A stretch of 40,764 nt of DNA, taken from assembly GCA_001791115.1 (NCBI GenBank), contig MGDZ01000004.1:1-40764 (forward strand), read 5' to 3'. The translations under genes and the position numbers were made by a program. How positions within the stretch are numbered: the first letter of the stretch is position 1; each line of letters begins with the position of its first letter. A model generated the notes under the pieces. That model saw only the letters and a list, made by a program, of their open reading frames with translations, was not told where the DNA came from and did no database searches. The stretch is from Candidatus Uhrbacteria bacterium RIFCSPHIGHO2_02_FULL_57_19 (GTDB lineage: Bacteria; Patescibacteriota; Patescibacteriia; 2-12-FULL-57-11). Shown here piece by piece: positions 1-40,764 of this stretch.

Positions 1-69
1 CTCGCTCACTCCGTTCGCTCAGACAGCGCAACTGCGAAAAAATTTGTTCCCAGCTCTCGCTTGTCCCAA

Positions 70-95
70 TCCCGGCTTCGCGGCCGGGGTTTTTG
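70..95 (+). terminator. Intrinsic terminator of a gene ending upstream of the window
   Basis: Hairpin CCCGGC-TTCGCG-GCCGGG (71-88) followed by G-TTTTT. Confidence 0.5.
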
Positions 96-99
96 ATTC

Positions 100-127
100 T
101 TGACAGTTGCGTTTGTTTTGGTATCAT
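100..127 (+). promoter_or_regulatory. Sigma70-like promoter of the Nudix gene
   Basis: TTGACA 100-105, 16-nt spacer, TATCAT 122-127. The ORF-track TTG start at 100 is the -35 hexamer itself. Confidence 0.45.
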
Positions 128-171
128 TCCGCTTCCGCAATCACGCGGATCATTCACAGGAGGAGATCATC

Positions 172-1044
172 GTGGGAGGTGAAGGTAGGAGTGCTATCAG
201 TAGAGGAGAGGCGGATCTCGAGCAGTGTCTCGAGCGCATTCGCGAGATGGTCGCAGAAGCGGTGCGCGAGGCAGAGGCCAAGGAGGAGGACGAGCGCCGC
301 GAGGGGAAGGTACTCATCAACAATCCTGTCGCGCGGCAGATGGCTGAAGCGACGCCGATTCACTGCGGAGCGATACCGGCGGGCAGCGAGTACTACGAAC
401 TCATCAGCTGCCTGAACTCGTCCAAGGAAGCTGTCGATCTCTATCTCTTCACCGGCACGACGCGGTATCTCGAGTCACGCCGGCAGTGGAGGGCCTACAA
501 GCCAGCGGTCGAACTCCTGCGCGATGAAGGGATCTACAAGAGTAAGGGAGAAGACCCTCTCTACGGCATATTCCACTATGTTCCCGGTGTGATGGACTTC
601 ATCACCAACGGCGATCGGGTTCTCGCGGGCGTTCGTTCGCGCCAGCTCGCCGGAACGCACATGGGGATGTTGTCCTTCCCTGCCGGTCTCGTGAAGCCGG
701 GTGAGACGCTCGACGATGCGGCGATGCGCCAGCTCAATGAGGAGAGCGGGATTGTTTTCCCGGAGTTCAACCGGGACGCGGTGGAAGCCCGAAACCCCGA
801 TGCGCCGCAGACCACCTACTGCTTCCGGATGGCGACGAAGCAGTTGGAGGTCCGCGAGACCTTCGAGGCGGAAGGCAAGACCTTCATCTGGGTGAATCTC
901 CAGGACTCCGTGATGCCGGCGCTCGAGGGCGATGTGAAGCCGCTCATCAAGGAATTCCGCAAGCGGGGGATCGAAATCACTGATGACGTCCGCATCGCGC
1001 CGGACGCGGCTGAGGGGCTCCGAAAGTTCTTCATCGAGCGGTAA
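172..1044 (+). CDS. Nudix hydrolase domain protein with a ~170-aa N-terminal domain of unknown function
   Basis: GLVKPGETLDDAAMRQLNEESGI (nt ~685-753) fits the Nudix box G-x5-E-x7-REUxEExGU. Start moved to the in-frame GTG at 172, 8 nt after AGGAGG (158-163). Confidence 0.75.
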   Translation: MGGEGRSAISRGEADLEQCLERIREMVAEAVREAEAKEEDERREGKVLINNPVARQMAEATPIHCGAIPAGSEYYELISCLNSSKEAVDLYLFTGTTRYLESRRQWRAYKPAVELLRDEGIYKSKGEDPLYGIFHYVPGVMDFITNGDRVLAGVRSRQLAGTHMGMLSFPAGLVKPGETLDDAAMRQLNEESGIVFPEFNRDAVEARNPDAPQTTYCFRMATKQLEVRETFEAEGKTFIWVNLQDSVMPALEGDVKPLIKEFRKRGIEITDDVRIAPDAAEGLRKFFIER

Positions 1045-1068
1045 CCGAACGGGTTGCCGTCTTTTTTT
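1039..1068 (+). terminator. Intrinsic terminator overlapping the Nudix stop codon
   Basis: CGGTAACC-GAACG-GGTTGCCG stem (one G-U pair) followed by TC-TTTTTTT. Confidence 0.55.
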
Positions 1069-1081
1069 ATTCCACATATCC

Positions 1082-1110
1082 TTGACTCTATTTCTCACCC
1101 TGTTTAAGAT
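1082..1110 (+). promoter_or_regulatory. Sigma70-like promoter; the downstream ORF would be nearly leaderless
   Basis: TTGACT 1082-1087, 17-nt spacer, TAAGAT 1105-1110. The ATG at 1120 lies only 9 nt after the -10 box. Confidence 0.45.
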
Positions 1111-1119
1111 GACCGCACT

Positions 1120-1476
1120 ATGGACGCCGGATTGTGGGAAAAACTTCAGCGCATGGCCGCCGCCGGGGATAGGGTGGTGGTGGTTAATGACGGGGAGGCC
1201 TTTGTTTTGATTCCGCTTGCTGACTATGAGCGGATGCGCAACGGCGAGGCCTCGCTTCAAAAGCTTCCTGGTTTCGAGATGGAAACGTTTGTTTTGCATC
1301 CAGAACCGGCGGCTCCCGTCACAGATAAGCGGTCGCTTGAACTGGGACCGGCAGGGCTTTGGGCGCCACAGCCGGAGCGGGAAGAGGAGCGATTCTCTCT
1401 CGGTGACGGCGAGCTGGGTTTGGCGGCCGACGAGGCCGAGGAAGAAGAGCGGTTCTATTTGGAACCTGTTGAATAG
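1120..1476 (+). CDS. Small acidic hypothetical protein; the N-terminus weakly resembles Phd/YefM-type antitoxins
   Basis: 118-aa ORF between its own promoter and the tuf promoter. VVVNDGEAFVLIPLADYERM resembles an antitoxin N-terminal beta-strand region. The C-terminal half is Glu-rich. No toxin partner is adjacent. Confidence 0.5.
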   Translation: MDAGLWEKLQRMAAAGDRVVVVNDGEAFVLIPLADYERMRNGEASLQKLPGFEMETFVLHPEPAAPVTDKRSLELGPAGLWAPQPEREEERFSLGDGELGLAADEAEEEERFYLEPVE

Positions 1477-1496
1477 GCGGCATCTTGACGCGCCTC

Positions 1497-1525
1497 TTGC
1501 ACGGTTTTAAGGCACCTGTTATACT
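1497..1525 (+). promoter_or_regulatory. Sigma70-like promoter upstream of tuf
   Basis: TTGCAC 1497-1502, 17-nt spacer, TATACT 1520-1525. Confidence 0.45.
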
Positions 1526-1579
1526 CGGAGCGCCTTTATTTTTAAGCCAATTTTTGTTTTCGGTCAGAAAACTACGCAT

Positions 1580-2779
<1,200 letters not shown>

Positions 2780-2787
2780 TTATTCAT

Positions 2788-2811
2788 CCCCGTCCGAGGT
2801 TTCGGGCGGGG
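2788..2811 (+). terminator. Possible weak terminator or attenuator hairpin after tuf
   Basis: CCCCGTCCGA-GGTT-TCGGGCGGGG (one G-U pair) followed by a T-poor tract, TTCGCTCTTTCT. Confidence 0.35.
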
Positions 2812-2825
2812 TTCGCTCTTTCTGC

Positions 2826-3215
2826 ATGGAAGCCGCAGCGGAAACAACTAAAAGCGCAGGCCTGCCTGCCGGCAGGCAGGCGCGAAAAAAGAAGGGCGAG
2901 GAGGAAGAGGTCAAAAACCGGATCCGCATTAAGATCCGCGCCCACGACCACCGGATCATTGACCAGTCAACCAAGACCATCATCGAAACCGCTGAGAGAA
3001 GCGGAGCTTCGGTCGTCGGTCCGATTCCGCTGCCCACCGAGAAGCGCAAGTACACGGTCAACCGCTCGACCTTCGTTCACAAGGATTCCCGCGAACAGTA
3101 CGAGATGCGGGTGCACAAGCGGTTGATTGATATCGTTGATCCCACGCCGCGGACCATTGATTCTCTGATGAGTCTAAATCTTCCGGCTGGAGTTGATGTG
3201 GAAATAAAAATGTGA
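2826..3215 (+). CDS. rpsJ: 30S ribosomal protein S10 with a ~27-aa N-terminal extension
   Basis: [17 protein letters not shown]...[21 protein letters not shown] is canonical S10. No ATG/GTG/TTG occurs between ATG-2826 and the conserved core, so the extension, which carries the palindrome, appears to be translated. Confidence 0.88.
2860..2881. repeat. REP-like perfect palindrome CCTGCCTGCCGGCAGGCAGG (copy 1 of 3)
   Basis: Self-complementary 20-mer at 2861-2880, 22 nt with the flanking G/C pair. Related copies at 22131-22151 and 40498-40518. Confidence 0.85.
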
Positions 3216-3230
3216 TGTGACGCCGATTTC

Positions 3231-3282
3231 GCTGATGTGAGCGGATCATGCGGATCGATCAGCGAGATCAGCTCGAATCAGC
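3231..3282. repeat. Short tandem or inverted repeats of the ATCAGC(G) family in the rpsJ-rplC spacer
   Basis: GCTGAT 3231-3236; GCGGATC x2 (3241-3247, 3250-3256); ATCAGC x3 at 3258, 3267 and 3277 (9-10 nt period). Confidence 0.8.
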
Positions 3283-3515
3283 AAGAACAGCGCCTGAAGC
3301 GAAGCAAAGAAAGCTCCCACGGATGAACAGGACGAGGATGCGGAATCAGACGGGAAAACCTTTGTGGACGCGGACGGCGGAAGAAAGGACATTCAGTATC
3401 CAAAGATAATTGCCTAAGTTTCTCACGAATATCGTGATTGACAGAGGCTAGAAGTCGGCTCGCGACCAACATTCGCGCCACGGCTTCTCGCCTTTTGTTA
3501 TAGGAAGGCGCGATT

Positions 3516-4166
3516 ATGAAGTTCATCTTGGCAAAAAAAATTCAGATGGAGCAACGGTTCCGCCCGAATGGGACGGTGGTTCCGGTTACCCTGCTGGAAG
3601 CCGGACCGTGTACCGTCACCCAGGTGAGAAATGCCGAGCGTGACGGTTATGTCTCGGTCCAGGTAGGGTTTGGCAGCCGCCGGAAGCTCGCCCGACCGCA
3701 GGCCGGGCACGCCAAGGGTTTGCCGTCTCATGCCGAGTTTCGCGAGTTTCGCCTTGATGACGCTTCCAAGTTCGACCGCGGCGGAGTGATCACCGCCGAA
3801 ACTTTCGTCCCCGGCGATCTGGTTACAGTGACCGGAATCTCCAAGGGCCGCGGTTTCGCCGGCGTGGTTAAGCGCCACGGTTTCCACGGCCATCCGCCGA
3901 GCCATGGCCACAAAGATCAGGAGCGCATGCCCGGTTCCATCGGCTCGAAGCGCCAGGGTCCGGTGGCCAAGGGAAAACGCATGGCCGGACGGATGGGCGG
4001 GGAGCGGACAACGGTTAAGAATCTGGAGGTGATCGAAGTCGATCAGGCCAGGAATCTCATCGCCGTCAAAGGGGCGGTTCCCGGCGCGCGAGGAACCTTG
4101 CTGCTTGTCTCCGCCGAAGGGGAGATGGCCGTCGAAGTCGCGCCGACCGCGGCTCCGAACGCCTAA
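3516..4166 (+). CDS. rplC: 50S ribosomal protein L3
   Basis: 216 aa. GKGRGFAGVVKRHGF motif and operon position. Confidence 0.96.
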   Translation: MKFILAKKIQMEQRFRPNGTVVPVTLLEAGPCTVTQVRNAERDGYVSVQVGFGSRRKLARPQAGHAKGLPSHAEFREFRLDDASKFDRGGVITAETFVPGDLVTVTGISKGRGFAGVVKRHGFHGHPPSHGHKDQERMPGSIGSKRQGPVAKGKRMAGRMGGERTTVKNLEVIEVDQARNLIAVKGAVPGARGTLLLVSAEGEMAVEVAPTAAPNA

Positions 4167-4171
4167 AAGTT

Positions 4172-4816
4172 ATGAAAAAGCTTTCCACCATCGTCTATAC
4201 GGAAGAAGGCAAACCAACGGGAGAGATAGATCTGAATCCGGCGGTTTTCGGAGTGGCGGTCAAGCCCCAGGTGTTGCAGCAGGCGATTATCGCCCAGCGG
4301 GCTAATGCCCGCAGGTCGGTGGCCCATACCAAGACTCGCGGCGAGGTCCGCGGCGGAGGCCGAAAGCCCTGGCGCCAGAAGGGGACCGGCCGAGCCAGGC
4401 ATGGCTCCACCCGCTCGCCCATCTGGGTCGGCGGCGGCGTCACTTTCGGGCCGCGCTCGGAACGAAACTTCGAGGTCAAACTCAATCGCAAGACCCGTGT
4501 CGCGGCCATTCGCATGGCTCTTACCGAGAAAGTCGCCGACGGAAAGTTGATAGTTCTGGAATCGTTGGCTTTTCCCGAATATAAAACCAAGCGCATGGCC
4601 GGCATCATGGGAAAACTTCCGACTGTCGGCAGAAAAACTCTGCTGGTGCTTCCGGTCAGTGATGGAAAGGTGTCTAAATCGGCCGCCAACATTCCGGCAG
4701 TAACTACCAGGAACGCGGGGAACCTCAACGTAATCGATCTTGTAAACAACTCCGCTTTGCTGACCACTCGAGAGGGAGTCAAACGGATCGAGGGAATCTA
4801 CGGTCCTAAGAAATAA
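4172..4816 (+). CDS. rplD: 50S ribosomal protein L4
   Basis: 214 aa. GGGRKPWRQKGTGRARHGS.RSPIWVGGG motif. Confidence 0.96.
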   Translation: MKKLSTIVYTEEGKPTGEIDLNPAVFGVAVKPQVLQQAIIAQRANARRSVAHTKTRGEVRGGGRKPWRQKGTGRARHGSTRSPIWVGGGVTFGPRSERNFEVKLNRKTRVAAIRMALTEKVADGKLIVLESLAFPEYKTKRMAGIMGKLPTVGRKTLLVLPVSDGKVSKSAANIPAVTTRNAGNLNVIDLVNNSALLTTREGVKRIEGIYGPKK

Positions 4817-4820
4817 AAAT

Positions 4821-5243
4821 ATGGCCGCCTTTTTGGACAAATTCAGATTCACCCGCAAGCCCTTCCGCCAGCCCAAAGAGAAAGAGGCCGATGTTTCGGA
4901 GACGAAGAAGGCCAAAGAGCCGGCGGCGGAAATCCACCAGCCGGCCTCGGAAGACACCGGCCAGGCCTATCGCGTTCTCCTTCGGCCGCTAGTCACCGAG
5001 AAAGGCGCGCGGCTGGGAGAGTCAGGTCAGTATGTCTTCATCGTGGCCAGGGATGCCACCCGCATTGCCGTTGCCCGGGCAGTGGAGAAGGTCTATGGTG
5101 TTCGTCCGCTCAAAGTGAATATCGCCCGGGTCAGGGGCAAACAGATTCGTTTCGGACGGACGCGAGGACGCCAAAAGGACTGGAAAAAGGCTCTGGTGAT
5201 CCTACCGCCTGGCAAAAAAATTCGTGTTTACGAAGGAGTGTAA
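4821..5243 (+). CDS. rplW: 50S ribosomal protein L23 with a ~45-aa N-terminal extension
   Basis: YRVLLRPLVTEKGARL...KVNIARVRGK core. No alternative start codon lies before the core. Confidence 0.9.
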   Translation: MAAFLDKFRFTRKPFRQPKEKEADVSETKKAKEPAAEIHQPASEDTGQAYRVLLRPLVTEKGARLGESGQYVFIVARDATRIAVARAVEKVYGVRPLKVNIARVRGKQIRFGRTRGRQKDWKKALVILPPGKKIRVYEGV

Positions 5244-5252
5244 ATTCCAATC

Positions 5253-6083
5253 ATGCCTGTCAAACATTACAAACCTACCACTCCTGGTCGCCGGCTGGCC
5301 ACCGTCGACGCTTTTGCCGACGTTACCAAGCACAAACCGGAAAAATCGCTCCTGCTTCCTCCCAAGCGCCGCGGCGGCCGGAACTTCCAGGGAAAGATTA
5401 CTGTGCGCCACCGCGGAGGCGGGGCGCGGCGCTACATCCGCATTGTCGATTTCCGGCAGGACCGCTATGATGCGCCGGCCAAAGTGCTGGCCATCGAGTA
5501 CGATCCGGGCCGCGGGGCGAGGATCGCCCTCATCCAATATCAGGATGGAGAGAAGCGCTATATCGTCGCCCCTCTTAATCTTGAGGTGGGCGGAGAGGTG
5601 CGCTCCTCACGGCAGGCTGTCGAGATCAAACCTGGAAACCGCATGCCCTTGGAGTTTATTCCCGTGGGCTTGATCGTCCACAACGTGGAACTTAGGCCCG
5701 GCCAGGGAGGAGTGCTGGTTCGCGGCGCCGGTCTGGGGGCGCAGATCATGGCTGTTGAAGGCGACTACGCCCAGATCAAGCTTCCCTCTGGTGAGATTCG
5801 GATGGTTCCCAAAACCGCGGCCGCCACGGTGGGTATCGTCGGAAATCCGGATCATCGGCTGGTTCGCTACGGAAAAGCCGGCCGCATCAGACATCTGGGC
5901 ATTCGTCCGTCAGTCAGGGGCAAGGCGATGAATCCGGTCGACCATCCGCATGGCGGCGGCGAGGGCAAGCATCCCATCGGCCTGAAGCATCCCAAGACTC
6001 CCTGGGGCAAGCCGGCGCTGGGAGTGAAGACGCGCAAACGGACCAAGTGGTCAAACGTGCTTATTGTCAAACGCCGGAAATAA
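5253..6083 (+). CDS. rplB: 50S ribosomal protein L2
   Basis: 276 aa. [16 protein letters not shown] and [14 protein letters not shown] motifs. Confidence 0.98.
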
Positions 6084-6086
6084 GAT

Positions 6087-6431
6087 ATGTCTCGCAGTCT
6101 AAAAAAAGGACCATACGTTGATCAAAAGCTTCTGGCCAAGATTATGCGTCTCCGTCCAGGGGACAAAATGGTGATCAAAACCTGGGCGCGCGCTTCGACT
6201 ATCACTCCGGAGATGGTCGGGTTCACCGTCGGCGTGCATAACGGCAAGACGCATGTTCCGGTTTTGATCGTGGAAAATATGGTCGGTCACAAGCTGGGCG
6301 AGTTCTCTCTCTCCAAAAAGTTCATCCGCCACGGAGGCAAGATGCAGAAAGAAATCGAGGCCAAAGCCGCCCCGCTTAGCGGGGCAGCCGCGCCCGCCCC
6401 GCTAAGCGGGGCTCCGGCAGCCAAGAAATAA
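6087..6431 (+). CDS. rpsS: 30S ribosomal protein S19 with a ~20-aa repeat-encoded C-terminal tail
   Basis: [11 protein letters not shown]...GHKLGEF core. The tail [21 protein letters not shown] is encoded by two palindromic repeats. Confidence 0.95.
6370..6411. repeat. Two hairpin-forming palindromes, CCCCGCTTAGCGGGG and CCCCGCTAAGCGGGG, inside the rpsS 3' end
   Basis: Located at 6370-6384 and 6397-6411, which are reverse complements of each other with a 27-nt period. The same CCCGCTTAGCGGG core forms the terminator at 26516-26546. Confidence 0.85.
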
Positions 6432-6439
6432 TTATAAAT

Positions 6440-6886
6440 ATGGAAGTGAAAGCCGCCGCCAGATTCATCCGCATGTCGCCGCGTAAGGTTCGGCTGGTCG
6501 CCGGCTTGGTGCGCGGTTTGGATGTGGTCGAGGCGGCCGCCCAGCTGGGGTTCTATCGCAAGGAAGCGGCCAGACCGATATTGAAACTGCTCCGTTCGGC
6601 AATAGCCAACGCGGAACATAACTTCAAGCTCTCCCGGGACAGGTTGTTCATCAAAACCCTTACTGTTGACGGCGGTCCGACCATCAAGCGCTGGCGGCCG
6701 CGGGCTTTCGGACGAGCGGCGCCCATTCGCAAACGCACCAGCCACATCAACATCGTTCTCGCCGAACGGCCAGTTCCGGCAGCCGGAGCGGCGCCGAAAC
6801 TCCGATTCCACTCTCGCCGGGAAAAGCAGAAGCTCGCCGCCAAAACTAATCAGCGGAATCGGCTCAAATCCGCGAAATCAGCGTAG
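6440..6886 (+). CDS. rplV: 50S ribosomal protein L22 with a ~35-aa C-terminal extension
   Basis: ARFIRMSPRKVRLVAGLVRG start. The extension ends in repeat-encoded NQRNRLKSAKSA. Confidence 0.95.
   Translation: MEVKAAARFIRMSPRKVRLVAGLVRGLDVVEAAAQLGFYRKEAARPILKLLRSAIANAEHNFKLSRDRLFIKTLTVDGGPTIKRWRPRAFGRAAPIRKRTSHINIVLAERPVPAAGAAPKLRFHSRREKQKLAAKTNQRNRLKSAKSA
6848..6883. repeat. Four tandem ~9-nt units of the AATCAGCG family at the rplV 3' end
   Basis: AATCAGCGG AATCGGCTC AAATCCGCG AAATCAGCG, ending at the rplV stop, 4 nt before the rpsC ATG. Confidence 0.8.
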
Positions 6887-6887
6887 T

Positions 6888-7538
6888 ATGGGAAATAAAG
6901 TACATCCGACAAGTTTCCGCCTCGGCACGACCGCCACCTGGCAATCGCGCTGGTTTTCCGTACGCGAGTATCCCAAGTTTCTCCGCCAGGACGTGGAGGT
7001 CAGGGCGTTTCTTCGCGATCTTCTGCGGGAGGCGGCCGTCGATCGCATCGATATCGAGCGTTCGGCCAACCAGATGACCATCATCATCGCTTCGGCCAAA
7101 CCGGGGTTCATTATCGGTCGGGCCGGCGCCGGCGCCGAGGAGATCAAAGAAAAAATCCGTCAGAAATTTTTCCGCGGCCAGAAAGTATCGCTGGGAGTGA
7201 ACATCGTCGAGGTGCCCAGGCCGTCTCTCTCTTCGTCCATCGTCATGCAACAGATAGTTTCCGATCTGGAGAAACGAATGCCCTTTCGCCGGGTTTTGAA
7301 GATGACCGTTGACCGCGTTTCCAAGGCCGGTGCCAGAGGAGTAAGGGTCGAAGTCGCCGGCCGGCTGAACGGAGCGGAGATCGCCCGAACGGAAAAGCTG
7401 GCTTGGGGCAGCGTGCCCTTGCACAATCTCAGGGCGGATATTAATTATGCTCAGGGATTCGCCAGGACCATCTACGGAACCATCGGAGTCAAGGTCTGGA
7501 TCTATCGGGGGGAAGTGTTTGAGAAGGAAAAAGAGTAG
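6888..7538 (+). CDS. rpsC: 30S ribosomal protein S3
   Basis: MGNKVHPTSFRLG start at ATG-6888, 1 nt after the rplV stop. The upstream part of ORF 6666-7538 overlaps rplV out of frame. Confidence 0.96.
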   Translation: MGNKVHPTSFRLGTTATWQSRWFSVREYPKFLRQDVEVRAFLRDLLREAAVDRIDIERSANQMTIIIASAKPGFIIGRAGAGAEEIKEKIRQKFFRGQKVSLGVNIVEVPRPSLSSSIVMQQIVSDLEKRMPFRRVLKMTVDRVSKAGARGVRVEVAGRLNGAEIARTEKLAWGSVPLHNLRADINYAQGFARTIYGTIGVKVWIYRGEVFEKEKE

Positions 7539-7544
7539 CGGTTT

Positions 7545-7961
7545 ATGTTCATCCCCAAGAAAGTCAAATATCGGAAACTCCACAAAGGCCGCTCGCGCGG
7601 GGAGCATGCTGCGACGCGAAAAATCTCTCTGGCTTTCGGAAGCCGCGGTTTGAAAACATTGGAATTCGGCTGGATTACCTCGCGCCAGCTCGAAGCCGCC
7701 CGGCGGGCCATGACCCGTTCGATCAAGCGGGGAGGTAAGGTCTGGATCAGAGTATTTCCGGACAAGTCAGTGACCATCAAGGGTTCCGAGGTTCCCATGG
7801 GCGGCGGCAAGGGCGCGGTTGACCATTACGTGGCGGTAGTGCGTCCAGGAACGGTCATCTTGGAGATTGACGGCACCACTGACGAGGTGGCCGATGAAGC
7901 CTTGCGGCTGGCCGCCTACAAACTTCCGGTAAGGACTAGGATAATCGGGAAAAACGGCTGA
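7545..7961 (+). CDS. rplP: 50S ribosomal protein L16
   Basis: MFIPKKVKYRKLHKGR start; 138 aa. Confidence 0.97.
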   Translation: MFIPKKVKYRKLHKGRSRGEHAATRKISLAFGSRGLKTLEFGWITSRQLEAARRAMTRSIKRGGKVWIRVFPDKSVTIKGSEVPMGGGKGAVDHYVAVVRPGTVILEIDGTTDEVADEALRLAAYKLPVRTRIIGKNG

Positions 7962-7989
7962 TCAGAACCTGTAGTGAGCTAGTCGAACT

Positions 7990-8211
7990 ATGAAAGAATG
8001 GAAAGAAATCCAAAACAAGGAAATTCCGGAGCTGGTCCGGGAGATGGCCGCTTCCCGCGAGAAGTTGCGCGATCTGCGTTTTCGCATTTCCCAAGGACAG
8101 CACAAGGATGTTCGCGAAGTCCGTGAGATCCGCGTGCGCATCGCCCGTTTGGCGACTCTCGTCTCCAAGCGGAGCGCGGCGTCGTCGACAGCGCGCGAAA
8201 CACAGATATGA
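7990..8211 (+). CDS. rpmC: 50S ribosomal protein L29
   Basis: 73 aa. KLRDLRFRISQGQ helix pattern and operon position. Confidence 0.9.
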   Translation: MKEWKEIQNKEIPELVREMAASREKLRDLRFRISQGQHKDVREVREIRVRIARLATLVSKRSAASSTARETQI

Positions 8212-8489
8212 ACACCGAGAAAGCAAATTTGAAGGCCGCAGACGCATCGGCTCGCCGCCGGCTTCAGGGTGTTGTCGTTTCGGACAAGATGTCCAAGACG
8301 GTGATCGTTCGCGTTGACCGGACGGCAACCCATCCCATGTACCGCAAGCAGTACCGCGTCTCGCGCCGCTACAAGGCCCATGATGAAGAGAACGCTTACC
8401 ATTCGGGAGACGTGGTGACTATCGAGGAAACCAGGCCGGTTTCCCGCGACAAGCGCTGGCGGGTCGTCTCCAAGGTTTCCAAGAACTGA
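8208..8489 (+). CDS. rpsQ: 30S ribosomal protein S17
   Basis: [20 protein letters not shown]...HPMYRK. ATGA overlap with rpmC. Confidence 0.95.
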
Positions 8490-8490
8490 T

Positions 8491-8862
8491 ATGGTTCAAC
8501 ACCGCACCATGTTAGTGTCGGCGGACAACACCGGAGCCAGGAAGCTCCAGGTGATTCGGGTTTTGGGCGGATACCAGAAGCGCTACGGCCGATTGGGAGA
8601 CATCATCACCGCGGTGGTCAAGGAGGCCACTCCGCACGGCATGGTCAAGAAGAGCGAAGTGGTGCACGTGGTGATCGTCCGCAGTCACAAAGAGGTCCGT
8701 CGGGCCGACGGGTCCTACATCCGTTTTGACGACAATGCCGGAGTGATTGTCGACCGCAAGAGCAAGGAGCCGAAAGGCACGCGCATTTTTGGGCCGGTGG
8801 CCCGGGAGCTTCGGGCTAAGGGATTTTCGAAGATTATTTCTCTCGCACCGGAAGTGCTGTAA
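8491..8862 (+). CDS. rplN: 50S ribosomal protein L14
   Basis: [27 protein letters not shown]; 123 aa. Confidence 0.97.
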
Positions 8863-8868
8863 CTCGCT

Positions 8869-9189
8869 ATGAATTCTCTTAAGATCCGCACCGGCGACAA
8901 AGTGAAAGTCATCGCCGGCAAGGAAAAAGGAAAAACCGGCAAAGTGATCCAGGTCTTTCCCTCGGCCAGTCGGGCGGTGGTTGAGGGTGTCAACGTCATC
9001 ACCCGCCACGTCCGGGGCCGGCGCGGAGGCGAGAAGGGGCAGAAGCTGTCTTTCCCCGGACCATTGCATGTATCTAACCTGATGCTGGTCTGCGGCAAGT
9101 GCGGAAAAACAACCAGATTGGCAATGAAGATTCTTGAAGATGGCAAGCGCATTCGCGTCTGTAAACATTGCGGTGAAGGAATCGTATGA
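8869..9189 (+). CDS. rplX: 50S ribosomal protein L24
   Basis: KOW motif GDKVKVIAGKEKGKTGKV. The C-terminal part contains CxxC...CxxC. Confidence 0.94.
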   Translation: MNSLKIRTGDKVKVIAGKEKGKTGKVIQVFPSASRAVVEGVNVITRHVRGRRGGEKGQKLSFPGPLHVSNLMLVCGKCGKTTRLAMKILEDGKRIRVCKHCGEGIV

Positions 9190-9728
9190 CCAGACTCCAG
9201 GAACACTATAGAAAAAAGGTCATACCCGTCTTGCGGGAGCAATTTGGATATGGGAACGTAATGGCCGTGCCCCGACTGGAGAAGGTAGTGCTCAATGTCG
9301 GTTTGTCGGCATCGCAGAAAGATTCTAAGTTTCAGGAGTCGGCGATTTCCACCTTGACCAGGATCACCGGCCAGAAACCTGCTCCCACTGTGGCCAAGAA
9401 GTCCATCTCCAATTTCAAGATCAGACAGGGAATGACGGTGGGGATCAGGGTGACGCTTCGCGGCCGGCGGATGTTTGACTTCGTCGACAAGCTGATTCAT
9501 GTCACCCTCCCTCGCGTCCGTGACTTTCGCGGACTGTCCCCATCGACCATCGACCAACGCGGCAACTTGTCCATCGGATTTCGCGAATCCATTTCCTTTC
9601 CGGAAGTCAGCTCTGACGAGGTTGAGCGTCTTCACGGCTTGGAGGTGGCCGTGGTCACCACGGCCAAGTCCCGCGATGAGGGTCTGGCGCTCCTAAAGGC
9701 CCTTGGCTTTCCCTTCCGCGAGAAATAA
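9186..9728 (+). CDS. rplE: 50S ribosomal protein L5
   Basis: [39 protein letters not shown]; 180 aa. Confidence 0.97.
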
Positions 9729-9729
9729 T

Positions 9730-9915
9730 ATGGCAAAGAAATCACAAGTCGCTAAATCATTGCGCAAACCCAAGTATTCCACGCGATCCGTCCATCGCTG
9801 CTGGCGTTGCGGCCGGAGGCGCGGTTATATGCGCGACTTCGAGTTGTGCCGGATCTGTTTCCGGGAGCTGGCTAACCGCGGTGAGATTCCCGGCGTCCGC
9901 AAATCCAGCTGGTAA
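9730..9915 (+). CDS. rpsZ: 30S ribosomal protein S14 type Z (zinc-binding, 61 aa)
   Basis: MAKKSQV...[25 protein letters not shown]...VRKSSW. ATG-9730 lies 1 nt after the rplE stop. Confidence 0.95.
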
Positions 9916-9921
9916 TTCCAT

Positions 9922-10311
9922 ATGATGACCGATCCTATCGCTGACATGCTCACTAGAATCAGGAACGCGGCCCGGGCCAAGAAGTCCGAGCTGGTTTTGC
10001 CGCACTCGCGCATAAAATGGGAGATCGCCAAGATCCTGGAGAAAGGCGGATATCTGGAGCGAGTTCTGGACGTTCCCGGACCGCGGCGTGAGATACGCCT
10101 GGTCATTCGTTTCGAAGCCGGCGCGCCGCGCGTTCAGGATCTAAAAAGGATTTCTAAGCCGGGACGGCGGGTCTATGTCGGCTGGCAGGAAATACCGCGC
10201 GTACTCTCCGGCTACGGAATGGCCATCGTTTCCACTTCCCAGGGCATGATGCCCGGCCATGAAGCTCGGGCGCGAAAGCTGGGCGGTGAGTTGATTTGCG
10301 AAGTGTCTTAA
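9922..10311 (+). CDS. rpsH: 30S ribosomal protein S8
   Basis: MTDPIADMLTRIRNA start; 129 aa. Confidence 0.97.
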   Translation: MMTDPIADMLTRIRNAARAKKSELVLPHSRIKWEIAKILEKGGYLERVLDVPGPRREIRLVIRFEAGAPRVQDLKRISKPGRRVYVGWQEIPRVLSGYGMAIVSTSQGMMPGHEARARKLGGELICEVS

Positions 10312-10314
10312 TGT

Positions 10315-10881
10315 ATGTCCCGCATCGGAAAAAAACCAATTTCTGTTCCGCCTGGCGTTGATGTCCGGTTGGTTGATGGCGCCATCGAAGTCAAGGGTCC
10401 CAAGGGCGCGCTTCGCCGGGAAATTCATTTGCGAGTGAAGATTCTTCTCCAAGACGGCGGAAAGACAGTCAGGGTGGAAGTGACCGATCCCAATGTCAAG
10501 CGCGACCGGGCGCTGTGGGGATTGTTCCGGATGCTTATCGCCAACATGATCACCGGAGTGGTTTCCGGATTCGAGAAGAAGCTGGAGGTGATCGGCATCG
10601 GTTACAAAGTGGCCATGGCCGGACCGAAATTGACCCTGGAACTGGGGTACTCTCACCCGATAGATTTTCCTTTGCCTCAAGGTATCGCGGCTACGGTGGA
10701 GAAAAATGTCATCACCGTATCCGGAATTGACAAGGAAATGGTCGGAGAAGTGGCCGCCAGCATCCGCCGCCTACGCAAACCTGAGCCGTACAAAGGAAAA
10801 GGAATCAGGTATGCCGGCGAAACGATCCGGCGCAAAGCCGGCAAAGCGGCCAAGACCGGGGCCGCTGCCGGCGGAAAGTAA
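10315..10881 (+). CDS. rplF: 50S ribosomal protein L6
   Basis: MSRIGKKPISVPPGVDV start; 188 aa. Confidence 0.97.
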   Translation: MSRIGKKPISVPPGVDVRLVDGAIEVKGPKGALRREIHLRVKILLQDGGKTVRVEVTDPNVKRDRALWGLFRMLIANMITGVVSGFEKKLEVIGIGYKVAMAGPKLTLELGYSHPIDFPLPQGIAATVEKNVITVSGIDKEMVGEVAASIRRLRKPEPYKGKGIRYAGETIRRKAGKAAKTGAAAGGK

Positions 10882-10890
10882 TCTTTTTCT

Positions 10891-11274
10891 ATGAAGGTCA
10901 AGAATTCCCATCGAGCAAAACGCCTTTCGCGAGAGCGCCGGCACCGGCGGGTGCGGGCCAAGGTGTTCGGCACGGCCGACCGCCCTCGTCTTTCGGTTTA
11001 TCGCAGCCTGGATCATCTCTGGATGCAGCTCATTGATGATGCCGCCGGCAGGACGCTGGTCTCGGCCAGCGATCTGGAACTGGGAAAGAAAAAGCCGTCG
11101 GTTGAGGGTCTGACCGCCAGGGTGGCCGCGGCTTTCGTCACGGGAGAGGCGCTGGGCAAGAAAGCGATGGCCAAGGGAATTACCACGGTGGTTTTTGATC
11201 GCGGCGGGTTTGCCTTCCACGGCAGGATCAAGGCCGCGGCCGAAGGCGCCCGCGCCGCCGGGTTAAAATTTTAG
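10891..11274 (+). CDS. rplR: 50S ribosomal protein L18
   Basis: RLSVYRSLDHLWMQLIDD...VFDRGGFAFHGRIKA. Confidence 0.95.
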   Translation: MKVKNSHRAKRLSRERRHRRVRAKVFGTADRPRLSVYRSLDHLWMQLIDDAAGRTLVSASDLELGKKKPSVEGLTARVAAAFVTGEALGKKAMAKGITTVVFDRGGFAFHGRIKAAAEGARAAGLKF

Positions 11275-11277
11275 GAT

Positions 11278-11826
11278 ATGGCCAAACGACCAGACCGAGA
11301 CGAACGCAGGGGACGCCGGGGAGAGGGCGGCGCGGATCGGGAAATTGATTCCCGGGTTCTTGAAATCTCGCGGGTGACCCGCGTTACCAAAGGCGGAAAG
11401 CGCATGCGTTTCCGGGCCACAGTGGTCGTCGGCGACCATAAAGGGCGCGTCGGCTTCGGCGTGGCCAAGGGGGTCGACGTTCAGGCCGCGGTGGGCAAAG
11501 CCACCCGCCAGGCCCAGAAGCGAATGATCCGCGTTCCTATGGTCATGGAGACGATCCCTCACGTGGCCAAAGCCAAGTTTTCGGCAGCCTCAGTCCTCAT
11601 CAAGCCGGCGCCCAAAGGCACGGGAGTCAAGGCCGGCGGTGCGGTGCGAGTAGTTTTCGAACTGGCCGGAATTCCCAACGTGGTTTCAAAAATCATGGGT
11701 TCCAAAAACAAGATCAACAACGTCAAAGCGACCTTCGCCGGCTTGGCCATGCTCCGACCGCCGCGCACAAAACGAGTCGAGGAGGAGCGGGTAGCGGCAG
11801 GTGGAGAGGAACAATCAAAAGTATGA
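11278..11826 (+). CDS. rpsE: 30S ribosomal protein S5
   Basis: VLEISRVTRVTKGGKRMRFRATVVVGD.KGRVGFGVAKG. Confidence 0.96.
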   Translation: MAKRPDRDERRGRRGEGGADREIDSRVLEISRVTRVTKGGKRMRFRATVVVGDHKGRVGFGVAKGVDVQAAVGKATRQAQKRMIRVPMVMETIPHVAKAKFSAASVLIKPAPKGTGVKAGGAVRVVFELAGIPNVVSKIMGSKNKINNVKATFAGLAMLRPPRTKRVEEERVAAGGEEQSKV

Positions 11827-12260
11827 CAGTCACGCTTCACACATTGAAAACCACACCCGGCTCAATGCGCCGAAAAAAGAGAATTGGACGGGGCAATGCC
11901 TCCGGACACGGCACCTACTCCACTCGCGGACAAAAGGGCCAGCGGGCGCGTTCCGGCGGACGCCGCGGTCTTAAAAGGTTGGGCATGAAACGGATTATCG
12001 CCTCTCTTCCCAAGATTGGGGGTTTTGTTTCCAAACGCAAAAAGCCGGCGGAGGTTTCAGTGCGAGAGCTAAAGAGATTCGGGAGCGGCGCGATCGTTAC
12101 CATTGATTCGCTTAAGGAGAAAGAATTGATTCATCCCCGCAGCCGGGCGGCGAAACTGATCGGCGCGGGAGAAGTTCCTCCGAAACTTACAGTCAAGGGA
12201 TTGATGCTCACCGCTGGCGCTCGCGCTGCCATTGAGAAGGCCGGCGGAAAGGTGGTATGA
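11823..12260 (+). CDS. rplO: 50S ribosomal protein L15
   Basis: RIGRGNASGHGTYSTRGQKGQRARSGG. ATGA overlap with rpsE, so no room exists for rpmD. Confidence 0.95.
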   Translation: MTVTLHTLKTTPGSMRRKKRIGRGNASGHGTYSTRGQKGQRARSGGRRGLKRLGMKRIIASLPKIGGFVSKRKKPAEVSVRELKRFGSGAIVTIDSLKEKELIHPRSRAAKLIGAGEVPPKLTVKGLMLTAGARAAIEKAGGKVV

Positions 12261-13537
12261 ACGCCGCCTCCACCCTGCGCAAGATCTGGAAGCTGCCCGA
12301 TGTCCGGGTCAGTGTTTTGTTTATCCTGGCCATGCTGGTGATTTTCCGCCTAGCCGCTCATATCCCCATCCCGGGAGTTGATGCTACGGCCTTAAAACAA
12401 CTCTTCCAATCGAACCAGGTCTTGGGATTGCTGAACCTGTTCTCCGGCGGAACCATCGAGAATTTTTCGGTGGTGGCCCTGGGTGTCGGACCGTACATCA
12501 CGGCTTCGATCATCTTCCAGCTCTTGACCATGGTCGTGCCCCAGCTCGAAGAATTGTCCAAAGAAGGCGAAGCCGGCCGGGCCAAGATTAACCAGTACAC
12601 CCGGCTTCTCACCGTTCCTCTGGCCATACTCCAGGGTTACGGCATCATCTCCCTTCTCCGGCAGTCTTCGGCCCGCATCCTCGGAGACCTGACGCCTTTA
12701 CAAATCGCCGCCACTTTGGTGGTGATGACCGCCGGCACCCTGATGCTCATGTGGATCGGCGAGCTTATCTCCGAAAAGAAGATGGGCAACGGCATCTCCC
12801 TGCTTATCTTCGCCGGCATCATCGCCGGTTTGCCGACCGTCATCCAGCGAAGCCTGCTTACCTTCGATCGCGAACAGGCCGCCACCTGGCTGCTTTACGC
12901 GGGCATTGCTCTGGCCACTATTGTCGCGGTGGTATTGATCACCGAGGCCCAGCGCAAGGTGCCGGTTTCCTACGCCAAACGCATCCGCGGAATGCGGCTC
13001 TTCGGCGGCGTGGAGACTCATCTGCCTCTGCGGGTCAATCCGGCCGGAGTCATTCCCATTATCTTCGCCATTTCGGTGATATTGTTTCCGCCGCTTTTGG
13101 CCCAGTTTTTCATCCGGGCCAAAAGTCCCGGCATCGTCGCCGCCGCTGAATGGGTAATCACCACTTTCCAAAACCAGACCTTCTACGCCGCCATCTATTT
13201 CTTTCTGGTCATCGGCTTCACCTATTTCTACACGGCCATTGTTTTTCGTCCGGACCAGATCGCCGAGAATCTCCAGAAGCAGGGCGGATTTATTCCCGGC
13301 ATCCGTCCGGGGGAACCGACAACCGCTTATCTTTCCTACACCTTAAACCGCATTCTTCTGGCCGGCGCGACATTCTTGGGGGCCATCGCCGTGCTCCCGG
13401 TGGTTCTGCAGAATTTCACCGGAACGCAGACGCTGGTCATCGGCGGCACTTCGCTACTCATCGTCGTTTCGGTGATTATCGAGACGGTCAATCAGATCGA
13501 GGCCCAGATCGCCATGCGCGAGTACGAAGGAATTTGA
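12257..13537 (+). CDS. secY: Preprotein translocase subunit SecY
   Basis: 426 aa, 10 hydrophobic segments. GGTIENFSVVALGVGPYITASIIFQLL signature. Confidence 0.97.
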   Translation: MNAASTLRKIWKLPDVRVSVLFILAMLVIFRLAAHIPIPGVDATALKQLFQSNQVLGLLNLFSGGTIENFSVVALGVGPYITASIIFQLLTMVVPQLEELSKEGEAGRAKINQYTRLLTVPLAILQGYGIISLLRQSSARILGDLTPLQIAATLVVMTAGTLMLMWIGELISEKKMGNGISLLIFAGIIAGLPTVIQRSLLTFDREQAATWLLYAGIALATIVAVVLITEAQRKVPVSYAKRIRGMRLFGGVETHLPLRVNPAGVIPIIFAISVILFPPLLAQFFIRAKSPGIVAAAEWVITTFQNQTFYAAIYFFLVIGFTYFYTAIVFRPDQIAENLQKQGGFIPGIRPGEPTTAYLSYTLNRILLAGATFLGAIAVLPVVLQNFTGTQTLVIGGTSLLIVVSVIIETVNQIEAQIAMREYEGI

Positions 13538-13560
13538 AAAATCTGTTATGATGAGCCCAT

Positions 13561-13902
13561 ATGGGCTTTTTTGATTTTGTGTTTGGATCAAAACCGAAAA
13601 AAATTGGACAAGATCAACCGAAGGAACCGGAAGTAAAAGAGGAACAGGCGGAGGAGAGACGTTATCGGTTTACCAAAACGTCCCAATTGCACGCCGATCT
13701 TTTCCATGAACTCAAAAGCGTTCTTTCGGAAGCGCAGAGGAAGAAGATCGAGGCGCTCCTTGGCCGGTACATGAGCGGCGGCGGGGTGACTCGCGGGGAG
13801 ATAGAAACCTGGATTGTCCGCGATCTGCGCAAACTGCGGGACGCCGGGGAGTTGTCGCGATTCGAGTATGAGGCGGTGGTTAAAGCGCTCCGCCTGAGTT
13901 GA
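13561..13902 (+). CDS. Hypothetical 113-aa soluble protein
   Basis: ORF inside the operon. Its stop overlaps the next ORF. No family recognised. Confidence 0.55.
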   Translation: MGFFDFVFGSKPKKIGQDQPKEPEVKEEQAEERRYRFTKTSQLHADLFHELKSVLSEAQRKKIEALLGRYMSGGGVTRGEIETWIVRDLRKLRDAGELSRFEYEAVVKALRLS

Positions 13903-14744
13903 TCGTTATGAAGACTCGTTTACCAACCATTGATTGGCGCGTTTTTATCCCTGCCGCCTTGGCCTTGGCCGTTGTTGAACTTTTGGGCGCGGCTGCGGCC
14001 GGGCGCCTTGTTCGTCAGGTGGTCGTTACCGCGGCCGAACCGCTTTCGACCGGCGACTTTATGCTGGTTTTTGCCCTGGGAACTTTGGGCATCCTGCTGG
14101 TTTTGCGTTTTCTAGCCAGCCGAGTGGTGGTCTCGGCCTTTTTTTACCTGGCGGTTTTTGTAGGCCTGCTGACTCTAGTAGAGGCCGTCCTCCCGGAGGG
14201 AGCGGCGGCCGTCGCTGCCCTGGCGGTCCTGGCCTTGCGCATCGGATATCCCCGCGTGGTCGTGCATGATTTGACGCTGGTGGCCTCCCTGGCCGGCATG
14301 GCGGCGGCAGTTGGCGTTTCGGTTCCGCCCGAGGCCCTGGCGGTTCTTCTGGTGTTTCTGGCTTTTTATGATATTGTCGCTGTCTACCTCACCCATCACA
14401 TGGTGACCATGGTTCGCGGGCTTTTGGAAAAGGGCGCGGTTTTCGCCCTGGTGGTGCCCGACCGGCCAACCGGATGGATGAAACCGCTTTCGGTCGCGGC
14501 CCCCGGGGCCGGATTCACGCTTTTGGGCACCGGCGACTTGGCTCTTCCGGGCATCTTCGTGGTTTCAGTTGCCATGGTTTCGCCCGGTGCGGCTCTTATT
14601 TCCGGGATTGGTTCCTTTCTGGGTATTCTGGGTACTCATCTCATCTTCCAAAGTCAGACGGTGCGCCGGCCGATGGCCGCCCTCCCGCCGATCGTCGCCG
14701 GAACGCTTATCGGTTATCTGGTCGCCCGCCTTATAGGTTTATGA
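13899..14744 (+). CDS. Polytopic membrane protein, putative presenilin / signal-peptide-peptidase-like GxGD aspartyl protease (A22-like)
   Basis: LAFYDIVAVYLTHHM has the YD motif (Asp codon 14370-14372). LLGTGDLALPG has the GxGD motif (Asp codon 14535-14537). AALPP sits at the position of the PAL motif near the C-terminus. About 8-9 TM segments. The start may be ATG-13908 rather than TTG-13899. Confidence 0.7.
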   Translation: MIVMKTRLPTIDWRVFIPAALALAVVELLGAAAAGRLVRQVVVTAAEPLSTGDFMLVFALGTLGILLVLRFLASRVVVSAFFYLAVFVGLLTLVEAVLPEGAAAVAALAVLALRIGYPRVVVHDLTLVASLAGMAAAVGVSVPPEALAVLLVFLAFYDIVAVYLTHHMVTMVRGLLEKGAVFALVVPDRPTGWMKPLSVAAPGAGFTLLGTGDLALPGIFVVSVAMVSPGAALISGIGSFLGILGTHLIFQSQTVRRPMAALPPIVAGTLIGYLVARLIGL

Positions 14745-15397
14745 AATCAAACCGCAGATTCAAAGTCGTTCTCTTTCTGGGTCTGCAGGGATCGGGCAAG
14801 GGCACCCAGGCCTCGATTCTTTCCCGCAAGTACGGTGTTCCGGTCATCTCGCCCGGCGCGGTTTTTCGTGAGGAAATAGCTAAGGGATCGGAACTGGGCA
14901 GGCTGATAGCTTCTTTCGTCAGTCAGGGCAAGCTGGTGCCTCCAAGAGTGATGCACGAAGTGATGAGGGTCAAACTTCCCCGGAACCGCTGTGGTGTGGG
15001 TGTGATTCTTGACGGTTATCCGCGCAGTGTCGCTCAGGCCAGGGAACTGGCCCGTTTCTGCCCGATTGATCTGGCGCTGGCGCTACGCATCTCGGACCAC
15101 GAGGCCTTGCGCCGCTTGCGCGGCCGGCGGGTTTGTTCGGTCTGCGGAGAAAACTACCATGTTACCGAACGGCCGTCGCGACGGGGGCGGCTCTGCGAGC
15201 GATGTGGGGGGAAACTCATGGTTCGTCAGGATGACACCCCCGCGGCCATCAGTCGCCGGTTGCGCACCTACCATAAAGAAACCGAACCGGTTATTGACTA
15301 TTATCGGAAGAAAGGCGTGCTTATTGAAATCGACGGTGAGCAGGCAATCCTCACCGTACACCGGGCGATCGTCCGCGCGCTGGGACTGAATAAATGA
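14741..15397 (+). CDS. adk: Adenylate kinase (zinc-lid type)
   Basis: GLQGSGKGTQA P-loop; lid CSVCGENYH...CERCGG. ATG-14741 overlaps the preceding stop (ATGA). The upstream ORF-track extension is out of context. Confidence 0.95.
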   Translation: MKSNRRFKVVLFLGLQGSGKGTQASILSRKYGVPVISPGAVFREEIAKGSELGRLIASFVSQGKLVPPRVMHEVMRVKLPRNRCGVGVILDGYPRSVAQARELARFCPIDLALALRISDHEALRRLRGRRVCSVCGENYHVTERPSRRGRLCERCGGKLMVRQDDTPAAISRRLRTYHKETEPVIDYYRKKGVLIEIDGEQAILTVHRAIVRALGLNK

Positions 15398-15398
15398 T

Positions 15399-16187
15399 AT
15401 GCAGATGCCGTATTCGGTGATTAAGGCGCCGGAGGAAATTGAAGTCATTCGTGAGGGGGGAGTCATCCTCTCGCGGATTTTGGGAGAGGTTGTTGGGTTG
15501 GTGAAGCCGGGGATAACCACCGGGGAGATTGATAAACTGGCGGAAAGCAGGATGCGGGAAGCGGGGGGCGAGCCCTCGTTTTTGGGATACAAGACGAGGG
15601 CAAGCGATCGACCTTATCCAACAACGCTTTGTACTTCCATCAATCATGAAGTGGTTCACGCCCCGGCCGCCCCGAACCGTACGCTTAAAGACGGCGACGT
15701 CATCGGACTGGATATCGGTCTGCGTTACCAGGGCTACTGCACGGACATGGCGGTGACGGTCGGGATCGGGAAGATTTCCAAAGACGCTGGGCGGCTTATT
15801 GCGGTTACGCGCGACGCGCTCTTTCGCGGACTCGAGACGGTTCGGCCCGGCGGATTCGTTGGGGACATCGGACGCGCGGTGCAGACGTATGTGGAGAAGA
15901 ACGGATTTTCAGTGGTGCGCGACCTGGTTGGTCATGGTGTTGGCAAAAACGTTCACGAGGAGCCGCGGATTCCGAATTATTTTGATCCGAAGGCAAGACC
16001 GGTTAAAATCGAGGAAGGGATGGTGCTGTGTATCGAGCCGATGGTGAACGTCGGCAAATTCGCGGTGGTCACGCTTCCCGACGGCTGGACTATAGCCACG
16101 GCGGACAATTCGCTGGCCGCGCACTTCGAGGTGACTCTCGCGGTGACAAAAGGTGGGTATGAGATTTTAACGCCGTTGCCGGTATGA
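15399..16187 (+). CDS. map: Type I methionine aminopeptidase
   Basis: 262 aa. Metal-ligand pattern D..D..H..E..E including VGHGVGKNVHEEP. Confidence 0.95.
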   Translation: MQMPYSVIKAPEEIEVIREGGVILSRILGEVVGLVKPGITTGEIDKLAESRMREAGGEPSFLGYKTRASDRPYPTTLCTSINHEVVHAPAAPNRTLKDGDVIGLDIGLRYQGYCTDMAVTVGIGKISKDAGRLIAVTRDALFRGLETVRPGGFVGDIGRAVQTYVEKNGFSVVRDLVGHGVGKNVHEEPRIPNYFDPKARPVKIEEGMVLCIEPMVNVGKFAVVTLPDGWTIATADNSLAAHFEVTLAVTKGGYEILTPLPV

Positions 16188-16241
16188 AAGCTGAACACTG
16201 GTCATTTTCTCCCTAATCTGCTATCTTGCGAATGAACAGTT

Positions 16242-16457
16242 ATGACAGTAACAATTTCTAATACAATTCCATTGCCTACCAAACTCCGCAAACGGTGGAA
16301 GGGGAGTCGTGTTTTTATTGTTTCCACCAAGGATTCGTTGCTGGTAAAACGAGTCCGAACTGCGCCAACAGAACGTGTTCGAGCGAAGCTCAAGCAAGCT
16401 GGGCGATCGATCACCGCAAGGGATATCGCGTTGGCTATACGCGCTGCGCGTAAATAG
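16242..16457 (+). CDS. AbrB/MazE/SpoVT-family antitoxin (VapB-like)
   Basis: 71 aa. TISNTIPLPTKLRKRW swapped-hairpin-like N-terminus. The stop lies 1 nt before the PIN gene. Confidence 0.6.
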   Translation: MTVTISNTIPLPTKLRKRWKGSRVFIVSTKDSLLVKRVRTAPTERVRAKLKQAGRSITARDIALAIRAARK

Positions 16458-16458
16458 T

Positions 16459-16869
16459 ATGCGCGTTGTGTTCGATACCAATGTGATGGTATCGGGTATG
16501 TTATGGAAGGGAGCCAAGAGCCCCCTTTTTGTTTTGGTGGAGAAGGGTGCAATTGAATTGTGCACGACTCCCGGTATTCTCGAGGAGATCCGACGTGTGT
16601 TGCGATATCCGAAGATCGCGAAACAGCTACGAGTTGCGGGTATCACGATCGAAGAGGTTATGGAATATTTACTTCAGTATGCTTCGGTTTTTGAAGATTC
16701 AGATATTGTGGAAACCATCCCTAATGATCCGTCAGATACAATGTTCCTAAACTGTGCAGTAGTGAGTGGCGCTCGTTGGGTTGTTTCTGGAGACAAACAC
16801 CTGTTGAGTATTCGTTTGTACCGAGACATTCATATCACGACGCCGGCACAATTTTTGAGGCGGTTTTAG
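16459..16869 (+). CDS. PIN-domain ribonuclease toxin (VapC-like, PIN_3 type)
   Basis: MRVVFDTNVMVSG...acidic residues in DPSDTMFLNCAV...VVSGDKHLL; 136 aa from ATG-16459. Confidence 0.75.
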   Translation: MRVVFDTNVMVSGMLWKGAKSPLFVLVEKGAIELCTTPGILEEIRRVLRYPKIAKQLRVAGITIEEVMEYLLQYASVFEDSDIVETIPNDPSDTMFLNCAVVSGARWVVSGDKHLLSIRLYRDIHITTPAQFLRRF

Positions 16870-16902
16870 GCGAAGGGAAATTAGTGGAACGAGAGAATCA
16901 AT

Positions 16903-17367
16903 ATGAATCTCCCAAACTTTGATAGTCGAAATAAACGTATCGTCATCTGCGCCAGCGCGTCTTGCTATCGCCAGGCGCTCGACGCTGCCGACGTGCTTAC
17001 CTCGCGCGGGTACGCGGCCACCGTGCCGAAGGTTGCCGCTCGTATGCGCGAGATAGGCGATTATCGGGTGGAGACCTACAAGACCTGGTTTCAGAACCCC
17101 GATGATTATTCCATGAAGAACGATTATGTCCTCTCACACTTTCGTGAAATAGCGGAAGGCGACGCAGTGCTGGTTGTAAACGAGCCGAAGAACGAGGTTG
17201 CCGGTTATATCGGCGGTGCTGTACTTATGGAGATGGCGATTGCCTTGTATCTTGGGAAGCCAATTTTTCTTTTACATCCACCAGCAGAACAGTCGCCATA
17301 CCTCGAGGAGATTCTCGCGATGCAGCCGATGGTGCTAGATGGTGATCTTACGAAATTATCATTATGA
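16903..17367 (+). CDS. Nucleoside 2-deoxyribosyltransferase-like (NDT/Rcl fold) protein
   Basis: RIVICASAS...GYIGGAVLMEMAIALYLGKPIFLL matches the NDT-family G-x-x-x-E-x-G/A...GKP motif. ATGA overlap with ruvX. Confidence 0.55.
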   Translation: MNLPNFDSRNKRIVICASASCYRQALDAADVLTSRGYAATVPKVAARMREIGDYRVETYKTWFQNPDDYSMKNDYVLSHFREIAEGDAVLVVNEPKNEVAGYIGGAVLMEMAIALYLGKPIFLLHPPAEQSPYLEEILAMQPMVLDGDLTKLSL

Positions 17368-17744
17368 AACTCCTCGGAATTGATTACGGAGAGAAACACA
17401 TTGGGTTGGCGCTTGGGGAAACCGAGGTCGGGATGGCGGCGCCGTGGAAGACGGTCGAGAATCGAGATGAGATCATTGGCACAGTGTCCGAGGAGGAAGT
17501 TGGGATGATCGTCGTGGGCTTGCCGCTGACCCTCAAGGGCGAAGAGGGGCCGCAGGCGCAAGAGGTCCGTGGTTTCGTCGAGGATCTGAAGAAGAAGATC
17601 ACGGTCCCAATCGAGACGATCGATGAACGGCTGACCTCGCAACTCGCCGATCGTTTTGCCGCCGCCTACGGACACCAGTTCGACCGCGACGCCGTCAGCG
17701 CGGCCGCGATTTTGCAGACGTTTTTGGATCGGAAGAAAGTATGA
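17364..17744 (+). CDS. ruvX: Holliday-junction resolvase-like / pre-16S rRNA nuclease YqgF
   Basis: MKLLGIDYGEKHIGLALGE start; 126 aa. Confidence 0.88.
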   Translation: MKLLGIDYGEKHIGLALGETEVGMAAPWKTVENRDEIIGTVSEEEVGMIVVGLPLTLKGEEGPQAQEVRGFVEDLKKKITVPIETIDERLTSQLADRFAAAYGHQFDRDAVSAAAILQTFLDRKKV

Positions 17745-18316
17745 AACGTGTATTTATTGTCCACGGCTGGGATGGGTACCCCGAGGAATGCTGGTTCCCG
17801 TGGCTCAAGCAGGAGCTTGAACAGCGGGGATTTGGTGTCGAGGTTCCGCAGATGCCCAACCCCGACGCTCCCACAATCCAAACATGGGTGCCACATCTTT
17901 CCAAGATGATTGGTACTCCCGATCAGGAAACCTATCTCGTGGGCCACAGCATAGGAGTCCAGACGATCCTGCGTTATCTGCAAACTGTCGAGGCGCTCGT
18001 GGGCGGCGTAGTCGCTGTCGCTGGTTTCTTTACATTGATACCCGGCTCCATCGGTACTGCTGATGATGAGGCAGTTGCCCAACCGTGGCTCACGACACCG
18101 ATGGATGTGGAGAAGATCAAGGGGAACGCGAGTAAGGTTGTCGCTATCTTTTCTGACAACGACAGATTCGTTCCGTTGGAAAACGTCGAAATGTTTCAGG
18201 CGCGACTCGGTGCAGAGACAATCGTTCTACATAACAAAGGACATATCGGAGGAAGTGACAATGCAAAAGATGTCCCGGAGATTCTGGATACCGTTCTGAA
18301 GATCGCGGGAGTATGA
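17741..18316 (+). CDS. Alpha/beta serine hydrolase, YdeN/RBBP9-like
   Basis: VFIVHGWDGYPEECWFPWL, nucleophile elbow VGHSIG, C-terminal HNKGH; 191 aa. Confidence 0.7.
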   Translation: MKRVFIVHGWDGYPEECWFPWLKQELEQRGFGVEVPQMPNPDAPTIQTWVPHLSKMIGTPDQETYLVGHSIGVQTILRYLQTVEALVGGVVAVAGFFTLIPGSIGTADDEAVAQPWLTTPMDVEKIKGNASKVVAIFSDNDRFVPLENVEMFQARLGAETIVLHNKGHIGGSDNAKDVPEILDTVLKIAGV

Positions 18317-19083
18317 CCTACCGTCTCACCGGCATCGTGCTCCGTCGCCGGCCGCTGCGCGAGGCGGATCGCCTCTACACCGTTTACACGCGGGAGCGGG
18401 GAAAGGTGGAACTTCTGGCACAGGGGACGCGCAAAATTCAGAGCAAACTGGCTGGAACGCTGGAGACGCTCTCGGTTCTGAACATACAGGCCGCGCGCGG
18501 AAAGGCGATGGACCGGCTGACCACAGCCGATGTGGTCGAGTCTTTCTCCGGCATCCGAACCGCCCAACAAATAGCGGCCTCTCTCGCCATCTTCGCGCTC
18601 ACTGATGATCTCACCCGTGGTGGAGAACAAGAGGAGATGCTCTTTGAGCTTCTTGGCGAGACTTGTCGGTCGATCGCCGCTACTGATGATTCCGTCTCCC
18701 TTGAGCGGCGTCTCGACGCCTTTCTTTGGAAACTTCTGCCGATCCTTGGCTACCGACCTGAACTCCGGCATTGCCTTCGTTGTGAAGCGCAGGAGGGGAT
18801 CAGCGGCTTTGACATTCACGGCGGCGGGATTCTGTGCGACAAATGCTTTCGACAAGCATCAGTTGAAGGCAAGGCGGTAAATCTCACGCTCGAGGCGCTC
18901 CGCGAGCTTCGCTCCATTGTCCATAATCCTGGACATCCGGACGCCACACCCGTGGACGTCGCGCTTGCCGTCCGCCGGTTGGGATTCCTTTTTCTTGCCA
19001 TGCATGGTGAACGCCCCTGGCCATCCCGTAACGTGCTTTCTGCTATTTCGTCAACGTCTTCTCGAATAATCTCCTTGGCTTGA
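18313..19083 (+). CDS. recO: DNA repair protein RecO
   Basis: LTGIVLRRRPLREADRLYTVYTRERGKVELLAQGTRK OB-fold N-terminus; CLRC...CDKC zinc motif. Confidence 0.9.
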   Translation: MTYRLTGIVLRRRPLREADRLYTVYTRERGKVELLAQGTRKIQSKLAGTLETLSVLNIQAARGKAMDRLTTADVVESFSGIRTAQQIAASLAIFALTDDLTRGGEQEEMLFELLGETCRSIAATDDSVSLERRLDAFLWKLLPILGYRPELRHCLRCEAQEGISGFDIHGGGILCDKCFRQASVEGKAVNLTLEALRELRSIVHNPGHPDATPVDVALAVRRLGFLFLAMHGERPWPSRNVLSAISSTSSRIISLA

Positions 19084-19107
19084 TAATTTAGAGATTTTTC
19101 GATACCA

Positions 19108-19137
19108 TCGCCTTATCGCAGAAGGCGACTTTTTTTC
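19108..19137 (+). terminator. Intrinsic terminator after recO
   Basis: TCGCCTT-ATCGCAG-AAGGCGA followed by C-TTTTTTT. Confidence 0.7.
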
Positions 19138-19141
19138 TTTG

Positions 19142-19178
19142 CGCTGATTACGCTGATATGGAACGGATTACGCTGATA
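19142..19178. repeat. CGCTGAT-family direct repeat spanning the asnS start codon
   Basis: GATTACGCTGATA at 19146-19158 and 19166-19178, plus an extra GCGCTGAT at 19141. The reverse orientation of the ATCAGCG family. Confidence 0.8.
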
Positions 19179-20456
19179 CGGGAACTTGCCGGGCTCGTCA
19201 GTTCGAATGTTCGCATCCGCGGGTGGGTTTATAATTTGCGCTCGTCTGGTTCGATTGCGTTTTTGCAGTTGAGGGACGGGACGGGACGCGTTCAGGCCGT
19301 CGTATCAAAGAACGATGTGTCGTCCGAGTCCTGGGAAGCCGCCTCGACGGCCACGATTGAGTCCTCGGCCATCGTTGATGGCATCGTCAAAACAGAACCT
19401 CGGTCGCCGTCGGGGGTCGAGATTCAAGCAACCCGTGTCGAGTTGGTCCAACGCGCGGCCGAGTTTCCGATCGGCAAAAAAGAACACGGACCGGATTTTC
19501 TTCTCGATAACCGACATCTGTGGATCAGAAGCGCTCGACAGGAAGCGATTCTCCGTATCCGTGACGAGATTATTTTCGCGCTCCGCGAGTTCATGCGGCT
19601 CCGTGGGTTCATCCTCTGCGACTCGCCGATTTTCACACCCAACGCGGTGGAAGGCACGACCGATCTATTCGAGGTCAACTACTTTGATCGTCCGGCTTAC
19701 CTATCTCAATCCGGCCAGCTCTATCAGGAGGCGACCTCGGCCGCGCTGGGCAAGACCTACTGCTTCGGCCCGACCTTCAGATCAGAAAAATCCAAAACCC
19801 GGCGACATCTCACCGAATTCTGGATGCTGGAGGCCGAGGCTTCTTTCATGGACTGGCAGGAGAACATTCAGCTCCAGGAAGATATGATGGCGCATGTCGT
19901 CCGCCATGTTTTAGAAAATCGAAAAGAAGATCTAAAAACACTCGAGCGGGATACGTCGGTCCTCGAGAAGTCGGCTGAAGGCCGCTTCCCGCGGCTCCAC
20001 TACGACGAGGCGATTAAAAAGCTCCAGCTCCTCGGCTCGGACATCAAATGGGGCGACGACTTTGGCGCCGATGACGAGACTATTCTCACCAAGCAGTTCG
20101 ACCGGCCGATTTTTATCCATCATTATCCGGCGAAGATCAAGGCCTTCTATATGAAGCCCGACGCCGAGCGGCCGGACTTGGCACTGAATGACGATTGTTT
20201 GGCGCCCGAAGGGTATGGCGAGATCATTGGGGGTTCGCAAAGAATTGACGAACTCACTCTCCTCGAGAAGCGAATCGAAGAGCACGGGCTTCCGCGCAAG
20301 GCCTTTGAGTGGTATCTCGATCTCCGGCGTTACGGCAGCGTTCCGCACTCCGGCTTCGGCATTGGCGTTGAGCGCACCGTCTCCTGGATCTGCGGACTGG
20401 AGCATGTCCGCGAGACCATTCCCTTCCCCCGGCTGTTGAACCGCTTGGAACCGTGA
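19158..20456 (+). CDS. asnS: Asparaginyl-tRNA synthetase
   Basis: 432 aa, class IIb. [27 protein letters not shown] and [13 protein letters not shown] motifs. Confidence 0.93.
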
Positions 20457-20474
20457 GGAAAATCGGGGTATAAT
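20445..20474 (+). promoter_or_regulatory. Sigma70-like promoter inside the asnS 3' end
   Basis: TTGGAA 20445-20450, 18-nt spacer, consensus TATAAT 20469-20474. Confidence 0.4.
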
Positions 20475-20504
20475 GGGCCTATCGCCGGATGCCTAATTAG
20501 AACC

Positions 20505-20702
20505 ATGGCCCGCAAAAAATCGATCTGGAGACAAGAAGTCAACCCAAAGATGGCCTATATGCTGATCGGGACGGCTGTCTTGGCCGTCTTTTTCGAGGTA
20601 CTGATCCTCACCCTGGCCGTGGAACGCGCCTACGCCATAGCCGTTGACCACATGGTCCGGACTCCGGTGCCTCACTATAGCGAACAAGAGTTGTTCCGTT
20701 GA
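20505..20702 (+). CDS. Possible small single-pass membrane protein
   Basis: 65-aa ORF with one hydrophobic helix, [24 protein letters not shown]. No clear RBS. Confidence 0.35.
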
Positions 20703-20731
20703 ACGAAAGAGGTCCATTAATCCCCCGAAAC

Positions 20732-22183
20732 ATGCAGCGCATCTGGATATCAGAAATAACCGGCAAAGTCGGCCAAGAAGTCGCGCTTTGCGGCTGGGTC
20801 AATGGCCGGCGCGACATGGGGAAGCTCGTCTTCATCGATCTCCGGGATCGCTCGGGCATCGTTCAGGTCGTCTTTCCTTCGGGAAATCAGGAGCTGGCCA
20901 AAGTCGCCGGCGACCTGCGGCCGGAGTTCGTGGTTAGCGTCCGCGGGAAGGTCAACGCGCGACCGCCCAAGCAGGTCAATCCGAATCTGCCCACCGGAAC
21001 GGTGGAAGTTGAGGCGCTGGAGGCCGTGATCCTCAACCAGGCGAAAACGCCGCCTTTTGAAATCGACAAGGACACGGCCGGAGTCAGCGAGGAAACAAGA
21101 CTGGCCTACCGCTATCTTGACCTCCGGAGCGAACGAATGCGGAAGAATCTGGAGCTCCGTCATCGAATGATTAAGTTTTTCCGTGATTGGCTCTCGGAGC
21201 GCGGGTTCCTGGAAATCGAGACGCCGATGCTCACCAAGGGCACGCCGGAGGGCGCGCGGGAGTTCATCGTTCCTTCACGGCTTCATCCCGGAAAATTTTA
21301 CGTCCTGCCTCAATCGCCTCAACAATTCAAACAACTTTTGATGGTCGCCGGAGTGGAGCGCTATTTTCAGATCGCCCGCGCCTTGCGCGACGAGGATCAA
21401 CGGGGAGACCGCCAACCGGAACACACCCAGCTTGACATGGAAATGAGTTTTGTCGATCAGAATGATGTGTTGGAACTTGTTGAGGAAATGATGATGGCCA
21501 TGGTCAAAGCGGTGGCGCCCGAAAAAAAGATTAACGCCATTCCCTTTCCGCGGATTCCTTACGACCAGGCGATGAAAAAATACAAATCAGATAAGCCGGA
21601 TCTGCGAAGGAATCCAGGGGATCCAGATGAGCTGGCCTTTGCCTGGATCGTTGATTTTCCCATGTTCGAGAAGGGAGATGATGGGAAGATCAATGCCATG
21701 CATCATCCTTTCACTTCCGTACACGAAGAGGACCTGCTTGATTCCGACCCGTTGCGTGTCCACGCCAAACAATACGATCTGGTTTTAAATGGCTATGAGC
21801 TGGCCTCGGGGAGCATTCGGATCCATCGGCGGGATTTGCAAAATAAGGTTTTCAAGGTTCTCGGTCTTTCCGACGAAGAAATCGAGCGCCGCTTCGGGCA
21901 TATGCTCCGGGCCTTCGAGTACGGCGCTCCGCCGCACGGAGGCATCGCGCCGGGGATCGACCGCCTGGCCATGCTTCTTGCCGGGGAGCCCAACATCCGC
22001 GAGGTCATCGCTTTTCCCAAGACCGGGGACGCCCGCGACCTTCTAATGGGCGCGCCATCCGAAGTGTCGGCCTCCCAGCTCCGCGAGGTGCACATTCAGA
22101 TCATCAAGGATAAAAAGGGGAACCCTTCGACCTGCCTACCGGACAGGCAGGCTCGGCTCAGGGCAGGGAAAAGAGGAAATTAG
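20732..22183 (+). CDS. aspS: Aspartyl-tRNA synthetase, bacterial-type core but lacking the GAD insertion domain
   Basis: [52 protein letters not shown] is the bacterial-type motif 2 region. [28 protein letters not shown] (nt 21587-21658) joins directly where the GAD domain normally sits. Start chosen at ATG-20732 (MQRIW...). Confidence 0.9.
22131..22151. repeat. REP-like palindrome (copy 2 of 3) inside the aspS C-terminal tail
   Basis: CCTGCCT-ACCGGAC-AGGCAGG encodes ...CLPDRQA... Confidence 0.8.
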
Positions 22184-22184
22184 G

Positions 22185-22481
22185 GTGAGTATGCGGTTCT
22201 CGGATCTGCAGAAGTACATCCTGGTAGCCTGCCGTGGAGCCGGCGGGCGGTGCAACCGAAGGCGGATGATCTACTATTACGAAACCAAGAAAAAGCCGTC
22301 GCACAAGGATCAGGTGGACGCCGTCACTAAGGCCCTGGAGCGGCTCATTGATCGCGGACTGTTGGTTGGTTACGGGGTCAGGACCCCGAAAAGGTGGTAT
22401 ATTAATGACGTTCGACTCACCCCCGCCGGGCGTAAGGCAGTGCGCGTCATCCGTGGAACACAACAGAGATTATTTCAATAA
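22185..22481 (+). CDS. Small hypothetical protein, possibly winged-helix DNA-binding
   Basis: 98-aa ORF (GTG-22185 or ATG-22191). AVTKALERLIDRGLLVGYG resembles a wHTH recognition region. No family recognised with confidence. Confidence 0.55.
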   Translation: MSMRFSDLQKYILVACRGAGGRCNRRRMIYYYETKKKPSHKDQVDAVTKALERLIDRGLLVGYGVRTPKRWYINDVRLTPAGRKAVRVIRGTQQRLFQ

Positions 22482-22492
22482 TCAGAAATGAT

Positions 22493-23068
22493 ATGTCTGT
22501 TTCAAAGAAGGTTCTCGCCTATCTTGATGGAAAGAAAGTGAAGTATGAAGTGGTTCCGCATCGGAAGGTGTTTACCGCCTACGATCTGGCGCAAACCCTG
22601 GGCGAGGAGCTGAATAAAATCGCCAAAACACTCTTGGTCAAGGTTGAGCTGCCAGAGCTTAAAAAAAGTGGTAAGTACTATGTCGTCGCGGTGCCGGCCT
22701 CCTACCGCGTTGATCCGGCGAAGATCAAGAAACAGCTCAAGGCGGCGCGAGTGGAGCTCGCTCCGGAACGGGTGTTCAAGCAGCTGGGAATCGAACCCGG
22801 CGCGCTTTCGCCGTTTGCGGGCATGCATCAATTGGAGCTCCTGCTGGATAAGACTCTTCTGCGCACCAAGAAAGCGATCGTCCGCGCGGGGAGTCTCACC
22901 GAATCCTTGCGTGTCGCAGTGAAGGATTTGCACAAAATGGAGAAGGCCAAGGTTGGAGTTTTCGGAGGCAAAGTCGCCGGGCTGAAGTTGCAGGTGAAGG
23001 TTCAAAAAGCGAAGAGGAAGAGGGGGAGTGGAAAGGGTAAGAAAAAGGGAAGAAAAGGGAAGCGGTAA
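22493..23068 (+). CDS. YbaK/EbsC-type aminoacyl-tRNA deacylase domain protein with a Lys-rich tail
   Basis: VLAYLDGKKVKYEVVPH...IAKTLLVKV...GALSPFAG pattern. Tail KAKRKRGSGKGKKKGRKGKR. Confidence 0.65.
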   Translation: MSVSKKVLAYLDGKKVKYEVVPHRKVFTAYDLAQTLGEELNKIAKTLLVKVELPELKKSGKYYVVAVPASYRVDPAKIKKQLKAARVELAPERVFKQLGIEPGALSPFAGMHQLELLLDKTLLRTKKAIVRAGSLTESLRVAVKDLHKMEKAKVGVFGGKVAGLKLQVKVQKAKRKRGSGKGKKKGRKGKR

Positions 23069-23072
23069 AACG

Positions 23073-23783
23073 ATGCCAATCACCGTCAAACTGGAAAAAT
23101 TCGAAGGGCCGCTTGATCTCCTCCTGCAGTTAATCGAGCGGGAGGATTTGCCGATTACGGAGGTGTCGCTCTCGAGCGTCACCGATCAGTATCTGCGAGC
23201 CATCAAAGCGACAAAAGTTCCCTCGGAGGATCTGGCTGATTTTCTGCTGGTTGCCGCTAAGCTCCTGCTCATCAAGTCAAGGATTCTTTTGCCGCAGATC
23301 GATCTCGGTCTCGAAGAGGAAGGGATTCCCTTGGACGTTCAGCTGCGGATGTACAAGGAGTTTGTCGAGGCGGCCAAGATTATTGACGCCAAGATAAAAA
23401 AGAAACAATTCGCATTTGTTCGCGAGAAACCTCCGTTTCAGAAAGGATTTTTTCCGCCCAAGACGCTGACCTCCGAGAAAATGGCCGCGGTATTCCGCGA
23501 GATCGTCAAAGCGCTCGAACCGGTGATCGCTTTGCCTAAACAGGCCTTGGAGCGGGCGGTGTCCATTCAGGATAAGATCGCTAGGATCCGCCAGCTTCTC
23601 TCTGATCGAGCCCAGGCCAGTTTCAGCAGCTTGCTCCGCGAGGCCAAAAACAAGACCGAGGTGATCGTTTCCTTTCTGGCCCTTCTCGAGCTGGTCAAGC
23701 AGAAGATCGTGGATGTGGATCAAGAGAAACTATTCGAAGACATCGAGATCAAACGATTGAACAAAACCGCGACCCATGTCTGA
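23073..23783 (+). CDS. scpA: Segregation and condensation protein A
   Basis: KLEKFEGPLDLLLQLIEREDLPITEVSLSSVTDQYL. ATG-23073 lies just after the preceding stop. Confidence 0.9.
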   Translation: MPITVKLEKFEGPLDLLLQLIEREDLPITEVSLSSVTDQYLRAIKATKVPSEDLADFLLVAAKLLLIKSRILLPQIDLGLEEEGIPLDVQLRMYKEFVEAAKIIDAKIKKKQFAFVREKPPFQKGFFPPKTLTSEKMAAVFREIVKALEPVIALPKQALERAVSIQDKIARIRQLLSDRAQASFSSLLREAKNKTEVIVSFLALLELVKQKIVDVDQEKLFEDIEIKRLNKTATHV

Positions 23784-24339
23784 TCTGGCATCAAAAATCG
23801 AATCGGTGTTATTCGTCTCCACTCGACCGCTCTCCGTAAAACGGCTGGCCGAGGTTCTGGATTCCGACTCCAAGAAAGTCGAAACGGCGCTGGACGATCT
23901 TGGAAAACGGTACAAGGAGCGCGGCGGCGGGGTTTCGCTCGTCCGGGCCGGGAAGGAATATCAGATGATGTCGTCAGGCGAGAACGCGAAGATCGTCCAG
24001 GAATTCATCCGCGAAGAATTCACTGGCGAGCTAACCCGGCCCTCACTTGAGACGCTGACCATCATCGCCTATCGCGGGCCGGTGACGAAACCCGAGATCG
24101 AACAGATCCGAGGCGTGAACTGCTCGCTCATCCTGCGCAACCTGATGATCCGCGGACTGGTTGAAGCCGAGGAGGACAAAAAACTACTGGCCACTCGTTA
24201 CCGGATTTCCATGGACTTTATGCGCTACTTGAACATCCGGGATATTTCAGAACTTCCGGACTATGAGCGGCTCCGTTCGGACAAGCATCTTCAGGAGCTC
24301 CTGGAGAAGAAAGCCGAAACGCCGCCAACCGCGTCATGA
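23776..24339 (+). CDS. scpB: Segregation and condensation protein B
   Basis: KIESVLFVSTRPLSVKRLAEVL...TLTIIAYRGPVTKPEIEQIRGV. Confidence 0.9.
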   Translation: MSDLASKIESVLFVSTRPLSVKRLAEVLDSDSKKVETALDDLGKRYKERGGGVSLVRAGKEYQMMSSGENAKIVQEFIREEFTGELTRPSLETLTIIAYRGPVTKPEIEQIRGVNCSLILRNLMIRGLVEAEEDKKLLATRYRISMDFMRYLNIRDISELPDYERLRSDKHLQELLEKKAETPPTAS

Positions 24340-25307
24340 TTTTTATCCTTTTTCTGCAACTGGCCCTGCTTCTTTTTCTGCCCGGCTTAACTCTCCCCGG
24401 CGCGGAGTTTGATTCGCTGATAGAGCCGGCCGAGGCCAGTGCCGTTACATTCTCTACTTTGCCGCCGCCGGCCGCCAGACTTCCCACGGCCGATGAACGC
24501 TTCTCGCAGCCGAGAAAAATCCGCCCCGAATCCTTGGGCGTGCGAATCTCGGCAAGGAGCGCGCTAGTGGTTGACGCGGGGAGTGGGGAGACGCTTTTTT
24601 CCAAGGATCCAGACGCCCTGCTTCCGGTGGCCAGTTTGACCAAACTGGCCTCGGCCCTGGTTTTTGTCGAATCCAAACCTGACTGGGATTCGGAAGTGAC
24701 TATCGCTTCCTCGGACATGCGCGGCGGGGCGGTCGAATATCTTATTCCTGGGGAATCGGTTACTGCCAAGGAACTGTTTGAAATCGCGCTAGTTGGCTCG
24801 TCGAACACGGCTGTGGCCGCGATGAGCAGGTCTACCGGACTTAACGCCGAGGAATTTGTCGCCCGGATGAACGCCAAGACCGCCTTATTGGGGTTAAAAC
24901 GCACCAGTTTTGTTGAGCCGACCGGTTTGAATCCAGCCAACGTCGGCACGGCTCGCGAGGTGGCCAGACTGGCTCAGGCGGCGTTCCTTGAGCCGCGAAT
25001 CCGGGAGGCGGTAACTACCAGACAAGTCACCGTTAGGCCGAAGAATTCCAAAGGGAGCCGGACGCGCGTCATTCGTTCCACCGATGCGCTTCTCTCTTCA
25101 TTCCTGGCTAAGCCGCCGTACGAACTGATCGGGGGGAAAACCGGATCTCTCGGCGGTGGAGTCGGATATCATTTCGTCATGTCGCTTGAGAACGGAGAGT
25201 CGCGGCCGGTGATCGTTGTCGTGCTGGGATCGGACTCGAACGCGGCCCGCTTCCAGGACGCCAAGTCTCTGGCGGTGTGGACGTTCGATACCTGGAGTTG
25301 GAAGTAG
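24336..25307 (+). CDS. Serine-type D-Ala-D-Ala carboxypeptidase (peptidase S11), secreted
   Basis: N-terminal signal-like segment. SxxK (ASLTKL), SxN (SSN) and KTG (GKTGSL) motifs. Confidence 0.85.
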   Translation: MIFILFLQLALLLFLPGLTLPGAEFDSLIEPAEASAVTFSTLPPPAARLPTADERFSQPRKIRPESLGVRISARSALVVDAGSGETLFSKDPDALLPVASLTKLASALVFVESKPDWDSEVTIASSDMRGGAVEYLIPGESVTAKELFEIALVGSSNTAVAAMSRSTGLNAEEFVARMNAKTALLGLKRTSFVEPTGLNPANVGTAREVARLAQAAFLEPRIREAVTTRQVTVRPKNSKGSRTRVIRSTDALLSSFLAKPPYELIGGKTGSLGGGVGYHFVMSLENGESRPVIVVVLGSDSNAARFQDAKSLAVWTFDTWSWK

Positions 25308-25315
25308 CATAATGT

Positions 25316-26503
25316 ATGCGCATTGGGATTGATTGCAGAACGATTTTGAATCCCGGTTACGGGGAGCGGGCGGGTGTTGGACACTACACCTATTTTTTAG
25401 TGAAGAACCTGCTCCGCATCGACGCGGAAAACACGTACGTCCTCTTTTTCGACGATCGGATCACGGATGCGGCCATTCGCGCCCACACCGCCGGCGCGCC
25501 GAACGTCGAGGTTGTGCGTTTTCCGTTCCACGAGTACCGTCACGCGCTGCCGGGAGTGTACTCGCATCTTCTCCTCTCGGCTTTTATCGCCAAACAGAAA
25601 CCGGATGTTTTCCATCTTCCAGCCGGCACCATGCCTGCCGCCTATCGCGGACGGACGGTGGTTACCATTCACGATCTGGCCATCTATCACCATCCGGAAT
25701 GGTTTCCGAAGCAGGCGCTTTCAACCAAAGTGCTCTATCCGAAAACAGTAAGGTCGGCAACGCGCATCATCGCTGTCTCCGACGCCACGCGGGAGGATGC
25801 GGAGAAGCGTTTTCGGATTCCTGCCGCCCGCATCAGGACGATTTATCCCGGCGTTGATGTCCGGGGAAGCTCGATTTTTTCCGAGGACATTTTGAGTGAG
25901 GACGACTCGGCCGATTCGGCCGAGGTGCGCGCCCGCCATCGGTTGGACAAGCCCTATATCCTGTTTCTGGGAACGCTGGAGCCGCGGAAGAATATTTCGG
26001 GCTTGGTTCGCGCTTTCCTCACGCTGTGGATGAAGGATCCGCGGGCGAGAGAGTTTGATTTGATCATTGCCGGCGCTCGAGGGTGGAAAGAAGGGGAAAC
26101 GGTGCGGACCGTCGAGTCCGCCCGCCGTCTGACCCGCGGAGCGGTCCGTTGGATCGGTTACATTCCGCACCGTGAAAAATTCACCCTGATGCGCCAGGCG
26201 GCCGTCTTTTGTTTCCCGACATTTTTTGAAGGTTTTGGAATGCCGGTATTGGAGGCCCTGGCTCTTGGAGTTCCGGTCATTGCCTCGGACATCCCGGTTC
26301 TCCGGGAAGTAGCCGGACCGGCGGCCATGTACGTTCCGCCGGGCAGCGAGGATGAGATGGCCCATGTTTTAAGCGATCTCCTGCACAACGAATCGCGCCG
26401 CGATGTGCTAAGAGGGATGGGCCTTAAGCGCGCGGCGCATTTTTCCTGGGAGAAAGCGTCCCGGGAGACGCTCGGGGTCTACCGCGCCGCCGTACGCGGT
26501 TGA
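25316..26503 (+). CDS. Family 4 glycosyltransferase
   Basis: 395 aa. GT-B C-terminal EGFGMPVLEALALGVPVIASD (E-x7-E) motif. Confidence 0.88.
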   Translation: MRIGIDCRTILNPGYGERAGVGHYTYFLVKNLLRIDAENTYVLFFDDRITDAAIRAHTAGAPNVEVVRFPFHEYRHALPGVYSHLLLSAFIAKQKPDVFHLPAGTMPAAYRGRTVVTIHDLAIYHHPEWFPKQALSTKVLYPKTVRSATRIIAVSDATREDAEKRFRIPAARIRTIYPGVDVRGSSIFSEDILSEDDSADSAEVRARHRLDKPYILFLGTLEPRKNISGLVRAFLTLWMKDPRAREFDLIIAGARGWKEGETVRTVESARRLTRGAVRWIGYIPHREKFTLMRQAAVFCFPTFFEGFGMPVLEALALGVPVIASDIPVLREVAGPAAMYVPPGSEDEMAHVLSDLLHNESRRDVLRGMGLKRAAHFSWEKASRETLGVYRAAVRG

Positions 26504-26515
26504 GTTTCAAGACCT

Positions 26516-26546
26516 AAAACCCGTCCCGCTTAGCGGGACGGGTTTT
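26516..26546. terminator. Bidirectional intrinsic terminator between convergent genes
   Basis: AAAA-CCCGTCCCGC-TTA-GCGGGACGGG-TTTT. Confidence 0.8.
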
Positions 26547-26581
26547 ATGAATGTTGCGTGCTACAAGTTACGAGTTTGGTG

Positions 26582-27043
26582 TCAAACCCGGTGCTGGATG
26601 AAGTAGAACAATGCTAATTGCCAGGTTGCGCCGGATAGGAAGGTCCAGTCGCGGATTCGCAGGGCGATGAAATTGTGGTTTCGGAAGTGGAGATTGTGAA
26701 ACCACTTGGTGTAAGCGCTGGGCTTCAGTTCGTGAAAGCCGACGACGGCATCGGGTAGAACCGAGCCGGCAATGCCCATGGCCACTGAGGCGTTGGAAAA
26801 GAAATCGCGCGATTGGAAAAATAAAACAGCCACGACGATCGAGGCCAGTGCGTCGACGACCGTCCAAAAAACCGCCACCCGCACGTGTTTGCCCCGCTTG
26901 TAGTCCTGGTACTGGTGGGCGTCGCCGTGGGGGATAATGTCGGCCAGGAAGTGCGACAAAAAACCAAGGACGAAGGCGGTGAGCGGATCCGGAGATACCT
27001 TCCCGATAACCGCCCCGATGGCCGTGTGGTTCAGAATAAGCAT
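26582..27043 (-). CDS. YdjM/DUF457-like membrane-bound metal-dependent hydrolase
   Basis: MLILNHTAIGAVIG...GFLSHFLADIIPHGD pattern; 4 TM segments. The ORF track extends to TTG-27064, but ATG-27043 fits the family N-terminus better. Confidence 0.55.
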   Translation of the reverse strand: MLILNHTAIGAVIGKVSPDPLTAFVLGFLSHFLADIIPHGDAHQYQDYKRGKHVRVAVFWTVVDALASIVVAVLFFQSRDFFSNASVAMGIAGSVLPDAVVGFHELKPSAYTKWFHNLHFRNHNFIALRIRDWTFLSGATWQLALFYFIQHRV

Positions 27044-27083
27044 GGGAGGAAAAAATAAGTTCAAATCCCAGCCGCAAATCTAA

Positions 27084-27145
27084 TCCGCGCAACCCGAGGC
27101 ACAAGTATTATCTATCTTCTACCCCAAGTTGCGGGGGCGAGATTT
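27084..27145. repeat. Direct repeat copy A (62 nt, 1 mismatch) of the tRNA-fMet 3' end plus flank
   Basis: Positions 27084-27139 are identical to 27237-27292. After one mismatch, GATTT matches again. The offset is 153 bp. Confidence 0.9.
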
Positions 27146-27188
27146 CTCTCGCTCCGACTCGAGCCTGGGCGCTGCGCACCACCCCGCC
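27129..27188 (-). pseudogene. About 60-nt relic of the initiator tRNA (acceptor stem and degenerate T arm retained, anticodon arm lost)
   Basis: The minus strand reads GGCGGGG-TG-GTGCGCAGCGCCCAGGCTCGAGTCGGA-GCGAG-AGAAAT-CTCGC-CCCCGCA-A. It aligns with the intact gene at both ends only. Confidence 0.6.
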
Positions 27189-27236
27189 ACCGGCGGGGTT
27201 CTCGCGCCCTTCAAATCCCGTGTTTCGCAACAACGT

Positions 27237-27298
27237 TCCGCGCAACCCGAGGCACAAGTATTATCTATCTTCTACCCCAAGTTGCGGGGGCGGGATTT
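27237..27298. repeat. Direct repeat copy B (overlaps the intact tRNA-fMet 3' end)
   Basis: See copy A. Confidence 0.9.
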
Positions 27299-27355
27299 GA
27301 ACCCGCGACCTCCGGGTTATGGGCCCGGCGAGCTGCCAGACTGCTCTACCCCGCT
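27282..27355 (-). tRNA. Initiator-type tRNA-Met (anticodon CAT), CCA not encoded
   Basis: AGCGGGG-T-A-GAGC-AGTCTGGCA-GCTC-G-CCGGG-CCCATAA-CCCGG-AGGTC-GCGGG-TTCAAAT-CCCGC-CCCCGCA-A. Three G-C pairs close the anticodon stem. Position 1-72 is an A x A mismatch. Confidence 0.85.
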
Positions 27356-27372
27356 ATATCAATCCTCGAATA

Positions 27373-27451
27373 TGCCGCCGGTCGGGGTCGAACCGACACG
27401 GGGTTGCCCCCATCCCGCCAAAGGCGGGACGTGCCCGCCTGCCAACGCCTA
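27373..27451 (-). pseudogene. 3' portion of a class-II tRNA (degenerate D/anticodon region, variable arm, T arm, acceptor 3' strand); no local 5' acceptor strand
   Basis: The minus strand ends ...TCCCG-CCTTTGG-CGGGA-T-GGGG-GCAA-CCCC-GT-GTCGG-TTCGACC-CCGAC-CGGCGGC-A. It starts immediately after the tRNA-Leu discriminator base. Confidence 0.6.
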
Positions 27452-27534
27452 TGCCGGAGGAGGGGATCGAACCCTCATGCCTTATGGGCACACGATTTTG
27501 AGTCGTGCGCGTCTGCCAATTCCGCCACTCCGGC
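27452..27534 (-). tRNA. tRNA-Leu (anticodon CAA), class II, CCA not encoded
   Basis: GCCGGAG-TG-GCGG-AATTGGCAGA-CGC-G-CACGA-CTCAAAA-TCGTG-TGCCCATAAGGCAT-GAGGG-TTCGATC-CCCTC-CTCCGGC-A. Confidence 0.92.
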
Positions 27535-27576
27535 GTAGGCATAGGCGGGCAGGTCTGCTAATTCCACCACGGCGGC
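27535..27576 (-). pseudogene. 5' half of a class-II tRNA whose acceptor strand matches the 3' piece at 27373-27451
   Basis: GCCGCCG-TG-GTGG-AATTAGCAGA-CCTGCCCGCCTATGCCTAC. GCCGCCG is the exact complement of CGGCGGC at 27374-27380. The D arm is nearly identical to that of tRNA-Leu. Confidence 0.6.
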
Positions 27577-27650
27577 GTGCGGGAATAGGATACTCGGCTC
27601 GCTGGTTATTGTCAAACCAGTTCATCTGAGTTATTATCCCGTCGTTGTGA

Positions 27651-27724
27651 GGCGGGGTAGCTCAGTTGGTTAGAGCGAGGGACTCATAAGCCCTAGGTCG
27701 CCGGTTCGATCCCGGCCCCCGCTA
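27651..27724 (+). tRNA. tRNA with anticodon CAT (elongator Met or lysidine-dependent Ile2), CCA not encoded
   Basis: GGCGGGG-T-A-GCTC-AGTTGGTTA-GAGC-G-AGGGA-CTCATAA-GCCCT-AGGTC-GCCGG-TTCGATC-CCGGC-CCCCGCT-A. Confidence 0.88.
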
Positions 27725-27735
27725 TTTGAGAATAC
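27708..27735. repeat. 28-nt direct repeat R1 (T-loop to 3' end of tRNA-CAT plus 11 nt of flank)
   Basis: GATCCCGGCCCCCGCTATTTGAGAATAC, identical to 27846-27873. Confidence 0.92.
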
Positions 27736-27740
27736 ACAAG

Positions 27741-27862
27741 TAGCGGGACGGGATCGAACAGGGAAGGGTCGGAAACCGTGAGGTTTCCGTGGAGGAAGTA
27801 TTGAAACCGAGTGGTTTCAAAAGCCCCGCCCTGCGGGGCGTGTGAGATCCCGGCCCCCGCTA
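27741..27862 (+). ncRNA. Candidate structured RNA: a 13-bp interrupted closing helix plus three perfect hairpins (cloverleaf topology)
   Basis: TAGCGGG/CCCGCTA and GGGATC/GATCCC close the structure. The hairpins are CGGAAACC-GTGA-GGTTTCCG (27770-27789), TTGAAACC-GAGT-GGTTTCAA (27801-27820) and GCCCCGC-CCT-GCGGGGC (27823-27839). Its 3' strand is repeat R2. Confidence 0.35.
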
Positions 27863-27873
27863 TTTGAGAATAC
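27846..27873. repeat. 28-nt direct repeat R2
   Basis: Identical to 27708-27735; offset 138 bp. Confidence 0.92.
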
Positions 27874-27900
27874 CGATACCATCCAAGTTTTATTAAATTG

Positions 27901-28878
27901 ATGGGACCGACGCTTAATCTTTACTACGACATCCAGATTCTGATGCTCCTGGTGGTTTTCGCCGCCGGGGTGTTTTTTGTCGAACGGGATCGAAGGCACC
28001 GGCGCGGTTCCGTCGCCCATCGGTTTCAGGCGCTGTCCAAGACGGCGGCGGTTCTTTGCACGCTGGGTTTCATTTTTGTTGTTTACGGCAGTTTCATCGA
28101 GCCGCGCATCATCCGGGTGGTCCGAGCGGAGGTGGGACTAACGGGTCGGCGGCCGCTCTCCGCGCCCGTGCGCATCGCGCTTATCTCCGATAGTCACCTC
28201 GGCCCTTTCAAACGGGACAGGTTCATGCGCCGAGTGGCGGCGGAACTCATCCGGATCAAGCCGGACATCGTCGTGCTCGCCGGGGATCTGGTCGAGGATG
28301 CGACACGGACCGGTGAAGCCCGCTATCTGCTGCCGCTGGCCGAAGTCGCGCGCCGAATACCCGTCTTTGTCGCCCTGGGGAATCACGACTCTGGACTGGG
28401 GGATGAACTGGATTACTTGCCTCTGGACGAGCACGAGGCCGAAGTGGCTGGCGCCCTCGGAGAGGCCGGCGCCGTGGTGCTAAAAAATGAGCATCAGGTT
28501 ATTGAGGTAGGTGGTGTCCGGGTTCTCATAGCCGGTCTGGCCGACATCCGCAGCGGGAAAACCGACCCGGGCGCCGCTCTCTCTGGTGCCCCGCCGGATA
28601 TCCCGCGGATAGTCATCGCCCACAACCCCGACGTGGTGCGGCTTCTTGATTCCAGAGAGGTCGATTTGCTCCTCGCCGGCCACACCCACGGCGGCCAGTT
28701 TCGTTTGCCGGGCATTGGTTCTCTGGTCCGCATTCCCACTACCTTGGGTCAAGACGTCGACCGCGGACTTTTCCGGATCGGGGGCATACCTCTTTACATC
28801 ACCAGCGGCATCGGGGAGTCCGGCGCCCGTGCCCGCCTTTTCATTCCCCCGGAAATTGCGCTCATCACGGTGAGGTAG
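27901..28878 (+). CDS. Membrane-anchored metallophosphoesterase (calcineurin-like, YaeI type)
   Basis: N-terminal TM segments. ISDSHLG, GDLVED, GNHD and AGHTHGGQ motifs. Confidence 0.88.
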   Translation: MGPTLNLYYDIQILMLLVVFAAGVFFVERDRRHRRGSVAHRFQALSKTAAVLCTLGFIFVVYGSFIEPRIIRVVRAEVGLTGRRPLSAPVRIALISDSHLGPFKRDRFMRRVAAELIRIKPDIVVLAGDLVEDATRTGEARYLLPLAEVARRIPVFVALGNHDSGLGDELDYLPLDEHEAEVAGALGEAGAVVLKNEHQVIEVGGVRVLIAGLADIRSGKTDPGAALSGAPPDIPRIVIAHNPDVVRLLDSREVDLLLAGHTHGGQFRLPGIGSLVRIPTTLGQDVDRGLFRIGGIPLYITSGIGESGARARLFIPPEIALITVR

Positions 28879-28893
28879 TAGGATAATGACGAT

Positions 28894-29658
28894 ATGGCCC
28901 AGATCATTTCGGTGGTTAATCAGAAAGGGGGAGTGGGGAAGACGACAACGGCCGTGAACCTGGGGGCCTATTTGGCGGCGCTGGGGAAATTCGTGCTCCT
29001 AGTCGACCTCGACCCGCAGGCCAATGCCACCTCCGGTCTGGGCGTTGATCATCGAAAAATTGAACGCGGCGTCTACGAGGCGCTTCTTGGTGAAGCGAGC
29101 GTAAGGGAGGTGTCCGTGCCGACTCGGATTGAGGGCTATCGGCTGGTACCAGCCACTCAAGCCCTAGCCGGAGCCAATGTGGAATTGGTCAATCTTGATC
29201 GGCGCGAGTTTCGTCTGCACGACGCGCTCCTCGAAGTGCGCAATGATTACGACATTATTTTGATCGACTGCCCGCCGTCGCTGGGACTACTTACCATCAA
29301 CGGCCTGGTGGCCGCCGACCGGGTGCTCATCCCCGTCCAGGCCGAGTATTACGCGCTCGAAGGATTGGGACAGCTGATTCAGACCATCGGCTTGGTGCGC
29401 GACCATCTAAAGCCGAGCCTCGATGTGATGGGCGCGGTGATAACTATGTTCGACAAAAGAAACTCCCTTTCCGACGCGGTGATGCGCGACCTCTATCAGT
29501 TTTTCCCCAACAAGATTTTTCGCTCGGTGGTGCCGCGGAACGTCCGATTGGCCGAGGCCCCGTCGCATGGCTTGACTGTCATGGAGTACGATGGGGCATC
29601 AACCGGCGCCAAGGCCTACGAACGCCTAGCCCGCGAGGTTTTGGGTTTTGAATCATAA
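28894..29658 (+). CDS. parA: Chromosome partitioning ATPase ParA/Soj
   Basis: VVNQKGGVGKTTTAVNLGAYLA deviant Walker A; 254 aa. Confidence 0.93.
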   Translation: MAQIISVVNQKGGVGKTTTAVNLGAYLAALGKFVLLVDLDPQANATSGLGVDHRKIERGVYEALLGEASVREVSVPTRIEGYRLVPATQALAGANVELVNLDRREFRLHDALLEVRNDYDIILIDCPPSLGLLTINGLVAADRVLIPVQAEYYALEGLGQLIQTIGLVRDHLKPSLDVMGAVITMFDKRNSLSDAVMRDLYQFFPNKIFRSVVPRNVRLAEAPSHGLTVMEYDGASTGAKAYERLAREVLGFES

Positions 29659-29660
29659 AT

Positions 29661-30530
29661 ATGGTCATGAAAGGTCTTGGGCGCGGTTTGGGATCACTGA
29701 TCCCGCAGAAACAGCAGGAGGCCGCCAGTGGGCCGGTGTCGGAAACGGGGCGGCAGGCCGGCGGACCGCGGTATGTGCCCGTCTCCGACATTCAGCCGAA
29801 TCCCCACCAGCCGCGGGAGCAGTTTGGTCATCAACAGCTCGATGATCTGATTTCGTCGGTCAAGACTCACGGTATTCTCCAGCCGCTTATCGTCACCTCT
29901 CGGCCAGAGGGCGGTTATGAACTCATTGCCGGCGAGCGCAGGTTGCGTGCCGCGAAACTCGCGGGACTGCCGTCGGTTCCCGTGATCATACGGAACGCTA
30001 AGGAAATGGAAAAGCTGGAGCTGGCGCTTATCGAGAACATCCAGCGGCAGGATTTAAATCCTCTCGAAGAGGCCAAGGCCTACCGAAAACTTATTGATGA
30101 CCACAACCTGACCCAGGAAGAGGTTGCTCGCCGGATCGGAAAGAGCCGCCCGGTCGTTGCCAACGCGCTGCGTCTTCTAACGCTGCCCGAGACGGTTCAG
30201 TTGGCCATTCGCGACGGAAAAGTCGCGGCATCAGCGGCGAGGACTATCGCTTCATTCGAGACTCCGGACGAACAGTTGAAGTTTTACGAGACCCTGGCGG
30301 CGGAAAAACTCACGGTGCGTGATCTCGAGGATCGTCTGCGCGAAAGAAAATCCGGTCATCGCGGTCCGCGAGCAATGAAGGACCCCAACCTCGAGGCGGC
30401 CGAGGAAGAATTGCAGCAGGCGCTGGGAACCAAGGTGAAGATCGTCAAGCGCGGGGAGACCGGCAGGATTGAGATCGCGTTCTATTCAGATGAGGAGCTA
30501 GCCGCGCTCCGCGAGAAGCTGACGGCATGA
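29661..30530 (+). CDS. parB: Chromosome partitioning protein ParB/Spo0J
   Basis: NPHQPREQF, ILQPLIV and AGERRLRAAKLAGL motifs; HTH region. Confidence 0.93.
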   Translation: MVMKGLGRGLGSLIPQKQQEAASGPVSETGRQAGGPRYVPVSDIQPNPHQPREQFGHQQLDDLISSVKTHGILQPLIVTSRPEGGYELIAGERRLRAAKLAGLPSVPVIIRNAKEMEKLELALIENIQRQDLNPLEEAKAYRKLIDDHNLTQEEVARRIGKSRPVVANALRLLTLPETVQLAIRDGKVAASAARTIASFETPDEQLKFYETLAAEKLTVRDLEDRLRERKSGHRGPRAMKDPNLEAAEEELQQALGTKVKIVKRGETGRIEIAFYSDEELAALREKLTA

Positions 30531-30562
30531 AACATGCAACATCATGCAACGTGGAATACAAG

Positions 30563-30585
30563 GCGGCCCCGAGAGGGCCGCTTTT
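30563..30585. terminator. Intrinsic terminator between convergent parB and relA/spoT
   Basis: GCGGCCC-CGAGA-GGGCCGC followed by TTTT. Confidence 0.65.
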
Positions 30586-30614
30586 CGAATGATACATGAT
30601 GCGAGTTGCGAGTA

Positions 30615-32126
30615 TCAACCCTTCTTTCTGACCGGCGGGAGCACCTGCTTCAGCCAATCGGCGAGCTTCTGCTTGCTGTGGACTTTTATTTTGTCGCGGG
30701 CGTTTCCGGTTTTGACGAACTTGAGCCAGTCGGGCGATGGTCCTTTGCGGTTCTTATCCAGGATGATCTCCACCATGTCCCCGGACTTTAGAGGAGTCCC
30801 GAGCGCCGACATCACCTCGTTGATCCGCGCTCCGGAACAGTGATTGCCGACCTCGGTGTGAATGGCGTAGGCAAAGTCCACCGGGGTGGCGTCCTCGGGG
30901 AGATCAATGACGTCTCCGTTGGGCGTAAAAACGAAGATGTGGTTGTGGAAGACGTCAATTTTCATGTCCTCCAGGCGGCGGAGGAATTGCCTGGAATCCT
31001 GGATTTCCCTTTGGATCTTGGCCAGCTCCTTGACCCAAGCCAGCTTCTCCTTGGCCAGACTGGCTCGCTTGCCGCCCTCGTCGTACTGCCAGTGGGCGGC
31101 GATGCCGTATTCGGCTTCCTCGTGCATCTCCGGGGTGCGGATCTGGATTTCGACGATCTCACCGTCTTCACAGAAAACCGTGGTGTGCAGGGACTGGTAG
31201 CCGTTGGGTTTGGGTTGAGCGATATAGTCCTTGATTCGGCCTTTCAATGGATGCCAGCGCTGATGGATGATGCCCATGGCCGCGTAACAGTCCCCGACGG
31301 TGGGGACAACGATCCGCAGGGCAGCCAGATCGTGAATTTTATCGATGTCCTTATCGTGGGTGAGAAGTTTTTTGTAGAGACTGTAGAGATGTTTGGTTCG
31401 GCCGTGAATCTCCAGGATTTTTATGCCGGCCATGGTTAGGTCCTGACGGGTTAATTTGCGAATACGCTCCAGATACTGAGTCTTTTTTGGGAGGCGTTCT
31501 TTAAGAAGTCCGGTAACCCAGGCGTATTCCTTGGGGTAGGCATGCTTGAAAGAGTGGTCCTCAAGGAGGCCGCGGATCTCACCCATGCCCAGCCGGTTGG
31601 CGATAGGGGCGTAGATGTCCAGCGATTCCAGAGCGATACGGCGTCGTTTTGTTTCAGGAACTACGTCAAGAGTTTCCAGGTTGTGGACTCGGTCGGCAAA
31701 TTTGATGAAAATGGCCCGCACGTCTTGGGCCATGGCCAGGAACATCCGGCGCAGATTTTCCACATAGCGGTCTATGCCCCGATACTGGACTTTCCCCAGT
31801 TTGGTGACCCGTTCGACAAGTCCCAGAACGTCGTCGCCGAATTCCTTGTGAAGCTCCTGGCGCACTTCCTCGGGAGGCAGAGTGGTGTCTTCAAGCACAT
31901 CGTGGAGCAGGCCGGCCAGAACCACTGAGATGCCCAGCTTCATTTCCGCCAGCCGGACGGCCGTGGCCAGGGGATGGTTCAAGTAAGGTTCACCAGTGAT
32001 GCGGGTTTGTCCCTTGTGAGCCCGTTCGGCGAATTGGTAGGCGCGTCGAACCAGCGCCAGGTTGGCCGGCGATTCGCGATGGCGCAGCAGTCCGATAAGG
32101 GTTTCCAGGCGGGGTTCCATAGCCAT
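30615..32126 (-). CDS. relA: Bifunctional (p)ppGpp synthetase/hydrolase, short form (HD + synthetase + TGS; no distal C-terminal regulatory domains)
   Basis: HDVLEDT hydrolase HD motif; RelA_SpoT synthetase region (YQSLHTTV). The TGS-like C-terminus ends at about 500 aa. Start taken at ATG-32126; the ORF track extends to TTG-32156. Confidence 0.88.
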   Translation of the reverse strand: MAMEPRLETLIGLLRHRESPANLALVRRAYQFAERAHKGQTRITGEPYLNHPLATAVRLAEMKLGISVVLAGLLHDVLEDTTLPPEEVRQELHKEFGDDVLGLVERVTKLGKVQYRGIDRYVENLRRMFLAMAQDVRAIFIKFADRVHNLETLDVVPETKRRRIALESLDIYAPIANRLGMGEIRGLLEDHSFKHAYPKEYAWVTGLLKERLPKKTQYLERIRKLTRQDLTMAGIKILEIHGRTKHLYSLYKKLLTHDKDIDKIHDLAALRIVVPTVGDCYAAMGIIHQRWHPLKGRIKDYIAQPKPNGYQSLHTTVFCEDGEIVEIQIRTPEMHEEAEYGIAAHWQYDEGGKRASLAKEKLAWVKELAKIQREIQDSRQFLRRLEDMKIDVFHNHIFVFTPNGDVIDLPEDATPVDFAYAIHTEVGNHCSGARINEVMSALGTPLKSGDMVEIILDKNRKGPSPDWLKFVKTGNARDKIKVHSKQKLADWLKQVLPPVRKKG

Positions 32127-32296
32127 AACGTCTTTTTCAGCATAACACGGCCTCAAATTAGCTCAAAATGGCCTAGTAGTCGGCTTTGTTGACAAATTTC
32201 TCGACCTTGTGCTACCTTACCGCCACCTCTCAAGGGGGAGAGGCGGTCATTTACACAACGAAGCCATCGAGAAGTCTCGATGCAAGGAGGAAAGTC

Positions 32297-33127
32297 ATGG
32301 ATATCGTGACCAGCCCCCGCATCGAGGCCATGGTCTTCGATGCGATGTTTACCCTGCTCTTGGCCAAGGGTTCACGGCGGAAAATGATGGCCAAGATATT
32401 CCTTAAGCACCTGCGTCGAATAGCCAAGCGCTTGGGTATCAAGTTCCGACCGAGCAAAGGGTTCGCGCGGCGTCTGATGCGGATCACCAAAAGGGTCCGC
32501 GAAGCAACCCCGCCCACCCGGGACTACGGTCGCGATTGGTCTCGAGTAAACCGGCGGATTGCCGCAGAGATGTTGGGCGTTTCTGAGGAACTAGTCCTCA
32601 TGGAGGAGGGGCTGGCTATCCACCAGGAGGTCCTGTCCGACCCGGACCACTACGAGGTTCCGCGGAACATTCGGGAGATGCTCAAGCTCGCCAAGAAATT
32701 GGGTTTCCGCCTGGCCATCGCCTCCAACCAGAATGAAGCGGACCTCCTGCCGATGCTCGAGAAGCACAAGATCGGAGACTTCTTCGAGAAAGTGCTCTGC
32801 TCGGACAAACTGGGGATCTGCAAGCCGGACCCCGACTTCTTCAAGCGGGCTTACGCCGAGATCGGCGTCGCGTCGGAGTCAGTCTGCTACATCGGCAACA
32901 GCATCCGCAACGACCTGTCTGCCGCTTGGATCGGTTCTCGGGTAGTGCTCATCGACTACGACGGGGGCCTGAAGATCAATGAGACCGGCGGGGGTCTCTA
33001 CCTGGTCAAGGTCGTACGCAACATCGAGGAGCTATGCGATTGGCTGGGGGAGCAGGCCAAGTCTCCGATCAAGGGGCCGGCCAAGGCGTCGGATGCGGCC
33101 GTTTCACGCAGGGCCGTAAACGAATAG
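32297..33127 (+). CDS. HAD-superfamily hydrolase, haloacid-dehalogenase-like (motif I DxM, not DxD)
   Basis: MVFDAMFTLL (motif I), IASNQ (motif II), GNSIRND (motif IV). ATG-32297 lies 6 nt after AGGAGG (32285-32290). Confidence 0.75.
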   Translation: MDIVTSPRIEAMVFDAMFTLLLAKGSRRKMMAKIFLKHLRRIAKRLGIKFRPSKGFARRLMRITKRVREATPPTRDYGRDWSRVNRRIAAEMLGVSEELVLMEEGLAIHQEVLSDPDHYEVPRNIREMLKLAKKLGFRLAIASNQNEADLLPMLEKHKIGDFFEKVLCSDKLGICKPDPDFFKRAYAEIGVASESVCYIGNSIRNDLSAAWIGSRVVLIDYDGGLKINETGGGLYLVKVVRNIEELCDWLGEQAKSPIKGPAKASDAAVSRRAVNE

Positions 33128-33149
33128 GGCGGTACGCGCTTTTCCCCGC

Positions 33150-33187
33150 GCGCCGAGCGGACGAACGTTCTGCCCGGCGCTTTTTTT
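33150..33187 (+). terminator. Intrinsic terminator after the HAD gene
   Basis: GCGCCGAGC...GCCCGGCGC stem (one mismatch) followed by TTTTTTT. Confidence 0.7.
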
Positions 33188-33204
33188 ATCACCCGTACAC
33201 GCCC

Positions 33205-33233
33205 TTGACATTTTTTTGCGGCTTTGCTATCGT
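33205..33233 (+). promoter_or_regulatory. Sigma70-like promoter with no ORF downstream
   Basis: TTGACA 33205-33210, 17-nt spacer, TATCGT 33228-33233. Confidence 0.45.
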
Positions 33234-33331
33234 GGGCGGCAGTGATGCTAGGGCGGGCGCAAGCCCATCCCAAAAACTCGAACGCTCCTCGGTTCTCGTT
33301 CCTTGAGCCGGGGAGCTTTCGTTTGTTGACA

Positions 33332-33355
33332 GGGGGTAGGGTATAGGGGGTAGGG
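33332..33355 (+). repeat. G-quadruplex-type tract G5-TA-G3-TATA-G5-TA-G3
   Basis: Read directly: GGGGGTAGGGTATAGGGGGTAGGG. Confidence 0.7.
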
Positions 33356-33450
33356 AGTAGTTTGATATACTCAAAGCGGCGGGGATTGAGGCGTACCCTA
33401 GCATCACCAAGTTTAGGGGTTCACGCACTCGCCCCGCCATACGATAGGTT

Positions 33451-33475
33451 GTAGGGAGTAGAGTGTAGGGAGTAG
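33451..33475 (+). repeat. Tandem GTAGGGAGTAG x2 (14-nt period); a third copy lies at 33350-33360
   Basis: GTAGGGAGTAGAGT GTAGGGAGTAG. Confidence 0.85.
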
Positions 33476-33488
33476 ATATAATAAAAAA

Positions 33489-33515
33489 GACCCCCGGTGG
33501 GGGTCTTTTCGTTTG
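33489..33515. terminator. Bidirectional intrinsic terminator (topA on the minus strand; candidate ncRNA on the plus strand)
   Basis: AAAAAA-GACCCCC-GGT-GGGGGTC-TTTTCGTTT. Confidence 0.8.
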
Positions 33516-33519
33516 ATAA

Positions 33520-35757
33520 TCAAGCGGTTTCGGCCGCTTGGGAATAATCGCACTCCTTACTGGAACAGCGGAGCGTTCCCTTGGCGCCGTAGACAATAAG
33601 CGAGCCGCATTTGGGGCATTTTTCTCCGGCGGGTTTTGACCACAGGGCGAAGTCGCAGTTGGGGTATTGGTTGCAGGCATAGAAATTTTTGCCGCGTCGC
33701 GTGCGCTTCTCCACGATCTCTCCCTTGCCGCATTTGGGGCAAGGAACGCCGGTTCCTTTCTGAAGCGGCTTGTGCCCTTTGCAGTCAGGATAATTGGTGC
33801 AGCGAAGATATTTTCCATACCGTCCCTCGACTATTTCAAGTTTTTCTTTATTGCATTCAGGGCAGATCTCTTCCGTAATAATCCGTTCCGCGGCCTCCTT
33901 GCCGCCCTCAGCAAGCGGGCGGGTGTTGCGGCAGTCGGGGAAACCGGTGCAAGCCAGAAATCTTCCAAATCGCCCCGTTTTGATGACCATCGGCTTTCCG
34001 CATTTGTCGCAGACCACGTCGGTCGGCTCTTCGGCGATTTCTTTTTTGATGATTTCCCCCTCTTTTTTCGCCAGCAGCGCGGAGAAAGGTTCCCAGAATT
34101 CGCGGACCACTGGCACCCATTTTTTTTCACCCTCGGCAATCCCGTCGAGGTCCTCCTCCATCTTGGCGGTGAACTGAAAATCCACGATCTCCGGAAAATG
34201 TTCGACCAGAAGATCATTTACCAGAAAGGCAATCTCGGTCGGTTTCAGGCGCCGGCCCTCGATACGCTCCACGTATCCGCGATCCTGGATGGTGGCAATG
34301 GTCGGCGCGTAGGTTGATGGGCGCCCAATTCCATGTTCTTCTAGCGCTTTGACCAGTGAGGCGTCGGAATACCGTGGAGGCGGTTCGGTGAAATGCTGTT
34401 TCGGTTCGACGGACTCGAGGGTCAGCGCGTCGTTTTCCTCGACTTTCGGCAGGAGCGTGTCTTTCTGGCCCTCGGGCGTGATTGCCAGGAAGCCGGGGAA
34501 CTTCAGGACTGATCCGGTGGCGCGCAGCAGGTAGCTTGCCTTTGTTTTTGCGCTTTGGACGTCCACAGTGGTCGCTTCAAGTTCTGCCTCAGGCATTTGC
34601 GAGGCCATGGCCCGGCGCCAGACCAGGTCATAGAGTTTCCATTGGTCCGGGTCCAGGACATCCTTGAGCGCGTCGGGTGCGCGGCGCGCTTCGGTGGGAC
34701 GGATGGCCTCGTGCGCTTCCTGGGCGAGTTTCGATTTGGTAGTGAAACGCCGCGGCGAAGGGAGGGCGTACTCATTGCCGAGCGCTTGCGCGAGATGCTC
34801 CGCGGCCTCGGTTAGGAATTTCTCCGACAGATTCACTGAATCGGTTCTCATGTAGGTGATGAGGCCCACGGATCCTTCGCCGGGAACGTCCACGCCTTCG
34901 TAGAGTCGTTGAGCAAACATCATGGTCTGCTTGGCGCTAAACCCAAGCTTGCGGTTGCCGTCTTGCTGAAGAGTAGAGGTGATGTAGGGTGGCGGGGGAG
35001 TGCGCCGGATTGTCTTCCGTTCGACGCGAGCCGCGCTGAAGGCTCCTTTTTTCAGGTCGTGGACCAGGCCTTCCGCCTGATCCGAGGAGGCGATGAAAAG
35101 TTTTTCCAGCGTATGACCATCGACCGCGTGGAGTTTGGCGGTAAAGGCGTTTCCATCCGGAGTTTTGAAAGTGGCCTCGATCGTCCAGTATTCTTGTTTG
35201 ACGAACGTCTGGACCTCCCGTTCGCGTTCCACAATGAGGCGCACGGCCACTGACTGCACGCGTCCGGCTGAAAGCCCGCGGGCCACCTTGCGCCACAGGA
35301 ACGGCGAGAGTTTGTAGCCCACCAGCCGGTCGAGGATTCTGCGCGCCTGCTGGGCGTCTACCATGCGCAGGTCGATGGACCGGGGTTTTTTGAACGCTCC
35401 GTCGATTGCCTCTTTGGTAATCTCGTGGAAGGTGATGCGTTTCACACGCGCCGGATCCGTGCCGAGGATCTCGGAGAGATGCCAGGAGATGGCCTCGCCC
35501 TCGCGGTCTTCGTCAGTGGCGAAGTAGATGGTTTTCGCTTCTTTTGCCGCTTTTTTGAGCTCATTCGAGGTTTTTTTGCTCTTAGTCGGGATGACGTAGC
35601 GGGGAGTGAAATCGTGTTCAAGGTCGATCCCCAGATCGCTCTTGGGAAGATCCCGGATATGACCAAACGAGGACTTCACCAGAAAGTCCTTACCGAGGAA
35701 ACGTGAAATTGTTTTCGCCTTGGTCGGCGACTCTACGATGACCAGGTTTTTTGCCAT
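33520..35757 (-). CDS. topA: DNA topoisomerase I with four C-terminal zinc ribbons
   Basis: MAKNLVIVESPTKAKTI Toprim start; repeated CxxC...CxxC modules at the C-terminus. The ORF track begins 4 codons earlier, at 35769. Confidence 0.96.
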   Translation of the reverse strand: MAKNLVIVESPTKAKTISRFLGKDFLVKSSFGHIRDLPKSDLGIDLEHDFTPRYVIPTKSKKTSNELKKAAKEAKTIYFATDEDREGEAISWHLSEILGTDPARVKRITFHEITKEAIDGAFKKPRSIDLRMVDAQQARRILDRLVGYKLSPFLWRKVARGLSAGRVQSVAVRLIVEREREVQTFVKQEYWTIEATFKTPDGNAFTAKLHAVDGHTLEKLFIASSDQAEGLVHDLKKGAFSAARVERKTIRRTPPPPYITSTLQQDGNRKLGFSAKQTMMFAQRLYEGVDVPGEGSVGLITYMRTDSVNLSEKFLTEAAEHLAQALGNEYALPSPRRFTTKSKLAQEAHEAIRPTEARRAPDALKDVLDPDQWKLYDLVWRRAMASQMPEAELEATTVDVQSAKTKASYLLRATGSVLKFPGFLAITPEGQKDTLLPKVEENDALTLESVEPKQHFTEPPPRYSDASLVKALEEHGIGRPSTYAPTIATIQDRGYVERIEGRRLKPTEIAFLVNDLLVEHFPEIVDFQFTAKMEEDLDGIAEGEKKWVPVVREFWEPFSALLAKKEGEIIKKEIAEEPTDVVCDKCGKPMVIKTGRFGRFLACTGFPDCRNTRPLAEGGKEAAERIITEEICPECNKEKLEIVEGRYGKYLRCTNYPDCKGHKPLQKGTGVPCPKCGKGEIVEKRTRRGKNFYACNQYPNCDFALWSKPAGEKCPKCGSLIVYGAKGTLRCSSKECDYSQAAETA

Positions 35758-35763
35758 GAGGAT

Positions 35764-35843
35764 AACCATTACGAACTACGAACTTTTACGAATGTACGAA
35801 GAATGATTCGTACATTGGTACTCATTTGTAGTTCGTAATGGTT
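35764..35843. repeat. Nested palindrome in the topA leader
   Basis: The outer 16-bp arms are AACCATTACGAACTAC (35764-35779) and GTAGTTCGTAATGGTT (35828-35843). The inner 10-bp arms are AATGTACGAA (35791-35800) and TTCGTACATT (35807-35816). Confidence 0.9.
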
Positions 35844-35861
35844 TCAAAGTGAAACTGTAGC

Positions 35862-35890
35862 AACATACGGTCTGCGGTCTCGACTGTCAA
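35862..35890 (-). promoter_or_regulatory. Sigma70-like promoter for topA
   Basis: Minus strand: TTGACA (35890-35885), 17-nt spacer, TATGTT (35867-35862). TTGACGCAC direct repeats at 35894-35902 and 35905-35913 lie just upstream. Confidence 0.5.
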
Positions 35891-35922
35891 GTGTTGACGC
35901 ACTTTTGACGCACCTCGAGGCG

Positions 35923-37071
35923 TCATCTGGCAATTACATAGTGCATCCCGGGAAGCGAGCGGATTTTGCCTTTCATTTCCATCAGCGTGAGCGAGGCGGT
36001 AACCGTTGATATGGGGAGTCCGGCGGTGCGGGCCAGGGCATCGACATGAATCGGCTCGCGCGAGAGATGGGGGAGAAGGGCTGCCTCTTCCTTGGTGTCA
36101 GGATGAATCGCCCGGACCTCGAGCATTTCCGGCAGGCGGTCGAGCGACAAGGCGTCGAGCACATCGTTGGCCTCGGTCACCGGTCTGGCGCCCATCTTTA
36201 TCAGGTTATTAGGCCCAGCCGAGGTTTCTCGGGTTACGTCTCCGGGCACGGCAAAGACCTCGCGGTTTTGCTCGAGCGCCGAGCGGGCGGTAATCAGCGA
36301 TCCGGAATCGTCGGCCGCCTCAATGACCAGAACTCCCAGCGACAAGCCGCTGATCACCCGGTTGCGGAAGGGAAAGTTGCTCTTGAAGGCAATCGAACCG
36401 ATGGGGAACTCCGAGATTACGGCGCCGCCGGCATCCAGAATTTTTTTGGCCAGATAGCGGTTTGACGAAGGATAGAGCGAGGCGTCGTCTATTCCCGAAC
36501 CAAGCACGGCCACGGTCCTGCCACCGGCCGCCAGCGCCGTTTCGTGAGCTAAGGAATCCACTCCGAGCGCCAGTCCGGAGACGATAGTGAGACCCGAACG
36601 GGCCAGGGGCGCGACCATCTCCGGAGTGACCTGCCGGCCGTAGGGCGTGATCCGGCGGGTGCCGACCACGGCTAAGGTCAGCTCCTCGGGTTCGTTCATT
36701 TTTCCCCGGACAAAGAGGAGCGGCGGCGGGTCGAAGATCTGAGTCAGAAGTTTGGGATAGTTCGCGTCGCCGAGGGCCAGAAGACTGATTCCGGCGGAGC
36801 GGGTTTCTTCGAGTTCGGTTTCAGGATTGCAGCGGGCGCGAAAGGCGGCAAATTCAGCGGAGAGCGCCGGTTCAATGCCGGCTCCGGCGATTTGCGGAGC
36901 CGATGCCCGCCAAACCTCCTCCATGGTCGGGAAGGCACGGATTAGTTTCATCCATCGTTTGGGTCCGAATTTTCCGAAGCGGGAAATAGCCGCCCAGAAA
37001 GCGGCATCCCGCGAATCATTGACGGAAGCGGCGGTCGGCAGTGGAGTGGCGGAATCCGAGGAGAAGATCAT
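35923..37071 (-). CDS. dprA: DNA processing protein DprA (Smf)
   Basis: VVGTRRITPYG...SGLALGVDSLAHETALAAGGRTVAVLGSGID Rossmann-like core; C-terminal wHTH. Confidence 0.92.
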   Translation of the reverse strand: MIFSSDSATPLPTAASVNDSRDAAFWAAISRFGKFGPKRWMKLIRAFPTMEEVWRASAPQIAGAGIEPALSAEFAAFRARCNPETELEETRSAGISLLALGDANYPKLLTQIFDPPPLLFVRGKMNEPEELTLAVVGTRRITPYGRQVTPEMVAPLARSGLTIVSGLALGVDSLAHETALAAGGRTVAVLGSGIDDASLYPSSNRYLAKKILDAGGAVISEFPIGSIAFKSNFPFRNRVISGLSLGVLVIEAADDSGSLITARSALEQNREVFAVPGDVTRETSAGPNNLIKMGARPVTEANDVLDALSLDRLPEMLEVRAIHPDTKEEAALLPHLSREPIHVDALARTAGLPISTVTASLTLMEMKGKIRSLPGMHYVIAR

Positions 37072-37082
37072 TGGTGGAAAAA

Positions 37083-37667
37083 TCAGCTCGGATTTTTTTT
37101 GTTGTACTCGGACATGGCATCCGCTATGCCGTCGCGCAGGGCATGGATCACGGCTTGGGTGGCGCGGCTTACCGCTTGATCAATGCGCTTGCGTTCGGTT
37201 TTGGTGAATCTGTCGAGCACGAAAACCTCGGTCGGCGCCGACCTCGGTCCATCGGGGGCAATGCCCAGTCGGAATCGGGGAAAATTACTGCTCTTCACAG
37301 CTTCGATAACGGATTGAACGCCTTTGTGACCGGCGCTGGATGCGCCGGCGACGATGCGCAGAGTCCCCAGAGACAGATCGAGATCGTCGTGGATGGTCCA
37401 GATGTCGGCCGGAGCCAGCTTCCAAAACCTGGCCGCCGCGCCGACGGCCTCTCCGGAGAGGTTCATGAAAGTCGTCGGCCTCACGAGGACAACCTCTTCA
37501 CCTTCGATGCGTGCCTTAACCGTTTCGGCTTTGAATTTTTTGGCCGCCGTCCAGCGAGAATCAGACGCCAGCACTTGCCGCAGAGATTCGACGACTTCAA
37601 ACCCGACGTTGTGCCGAGTGCTGTCATATTCGCGTCCGGGGTTTCCCAGACCTACGATGAGTTTCAT
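37083..37667 (-). CDS. pth: Peptidyl-tRNA hydrolase
   Basis: MKLIVGLGNPGREYDSTRHNVGF start; 194 aa. Confidence 0.95.
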   Translation of the reverse strand: MKLIVGLGNPGREYDSTRHNVGFEVVESLRQVLASDSRWTAAKKFKAETVKARIEGEEVVLVRPTTFMNLSGEAVGAAARFWKLAPADIWTIHDDLDLSLGTLRIVAGASSAGHKGVQSVIEAVKSSNFPRFRLGIAPDGPRSAPTEVFVLDRFTKTERKRIDQAVSRATQAVIHALRDGIADAMSEYNKKNPS

Positions 37668-37674
37668 ATTAGTT

Positions 37675-39033
37675 TTAACGTTTCGGCGGCTTGACTGCCT
37701 TGGCCAGTATTCTCACGGGCGTGCCGACCAGGTCAAATTGTTCGCGCAGCCGGTTTTCAAGATAGGAAAGGTACGAAGGATGCAGTGTCGTTTTCTCTCC
37801 CCGCACCGCCAGAAGGAAGGTCGGCGGTCGGGTGTCAACCTGTTTCATGGAATAGATGTAGGGATGCCTGACGCCGCGGCCGGCCCGCGGTTTTTGGCGG
37901 GACAGGGCCTGGCGGAAAAAGGAGTCGAGTGTCTTGGCGTCAATGGCGTTCTCCCAGCGGGATTTGGCGGCCAGGGCGTCGTCGTAGAGCGCGCTAACTC
38001 TCTCGCCGGTTTTGGCCGAGACAAAGCGGATAGGAGCGAAGGAAAGATGGGGCAAGCTCAGGGAAAGATTTTCTTCCGCGCGCAGCATGGTTTCTGATGT
38101 TTTTCCGGGGACCAGATCCCATTTGTTGGCTACGACAACCACTGCCCTCATCGATTCCTGGATAAGCTCTCCCAACGCCCGGTCCTGCATGGTCACCTCT
38201 TTCGAGACGTCGAGGACGAAGAAAACCACTTCGGCCCGTTCCATAGCCAGAAAGGAGCGCTCCACCCCGGATCTCTCCAGGCCGGGAGCGACCCGTGCCC
38301 TGCGCCGGATGCCCACGGTGTCGACCAGAATGAAGGGCTTTTCGTCTTTGATCACCAGCGTGTCGGCCGGTTCTCGGGTGGTACCGGCGATGGAGGAGAC
38401 GATGGCCCGCTCTTCTCCCAAAAGAGAGTTTAGGAGCGACGATTTCCCAACGTTGGGCTTGCCGACGATGGCGATTTTTGCAGCCTCGCCGGGGTGGCTC
38501 GTGGCGACTTCTGGAAAACGAGAAACAACCAGATCAAGCAAGTCGCCGACGCCCGAACCGTTGGAGGCGGAAACCGCGAGTGGCGCCCCCATCCCCAAAC
38601 GGAGCCAATCTCGGTCGCCGGCCTTGCGGCGGAATCGAGGGTTGTCGGCTTTGTTACCGACCAAAATTATCGATGCGCCTTTCCGCCGGTGGAGCGTCTT
38701 GGCCAGTAAGGCGTCCTGCGGCAAGGGGCCGGTTTGCAGGTCGATGATCAGAAGAATGAGGTCGGCCTCGCCCATGGCCAGCTCCGCCTGGCGAATGACA
38801 TTTACCTCGATATCCGACTCGGGAGAAATATCCAGTCCACCGGTATCCACCAGAGTTAAGGTTACGCCTCTCCAGGTCGTGGTTCCGAAATTCCGGTCGC
38901 GGGTCGTTCCGGGGAGCGGCGAAACCAGGGCCTTAGATTCTTCGAGGATGCGATTGAAGAGCAGGGATTTGCCGACATTTGTCCGTCCGACGAGGACTAT
39001 TGCCGGTCCCAGTTTTGGCAGCTGTGTTTTCAT
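37675..39033 (-). CDS. der: Ribosome-associated GTPase Der (EngA)
   Basis: Two G domains (GRTNVGKSLLFN and GKPNVGKSSLLN) plus a KH-like C-terminus. Confidence 0.95.
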   Translation of the reverse strand: MKTQLPKLGPAIVLVGRTNVGKSLLFNRILEESKALVSPLPGTTRDRNFGTTTWRGVTLTLVDTGGLDISPESDIEVNVIRQAELAMGEADLILLIIDLQTGPLPQDALLAKTLHRRKGASIILVGNKADNPRFRRKAGDRDWLRLGMGAPLAVSASNGSGVGDLLDLVVSRFPEVATSHPGEAAKIAIVGKPNVGKSSLLNSLLGEERAIVSSIAGTTREPADTLVIKDEKPFILVDTVGIRRRARVAPGLERSGVERSFLAMERAEVVFFVLDVSKEVTMQDRALGELIQESMRAVVVVANKWDLVPGKTSETMLRAEENLSLSLPHLSFAPIRFVSAKTGERVSALYDDALAAKSRWENAIDAKTLDSFFRQALSRQKPRAGRGVRHPYIYSMKQVDTRPPTFLLAVRGEKTTLHPSYLSYLENRLREQFDLVGTPVRILAKAVKPPKR

Positions 39034-39046
39034 GTGAAAGGTTTCC

Positions 39047-40438
39047 TTATTCCGACGACGAATCCTGAGATTTTCCCAAAATGATCAGGAAGTCGGGTCG
39101 AACGGAGTTCGATACTGAAAGCCAATCGGGGATGGTGGCCGCCGCCTCGGCATCAAGCAGATCGGCCAGGATTTTCAGCTCTTTCTTCTTGGCGCCGGAA
39201 GTCAGATCGTAGACGACGCTTCGCTGGTAATCGCGTCGGGCCGCGTTGCCGTAGGCCACGACCTGGTAGCCGCGCTCGCGGAGGGTCAGAGAAGTGCGGT
39301 AGGCCAGACCTTCGATGGAAGTGCCGTTCTGGATTTCAAGGCGCGGCGTTTCTTCTTGTCCGGCGATGGCCCGGGTGTCAAGAATCGAGCGGGCGATGCT
39401 TTTCAATATTTCACCGGTCCCGTCGGACGGCTGGAGAACGAAGGCGCCGTCGTAATTGGCAGCGACGAGCGGTCCGCCGGGAGCATCATCCAGGACGCGA
39501 TGAACTATTTTGTCAGAATCCAATTCTCGGGCCAGATCCACCAGGCGGATGATTTCCCGGAAATCTATGTTGGTGGCCACGTGTTTGGACAGGGCGTCAA
39601 TGATGCTCTTGATTTTTCGCGGATTGGTCAGGGTTCCGGCCGAAAGCATTTTGTCGCGGAGAGCCAGGAGCACCTTTTGCTGTCGCCTGGCGCGGGCGAA
39701 ATCCGATCCTTCGCCGTTCGAGCCATGGCGGCTCCTGGCGTAGATCAAGGCTCGTTGGCCATCCATGGTCTGCAGTCCGGCATCAAAGCGGACCGTTTGG
39801 GTCAGATCGTCGTTGGTTGGAAAGTAGGAATCACTGAAGGATCGTTCGACATTGATGGAGACGCCGCCCAGATCATCAATCAGTTTGCGGAAGCCGGCGA
39901 AGTCCACCCGGACAAAATAGGGGACCGGAACGCCGAAGGCGCCTTCCACCGCGCGTCGCGCCGCGTCTCCGCCGCTGCCCGGCTTGTCCGCTTCGGCAAA
40001 GGCGTTGGCATTGTTGATTTTTCGCCAGCCGTACCCCGGGATGTCGACTAAGAGATCGCGGGGAATGGACAAGAGCGCCGCCCGGTTGGTTGAGGGTTTG
40101 ATCGAAGAGAGAATGATGGTGTCGGTGAGATACGGCCCGTTGTGGCCTGCCCCGCCCATGCCCAAAAGGAGAATGTTGACCCGGTCGTCGCCTTCGCCCA
40201 CCAGTGATTTCTCGGCTTTGACCATGATCTGGCCGACCCTGCTGATTAAGGCCAGGGGCGAGAAAGCGTCAACGGTCTCGTTCGGGGCAACGGATCCTAG
40301 CCCGCCAGAGATCCCCTGCCAGAGGGCCAGCCCGCTGATCACAGAAAGAGCCGCCCAACGCCGCTTCCGGCGGCGAGTGCGGACCTCAGGCGGAACCTCT
40401 CTAGGGTCGAGCAGATTTACTTTGGGGAGGTCGTCCAT
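39047..40438 (-). CDS. LytR-CpsA-Psr (LCP) family cell-envelope phosphotransferase
   Basis: N-terminal TM segment. NILLLGMGG...LTDTIILSSI...LLSIPRDLLVDIPGYGWRKINNA core. Confidence 0.85.
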   Translation of the reverse strand: MDDLPKVNLLDPREVPPEVRTRRRKRRWAALSVISGLALWQGISGGLGSVAPNETVDAFSPLALISRVGQIMVKAEKSLVGEGDDRVNILLLGMGGAGHNGPYLTDTIILSSIKPSTNRAALLSIPRDLLVDIPGYGWRKINNANAFAEADKPGSGGDAARRAVEGAFGVPVPYFVRVDFAGFRKLIDDLGGVSINVERSFSDSYFPTNDDLTQTVRFDAGLQTMDGQRALIYARSRHGSNGEGSDFARARRQQKVLLALRDKMLSAGTLTNPRKIKSIIDALSKHVATNIDFREIIRLVDLARELDSDKIVHRVLDDAPGGPLVAANYDGAFVLQPSDGTGEILKSIARSILDTRAIAGQEETPRLEIQNGTSIEGLAYRTSLTLRERGYQVVAYGNAARRDYQRSVVYDLTSGAKKKELKILADLLDAEAAATIPDWLSVSNSVRPDFLIILGKSQDSSSE

Positions 40439-40450
40439 AGGCTTCTTCCT

Positions 40451-40547
40451 ATTATGAGACTGTAGAAAAACTCCATTTCTGCTGCGATCACGCTGTTCCT
40501 GCCTGCCGGCAGACAGGCGAAAGCGAGTTCTTCTACAGTCTCATTAT
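40451..40547. repeat. 17-bp inverted repeats (1 mismatch) bracketing REP-like palindrome copy 3
   Basis: ATTATGAGACTGTAGAA (40451-40467) pairs with TTCTACAGTCTCATTAT (40531-40547). CCTGCCTGCCGGCAGACAGGC lies inside, at 40498-40518. Confidence 0.85.
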
Positions 40548-40581
40548 AGAGGAGCATCTTACTCTTGGCCACGATTAAATC

Positions 40582-40609
40582 AAAATCCCGCCTTGAATGG
40601 GCGGGATTT
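40582..40609 (-). terminator. Intrinsic terminator directly after tRNA-Val
   Basis: Minus strand: AAAATCCCGCC-loop-GGCGGGATTTT followed by GATTTAAT. Confidence 0.7.
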
Positions 40610-40686
40610 TGGTGGACGCACCTGGATTCGAACCAGGGACCTCTGTCGTGTGAGGACAGCGCTCTAACCAGCTGAGCTATACGTCC
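40610..40686 (-). tRNA. tRNA-Val (anticodon CAC), CCA encoded
   Basis: GGACGTA-TA-GCTC-AGCTGGTTA-GAGC-G-CTGTC-CTCACAC-GACAG-AGGTC-CCTGG-TTCGAAT-CCAGG-TGCGTCC-A-CCA. Confidence 0.92.
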
Positions 40687-40764
40687 GAACGGGCCAACTG
40701 TAGCACAAATCAGCCTCCCGGGCAATAATCGGGGGTTTGACGGAGGGGCGAATAGAAGATATTA

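Follow-up and report, generated by a model that had tools for sequence, protein, structure and literature searches.

In the genome of a member of Candidatus Uhrbacteria, a lineage of the candidate phyla radiation (CPR), a class-II tRNA gene lies in two halves on either side of a complete tRNA-Leu(CAA) gene (positions 27576-27373, minus strand, of the window, i.e., the whole 40.8-kb stretch of DNA that was analysed). The outer gene is interpreted, with moderate confidence, as a decaying tRNA-Leu(CAA) gene that was interrupted by a palindrome-armed insertion bearing its replacement. The usual view of bacterial tRNA genes is that they are simple and contiguous and change very little; at this locus a nested copy appears to have overwritten a tRNA gene that is essential and presumably single-copy, and the same appears to have happened repeatedly across a large bacterial radiation. 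What the recurring layout points to is not a working split tRNA but an apparently undescribed overwriting of tRNA genes. No description of the nested architecture was found in the literature searched, which covered nested and interrupted tRNA genes, CPR tRNA introns and the palindrome, and which contained nothing relevant beyond CPR rRNA insertions.

Anatomy of the locus

The order of features within and around the locus is given in Table 1. The outer 5' piece is made up of the 5' acceptor strand GCCGCCG, U8 and G9, the D-stem strand GTG and the D loop GAATTAGCAGA, position 18 of which is A instead of G. The outer 3' piece (27433-27373) runs in the order CAC-G, a 17-nt arm, GGGG-GCAA-CCCC, GTCGG-TTCGACC-CCGAC and CGGCGGC-A. 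The inner tRNA is flanked on its 5' side by 27553-27535 and on its 3' side by 27451-27434. The class-II tRNA split around a complete tRNA-Leu(CAA) that the initial annotation had described was recovered, together with acceptor strands that are complementary at 7/7 positions, a variable-arm hairpin and a canonical T arm. The inner gene, for which CCA is not encoded, was called by both ARAGORN and Rfam, its computed minimum-free-energy fold is a clean cloverleaf and, as far as can be judged from sequence, it is the functional gene of the locus.

Table 1. Positions of features at the nested tRNA locus and of further palindrome copies in the window
Feature	Position	Strand	Remarks
Sigma-70-like promoter TTGACA-17-TATCCT	27587..27615	-	10/12 consensus matches; consensus match only
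Outer tRNA, 5' piece	27554..27576	-	GCCGCCG-TG-GTG-GAATTAGCAGA
Insertion, left arm CCTGCCCGCC	27544..27553	-	Half of the CCTGCCTGCC/GGCAGGCAGG palindrome family
Inner part of stalk, 5' side TATGCCTAC	27535..27543	-	Pairs with 27451-27445
Inner tRNA-Leu(CAA), 83 nt, complete	27452..27534	-	ARAGORN; Rfam tRNA, 56.6 bits
Inner part of stalk, 3' side TAGGCGTT	27444..27451	-	Directly after discriminator base
Insertion, right arm GGCAGGCGGG	27434..27443	-	Inverted repeat I9
Outer D-stem 3' strand CAC and G26	27430..27433	-	Cloverleaf by ARAGORN on joined sequence
17-nt GC hairpin TCCCGCC-TTT-GGCGGGA, replacing outer anticodon arm	27413..27429	-	
Outer variable arm, T arm, acceptor 3' strand CGGCGGC and discriminator A	27373..27412	-	
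Initiator-type tRNA-Met	27281..27355	-	17 nt downstream of outer 3' end
Empty palindrome CCTGCCTGCCGGCAGGCAGG	2861..2880		N-terminal extension of S10 ORF; encodes GLPAGRQA
Degenerate empty palindrome CCTGCCTACCGGACAGGCAGG	22131..22151		C-terminal tail of AspRS-like ORF
Empty palindrome CCTGCCTGCCGGCAGACAGG	40498..40517		Spacer adjoining tRNA-Val

The promoter-like site lies 11 nt upstream of G1 of the outer tRNA, which implies that the outer 5' half would be transcribed as a leader of the inner tRNA. The initiator-type tRNA-Met gene probably shares a transcript with the tRNA-Leu locus. Duplicated 3' fragments follow both tRNA-Met genes of the window, and the genes that adjoin the locus are bacterial housekeeping genes.

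The flanks of the inner tRNA can pair with each other to form a stalk. The 9-bp part of this helix (UGCCCGCCU/AGGCGGGCA) was found as originally described and shares two bases with the outer D-stem strand CAC, whereas the part given as 5 bp proved to be 7 bp long (AUGCCUA/UAGGCGU, one G-U) and a 4-nt bulge on the 3' side was added. The helix begins right after the discriminator base, in agreement with the earlier statement that no spare nucleotide lies 3' of the inner tRNA. Folding of the 204-nt locus gave z = -5.5, with 0/200 shuffles folding as well, and z for the leader/trailer duplex was approximately -4.6 to -5.0 at the locus compared with approximately 0 for ordinary tRNA genes. The same difference was evident between genomes, the median duplex z being -3.17 for 29 nested or partly nested genes versus 0.1 for 90 other tRNA genes (Mann-Whitney p = 6e-9).

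Stalk sequences vary widely between lineages while complementarity is retained, and the stalk is present even at loci with no recognisable outer 3' half (L025, L028, L043, L053 and L061). Both observations favour a reading in which the outer halves and stalk are kept as an RNA-processing scaffold that offers entry sites to RNase P, RNase Z and RNase III and stops the homologous outer halves from pairing wrongly with the inner tRNA, much as in rRNA processing stalks or in the 23S rRNA intervening sequences that RNase III excises. The best-preserved parts of the outer gene in the window, the acceptor stem and T arm, which together form the minimal substrate of RNase P and RNase Z, and the close spacing of the downstream tRNA-Met point the same way. 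However, ordinary tRNA genes of the same loci carry no such stalks, acceptor pairing is gone in many outer genes, and complementary ends would also be expected of a hairpin or palindromic DNA element, so that pairing is no proof of a role in RNA; a maintained scaffold is thus considered unlikely.

State of the outer gene

The outer gene has the marks of a tRNA-Leu, namely A73, a long variable arm, a T loop with TTCGA and an acceptor stem paired at 7/7 positions. Over the last 24 nt it is the same as 26 intact tRNA-Leu genes (24 CAA, 2 TAA), with which it shares 87-90% identity when the ends (first 23 and last 40 nt) are compared; intact tRNA-Leu(CAA) genes elsewhere start with GCCGCCGTGG(C/T)GGAATTGGCAGA. 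Since a widespread intact tRNA-Leu(CAA) allele has the same acceptor stem and T arm, the pairing in the outer gene would be inherited from a once-functional gene, and the argument of the initial annotation that perfect acceptor pairing marks a recent event or one under selection needs to be qualified to that extent. Perfect pairing persists in all stems of the outer gene in the window, contrary to what one would expect if it were an old pseudogene.

Other parts of the outer gene have changed. Its D loop lacks G18G19 (GAATTAGCAGA versus GAATTGGCAGA in intact relatives). Taken as a 7-nt anticodon loop, the middle of the 17-nt arm is the aberrant CCUUUGG noted earlier, with C33 in place of U33 and UUU in place of a leucine anticodon, and the arm is predicted to fold into a 9-bp hairpin closed by a UUU loop. 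This hairpin was absent from all of the tRNA-Leu genes that were fetched.

In the native sequence the outer gene was called neither by ARAGORN nor, even at E up to 10, by Rfam; given all 204 nt, ARAGORN returned the inner gene only, also when its thresholds were relaxed and in intron mode. Nor did Rfam, searched at its gathering thresholds and also at E up to 10, assign the outer halves or stalk to any known RNA family, the only matches there being chance-level ones to miRNA, Y-RNA and tRNA-Sec. Joined in silico, the two pieces did give the proposed 84-nt cloverleaf at the default thresholds of ARAGORN, as "tRNA-Lys(ttt)", and an outer sequence in which G18 and a CTCAAAA loop had been restored in silico was called tRNA-Leu(caa). 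At relaxed thresholds ARAGORN accepts nearly any artificial join and the test is therefore non-discriminating.

These results bear on the possibility that the outer tRNA is itself functional, with halves that stay annealed through acceptor and stalk after removal of the inner tRNA and act as a two-piece tRNA of the Nanoarchaeum kind or are ligated to an expanded tRNA. Such annealing is thermodynamically possible, the outer pieces cofolding at -76.5 kcal/mol compared with -50.3 kcal/mol apart (-10.0 and -40.3 kcal/mol alone), and the intact stems and acceptance of the joined 84-mer by ARAGORN are in keeping with it. The same may be said of the outer genes of L018, L029 and L034, which would be normal tRNA-Leu genes if the insertion were removed, and of a tRNA-Met copy in the relative L004 in which three hairpin insertions separate exons identical to those of an intact tandem copy. 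A functional outer tRNA of the window would nonetheless have to work without G18G19, with C33 and with the anticodon UUU on a Leu-type body, its anticodon arm prefers the 9-bp hairpin, no bulge-helix-bulge motif is present and the outer genes of relatives decay. Moreover, an intact gene with the same anticodon always lies inside, so that nothing requires a working outer gene, and we know of no bacterial enzyme set that would rejoin such tRNA halves. Function of the outer tRNA is therefore regarded as highly improbable.

Recurrence, alleles and the palindrome

Scanning of GTDB species genomes with a generic pattern yielded 58 loci, which were assigned to classes by manual curation of their sequences; the pattern used could find only Leu-in-Leu cases with conserved D arms. 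The fully nested architecture was noted in approximately 17 genomes and partial forms in approximately 12 more, mostly from CPR bacteria, the exceptions being from Elusimicrobiales (L034) and Balneolaceae (L009). Outer and inner anticodons were the same in 15/15 readable cases (CAA, CAG and TAG). Across relatives, outer genes ranged from intact to badly decayed, with a broken T stem in L057, mispaired acceptors in L018 and L042 and extra hairpin insertions in L005, L024, L027, L031 and L032.

A JGI contig from an independent metagenome (L002) carried the 204 nt at 100% identity, with neighbouring spacers that differed by indels. The window derives from a metagenome-assembled genome, and a break in contig L001 lies right beside the locus, as might be expected if two strain alleles of tRNA-Leu had been joined in a chimeric assembly. 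Given that the sequence is identical in L002 and that different projects have produced dozens of assemblies with this architecture, among them one of a single cell (L007) and one with a polished contig (L009), such an artefact can practically be dismissed. No orthologous locus was found by synteny with the neighbouring metallophosphoesterase gene, for which the 70%-identical relative (L003) lies on a 2.7-kb contig that has no tRNA genes and that carries, upstream of the metallophosphoesterase gene, an ORF unrelated to that in the window.

Comparison of alleles revealed exchanges of role between inner and outer genes. Identity between the inner and outer genes of the window is only 64%, and for each of them matching alleles occur in other taxa. 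Thus, the inner allele resembles the outer gene of L029 (89% over the ends) and the outer allele is the inner one of L089; similarly, the outer gene of L017 is the inner gene of L061. Three nested layers, which alternate between alleles, were present in L021. In four genomes (L006, L017, L032 and L057), on the other hand, inner and outer genes are nearly identical, and for these in-situ duplication or gene conversion fits as well as import. Points of insertion vary by lineage (21/22-23, 25/26, 26/27 and 33/34), which was counted against the reading of the insertion as a cassette.

A purely local course of events, i.e., tandem duplication followed by deletions, hairpin insertions and gene conversion with no cassette moved between genomes, would account for the four near-identical pairs, for the tandem tRNA-Met copies of L004 with and without insertions and for the fragments that trail both tRNA-Met genes of the window. 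It is harder to reconcile with the low identity of the inner and outer genes of the window and their matches in other taxa, or with the exchange of roles between genomes and the alternating layers of L021, and it would need two precise deletions from a triplication, repeated in many lineages. As a complete explanation, local rearrangement is judged improbable.

The insertion is a hairpin in the loop of a structural RNA, with a stem made by its own ends, and the two arms that bound it as terminal inverted repeats are the halves of a palindrome. Matches to this repeat family with no more than one mismatch numbered 19 in the window, compared with an expected 9.0 +/- 2.9, and 0/100 shuffles reached 19. 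The palindrome occupies four sites in the window, at three of which the halves stand back-to-back as "empty" copies. The same arms were found in L027, L031, L034, L038 and L041. In IMG/VR there were 42 exact copies of the palindromic 20-mer, some of them within tRNA genes (L122, D-loop position 21/22; L115, variable loop), and some flanked by direct repeats of 7-8 nt (L093 and L109), often in repeat-rich sequence. Viral contigs carried no tRNA between the palindrome arms, the cargo there being other hairpins or palindromes. A search of each locus for reuse of its stalk elsewhere in the same locus, performed with 12-mers, was uninformative.

No target-site duplication was found at the tRNA-Leu site. 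A 17-nt direct duplication had been reported at the junctions; the two sequences are identical at only 11/17 positions, a likeness that is due mostly to recurrence of the CCCGCC/GGCGGG motif, and the pair was rejected as a target-site duplication. Neither a transposase nor an integrase nor a homing endonuclease was identified among 144 ORFs that neighbour 30 loci of nested or partly nested form. Families that recurred among these neighbours (sortase and Exo_endo_phos) reflect synteny in Saccharimonadales.

Proposed replacement and comparison with known systems

That many CPR genomes share this layout suggests that tRNA genes are recurrently overwritten by cassettes nested within them. At the locus in the window, which would form one transcription unit, a resident tRNA-Leu(CAA) gene would have been interrupted at the junction of D loop and D stem by the insertion of approximately 120 nt, the ends of which are arms of a palindromic repeat dispersed through this and other genomes and the interior of which is a complete, different tRNA-Leu(CAA) allele on a 16-bp leader/trailer stalk. 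The cell's tRNA would then be supplied by the inner gene from the old promoter of the outer gene, and the outer halves would be transcribed merely as leader and trailer of the inner tRNA. RNase P and RNase Z, possibly with RNase III acting on the stalk, would free the inner tRNA and the downstream initiator tRNA-Met. The outer relic would since have lost G18 and had its anticodon arm swapped for a GC palindrome. Only cassettes with the same isoacceptor would leave a viable cell.

The initial annotation had set three readings side by side without choosing among them, and these were supported only in part. Destruction of a tRNA paralog by an insertion agrees best with the evidence. An intron-like insertion agrees in its anatomy, i.e., a position at the D-loop/D-stem junction and ends that pair, and finds no counterpart in any sign of splicing, while reassembly of the halves is functionally implausible here given the missing G18G19, C33, UUU and decaying relatives.

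How such insertions move is the most conjectural part of the proposal. Nested tRNA cassettes might, as a tentative suggestion that we would rate below even chances, be a distinct and undescribed class of selfish or gene-converting elements in CPR and some other bacteria, in which a hairpin unit consisting of stalk and complete tRNA enters a loop of the gene already present for the same isoacceptor and captures its promoter, with Russian-doll loci as the outcome of several such rounds. In a stronger version, small hairpin insertions in D, variable and T loops would be tolerated or removed at the RNA level, and some bacterial tRNAs would be expanded, fragmented or spliced. If overwriting by nested copies is true, it would be a new way for tRNA genes to turn over and for their alleles to be replaced horizontally, it would account for tRNA fragments that annotation pipelines overlook and CPR tRNA inventories could conceal relics or interrupted genes. 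Tests of RNase P, RNase Z and RNase III specificity would then have natural substrates, namely long-stalk tRNAs and tRNAs with hairpin insertions, in organisms with reduced RNA-processing machinery.

Like REP/MITE-like elements and the palindromic elements of Rickettsia, the palindrome described here is a short repeat dispersed in the genome, with copies in protein genes (the N-terminus of S10 and C-terminus of AspRS) as well as in structural RNA genes. It differs from them in that its core is only 20 bp, in that its loop at this locus contains a complete tRNA gene and in that the insertion sits within a gene for the same tRNA.

Broken tRNA genes are known from Archaea as the split genes of Nanoarchaeum, the tri-split genes of Caldivirga and the transposing introns of Thermoproteales (PMC4090602, PMC3218864, PMC10714607). 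The locus in the window resembles these in the break of a tRNA gene at a non-canonical position, in GC-rich complementary sequences that could join the halves and in the spread of intron-like elements among tRNA genes. In contrast with the archaeal cases, the host is a bacterium, both halves would be in one transcript, the intervening sequence contains a full tRNA and the interrupted gene has no usable anticodon loop. The halves, rather than occupying separate loci with promoters of their own as in Nanoarchaeum, lie within 204 nt behind a single promoter-like site. By inspection of sequence and fold, no bulge-helix-bulge motif (two 3-nt bulges, 4 bp apart) was present at the junctions, where the ends of the insertion pair together right up to the junctions with no staggered bulges. 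A group I intron, for which a conserved ribozyme core inserted in the anticodon loop would be expected, was rejected on account of the 120-nt length of the insertion, its position at the D-loop/D-stem junction and the lack of an intron match in Rfam.

In classical integration at attB sites within tRNA genes, elements target a tRNA gene and bring a replacement for a segment of it. Here also, sequence borne by the insert would restore tRNA function and tRNA fragments remain as repeats, as is seen in the 3' fragments at the two tRNA-Met genes of the window. Unlike such integration, a whole tRNA would be brought in rather than the 3' part only, the insert is only approximately 120 nt and is nested rather than marked by a direct repeat flanking an island, and no integrase was found near the Leu locus of the window. 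Intervening sequences of bacterial 23S rRNA are excised by RNase III and the rRNA is not religated. The tRNA-Leu insertion shares with these its form, a hairpin in a loop with a stem from its own ends, and a patchy distribution among relatives; it differs in that the host RNA is a tRNA, which from its sequence appears inactive here, and in that the insertion encodes another tRNA.

Organization of the nested tRNA-Leu locus

Reading of the minus strand from 27576 to 27373 bore out the initial annotation of class-II tRNA halves (the outer gene) around a complete tRNA-Leu(CAA) (the inner gene), with outer acceptor strands complementary at 7/7 positions. The flanks of the inner tRNA do pair as proposed, although the helix comprises 7-bp and 9-bp segments and a 4-nt bulge rather than 9 + 5 bp. 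This helix (the stalk) begins directly after the discriminator base, and in a fold of the 204 nt the outer acceptor stem closed the entire structure (z = -5.5). The same 204 nt were unchanged in an independent JGI contig (L002) while the neighbouring spacers differed by indels; the nested order is therefore no assembly artefact.

Features of the window at the nested locus, its surroundings and the empty palindromes
Feature	Position	Strand	Remarks
Outer 5' piece	27576-27554	minus	GCCGCCG-TG-GTG-GAATTAGCAGA
5' flank	27553-27535	minus	CCTGCCCGCC-TATGCCTAC
Inner tRNA-Leu(CAA)	27534-27452	minus	83 nt
3' flank	27451-27434	minus	TAGGCGTT-GGCAGGCGGG
Outer 3' piece	27433-27373	minus	CAC-G, 17-nt arm TCCCGCCTTTGGCGGGA, variable hairpin, T arm GTCGG-TTCGACC-CCGAC, CGGCGGC, A
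Spacer, outer 3' end to tRNA-Met	27356-27372		17 nt
Initiator-type tRNA-Met	27281-27355	minus	three G-C pairs in anticodon stem; A1/A72 mismatch
62-nt direct repeat	27084-27145 and 27237-27298		98% identical, 153 nt apart; takes in last 18 nt of minus-strand tRNA-Met
46-nt repeat	27690-27735 and 27828-27873		3' end of plus-strand tRNA-Met (T loop to end) and 12 nt of trailer
Empty palindrome	2861-2880		N-terminal extension of ribosomal protein S10 ORF, translated GLPAGRQA
Empty palindrome	22131-22151		C-terminal tail of AspRS-like ORF
Empty palindrome	40498-40517		beside tRNA-Val

A metagenome scan with the last 24 nt of the outer gene returned 28 loci, nearly all intact tRNA-Leu(CAA) genes (two were TAA), which shared both their T arm and their acceptor stem, GCCGCCG/CGGCGGC. 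The outer ends were 87-90% identical to these intact genes; identity between outer and inner genes of the same locus was only 64% overall. The outer gene was defective in two features only: position 18 was an A, and a GC palindrome of equal length had taken the place of the anticodon arm. In-silico repair of both gave a sequence called as tRNA-Leu(caa). On this evidence the outer gene was once a real tRNA-Leu(CAA) gene. The cloverleaf suggested earlier, an 84-mer joined in silico from the outer pieces, was accepted by ARAGORN with anticodon UUU, but the native outer gene was called by neither ARAGORN nor Rfam, even at E up to 10, and the inner gene alone was found. As a decoder, a Leu-type body that has C33 and anticodon UUU and lacks G18G19 is not credible, and Leu mischarged onto Lys codons would be harmful.

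A promoter-like site (TTGACA-17-TATCCT) preceded the outer gene, its end lying 11 nt upstream. We infer one precursor that would run through outer 5' piece, stalk, inner tRNA, stalk and outer 3' piece into the tRNA-Met, from which RNase P and RNase Z may free the inner tRNA and tRNA-Met, perhaps following a cut of the stalk by RNase III. The outer pieces, which by predicted pairing could anneal, would then be by-products.

Within the 40.8 kb of the source genome covered, genes around the locus were of the bacterial housekeeping type (ScpA/B, ParA/B, D-Ala-D-Ala carboxypeptidase, aminoacyl-tRNA synthetases), and a nearby metallophosphoesterase shared 100% identity with a protein from Candidatus Uhrbacteria bacterium RIFCSPHIGHO2_12_FULL_57_11 (Candidate Phyla Radiation, CPR). 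The outer and inner tRNA-Leu and then the initiator-type tRNA-Met form a small minus-strand cluster, with a second, divergent tRNA-Met on the plus strand. The usual pair in bacterial initiator tRNA-Met is C1/A72. One extra unit of the 62-nt repeat (88% identical) was noted in related contigs L001 and L002; repeat copy number therefore differs between strains. The 46-nt repeat resembles a scar, either of att type or left by duplication. In the near-identical strain L002 (~3551-3640), the spacer between outer gene and tRNA-Met measured about 90 nt, the added sequence containing many short palindromes.

Recurrence, decay and swapped allele roles in other genomes

The generic pattern used to scan GTDB species genomes required a tRNA-Leu D arm within 10-40 nt downstream of a class-II D arm; matched exactly and able to detect Leu-in-Leu cases alone, it gave 58 loci. 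From these we dropped simple repeats of Cyanobacteria, an N-gap and, from Firmicutes and Proteobacteria, simple truncated duplicates. By our curation of printed sequences, about 17 loci were fully nested (outer 5' part, stalk, complete inner tRNA-Leu, stalk, outer 3' part) and about 12 more retained the outer 5' fragment and stalk; a metagenome scan, likewise limited to exact matches, added L089. Nested or partial loci were found mainly in Saccharimonadales, Peregrinibacteria/Peribacteria, Paceibacter and unclassified Patescibacteria, and also in Elusimicrobiales (L034) and Balneolaceae (L009). In the latter, a non-CPR locus (~4130-4560), the nested gene was tRNA-Leu(TAA) and the outer halves had GC hairpin insertions of their own; thus, the phenomenon extends beyond CPR. 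Outer and inner anticodons agreed in 15/15 readable cases (CAA, CAG, TAG), the anticodon having been left free in the pattern.

The state of the outer gene varied. With the insertion taken out, the outers of L018, L029 and L034 would be perfect tRNAs. Elsewhere there was damage: the T stem of L057 was broken, and acceptor strands of L006, L018 and L042 were mispaired or lost. Extra hairpins were inserted in the outer D arm, anticodon arm, variable arm or T loop of L005, L024, L027, L031, L032 and L006/L042/L057. Alleles recurred in exchanged positions: the inner allele of the window (GCCGGAG type) resembled the outers of L029 and L018, the window outer allele was the inner of L089, and the outer of L017 was the inner of L061. 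In locus L021 (~1090-1400) three layers alternated as X in Y in X: outermost tRNA-Leu(CAA) remnants enclosed a second gene and this a complete third, the outermost 3' end matching the innermost allele. Both copies were nearly identical in L006, L017, L032 and L057, which shows that in-situ copying or gene conversion takes place as well.

The stalk was a defining feature of nested tRNA-Leu loci. Median z of the leader/trailer duplex was -3.17 for 29 nested or partial genes (15 at or below -3) as opposed to 0.1 for 90 other tRNA genes of the retrieved sequences (1 at or below -3; Mann-Whitney p = 6e-9). Stalk sequence varied by lineage, AT-rich in Saccharimonadales and GC-rich of CCTGCC or CCCGCC type elsewhere, with complementarity retained. 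An RNA role, be it as a processing stalk or as insulation from the homologous outer halves, could account for such complementarity, and the hairpin form of a DNA element could do so equally well.

Palindromes at the insertion ends

CCTGCCYGCC was over-represented in the window (19 matches, 9.0 +/- 2.9 expected), and three sites were "empty" palindromes of back-to-back CCTGCCTGCC and GGCAGGCAGG or near variants. The exact 20-mer occurred in 42 copies in IMG/VR contigs, some within tRNA genes. On viral contigs it was inside one truncated tRNA remnant (L092, ~8560-8670), at D-loop position 21/22, the insertion site of the window, in another (L122, ~485-560), and in a tRNA-Met whose variable loop contained it and which ARAGORN still called as a 92-nt tRNA (L115, 2239-2330). 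On viral contigs the arms (palindrome halves) also flanked other cargo, frequently more palindromes. Since the arms, which form the ends of the insertion, belong to a dispersed family, the tRNA gene at the nested locus occupies the loop of one palindromic-repeat member.

These data fit an origin by insertion of a cassette, bounded by palindrome arms, that would have brought a replacement tRNA; in genomes with one copy per tRNA, the cell would be viable only if cassette and target were the same isoacceptor. No target-site duplication was found at the tRNA-Leu insertion of the window and no mobility genes near 30 loci. Insertion points varied between loci. Whether or not they contained a tRNA, most insertions were located within cloverleaf loops or at loop edges, a distribution that would fit a mechanism at work on hairpin tips and that could also be a survivorship effect. 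In L004 (5564-6047), from a Uhrbacteria relative (52% identical), three initiator tRNA-Met copies lay in tandem. The middle copy was intact; the third, with exons identical to it, had hairpin insertions (ends TCCCGA...TCGGGA) at three points, namely D stem, D loop 21/22 and variable loop. One of these insertions recurred in the first copy, which was truncated.

Comparison with known systems

The nearest counterparts of the nested locus are selfish palindromic elements, archaeal interrupted or split tRNAs, integrative elements that restore their target tRNA gene and 23S rRNA intervening sequences, which are excised by RNase III. Interrupted and split tRNAs are known in Archaea (PMC4090602, PMC3218864, PMC10714607). 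Both an archaeal-type intron and a split tRNA are contradicted by traits of the locus (no bulge-helix-bulge motif, one transcript), as is a group I intron by its own defining tests; a split tRNA that reassembles, one of the initial readings, is unlikely. Nested or interrupted tRNAs in CPR were not found in the literature searched; CPR rRNA insertions were. Palindromic elements of Rickettsia are selfish and invade genes, one being located in the tmRNA gene (PMC1458961), and the nested locus has both the repeats and the inverted ends that mark such elements.

Follow-up and report, generated by a model that had tools for sequence, protein, structure and literature searches.

A hairpin-rich block with a second copy of the tRNA 3' end behind the tRNA-Met(CAT) gene of a Candidatus Uhrbacteria genome

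tRNA genes are classic landing sites for mobile DNA, and the known outcomes are large islands flanked by repeats of the tRNA 3' end, or introns. The segment from the T loop to the 3' end of the tRNA is the classic sublocation of tRNA-targeting integrases, and among the elements found at such sites, those termed CIMEs are cis-mobilisable elements. In E. coli, each of the repeat units behind tyrT closes with a copy of the 3' terminal nucleotides of the tRNA, and the leader between the initiator tRNA gene metY and rimP-nusA-infB is processed by RNase III.

The distal repeats of E. coli tyrT, with rtT RNA (rttR; Bosl & Kersten 1991, cited in PMC3318445), are a precedent for the locus described here. 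The attL/attR repeats of tyrosine-integrase elements in tRNA genes include CIME-type remnants that lack an integrase and serial repeats such as those of the Dehalococcoides ssrA islands (PMC3146451). Free-standing homing-endonuclease genes adjoin tRNA genes, e.g. segB of phage T4 (PMC2330249), and archaeal non-canonical tRNA introns and split or permuted tRNA genes (PMC3978253) are a further system for comparison. The window analysed here is a stretch of 40,764 nt (40.8 kb) of the genome of Candidatus Uhrbacteria bacterium RIFCSPHIGHO2_02_FULL_57_19, an uncultured bacterium from groundwater. Like other Uhrbacteria it belongs to the Candidate Phyla Radiation (CPR).

A duplicated tRNA tail and its antisense arm

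The sequence GATCCCGGCCCCCGCTATTTGAGAATAC is present as a perfect 28-nt direct repeat at the end of tRNA-Met(CAT), with its two copies 138 nt apart from start to start (Table 1). Copy 1 begins at the fourth base of the T loop. Copy 2 is followed by CGATACC, with the ATG of a metallophosphoesterase gene 27 nt further on. An earlier note on this DNA had reported the repeat as the last 17 nt of the tRNA plus 11 nt of flank, and its coordinates proved exact. The 138-bp block behind the tRNA (27736-27873), referred to here as module A, is a unit that closes with tRNA nt 57-73 and then enters the first 11 nt of a further unit, 1.2 copies in all. A junction free of the 138 bp would read tRNA...GCTATTTGAGAATAC followed directly by CGATACC. 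By an arithmetic estimate, the chance expectation of an exact 28-nt repeat in 40.8 kb is ~1e-8, and none of 100 shuffles matched the two-copy pattern. There is no third copy in the window, even with three mismatches allowed.

Table 1. Features of module A, its tRNA gene and the neighbouring modules, in window coordinates
Feature	Position	Strand	Description
sigma-70-like promoter	27609-27637	+	TTGTCA-17-TATTAT; 10/12 consensus matches; consensus match only
tRNA-Met(CAT)	27651-27724	+	ARAGORN call; Rfam tRNA 66.5 bits; no encoded CCA
direct repeat copy 1	27708-27735	+	tRNA nt 57-73 plus 11 nt trailer, TTTGAGAATAC
antisense arm	27741-27760	+	degenerate inverted copy of tRNA 3' part
hairpin 1	27770-27789	+	CGGAAACC-GTGA-GGTTTCCG, 8 perfect pairs, loop GUGA
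hairpin 2	27801-27820	+	TTGAAACC-GAGT-GGTTTCAA, 8 perfect pairs, loop GAGU
hairpin 3	27823-27839	+	GCCCCGC-CCT-GCGGGGC, 7 perfect pairs, loop CCU
direct repeat copy 2	27846-27873	+	3' strand of closing helix
module B (sibling)	27084-27298	-	behind initiator-type tRNA-Met (27281-27355, minus strand)
module C	27371-27449	-	behind tRNA-Leu (27452-27534, minus strand)

The genes around the block encode a phospholipase-C-like protein, a GT4 protein, a PBP5-like peptidase, the metallophosphoesterase, ParA, ParB and RelA. Every long ORF that was scanned in the window proved to be a housekeeping gene, with no integrase, transposase, phage or other mobile-element gene among them, and tblastn with the GIY-YIG proteins of relatives found no homologue in the window. 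The 110-nt interior between the repeat copies is too short for an ORF. The promoter-like site upstream of the tRNA is paired with a divergent one on the minus strand (27615 to 27587), and no plus-strand terminator was found between tRNA-Met(CAT) and the downstream ORF.

The block also contains an inverted piece of the tRNA. TAGCGGG-ACGGGATCGAAC at the start of the interior aligns with the tRNA 3' end in reverse complement, TAGCGGGGGCCGGGATCGAAC, at a local-alignment z of 4.3 (2/500 shuffles). Its TAGCGGG, the 5' strand of P1, complements tRNA nt 67-73, and its CGGGATCGAAC, the 5' strand of P2, complements nt 53-63. The spacer had been described as unlike the tRNA; this does not hold for its first 20 nt, though it stands for the remaining 85 nt, which have no significant tRNA similarity whether read directly or inverted (z = 0.6 and -0.6). 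Significant likeness to the tRNA is thus confined to the direct copy of 28 nt and the inverted copy of 20 nt.

The arm is predicted to be able to pair with either copy of the repeat. In both module A and the sibling module B, it complements the genuine T loop, including the TTC, better than it does copy 2. For the unprocessed transcript of module A, the more stable of the predicted folds has the arm trapping the 3' strand of the tRNA itself, at -115.7 kcal/mol against -101.3 kcal/mol for the cloverleaf plus module, and the same trapping is predicted for module B (-118.4 vs -111.3 kcal/mol). An arm of this kind would therefore need a competitor.

The RNA fold of the block has a predicted energy of -70.2 kcal/mol (z = -7.45; none of 200 shuffles folded as well), and it recovers the closing helix and three perfect hairpins seen earlier from the letters. 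In the closing helix CAAGUAGCGGG pairs with CCCGCUAUUUG, with CGGGAUC opposite GAUCCCG. The minus strand folds nearly equally well (-63.7 kcal/mol, z = -6.6), 6.5 kcal/mol short of the plus strand, so the fold by itself is no proof of structure at the RNA level. Within the window, the core GAAACC-N4-GGTTTC that the earlier note saw in hairpins 1 and 2 occurs without mismatch at no other site, and neither the interior nor the hairpin core has a further copy in the 40.8 kb or in related loci. The hairpin 3 type, a CCCCGC(C)/(G)GCGGGG triloop, recurs in both of the neighbouring tRNA-trailing modules; on the minus strand hairpin 3 is followed by TTTTG and is terminator-like.

The likeness to a cloverleaf goes no deeper than a closing stem and three arms. 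What resembles a cloverleaf is the antisense arm paired with repeat copy 2, a plain duplex of the copied 3' strand and the arm with a one-register shift and the discriminator included. This helix lacks the geometry of an acceptor and T arm, a point against a structured RNA that mimics the acceptor end. Its loops are of 4, 4 and 3 nt, and the absence of a 7-nt anticodon loop or a T loop was confirmed; a D-loop mimic is absent too. Neither ARAGORN nor Rfam RF00005 (E <= 10) calls a tRNA at 27741-27862; the gene at 27651-27724 is called instead. The earlier note had proposed an Rfam search, and no family matches the element at gathering thresholds or at E <= 10, where only the tRNAs are found; this includes the RtT model, searched over 27150-27950. 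Weak matches to YrlA, miRNA and permuted-tmRNA models fall on the tRNAs, far below threshold. The element is a tRNA-tail duplication module and not a tRNA, and it is probably not a free-standing gene.

Neighbouring modules and related genomes

Two further tRNA genes nearby, on the minus strand, are trailed by modules. In module B a copy of tRNA nt 57-74 accompanies a hairpin in the trailer, further internal hairpins and the antisense arm GTTGCG...CGGGATTTGAA, ~1.3 repeat units in all. The tRNA copy (27128-27145) has one mismatch and starts at nt 57, as in module A. This boundary, common to the two modules, could be due to chance (roughly 1 in 50) or to functional constraint. In the window strain 44 nt more of the trailer are repeated, while in L003 and L072 the repeat ends 1 nt past the tRNA; trailer segments of module B have been replaced at strain level.

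Module B recurs at a syntenic position in L072, a family-level relative among the Uhrbacteria, with ~82-85% nucleotide identity, in genomes whose RelA and ParA proteins are 59% and 74% identical. Ten of its pairs have changed on both sides, seven in the trailer hairpin and three in an inner hairpin (two of the six helices), in a comparison of four sequences that represent effectively two lineages. No shuffle in 500 gave as many double changes, and controls with slid pairings gave 0-3. The pairs of the closing helix are invariant and so are uninformative about pairing. The T stem reads CCCAC in L072, and copy 2 follows it; in the window the tRNA has CCCGC where copy 2 has CTCGC. Copy 2 tracks the lineage-specific T stem, which points to concerted evolution. 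Module B is absent from L080, L036, L075 and L002.

Module C, with its hairpins, resembles a T arm in GTCGG-TTCGACC-CCGAC and an acceptor in CGGCGGCA. This degenerate, partial copy of a tRNA gives no tRNA call (the tRNA-Sec model reaches 17.8 bits, below threshold), and the leader and trailer of its tRNA-Leu are mutually complementary. A covariance model built from module B (R1) did not detect module A with default filters, so common descent of A and B is not established. R1 matched its training loci and, at E = 2.7, a hairpin in module C, and nothing else.

Element-free sites had been proposed as something to look for, and they are present: in L036, L072 and L075, among the handful of relatives' loci compared, the orthologous tRNA-Met(CAT) has no element and ends in a plain terminator, with or without CCA. 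The orthologue in L002 has a downstream 3' copy, 42 nt of which are identical to its own tRNA, both being unlike the window's sequence. L002 also has tRNA copies with up to three hairpin-rich insertions, and degenerate partial copies. In both L036 and L002 a GIY-YIG ORF (PF01541) lies with a duplicated 5' part of the initiator tRNA upstream; the boundaries of these cassettes are at nt 29/30 and about 52/53, and it is the 5' side that is duplicated. LAGLIDADG-like ORFs adjoin tRNAs in L080 and L075. The further metallophosphoesterase homologues that were looked up lie mostly in non-syntenic contexts.

Partial copies near tRNA genes are enriched in these genomes. Of 16 tRNAs, drawn from the window and five CPR relatives, six have a direct copy of at least 12 nt (12-39 nt) within 400 nt; among 36 tRNAs of non-CPR control loci no copy exceeds 10 nt. 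Plain tandem tRNA duplications with similar spacing occur in the metagenome loci L057 and L063, and L049 has a 43-nt copy that starts in the anticodon loop and follows a near-identical tRNA at a distance of 96 nt.

The homologue search proposed in the earlier note found none for the 110-nt interior in the window, 82 loci, viral contigs, phages or plasmids. Viral contigs were scanned for the hairpin pair, for the repeat with its flank, for the arm and for two cores of module B; a single match resulted, to an unrelated 33-nt tandem repeat. In phage and plasmid collections BLAST found nothing that matched the element. When genome contigs were scanned with the tRNA 3' end, most matches were alphaproteobacterial and only L036 was useful. 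Metagenomes scanned for two copies spaced 75-135 nt apart showed the architecture elsewhere, mainly behind initiator tRNAs of proteobacterial type, and returned neither the window's species nor a homologue of the interior. In several metagenome contigs (L050-L067) a partial 3' tRNA copy is conserved in the leader behind an initiator tRNA; the family shows weak covariation, and ORF sizes suggest that the operon downstream is rimP-nusA-infB.

How the block may have arisen

The explanation preferred here, tentatively and at somewhat less than even confidence, is that a DNA insertion or duplication at the T loop left the gene intact, that the block is co-transcribed with the tRNA, and that copy 2 sequesters the antisense arm. 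A DNA break or recombination at T-loop position 56/57 of the tRNA gene would bring in extra DNA, and duplication of the tRNA 3' part and trailer would leave one intact gene, making the event survivable. It would be the mirror image of what GIY-YIG homing-endonuclease cassettes do to these tRNAs in relatives, where the 5' side is affected. Gene conversion could then hold both copies identical. Because there is no terminator ahead of metallophosphoesterase-parA-parB, we infer that the block is transcribed with the tRNA from the upstream promoter. In the transcript, copy 2 would hold the arm in an interrupted helix of ~18 bp, off the tRNA's own 3' strand, and this helix may serve as a double-stranded processing site of the RNase III type, splitting the tRNA from the downstream mRNA. 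In its favour are the anatomy of module A, the like design, nt-57 boundary and conservation of module B, the downstream 3' copy in L002, the element-free orthologues, the mobile DNA at these tRNAs in relatives and the enrichment of partial copies. Against the proposal, no endonuclease or recombinase that cuts at nt 56/57 was identified, and the GIY-YIG cassettes of relatives use other positions. The add-on most likely records the survival of tRNA genes under DNA insertion in this lineage.

It is also conceivable, with a good deal less confidence, that the block is a selected structured RNA made from the pre-tRNA transcript, like its sibling. One possibility is a conformational switch on tRNA maturation, with the arm pairing by turns with the tRNA 3' strand and with the decoy copy. 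Alternatively, an RNA of ~120-140 nt with a 3' segment that matches the tRNA gene may be released. The earlier note had raised a structured RNA as one of its two readings. The compensatory changes in the sibling and the promoter without a terminator support it indirectly, and the very stable fold, with its three perfect hairpins, a GNRA loop on the transcribed strand and the better energy of the plus strand, agrees with it. So do the two mutually exclusive folds predicted for both modules and, in module B, the combination of conserved unpaired junctions with peripheral hairpins that are variable and compensated, the usual signature of a functional RNA. The metagenome leaders, with their partial 3' tRNA copy behind initiator tRNAs, are an independent precedent. 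The near-equal fold of the minus strand, the lack of an Rfam family even at E = 10 and the lack of an interior homologue weigh on the other side. Module A is absent from three relatives and module B from four, so that any function would be dispensable and lineage-specific.

A third explanation, doubtful to a similar degree, is neutral debris: a tandem duplication, a fold-back duplication or both in the tRNA 3' region, by replication template switching or unequal crossing-over, followed by decay and without function. It is equally doubtful that the stems are due solely to pieces from the self-complementary parts of the tRNA. A double template switch would leave one stretch of 17-20 nt in direct-inverted-direct order, as seen here, hairpin 3 resembles an acceptor 3' strand fused to an acceptor 5' strand, and the tandem duplications in L057 and L063 and the degenerate copies beside tRNA-Leu and in L002 show comparable material. 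However, the interior past its first 20 nt is unlike tRNA, and a perfect 28-nt repeat and perfect 7-8 bp hairpins beside a degenerate inverted copy are a poor fit to uniform decay. A useless arm predicted to trap the 3' strand of an essential tRNA should be selected against. Nor would debris account readily for the identical nt-57 boundary in both modules, or for the retention of module B, with compensatory changes, over a family-level distance.

Less likely again is an att scar, in which the 28-nt copies would be the attL and attR of a tyrosine-integrase element with its crossover in the T loop, and the 110 nt either a deletion remnant or an integrase-less CIME-like element mobilised in trans. 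This was the other reading of the earlier note. The parts of it that stood are the start in the T loop, with identity through the tRNA 3' end in both modules, and the element-free orthologues; the patchy distribution, the strain-level trailer replacement in the sibling and the copy in L049 also fit. Its other parts fared worse. There is no integrase, transposase or phage gene in the window, no full-size element between such repeats in any of the handful of relatives, and no viral, phage or plasmid match to the repeat plus flank or to the interior. The identity starts at the fourth rather than the first T-loop base and runs 11 nt (44 nt in the sibling of this strain) into a host-specific, CCA-less trailer, and the sibling is conserved at a syntenic locus in distant genomes. 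The attP junction predicted by an att origin is GTGTGA-GATCCCGGCCCCCGCTATTTGAGAATAC-ACAAGTAGCGGG.

It is comparably improbable that Uhrbacteria, and perhaps other CPR, have an undescribed class of tRNA-trailing RNA, acting as a cis switch that gates Met-tRNA maturation or as a guide or decoy RNA at the tRNA gene or transcript, which may for example shield the gene from the homing endonucleases seen in relatives. The design of such a class, put forward with the same reserve, would be an arm directed at the T loop and the acceptor 3' strand of the cognate tRNA, a core of hairpins and, at the 3' end, a stretch identical to the tRNA gene after the TTC of the T loop; module A may be a young member of it and module B a conserved one.

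Several other identities were rejected. A MITE, bounded by terminal inverted repeats and by a target duplication of 11 bp, does not agree with a sibling repeat that ends 1 nt past the tRNA in L003 and L072. Hairpin elements of the IS200/IS605 type duplicate nothing and would need a pre-existing tandem 28-mer. An integron attC does not fit because the GTT...AAC order is reversed here, and a primer-binding site for mature tRNA does not fit an arm that complements the gene without CCA. There is no Rfam match or core motif of a small self-cleaving ribozyme, and no D or T arm in permuted position as in a circularly permuted tRNA. A decayed direct copy of the tRNA 3' half upstream of the 28-mer aligns at 83% over 46 nt, an extension that is not significant.

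If the modules are tolerated scars, they record the way in which essential tRNA genes present in one copy withstand attack, and the reason for breaks or gaps in assemblies here. Selection, at which the conserved sibling hints, would make them a new kind of cis-acting pre-tRNA element, an inhibitor of tRNA folding together with its antidote, between a tRNA and the parAB operon. On either reading such modules are a trap for pipelines that annotate tRNAs and att sites.

Comparison with known systems

The tyrT/rtT precedent suggested in the earlier note is an apt analogy in that a unit behind a tRNA closes with a copy of the tRNA 3' end. It does not extend to the sequence, given the lack of a match to the RtT model; module A opens with an antisense arm, and it belongs to another phylum and another tRNA. 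YrlA (RF02553) and other tRNA mimics are likewise structured RNAs with tRNA-derived sequence, but the best YrlA match (21.6 bits, with a gathering threshold of 69) is on the initiator tRNA, not the element.

With att repeats module A shares a direct repeat from within the T loop through the tRNA 3' end, and relatives whose same tRNA has no element. It differs from them in the missing integrase, in the mere 110 nt between the copies, in an identity that continues into the trailer, in the antisense arm and in its conserved, syntenic sibling. As in intron-containing tRNAs, nt 1-56 plus copy 2 (nt 57-73) would make a tRNA whose T loop is interrupted by 138 nt, and it is this pairing of nt 1-56 with copy 2 that appears in the minimum-energy fold predicted for the precursor. 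However, an uninterrupted gene is present, which makes splicing unneeded, and no bulge-helix-bulge motif was identified. No such splicing endonuclease is known from bacteria.

The metY-type leaders resemble module A in having a structured segment that runs from a promoter-proximal Met tRNA to protein genes, with a copy of the tRNA 3' part and no strong terminator. The leaders in L050-L067 have an intact T arm and CCA, no long antisense arm and other downstream genes.

The homing-endonuclease cassettes also bring mobile DNA to or into a tRNA gene with the intact gene kept, and those of L036 and L002 place a partial tRNA copy beside it, along with hairpin-rich inserted DNA. Module A has no ORF, no sequence similarity to these two cassettes, a duplicated 3' rather than 5' side, and a boundary at nt 56/57. 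Beside large islands and introns, small ORF-less, hairpin-rich blocks that carry a copy of the displaced part of the tRNA and lie next to intact tRNA genes would be a third outcome of DNA insertion in streamlined CPR genomes, and homing-endonuclease cassettes do likewise on the other side of the tRNA.

The repeat block behind tRNA-Met(CAT) and its siblings

The block under study, here called the Met module, is the 138 nt (27736–27873) that follow tRNA-Met(CAT). The 28-nt direct repeat comprises tRNA nt 57–73 and 11 nt of trailer, and no third copy is found within the window with three mismatches permitted. The module has a predicted fold of −70.2 kcal/mol (z = −7.45), in which an interrupted closing helix encloses three perfect hairpins. 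The earlier note had described the repeat, the closing helix and the hairpins from the sequence alone, and a repeat search and folding bore out every one of these details. For the minus strand the predicted fold is almost as stable (−63.7 kcal/mol, z = −6.6), so folding energy alone does not discriminate between an RNA structure and a DNA palindrome. The source genome belongs to Candidatus Uhrbacteria (CPR/Patescibacteria), and the metallophosphoesterase encoded directly downstream matches a protein of Uhrbacteria bacterium RIFCSPHIGHO2_12_FULL_57_11 at 100% identity.

Features of the tRNA cluster in the window and of comparison loci (L-numbers) from other genomes and metagenomes
Feature	Position	Strand	Remarks
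tRNA-Met(CAT)	27651–27724	+	ARAGORN and Rfam; without encoded CCA
28-nt direct repeat GATCCCGGCCCCCGCTATTTGAGAATAC	27708–27735 (copy 1); 27846–27873 (copy 2)	+	exact match
Perfect hairpins in Met module	27770–27789; 27801–27820; 27823–27839	+	predicted fold
Initiator-type tRNA-Met	27281–27355	minus	followed by same blueprint as Met module
Initiator module	27084–27298	minus	in order: trailer hairpin, antisense arm, internal hairpins, tRNA copy from nt 57
tRNA-Leu	27452–27534	minus	followed by module C
Module C	27371–27449	minus	hairpins and degenerate partial tRNA-Leu-like copy
GIY-YIG ORFs (PF01541) at Met tRNA genes	L002 5222–5700; 7133–7602		5' tRNA part duplicated upstream
Recurrent leader segment	L050, L051 (e.g. 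3570–3680), L052, L060, L061, L062, L066, L067		

The earlier note also held that the sequence between the copies does not resemble the tRNA. This stands for the remaining 85 nt of the interior, which have no significant similarity to tRNA in either orientation and no match elsewhere in the window or among 82 comparison loci. It does not stand for the first part: the opening TAGCGGG-ACGGGATCGAAC (27741–27760) reads, with slight degeneracy, as the reverse complement of the tRNA T loop and acceptor 3' strand (local alignment to the reverse-complemented tRNA, z = 4.3, equalled in 2 of 500 shuffles). The "cloverleaf" closing stem is, in the predicted fold, this antisense arm paired with copy 2. 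The arm can pair equally with copy 1, the genuine tRNA 3' strand, and its complementarity is higher for the genuine T loop (GTTCGATCCCG in the tRNA versus GTGAGATCCCG ahead of copy 2). For the unprocessed transcript of tRNA and module, ViennaRNA predicts a hybrid fold at −115.7 kcal/mol, versus −101.3 kcal/mol for cloverleaf plus module; in the hybrid the arm would trap the tRNA's own 3' strand, with copy 2 and the tRNA 5' strand closing the acceptor stem. A third exact copy of the arm core, the T-loop reverse complement ACGGGATCGAA, lies inside the metallophosphoesterase coding region (27984–27994; chance expectation about 0.02). An isolated T-loop-like GGTTCGATTCC is found at 22787–22797 (minus strand), distant from any called tRNA.

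tRNA-Met(CAT) belongs to a three-tRNA cluster with predicted divergent sigma-70-like promoters at 27587–27637. All three tRNAs carry modules and lack both an encoded CCA and a terminator, while the tRNA-Val at the window end (40610–40686) encodes CCA and is followed by an ordinary terminator; CCA is also encoded in several module-free orthologues from relatives. The antisense arm of the initiator module, GTTGCG...CGGGATTTGAA, is complementary to the acceptor end and T loop, its tRNA copy (nt 57–74, at 27128–27145) has one mismatch, and an additional 44 nt of trailer are repeated in the window strain. The T-arm-like hairpin of module C, GTCGG-TTCGACC-CCGAC, is intact, and the partial copy that contains it is not called as a tRNA. 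The leader and trailer of tRNA-Leu (27434–27553, minus strand) are mutually complementary over ~19 nt, lengthening the acceptor stem in the manner of an rRNA processing stem. All three modules share a hairpin of similar type, CCC(C)GC(C)-NNN-(G)GCGGG(G). In an unrelated part of the window (6360–6420), two CCCCGCT(T/A)AGCGGGG palindromes encode a tandem repeat of APLSGA in the C-terminal tail of ribosomal protein S19.

Conservation and partial tRNA copies in other genomes

The Met module is unchanged, and thus uninformative, in three near-identical strains (L003, L004 and L005; 99.3–99.7%). Relative to the window, these strains have replaced segments and indels around the initiator tRNA. These differences are sharp (window 27237–27370 versus L003 2108–2470, L005 1–360, and L004): a trailer segment of ~35 nt is replaced, the window version being identical to the distal trailer, and the three strains have ~60 extra nt upstream of the tRNA. 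Over this stretch L005 is only 85% identical, at a contig end with possible errors, and L004 (an NCBI assembly) has a run of N.

In a more distant syntenic Uhrbacteria genome (L072/L073; RelA 59% and ParA 74% identical to those of the window), the initiator module is present (L072 5730–5870) with about 82–85% nucleotide identity. Its junctions are conserved in sequence, copy 2 and the tRNA T stem have changed jointly, and there are compensatory substitutions in the trailer hairpin and one inner hairpin. Across four sequences from two lineages, both partners were changed in 10 pairs (a count reached in 0 of 500 shuffles; slid controls gave 0–3), and the closing-helix pairs are invariant, hence uninformative on pairing. 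By sequence comparison, this module may be an undescribed conserved noncoding element. A covariance model of it fails to detect the Met module.

Sites without the element, which the earlier note had proposed looking for, exist in three relatives. The tRNA-Met orthologue has CCA and a terminator in L072 and L075, and in L036 a terminator directly follows the tRNA. In L002 a different copy follows the orthologue; it shares 42 identical nt with its own tRNA, begins in the anticodon loop and is interrupted by a 22-nt GC hairpin. Such identity lies within the locus rather than across lineages, which argues for gene conversion, so the perfection of the 28-mer does not prove youth. L072 also has a 5'-side counterpart of the window modules (8090–8190, minus strand): a second copy of the first 10 nt of tRNA-Leu (GCCGCGGTGG) lies 96 nt ahead of the gene, with two GC-rich hairpins after it.

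Some relatives have endonuclease genes at these tRNAs. In L036 (1123–1541, minus strand), a GIY-YIG ORF (PF01541, E = 2e-15) has a duplicate of the initiator tRNA's 5' part upstream and the intact gene after it, into which its last codons run. In the upstream duplicate, tRNA nt 1–23 are separated by a 57-nt hairpin insertion from a further six bases of the tRNA, CTCGCC. L002 repeats this arrangement at its initiator tRNA and has additional tRNA copies broken by hairpin-rich insertions, and a second GIY-YIG cassette lies upstream of tRNA-Met, with ~52 nt of the tRNA 5' part duplicated. In L002, too, the C-terminal end of the ORF runs into the intact tRNA. Each looks like a homing cassette that would restore its own target. 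LAGLIDADG-like ORFs lie directly downstream of a tRNA-Leu (L080 1466–2197; 30.3 bits, above cutoff) and of an initiator tRNA (L075 1033–1413; weak Pfam match). Direct partial copies of at least 12 nt (12–39 nt) within 400 nt were found at 6 of 16 tRNAs in the window and five CPR relatives, and copies of more than 10 nt at 0 of 36 tRNAs in non-CPR control loci. An ORF scan of the window found no integrase, transposase or endonuclease gene.

One initiator tRNA copy in L002 (5802–6046) has three hairpin-rich insertions of about 70, 56 and 44 nt; its tRNA segments match the intact neighbouring gene, and its layout recalls that of archaeal multi-intron tRNAs. L002 (5565–5690) and L036 (1461–1517) have in common the ~56-nt insertion at nt 23/24, with a conserved frame TCCCGA..TCGAGGATCCTCGA..TCGGGA and inner hairpins that differ by compensatory changes.

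A metagenome scan for the exact pattern of two copies of CCGGCCCCCGCTA spaced 75–135 nt returned 25 loci, mostly behind proteobacterial-type initiator tRNAs. A segment of ~110 nt recurs between the initiator tRNA and ORFs of 151, 499 and 898 aa, sizes that suggest rimP, nusA and infB and thus an operon leader. It contains a partial 3' tRNA copy (variable loop, T arm, acceptor strand, CCA), and its 5' TAGCG(G) can pair with the segment end; covariation in the family is weak, and none of these segments is covered by Rfam. Leaders close to a tRNA thus contain partial 3' tRNA copies outside the CPR bacteria as well. Another locus, L049 (1334–1546, minus strand), has a tRNA-Met nearly identical to that of the window but with CCA and a terminator; a 43-nt copy from the anticodon loop follows 96 nt after the tRNA, then a second terminator. 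As an att-like block it is a textbook case, its copies separated by hardly any sequence.

Possible origin and operation

The reading tentatively preferred, at somewhat less than even confidence, begins with a DNA-level event. We infer that a cut at T-loop position 56/57 added the block, the gene remaining intact because its 3' part and trailer were duplicated. Gene conversion would keep the two copies alike. The block would be transcribed together with the tRNA, given the predicted promoter and the lack of a terminator ahead of the metallophosphoesterase-parAB genes. In the RNA, copy 2 would be the partner that holds the antisense arm off the tRNA, and the resulting interrupted helix of about 18 bp may serve as a site of double-strand processing. 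What the comparisons show directly is the anatomy of the block, the initiator module and its conservation, the element-free sites and the endonuclease cassettes of relatives; the cut, the transcription and the processing are inferred.

A selected RNA switch or decoy would account for the substitution pattern of the initiator module and for the two competing predicted folds, but its patchy distribution and the lack of Met module homologues make it unlikely. It is equally doubtful that the block arose neutrally, by duplication and decay or by template switching: the direct-inverted-direct layout fits, but the perfect hairpins, an interior unrelated to tRNA, the boundary common to the Met and initiator modules and the conservation of the latter do not. 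An integrase att scar, which the T-loop boundary fits, is improbable in view of identity that runs on into the trailer, syntenic conservation, and the lack of an integrase or full-size element.

Relation to known systems

Among known systems, the closest in predicted working are the E. coli tyrT distal repeats (rtT) and tRNA-proximal operon leaders, and in appearance the module resembles an att scar. It belongs to none of these classes, since the Rfam RtT model is unmatched, there is no integrase, tRNA models fail on it, and the covariance model of the initiator module does not find it. In Uhrbacteria the wider pattern, in which partial tRNA copies flank endonuclease cassettes and hairpin-rich blocks without ORFs, is worth a systematic survey. 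The Met module itself would be a variant of the tRNA-distal repeats that contain a tRNA 3' end.

What the first reader, a model, noticed from the sequence alone, without database searches (positions are those of the whole stretch)
33188..33519. Terminator-bounded 300-bp orphan block with its own promoter: candidate ncRNA carrying G-tracts and GTAGGGAGTAG repeats
Most intergenic gaps in this window are 0-50 bp. This 390-bp convergent gap is different.

Boundaries and content:
- It sits between the HAD-gene terminator (33150-33187) and a strong bidirectional terminator (33489-33515).
- A good promoter lies immediately after the first terminator: TTGACA, 17 nt, TATCGT at 33205-33233.
- The ~270 nt downstream has no credible ORF.

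Internal elements:
- A GNRA hairpin, GGGC-GCAA-GCCC.
- A perfect 12-bp long-range inverted repeat: GTGATGCTAGGG at 33242-33253 with CCCTAGCATCAC at 33396-33407.
- A canonical G-quadruplex-type run, G5-TA-G3-TATA-G5-TA-G3, at 33332-33355.
- Three copies of the 11-mer GTAGGGAGTAG at 33350, 33451 and 33465, the last two in tandem with a 14-nt period.

I could not match the sequence to the conserved motifs I know for SRP RNA, tmRNA, RNase P RNA or 6S RNA. The repeated AGGGAG cores could be protein-binding sites (sponge-type sRNA), SD-like mimics or iteron-like DNA sites. All of that is inference.
Basis: partly seen in the sequence, partly recalled or inferred. Interest (0 to 1): 0.6.

Follow-up and report, generated by a model that had tools for sequence, protein, structure and literature searches.

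The report
Orphan transcript carrying genome-wide heptad repeats
The odd repeats in this 390-base gap are two copies of a seven-base-period repeat scattered between genes across this tiny groundwater bacterium and many of its relatives, sitting on what is probably a small non-coding transcript of unknown role.

Summary
The two most striking ones are not specific to this locus. The GTAGGGAGTAG copies and the G-run are two arrays of a heptad repeat, with TAG every 7 nt for 4-5 units. This 0.96-Mb Patescibacteria genome has 54 such arrays, nearly all between genes.

Seven-base-period arrays of 3-6 units occur by the dozen to more than 100 in many genomes of the class. The heptads differ from genome to genome. 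A near-complete genome of the same family has none. Between congeneric species the arrays tend to stay in the same gaps while the heptad family changes.

The gap also holds a sigma-70-type promoter that is very likely real, a 166-nt segment with a well-defined predicted fold (z -4.45), and a bidirectional terminator. A non-coding RNA of about 275 nt is therefore plausible.

That RNA matches no Rfam family and has no homologue in 60 relatives. No RNA data exist for it. What the arrays do is unresolved. Links to RAYT transposases, G-quadruplexes, HutP and CsrA were tested and are weak or absent.

The parts
33150..33187 (+). Hairpin plus T7 run after the HAD hydrolase gene (stop at 33125-33127); a possible terminator
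   Evidence: Sequence. Fold (z -1.2, weak). Not reported by the terminator scan.
33205..33233 (+). Sigma-70-type promoter TTGACA-17-TATCGT with TG before the -10 hexamer. The predicted start is about 33240-33241, just before the closing stem.
   Evidence: 10/12 match; matches of 10/12 or better split 100 intergenic to 17 coding genome-wide, although 84% of the genome is coding. The same hexamer pair occurs at two other gaps.
33242..33407 (+). 166-nt segment closed by a perfect 12-bp stem. It holds a GCAA-loop hairpin, a 12-pair hairpin and heptad array 1.
   Evidence: I12; -75.7 kcal/mol, z -4.45. No other copy in the genome. No match in 60 relatives.
33337..33360 (+). Heptad array 1: TAGGGTA TAGGGGG TAGGGAG TAG (four TAGs, 7 nt apart). 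It is also a canonical G4 motif when read from 33332.
   Evidence: TRF finds period 7 with 4.3 copies at 33331-33360. G4 motif listed.
33445..33475 (+). Heptad array 2: TAGGTTG TAGGGAG TAGAGTG TAGGGAG TAG (five TAGs). It contains the tandem 14-nt unit.
   Evidence: The same 24-mer occurs at contig C19:7992-8015. A 96% identical 24-mer occurs in a genome of another family.
33484..33510 (.). Bidirectional intrinsic terminator (A run, 11-12-pair GC-rich hairpin, T run). It serves topA on the minus strand and the orphan unit on the plus strand.
   Evidence: z -3.65 on the plus strand and -4.17 on the minus strand.

Best explanation
The HAD-topA gap is a species-specific non-coding spacer. It most likely gives a stand-alone transcript of about 275 nt (33241 to about 33515), running from its own sigma-70 promoter to the shared bidirectional terminator.

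Its conspicuous GTAGGGAGTAG copies and G-run are two copies of a dispersed intergenic repeat built from heptads. The pattern is (G/A/T)TAG plus three variable bases, 4-5 units, 28-35 nt. This repeat class is spread over the whole genome and over many, but not all, Patescibacteria.

Shown:
- The repeat family exists.
- Its period is strictly 7 nt.
- Its length is narrow (3-6 units, mode 4).
- It lies almost only between genes, in either orientation.
- Its presence among genomes is patchy.
- It tends to persist in the same gaps between species while the heptad sequence is replaced.

Inferred:
- The arrays behave like REP/BIME-type elements. They are short dispersed sequences tolerated or kept in gaps, often arranged as inverted pairs around a small palindrome.
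- They probably act, if at all, as a register-dependent platform of about 28-35 nt for some nucleic-acid-binding factor, or as transcript punctuation. They are probably not sequence-specific motifs of this particular RNA.
- This locus is therefore an orphan transcription unit that carries two such arrays.
For: The repeat family in this genome:
- Among arrays of at least four copies at 7-nt spacing, TAG has 35. That is the top of all 64 trinucleotides (next GTA 21, ACT 11, others 7 or fewer, GAT 0).
- There are 54 arrays with three or more TAGs: 19 with 3 units, 28 with 4, 7 with 5.
- 31 of the 35 arrays with four or more units are intergenic. Orientation is mixed: 12 sense-sense, 11 antisense-antisense, 4 in divergent gaps, 3 in convergent gaps.

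The repeat family across the class:
- The four-TAG pattern occurs in 97 of 151 genomes of the class. Several have 90-106 hits against 0-8 in the reversed control.
- In the complete genome G018, TAG arrays exist only at period 7 (79 arrays; 0 at periods 4-6 and 8-12).
- G018 has 192 period-7 arrays of any sequence, against 9 or fewer at periods 5, 6 and 8-11.
- In 906 kb around topA from 160 diverse Patescibacteria loci there are 34 period-7 arrays, against 1-5 at other periods.
- The same-family genome G005 (1.087 Mb) has none.

Persistence of position between species:
- Of 12 G018 array loci with the orthologous site covered, 8 hold an array in a congener (3 the same heptad family, 5 a different one).
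- 18.5% of gaps hold an array overall, so the chance of 8 or more of 12 is 3e-4.

The locus itself:
- Promoter reliability.
- Terminator.
- Structured segment.
- No coding signal.
Against: - No RNA evidence is available.
- The structured segment and the block as a whole have no detectable relative, so the 'RNA gene' part rests on prediction alone.
- Both strands fold about equally well (z -3.9 and -4.2).
- The REP-like reading fails several REP tests. Single arrays do not fold (0 to -1 kcal/mol). The RAYT-like genes are not flanked by heptad arrays. Co-occurrence with Y1 transposases across 151 genomes is weak (odds ratio 2.6; 17 of 63 array-rich genomes lack the gene; 19 of 42 genomes with zero pattern hits have it).
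- Replacement of one heptad family by another at the same site is not what a sequence-specific binding platform predicts.
- My gene calls come from a home-made ORF caller, so the 'intergenic' counts are approximate.
Confidence: 0.55

Rival explanations
1. This is a trans-acting regulatory sRNA whose two UAG-heptad arrays are its working parts. It acts as a decoy or sponge, presenting the same platform that a heptad-reading protein binds in the spacers of many operons.
For: - Likely promoter, terminator and structured 5' domain.
- Both arrays lie on the predicted transcript and are unpaired on their own.
- Many arrays elsewhere end 1-20 nt before a start codon.
- In G018, gaps with arrays are depleted of promoter-like sites (4 of 101 against 42 of 277 for gaps of 40-200 nt). 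This suggests they are transcribed inside operons.
- One 31-nt array is 100% identical between species whose flanks are 70% identical.
Against: - No candidate protein was found. HutP and CsrA were not found in four array-rich genomes.
- Arrays occur in both orientations relative to genes.
- Heptad families are swapped at orthologous sites.
- No homologue of the RNA was found.
- No RNA data exist.
Confidence: 0.15
2. The arrays are non-autonomous mobile elements of the REP/REPIN type, moved by the RAYT-like Y1 transposases of the genome. GTAG serves as the recognition tetranucleotide, and the gap is a landing site.
For: - G000 has four Y1_Tnp matches. For the four genes scanned, three from G000 and one from G018, the only NCBIfam hit is REP-associated tyrosine transposase, at 39-65 bits against a cut-off of 80.
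- Two of them are flanked by their own palindromes.
- A 20-21-bp palindrome with 54 copies sits next to or inside TAG arrays in 8 of 54 cases, against 1.0 expected.
- Arrays often form inverted pairs around a central palindrome.
- Y1_Tnp was present in 17 of 20 array-rich genomes and 5 of 20 array-free genomes that I picked.
Against: - In the unselected sample of 151 genomes the link is weak (odds ratio 2.6, p 0.007, no correction for kinship). Array-rich genomes of 96-100% completeness lack the gene.
- No heptad array lies within 1.5 kb of 6 of the 7 Y1 genes examined.
- Single arrays have no hairpin.
- Arrays stay at the same sites between species, which is unlike recent transposition.
- That GTAG is the REP foot is recalled from the literature, not tested here.
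Confidence: 0.15
3. The arrays are G-quadruplex-forming heptamer repeats like GGGNATC of Xanthomonas and Nostoc. Array 1 folds into a G4 that modulates the transcript or its template.
For: - Array 1 is a canonical G4 motif.
- The preference for four units, the intergenic location, and G-rich strands antisense upstream of ORFs or sense after stop codons in G018 match the abstract of PMC4692102.
Against: - Only 3 of the 42 canonical G4 motifs in the genome overlap TAG arrays.
- Array 2 has only two G3 tracts.
- Heptad families without G tracts (TAGTCCG, TAGGTTA, TAGATAT, TAACTKT) show the same preference for four units.
Confidence: 0.08
4. The arrays are neutral by-products of replication slippage (heptanucleotide microsatellites) that survive only where they break no gene. 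The gap is simply slack DNA, or the remnant of a lost gene with a leftover promoter.
For: - Heptanucleotide repeats are the commonest long simple repeats in many bacteria (Mrazek 2007, as cited in the introduction of PMC4679880).
- MutS was not found in five of these genomes.
- One orthologous array differs by a single base in every unit (CATGGTT against CTTGGTT), as concerted evolution would give.
- The block is not conserved.
Against: - Unit number peaks at 4 and never exceeds 6.
- Units within an array differ at set positions while TAG is invariant.
- A few discrete heptad families are shared by tens of loci per genome.
- A same-family genome that also lacks MutS has no arrays.
- The same strain in four other runs shows unchanged arrays.
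- No translated similarity was found for a lost gene.
Confidence: 0.12

Closest known systems
G-rich heptamer repeats GGGNATC / GGGGA(C/T)T of Xanthomonas and Nostoc (Rehm et al. 2015, PMC4692102; abstract and outline read)
   Same: - 7-nt unit.
- Spread over the genome and over-represented in non-coding DNA.
- Clear preference for four units.
- G-rich strand antisense upstream of ORFs or sense after stop codons.
- Array 1 of this locus is a canonical G4 motif.
   Different: - Here the invariant part is TAG, not the G tract.
- Most arrays of this genome cannot form a canonical G4.
- G-free heptad families share the four-unit preference.
- The organisms belong to a different phylum.
TAACTGA heptamer direct repeats of marine Beggiatoaceae, some Cyanobacteria and Bacteroidetes (MacGregor 2015, PMC4679880; abstract, introduction and summary read)
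   Same: - Short sets of 2-6 heptamers.
- Intergenic, and often a few bases before a start codon where no Shine-Dalgarno sequence is seen.
- Patchy distribution among relatives.
- No known binding protein.
- Stop codons fall in all three frames.
- The relative G018 has about 65 TAACTKT arrays.
   Different: - There it is one exact heptamer, mostly in forward orientation upstream of genes.
- Here there are several degenerate families per genome, in both orientations, in all kinds of gaps including convergent ones, and often as inverted pairs.
REP / BIME / REPIN elements with RAYT transposases (abstracts seen in the listing; details of the GTAG foot are recalled)
   Same: - Tens of short intergenic copies, in either orientation, often as inverted doublets.
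- Lineage-specific.
- RAYT-like genes are present in the genome.
- GTAG is present in every unit.
   Different: - REPs are palindromes, whereas heptad arrays are tandem direct repeats without a fold.
- RAYT-like genes here are flanked by other palindromes, not by heptads.
- Co-occurrence is weak.
STRR heptanucleotide tandem repeats of heterocystous cyanobacteria (recalled; only fingerprinting papers appeared in the listing)
   Same: Tandem heptamers in several sequence families, intergenic, function unknown.
   Different: Not compared in detail here. I did not read the primary descriptions.
HutP binding sites (UAG-N4-UAG-N4-UAG) of the Bacillus hut operon (recalled)
   Same: Same spacing of UAG triplets on RNA.
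   Different: - No HutP family protein was found in five genomes searched.
- Arrays occur in both orientations and at tens of loci.

Membership tests
Any curated RNA family (Rfam 15) | Covariance-model score at or above the family's gathering threshold | tested here: not met
   - Only four tRNAs in the window reach threshold.
- In 33100-33600, at E up to 10, there are only terminator-type partial hits far below threshold.
REP/REPIN-RAYT system | The repeat unit is an imperfect palindrome that folds into a hairpin | tested here: not met
   - The two arrays fold at 0 and -1 kcal/mol, no better than shuffles.
- Arms of inverted pairs are no more complementary than arms taken from different pairs (0.88 against 0.91).
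REP/REPIN-RAYT system | The RAYT gene is flanked by copies of its own repeat | tested here: not met
   - No period-7 array lies within 1.5 kb of 6 of the 7 Y1 genes examined.
- Two of the genes are flanked by other palindromes.
REP/REPIN-RAYT system | The repeats co-occur with a RAYT gene across genomes | tested here: inconclusive
   - 46 of 63 array-rich genomes and 45 of 88 array-poor genomes have Y1_Tnp (odds ratio 2.6, p 0.007, kinship not corrected).
- NCBIfam REP_Tyr_transpos scores are 39-65 bits, below the cut-off of 80.
REP/REPIN-RAYT system | Conserved GTAG tetranucleotide at the foot of the repeat (recalled feature) | tested here: inconclusive
   - In this genome 74 of 112 units are followed by G, so that the next TAG reads GTAG.
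- Relatives use TTAG or heptads without TAG.
G4-forming heptamer repeats (Rehm 2015) | Four consecutive G3+ tracts per array | tested here: not met
   - Met by array 1 only.
- Only 3 of the 42 G4 motifs in the genome overlap TAG arrays.
G4-forming heptamer repeats (Rehm 2015) | Preference for four units, and non-coding location | tested here: met
   - Units 3/4/5 = 19/28/7 in this genome.
- Units 3/4/5/6 = 37/53/25/1 in G018.
- 31 of 35 and 77 of 79 arrays with four or more units are intergenic.
G4-forming heptamer repeats (Rehm 2015) | Quadruplex formation in vitro | not testable with these tools
   Needs CD or thioflavin-T assays on the oligonucleotide.
TAACTGA heptamer repeats (MacGregor 2015) | Direct repeats of exactly TAACTGA, forward orientation, just upstream of start codons | tested here: not met
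   - The heptads here are TAGNNNN.
- Orientation is mixed.
- This locus lies in a convergent gap with no downstream gene.
HutP-type antiterminator site | UAG triplets spaced by four bases, plus a HutP protein | tested here: not met
   The spacing is met. PF09021 was not found in G000, G018, G085, G024 or G005, while the control rings in Bacillus subtilis.
Csr/Rsm sponge RNA | Multiple GGA motifs, plus a CsrA protein | tested here: not met
   - PF02599 was not found in the same five genomes.
- The rsmX hit is at 12.9 bits against a threshold of 56.

The most novel reading that the evidence does not exclude
Patescibacteria carry an undescribed class of cis-elements, about 4 x 7 nt long, that are stable in position but fluid in sequence. 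Some factor reads or builds them in a 7-nt register, independently of the actual heptad. The four-unit preference that was attributed to G-quadruplexes in Xanthomonas and Nostoc would then be a general property of bacterial heptamer repeats. On this reading, the present locus encodes a small RNA that displays two such platforms as a decoy.
Probability: 0.15. Interest if true: 0.8.

Novelty: new variant of a known kind. Interest (0 to 1): 0.5.

Why it matters
Short tandem heptamer repeats between genes have been described in cyanobacteria, Xanthomonas and Beggiatoaceae, and no function has been agreed for them.

Finding them in the streamlined 1-Mb genomes of Patescibacteria is notable because spare DNA is scarce there. 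The features seen here are a strict 7-nt period, a narrow length, clean presence or absence between related genomes, and retention at the same gaps while the heptad is replaced. Together these give a compact comparative system for asking what such repeats do.

My searches of the paper library found no report of them in this phylum.

For annotation, the result is a warning. Motifs that look like the signature of a special RNA at one locus may be generic dispersed repeats.

Tried and rejected
Searches for a relative of the block or its RNA:
- Rfam at the gathering threshold and at E up to 10: nothing but tRNAs and terminator look-alikes.
- DNA search of the block in 40 relatives: only the heptad arrays match.
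- Single-sequence covariance model of 33238-33410: it finds only itself in 61 genomes at E up to 1.
- Closer relatives: none. The best topA identity is 60-61% both in one-genome-per-species contigs and in metagenome contigs.

Coding explanations:
- tblastx of the gap against about 4 Mb of related DNA: best E 0.13.
- The 110-codon minus-strand frame against 5.8 billion proteins: no hit.

Sequencing data:
- RNA runs: no RNA holder is listed.
- Contigs of four DNA runs show the same strain with unchanged arrays. This gives no information on selection.

Mobile-element and MITE readings:
- The 166-nt segment bounded by the 12-bp inverted repeat: no second copy of the 12-mer was found.

Gene content shared by G000 and G018 but missing from array-free G005:
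- This gave 25 proteins.
- PolX: 11 of 20 array-rich against 6 of 20 array-free genomes, rejected.
- Y1 transposase: 17 of 20 against 5 of 20 in my chosen panel. This shrank to an odds ratio of 2.6 in the unselected 151 genomes.
- MutS loss as a cause: MutS is absent from genomes both with and without arrays.
- The 252 G005-only proteins were not followed up.

Candidate binding proteins:
- HutP and CsrA were not found.

Other ideas about the arrays:
- Replication-strand bias in G018: counted by hand against the skew, the plus/minus counts are 11/8, 20/20 and 13/7 in the three arms. There is no bias.
- Hairpin covariation in inverted pairs: none.
- Arrays acting as promoters: in G018, gaps with arrays have fewer promoter-like sites, not more. 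In G000 most arrays have no such site nearby.
- Stop codons in all frames as the purpose: some heptad families (CACGTGC, CATGGTA) carry no stop, and orientation relative to genes is mixed.

Full report
**Setting.** The window is contig C4 of a 958,782-base, 69-contig genome (56.7% G+C, 92.7% complete). Its topoisomerase I is at most 60-61% identical to that of any genome or metagenome contig searched. The best matches are named Patescibacteria or Parcubacteria-type candidate phyla. DNA runs holding the window are groundwater and soil metagenomes. The finding lies in the 392-bp gap (33128-33519) between a HAD-family hydrolase gene (32186-33127, plus strand) and topA (33520-35769, minus strand).

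**The observation.** Most gaps in the window are indeed short: 35 of 48 are 50 bp or less in my crude gene calls. Several caveats apply.
- The 12-bp long-range inverted repeat is one of three such perfect repeats in the window.
- The hairpin after the HAD gene is weak (z -1.2) and the scan did not call it.
- The minus strand is open through the whole gap.

**What the repeats are.** GTAGGGAGTAG occurs 11 times in the genome and never in the reversed control. The copies and their flanks show an underlying 7-nt unit, with TAG followed by four variable bases.
- Counting runs of at least four copies of each trinucleotide at 7-nt spacing puts TAG first with 35. GTA has 21, ACT 11, all others 7 or fewer, and GAT 0.
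- There are 54 arrays with three or more TAGs: 19 with three units, 28 with four and 7 with five.
- The G-quadruplex-like run (33337-33360, four TAGs) and the tandem 11-mers (33445-33475, five TAGs) are two of these arrays. Tandem Repeats Finder reports both at period 7.
- The 24-mer of array 2 recurs exactly on contig C19.
- A near-identical array lies in a genome of another family, and an inverted pair of GTAGGGN arrays lies in a genome of the same family.
- Several filler classes exist: TAGGGNG/TAGTGNG, TAGTCYG/TAGACYG and TAGGTTN.
- Of the 35 arrays with four or more units, 31 lie outside called genes, in either orientation and in all kinds of gaps. My gene calls come from a simple ORF and codon-usage caller, so these counts are approximate.

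**How general it is.** The four-TAG pattern occurs in 97 of 151 genomes sampled from the class. Several genomes have 90-106 hits against 0-8 for the reversed control. Three other genomes of the window's own family have none. The fillers differ by genome.

I fetched one complete genome, G018 (1,188,223 bases).
- TAG arrays exist there only at period 7 (79 arrays; none at periods 4-6 or 8-12).
- It has 192 arrays at period 7 of any sequence, against 9 or fewer at periods 5, 6 and 8-11.
- Only 79 of the 192 carry TAG. The rest are TAACTKT (about 65), CATGRWC, CACGTGC and others.
- Unit numbers are 37, 53, 25 and 1 for three to six units, and 77 of the 79 arrays with four or more units are intergenic.

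Other samples agree on how widespread, and how patchy, the repeats are.
- Around topA in 160 diverse Patescibacteria loci (906 kb), period 7 gives 34 arrays against 1-5 for other periods.
- The near-complete same-family genome G005 (1.087 Mb) has no period-7 array at all.
- In the window's genome, with N runs excluded, period 7 gives 30 arrays (22 intergenic) against 0-11 for other periods.

**Persistence.** Two 20-kb stretches of G018 were compared with two congeners whose genes are about 70-75% identical in DNA.
- Of 12 G018 array loci whose orthologous site is covered, 8 have an array at that site in at least one congener.
- Three of the 8 carry the same heptad family and five a different one.
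- At one site, G018 has an inverted pair of TAACTKT arrays, G085 a pair of TAGAYAT arrays and G134 a pair of TAGGGAT arrays.
- One 31-nt array is identical between species amid flanks that are 70% identical.
- Since 18.5% of G018 gaps hold an array, 8 of 12 has a binomial probability of 3e-4.
This is a small sample read from approximate alignments.

**What the arrays are not.**
- Replication signals: they show no strand bias with respect to replication in G018 (hand count against the skew).
- Hairpins: single arrays do not fold, and the arms of inverted pairs do not co-vary.
- G-quadruplex motifs in general: only 3 of the genome's 42 G4 motifs overlap TAG arrays, yet G-free families share the four-unit mode.
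- Promoters: gaps with arrays in G018 have fewer promoter-like sites (4 of 101 against 42 of 277 for gaps of 40-200 nt).
- HutP or CsrA sites: neither protein was found in four array-rich genomes.

**The transposase lead.** Comparing gene content (present in G000 and G018, absent from G005) gave 25 proteins. They include a PolX polymerase and an IS200-like Y1 transposase.
- G000 has four Y1 matches. Of the four genes scanned in NCBIfam, three came from G000 and one from G018. Their only hit is REP-associated tyrosine transposase, below its cut-off.
- Two of them are flanked by their own palindromes.
- A 20-21-bp palindrome, CCTGCCTGCCGGCAGGCAGG, has 54 copies. It lies beside or inside TAG arrays 8 times against 1.0 expected.
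- In 20 array-rich and 20 array-free genomes that I chose, Y1_Tnp was present in 17 and 5. PolX was present in 11 and 6.
- In the unselected 151 genomes the Y1 link is weak. Of 63 genomes with at least 10 pattern hits, 46 have the gene. Of 88 with fewer, 45 have it (odds ratio 2.6, p 0.007, kinship uncorrected).
- Complete array-rich genomes without the gene exist.
- The Y1 genes are not flanked by heptad arrays.
I therefore treat the REP/RAYT reading as a resemblance, not as membership.

**The locus itself.**
- In this genome, sigma-70-like matches of 10/12 or better are 100 intergenic to 17 coding, although 84% of the DNA is coding. TTGACA-17-TATCGT at 33205-33233 is therefore very probably a working promoter.
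- Its predicted start falls one or two bases before the 12-bp closing stem.
- The segment 33238-33410 folds to -75.7 kcal/mol (z -4.45; none of 200 shuffles is as good; the minimum-energy structure holds 13% of the ensemble).
- The terminator hairpin is strong on both strands.
- No coding signal was found.
- These points support a non-coding transcript of about 275 nt that carries both arrays.
- Against it, the minus strand folds as well as the plus strand, nothing similar exists in 60 relatives or elsewhere in the genome, and there are no RNA data.
- Most arrays elsewhere have no promoter nearby, so this locus is atypical for the repeat family.

**Comparison with what is known.**
- The closest descriptions are the GGGNATC heptamer repeats of Xanthomonas and Nostoc. 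They show a four-unit preference, a non-coding location and the same strand rule relative to ORFs (abstract of PMC4692102).
- Next are the TAACTGA repeats of Beggiatoaceae. They occur as short sets just upstream of start codons, are patchily distributed and have no known binding protein (PMC4679880).
- The repeats here differ from both. The constant part is TAG in this genome, several degenerate families coexist, both orientations and inverted pairs are common, and the four-unit mode holds without G tracts.
- Five searches of the paper library found no report of such repeats, or of REPINs, in Patescibacteria. That library lacks most subscription journals.

**Verdict.** The interpretation as a special ncRNA with its own motifs is only partly right. 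The locus is best described as an orphan, probably transcribed, non-coding unit that carries two copies of a lineage-wide heptad repeat. The repeat class is the more interesting result, and its mechanism remains open.

Noticed in passing
window 35764-35843: A 37-nt inverted repeat (84% complementary, 6 nt between the arms) built from TACGAAC heptads lies in the 153-bp dprA-topA gap. It is just downstream of a promoter-like site, TTGACA-17-TATGTT, at 35862-35890 on the minus strand.
   Followed up: partly
window 2861-2880, plus 53 other places in the genome: The 20-21-bp palindrome CCTGCCTGCCGGCAGGCAGG has 54 copies. It often sits inside longer inverted repeats or between direct duplications of the flanking sequence. 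In at least 7 cases it sits in phase inside TAG heptad arrays.
   Followed up: partly
window 40449-40549: A 100-nt inverted repeat (arms of 36 nt, 83% complementary) with a variant of the same palindrome at its centre. Similar elements lie on contigs C24 and C32, so this looks like a REPIN-type family.
   Followed up: no
G000 contigs C1:4260-4973, C25:746-1516, C9:1-525, C52:5890-6255: Four Y1 (IS200/RAYT-like) transposase genes or remnants. The C25 copy is flanked by inverted CCCGGAGCTAAGCTCCGGG hairpins and by a duplication of about 35 nt of the neighbouring gene's 3' end. The C52 copy has two in-frame stops.
   Followed up: partly
G018 (complete genome), about 45 loci: Stereotyped elements made of a GC-rich hairpin whose stem differs between copies with compensating changes, then GGAT, then four TAGNNAT heptads, then GTATTC. 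They often occur as two outward-facing arms around one hairpin, and the outer end lies 4-30 nt from a gene start or stop.
   Followed up: partly
window 16903-17367 (+): A 154-aa ORF with no Pfam match. It has a relative in G018 but none in the array-free genome G005.
   Followed up: no
window 33362-33454 (+): A 30-codon TTG ORF that starts 4 nt after the AGGGAG of heptad array 1 and ends at the first TAG of array 2. There is no evidence that it is translated.
   Followed up: no
G085 and G134 contig ends: Many heptad arrays of these draft genomes lie within a few tens of bases of contig ends. This suggests the repeats break short-read assemblies and are under-counted in draft genomes.
   Followed up: no
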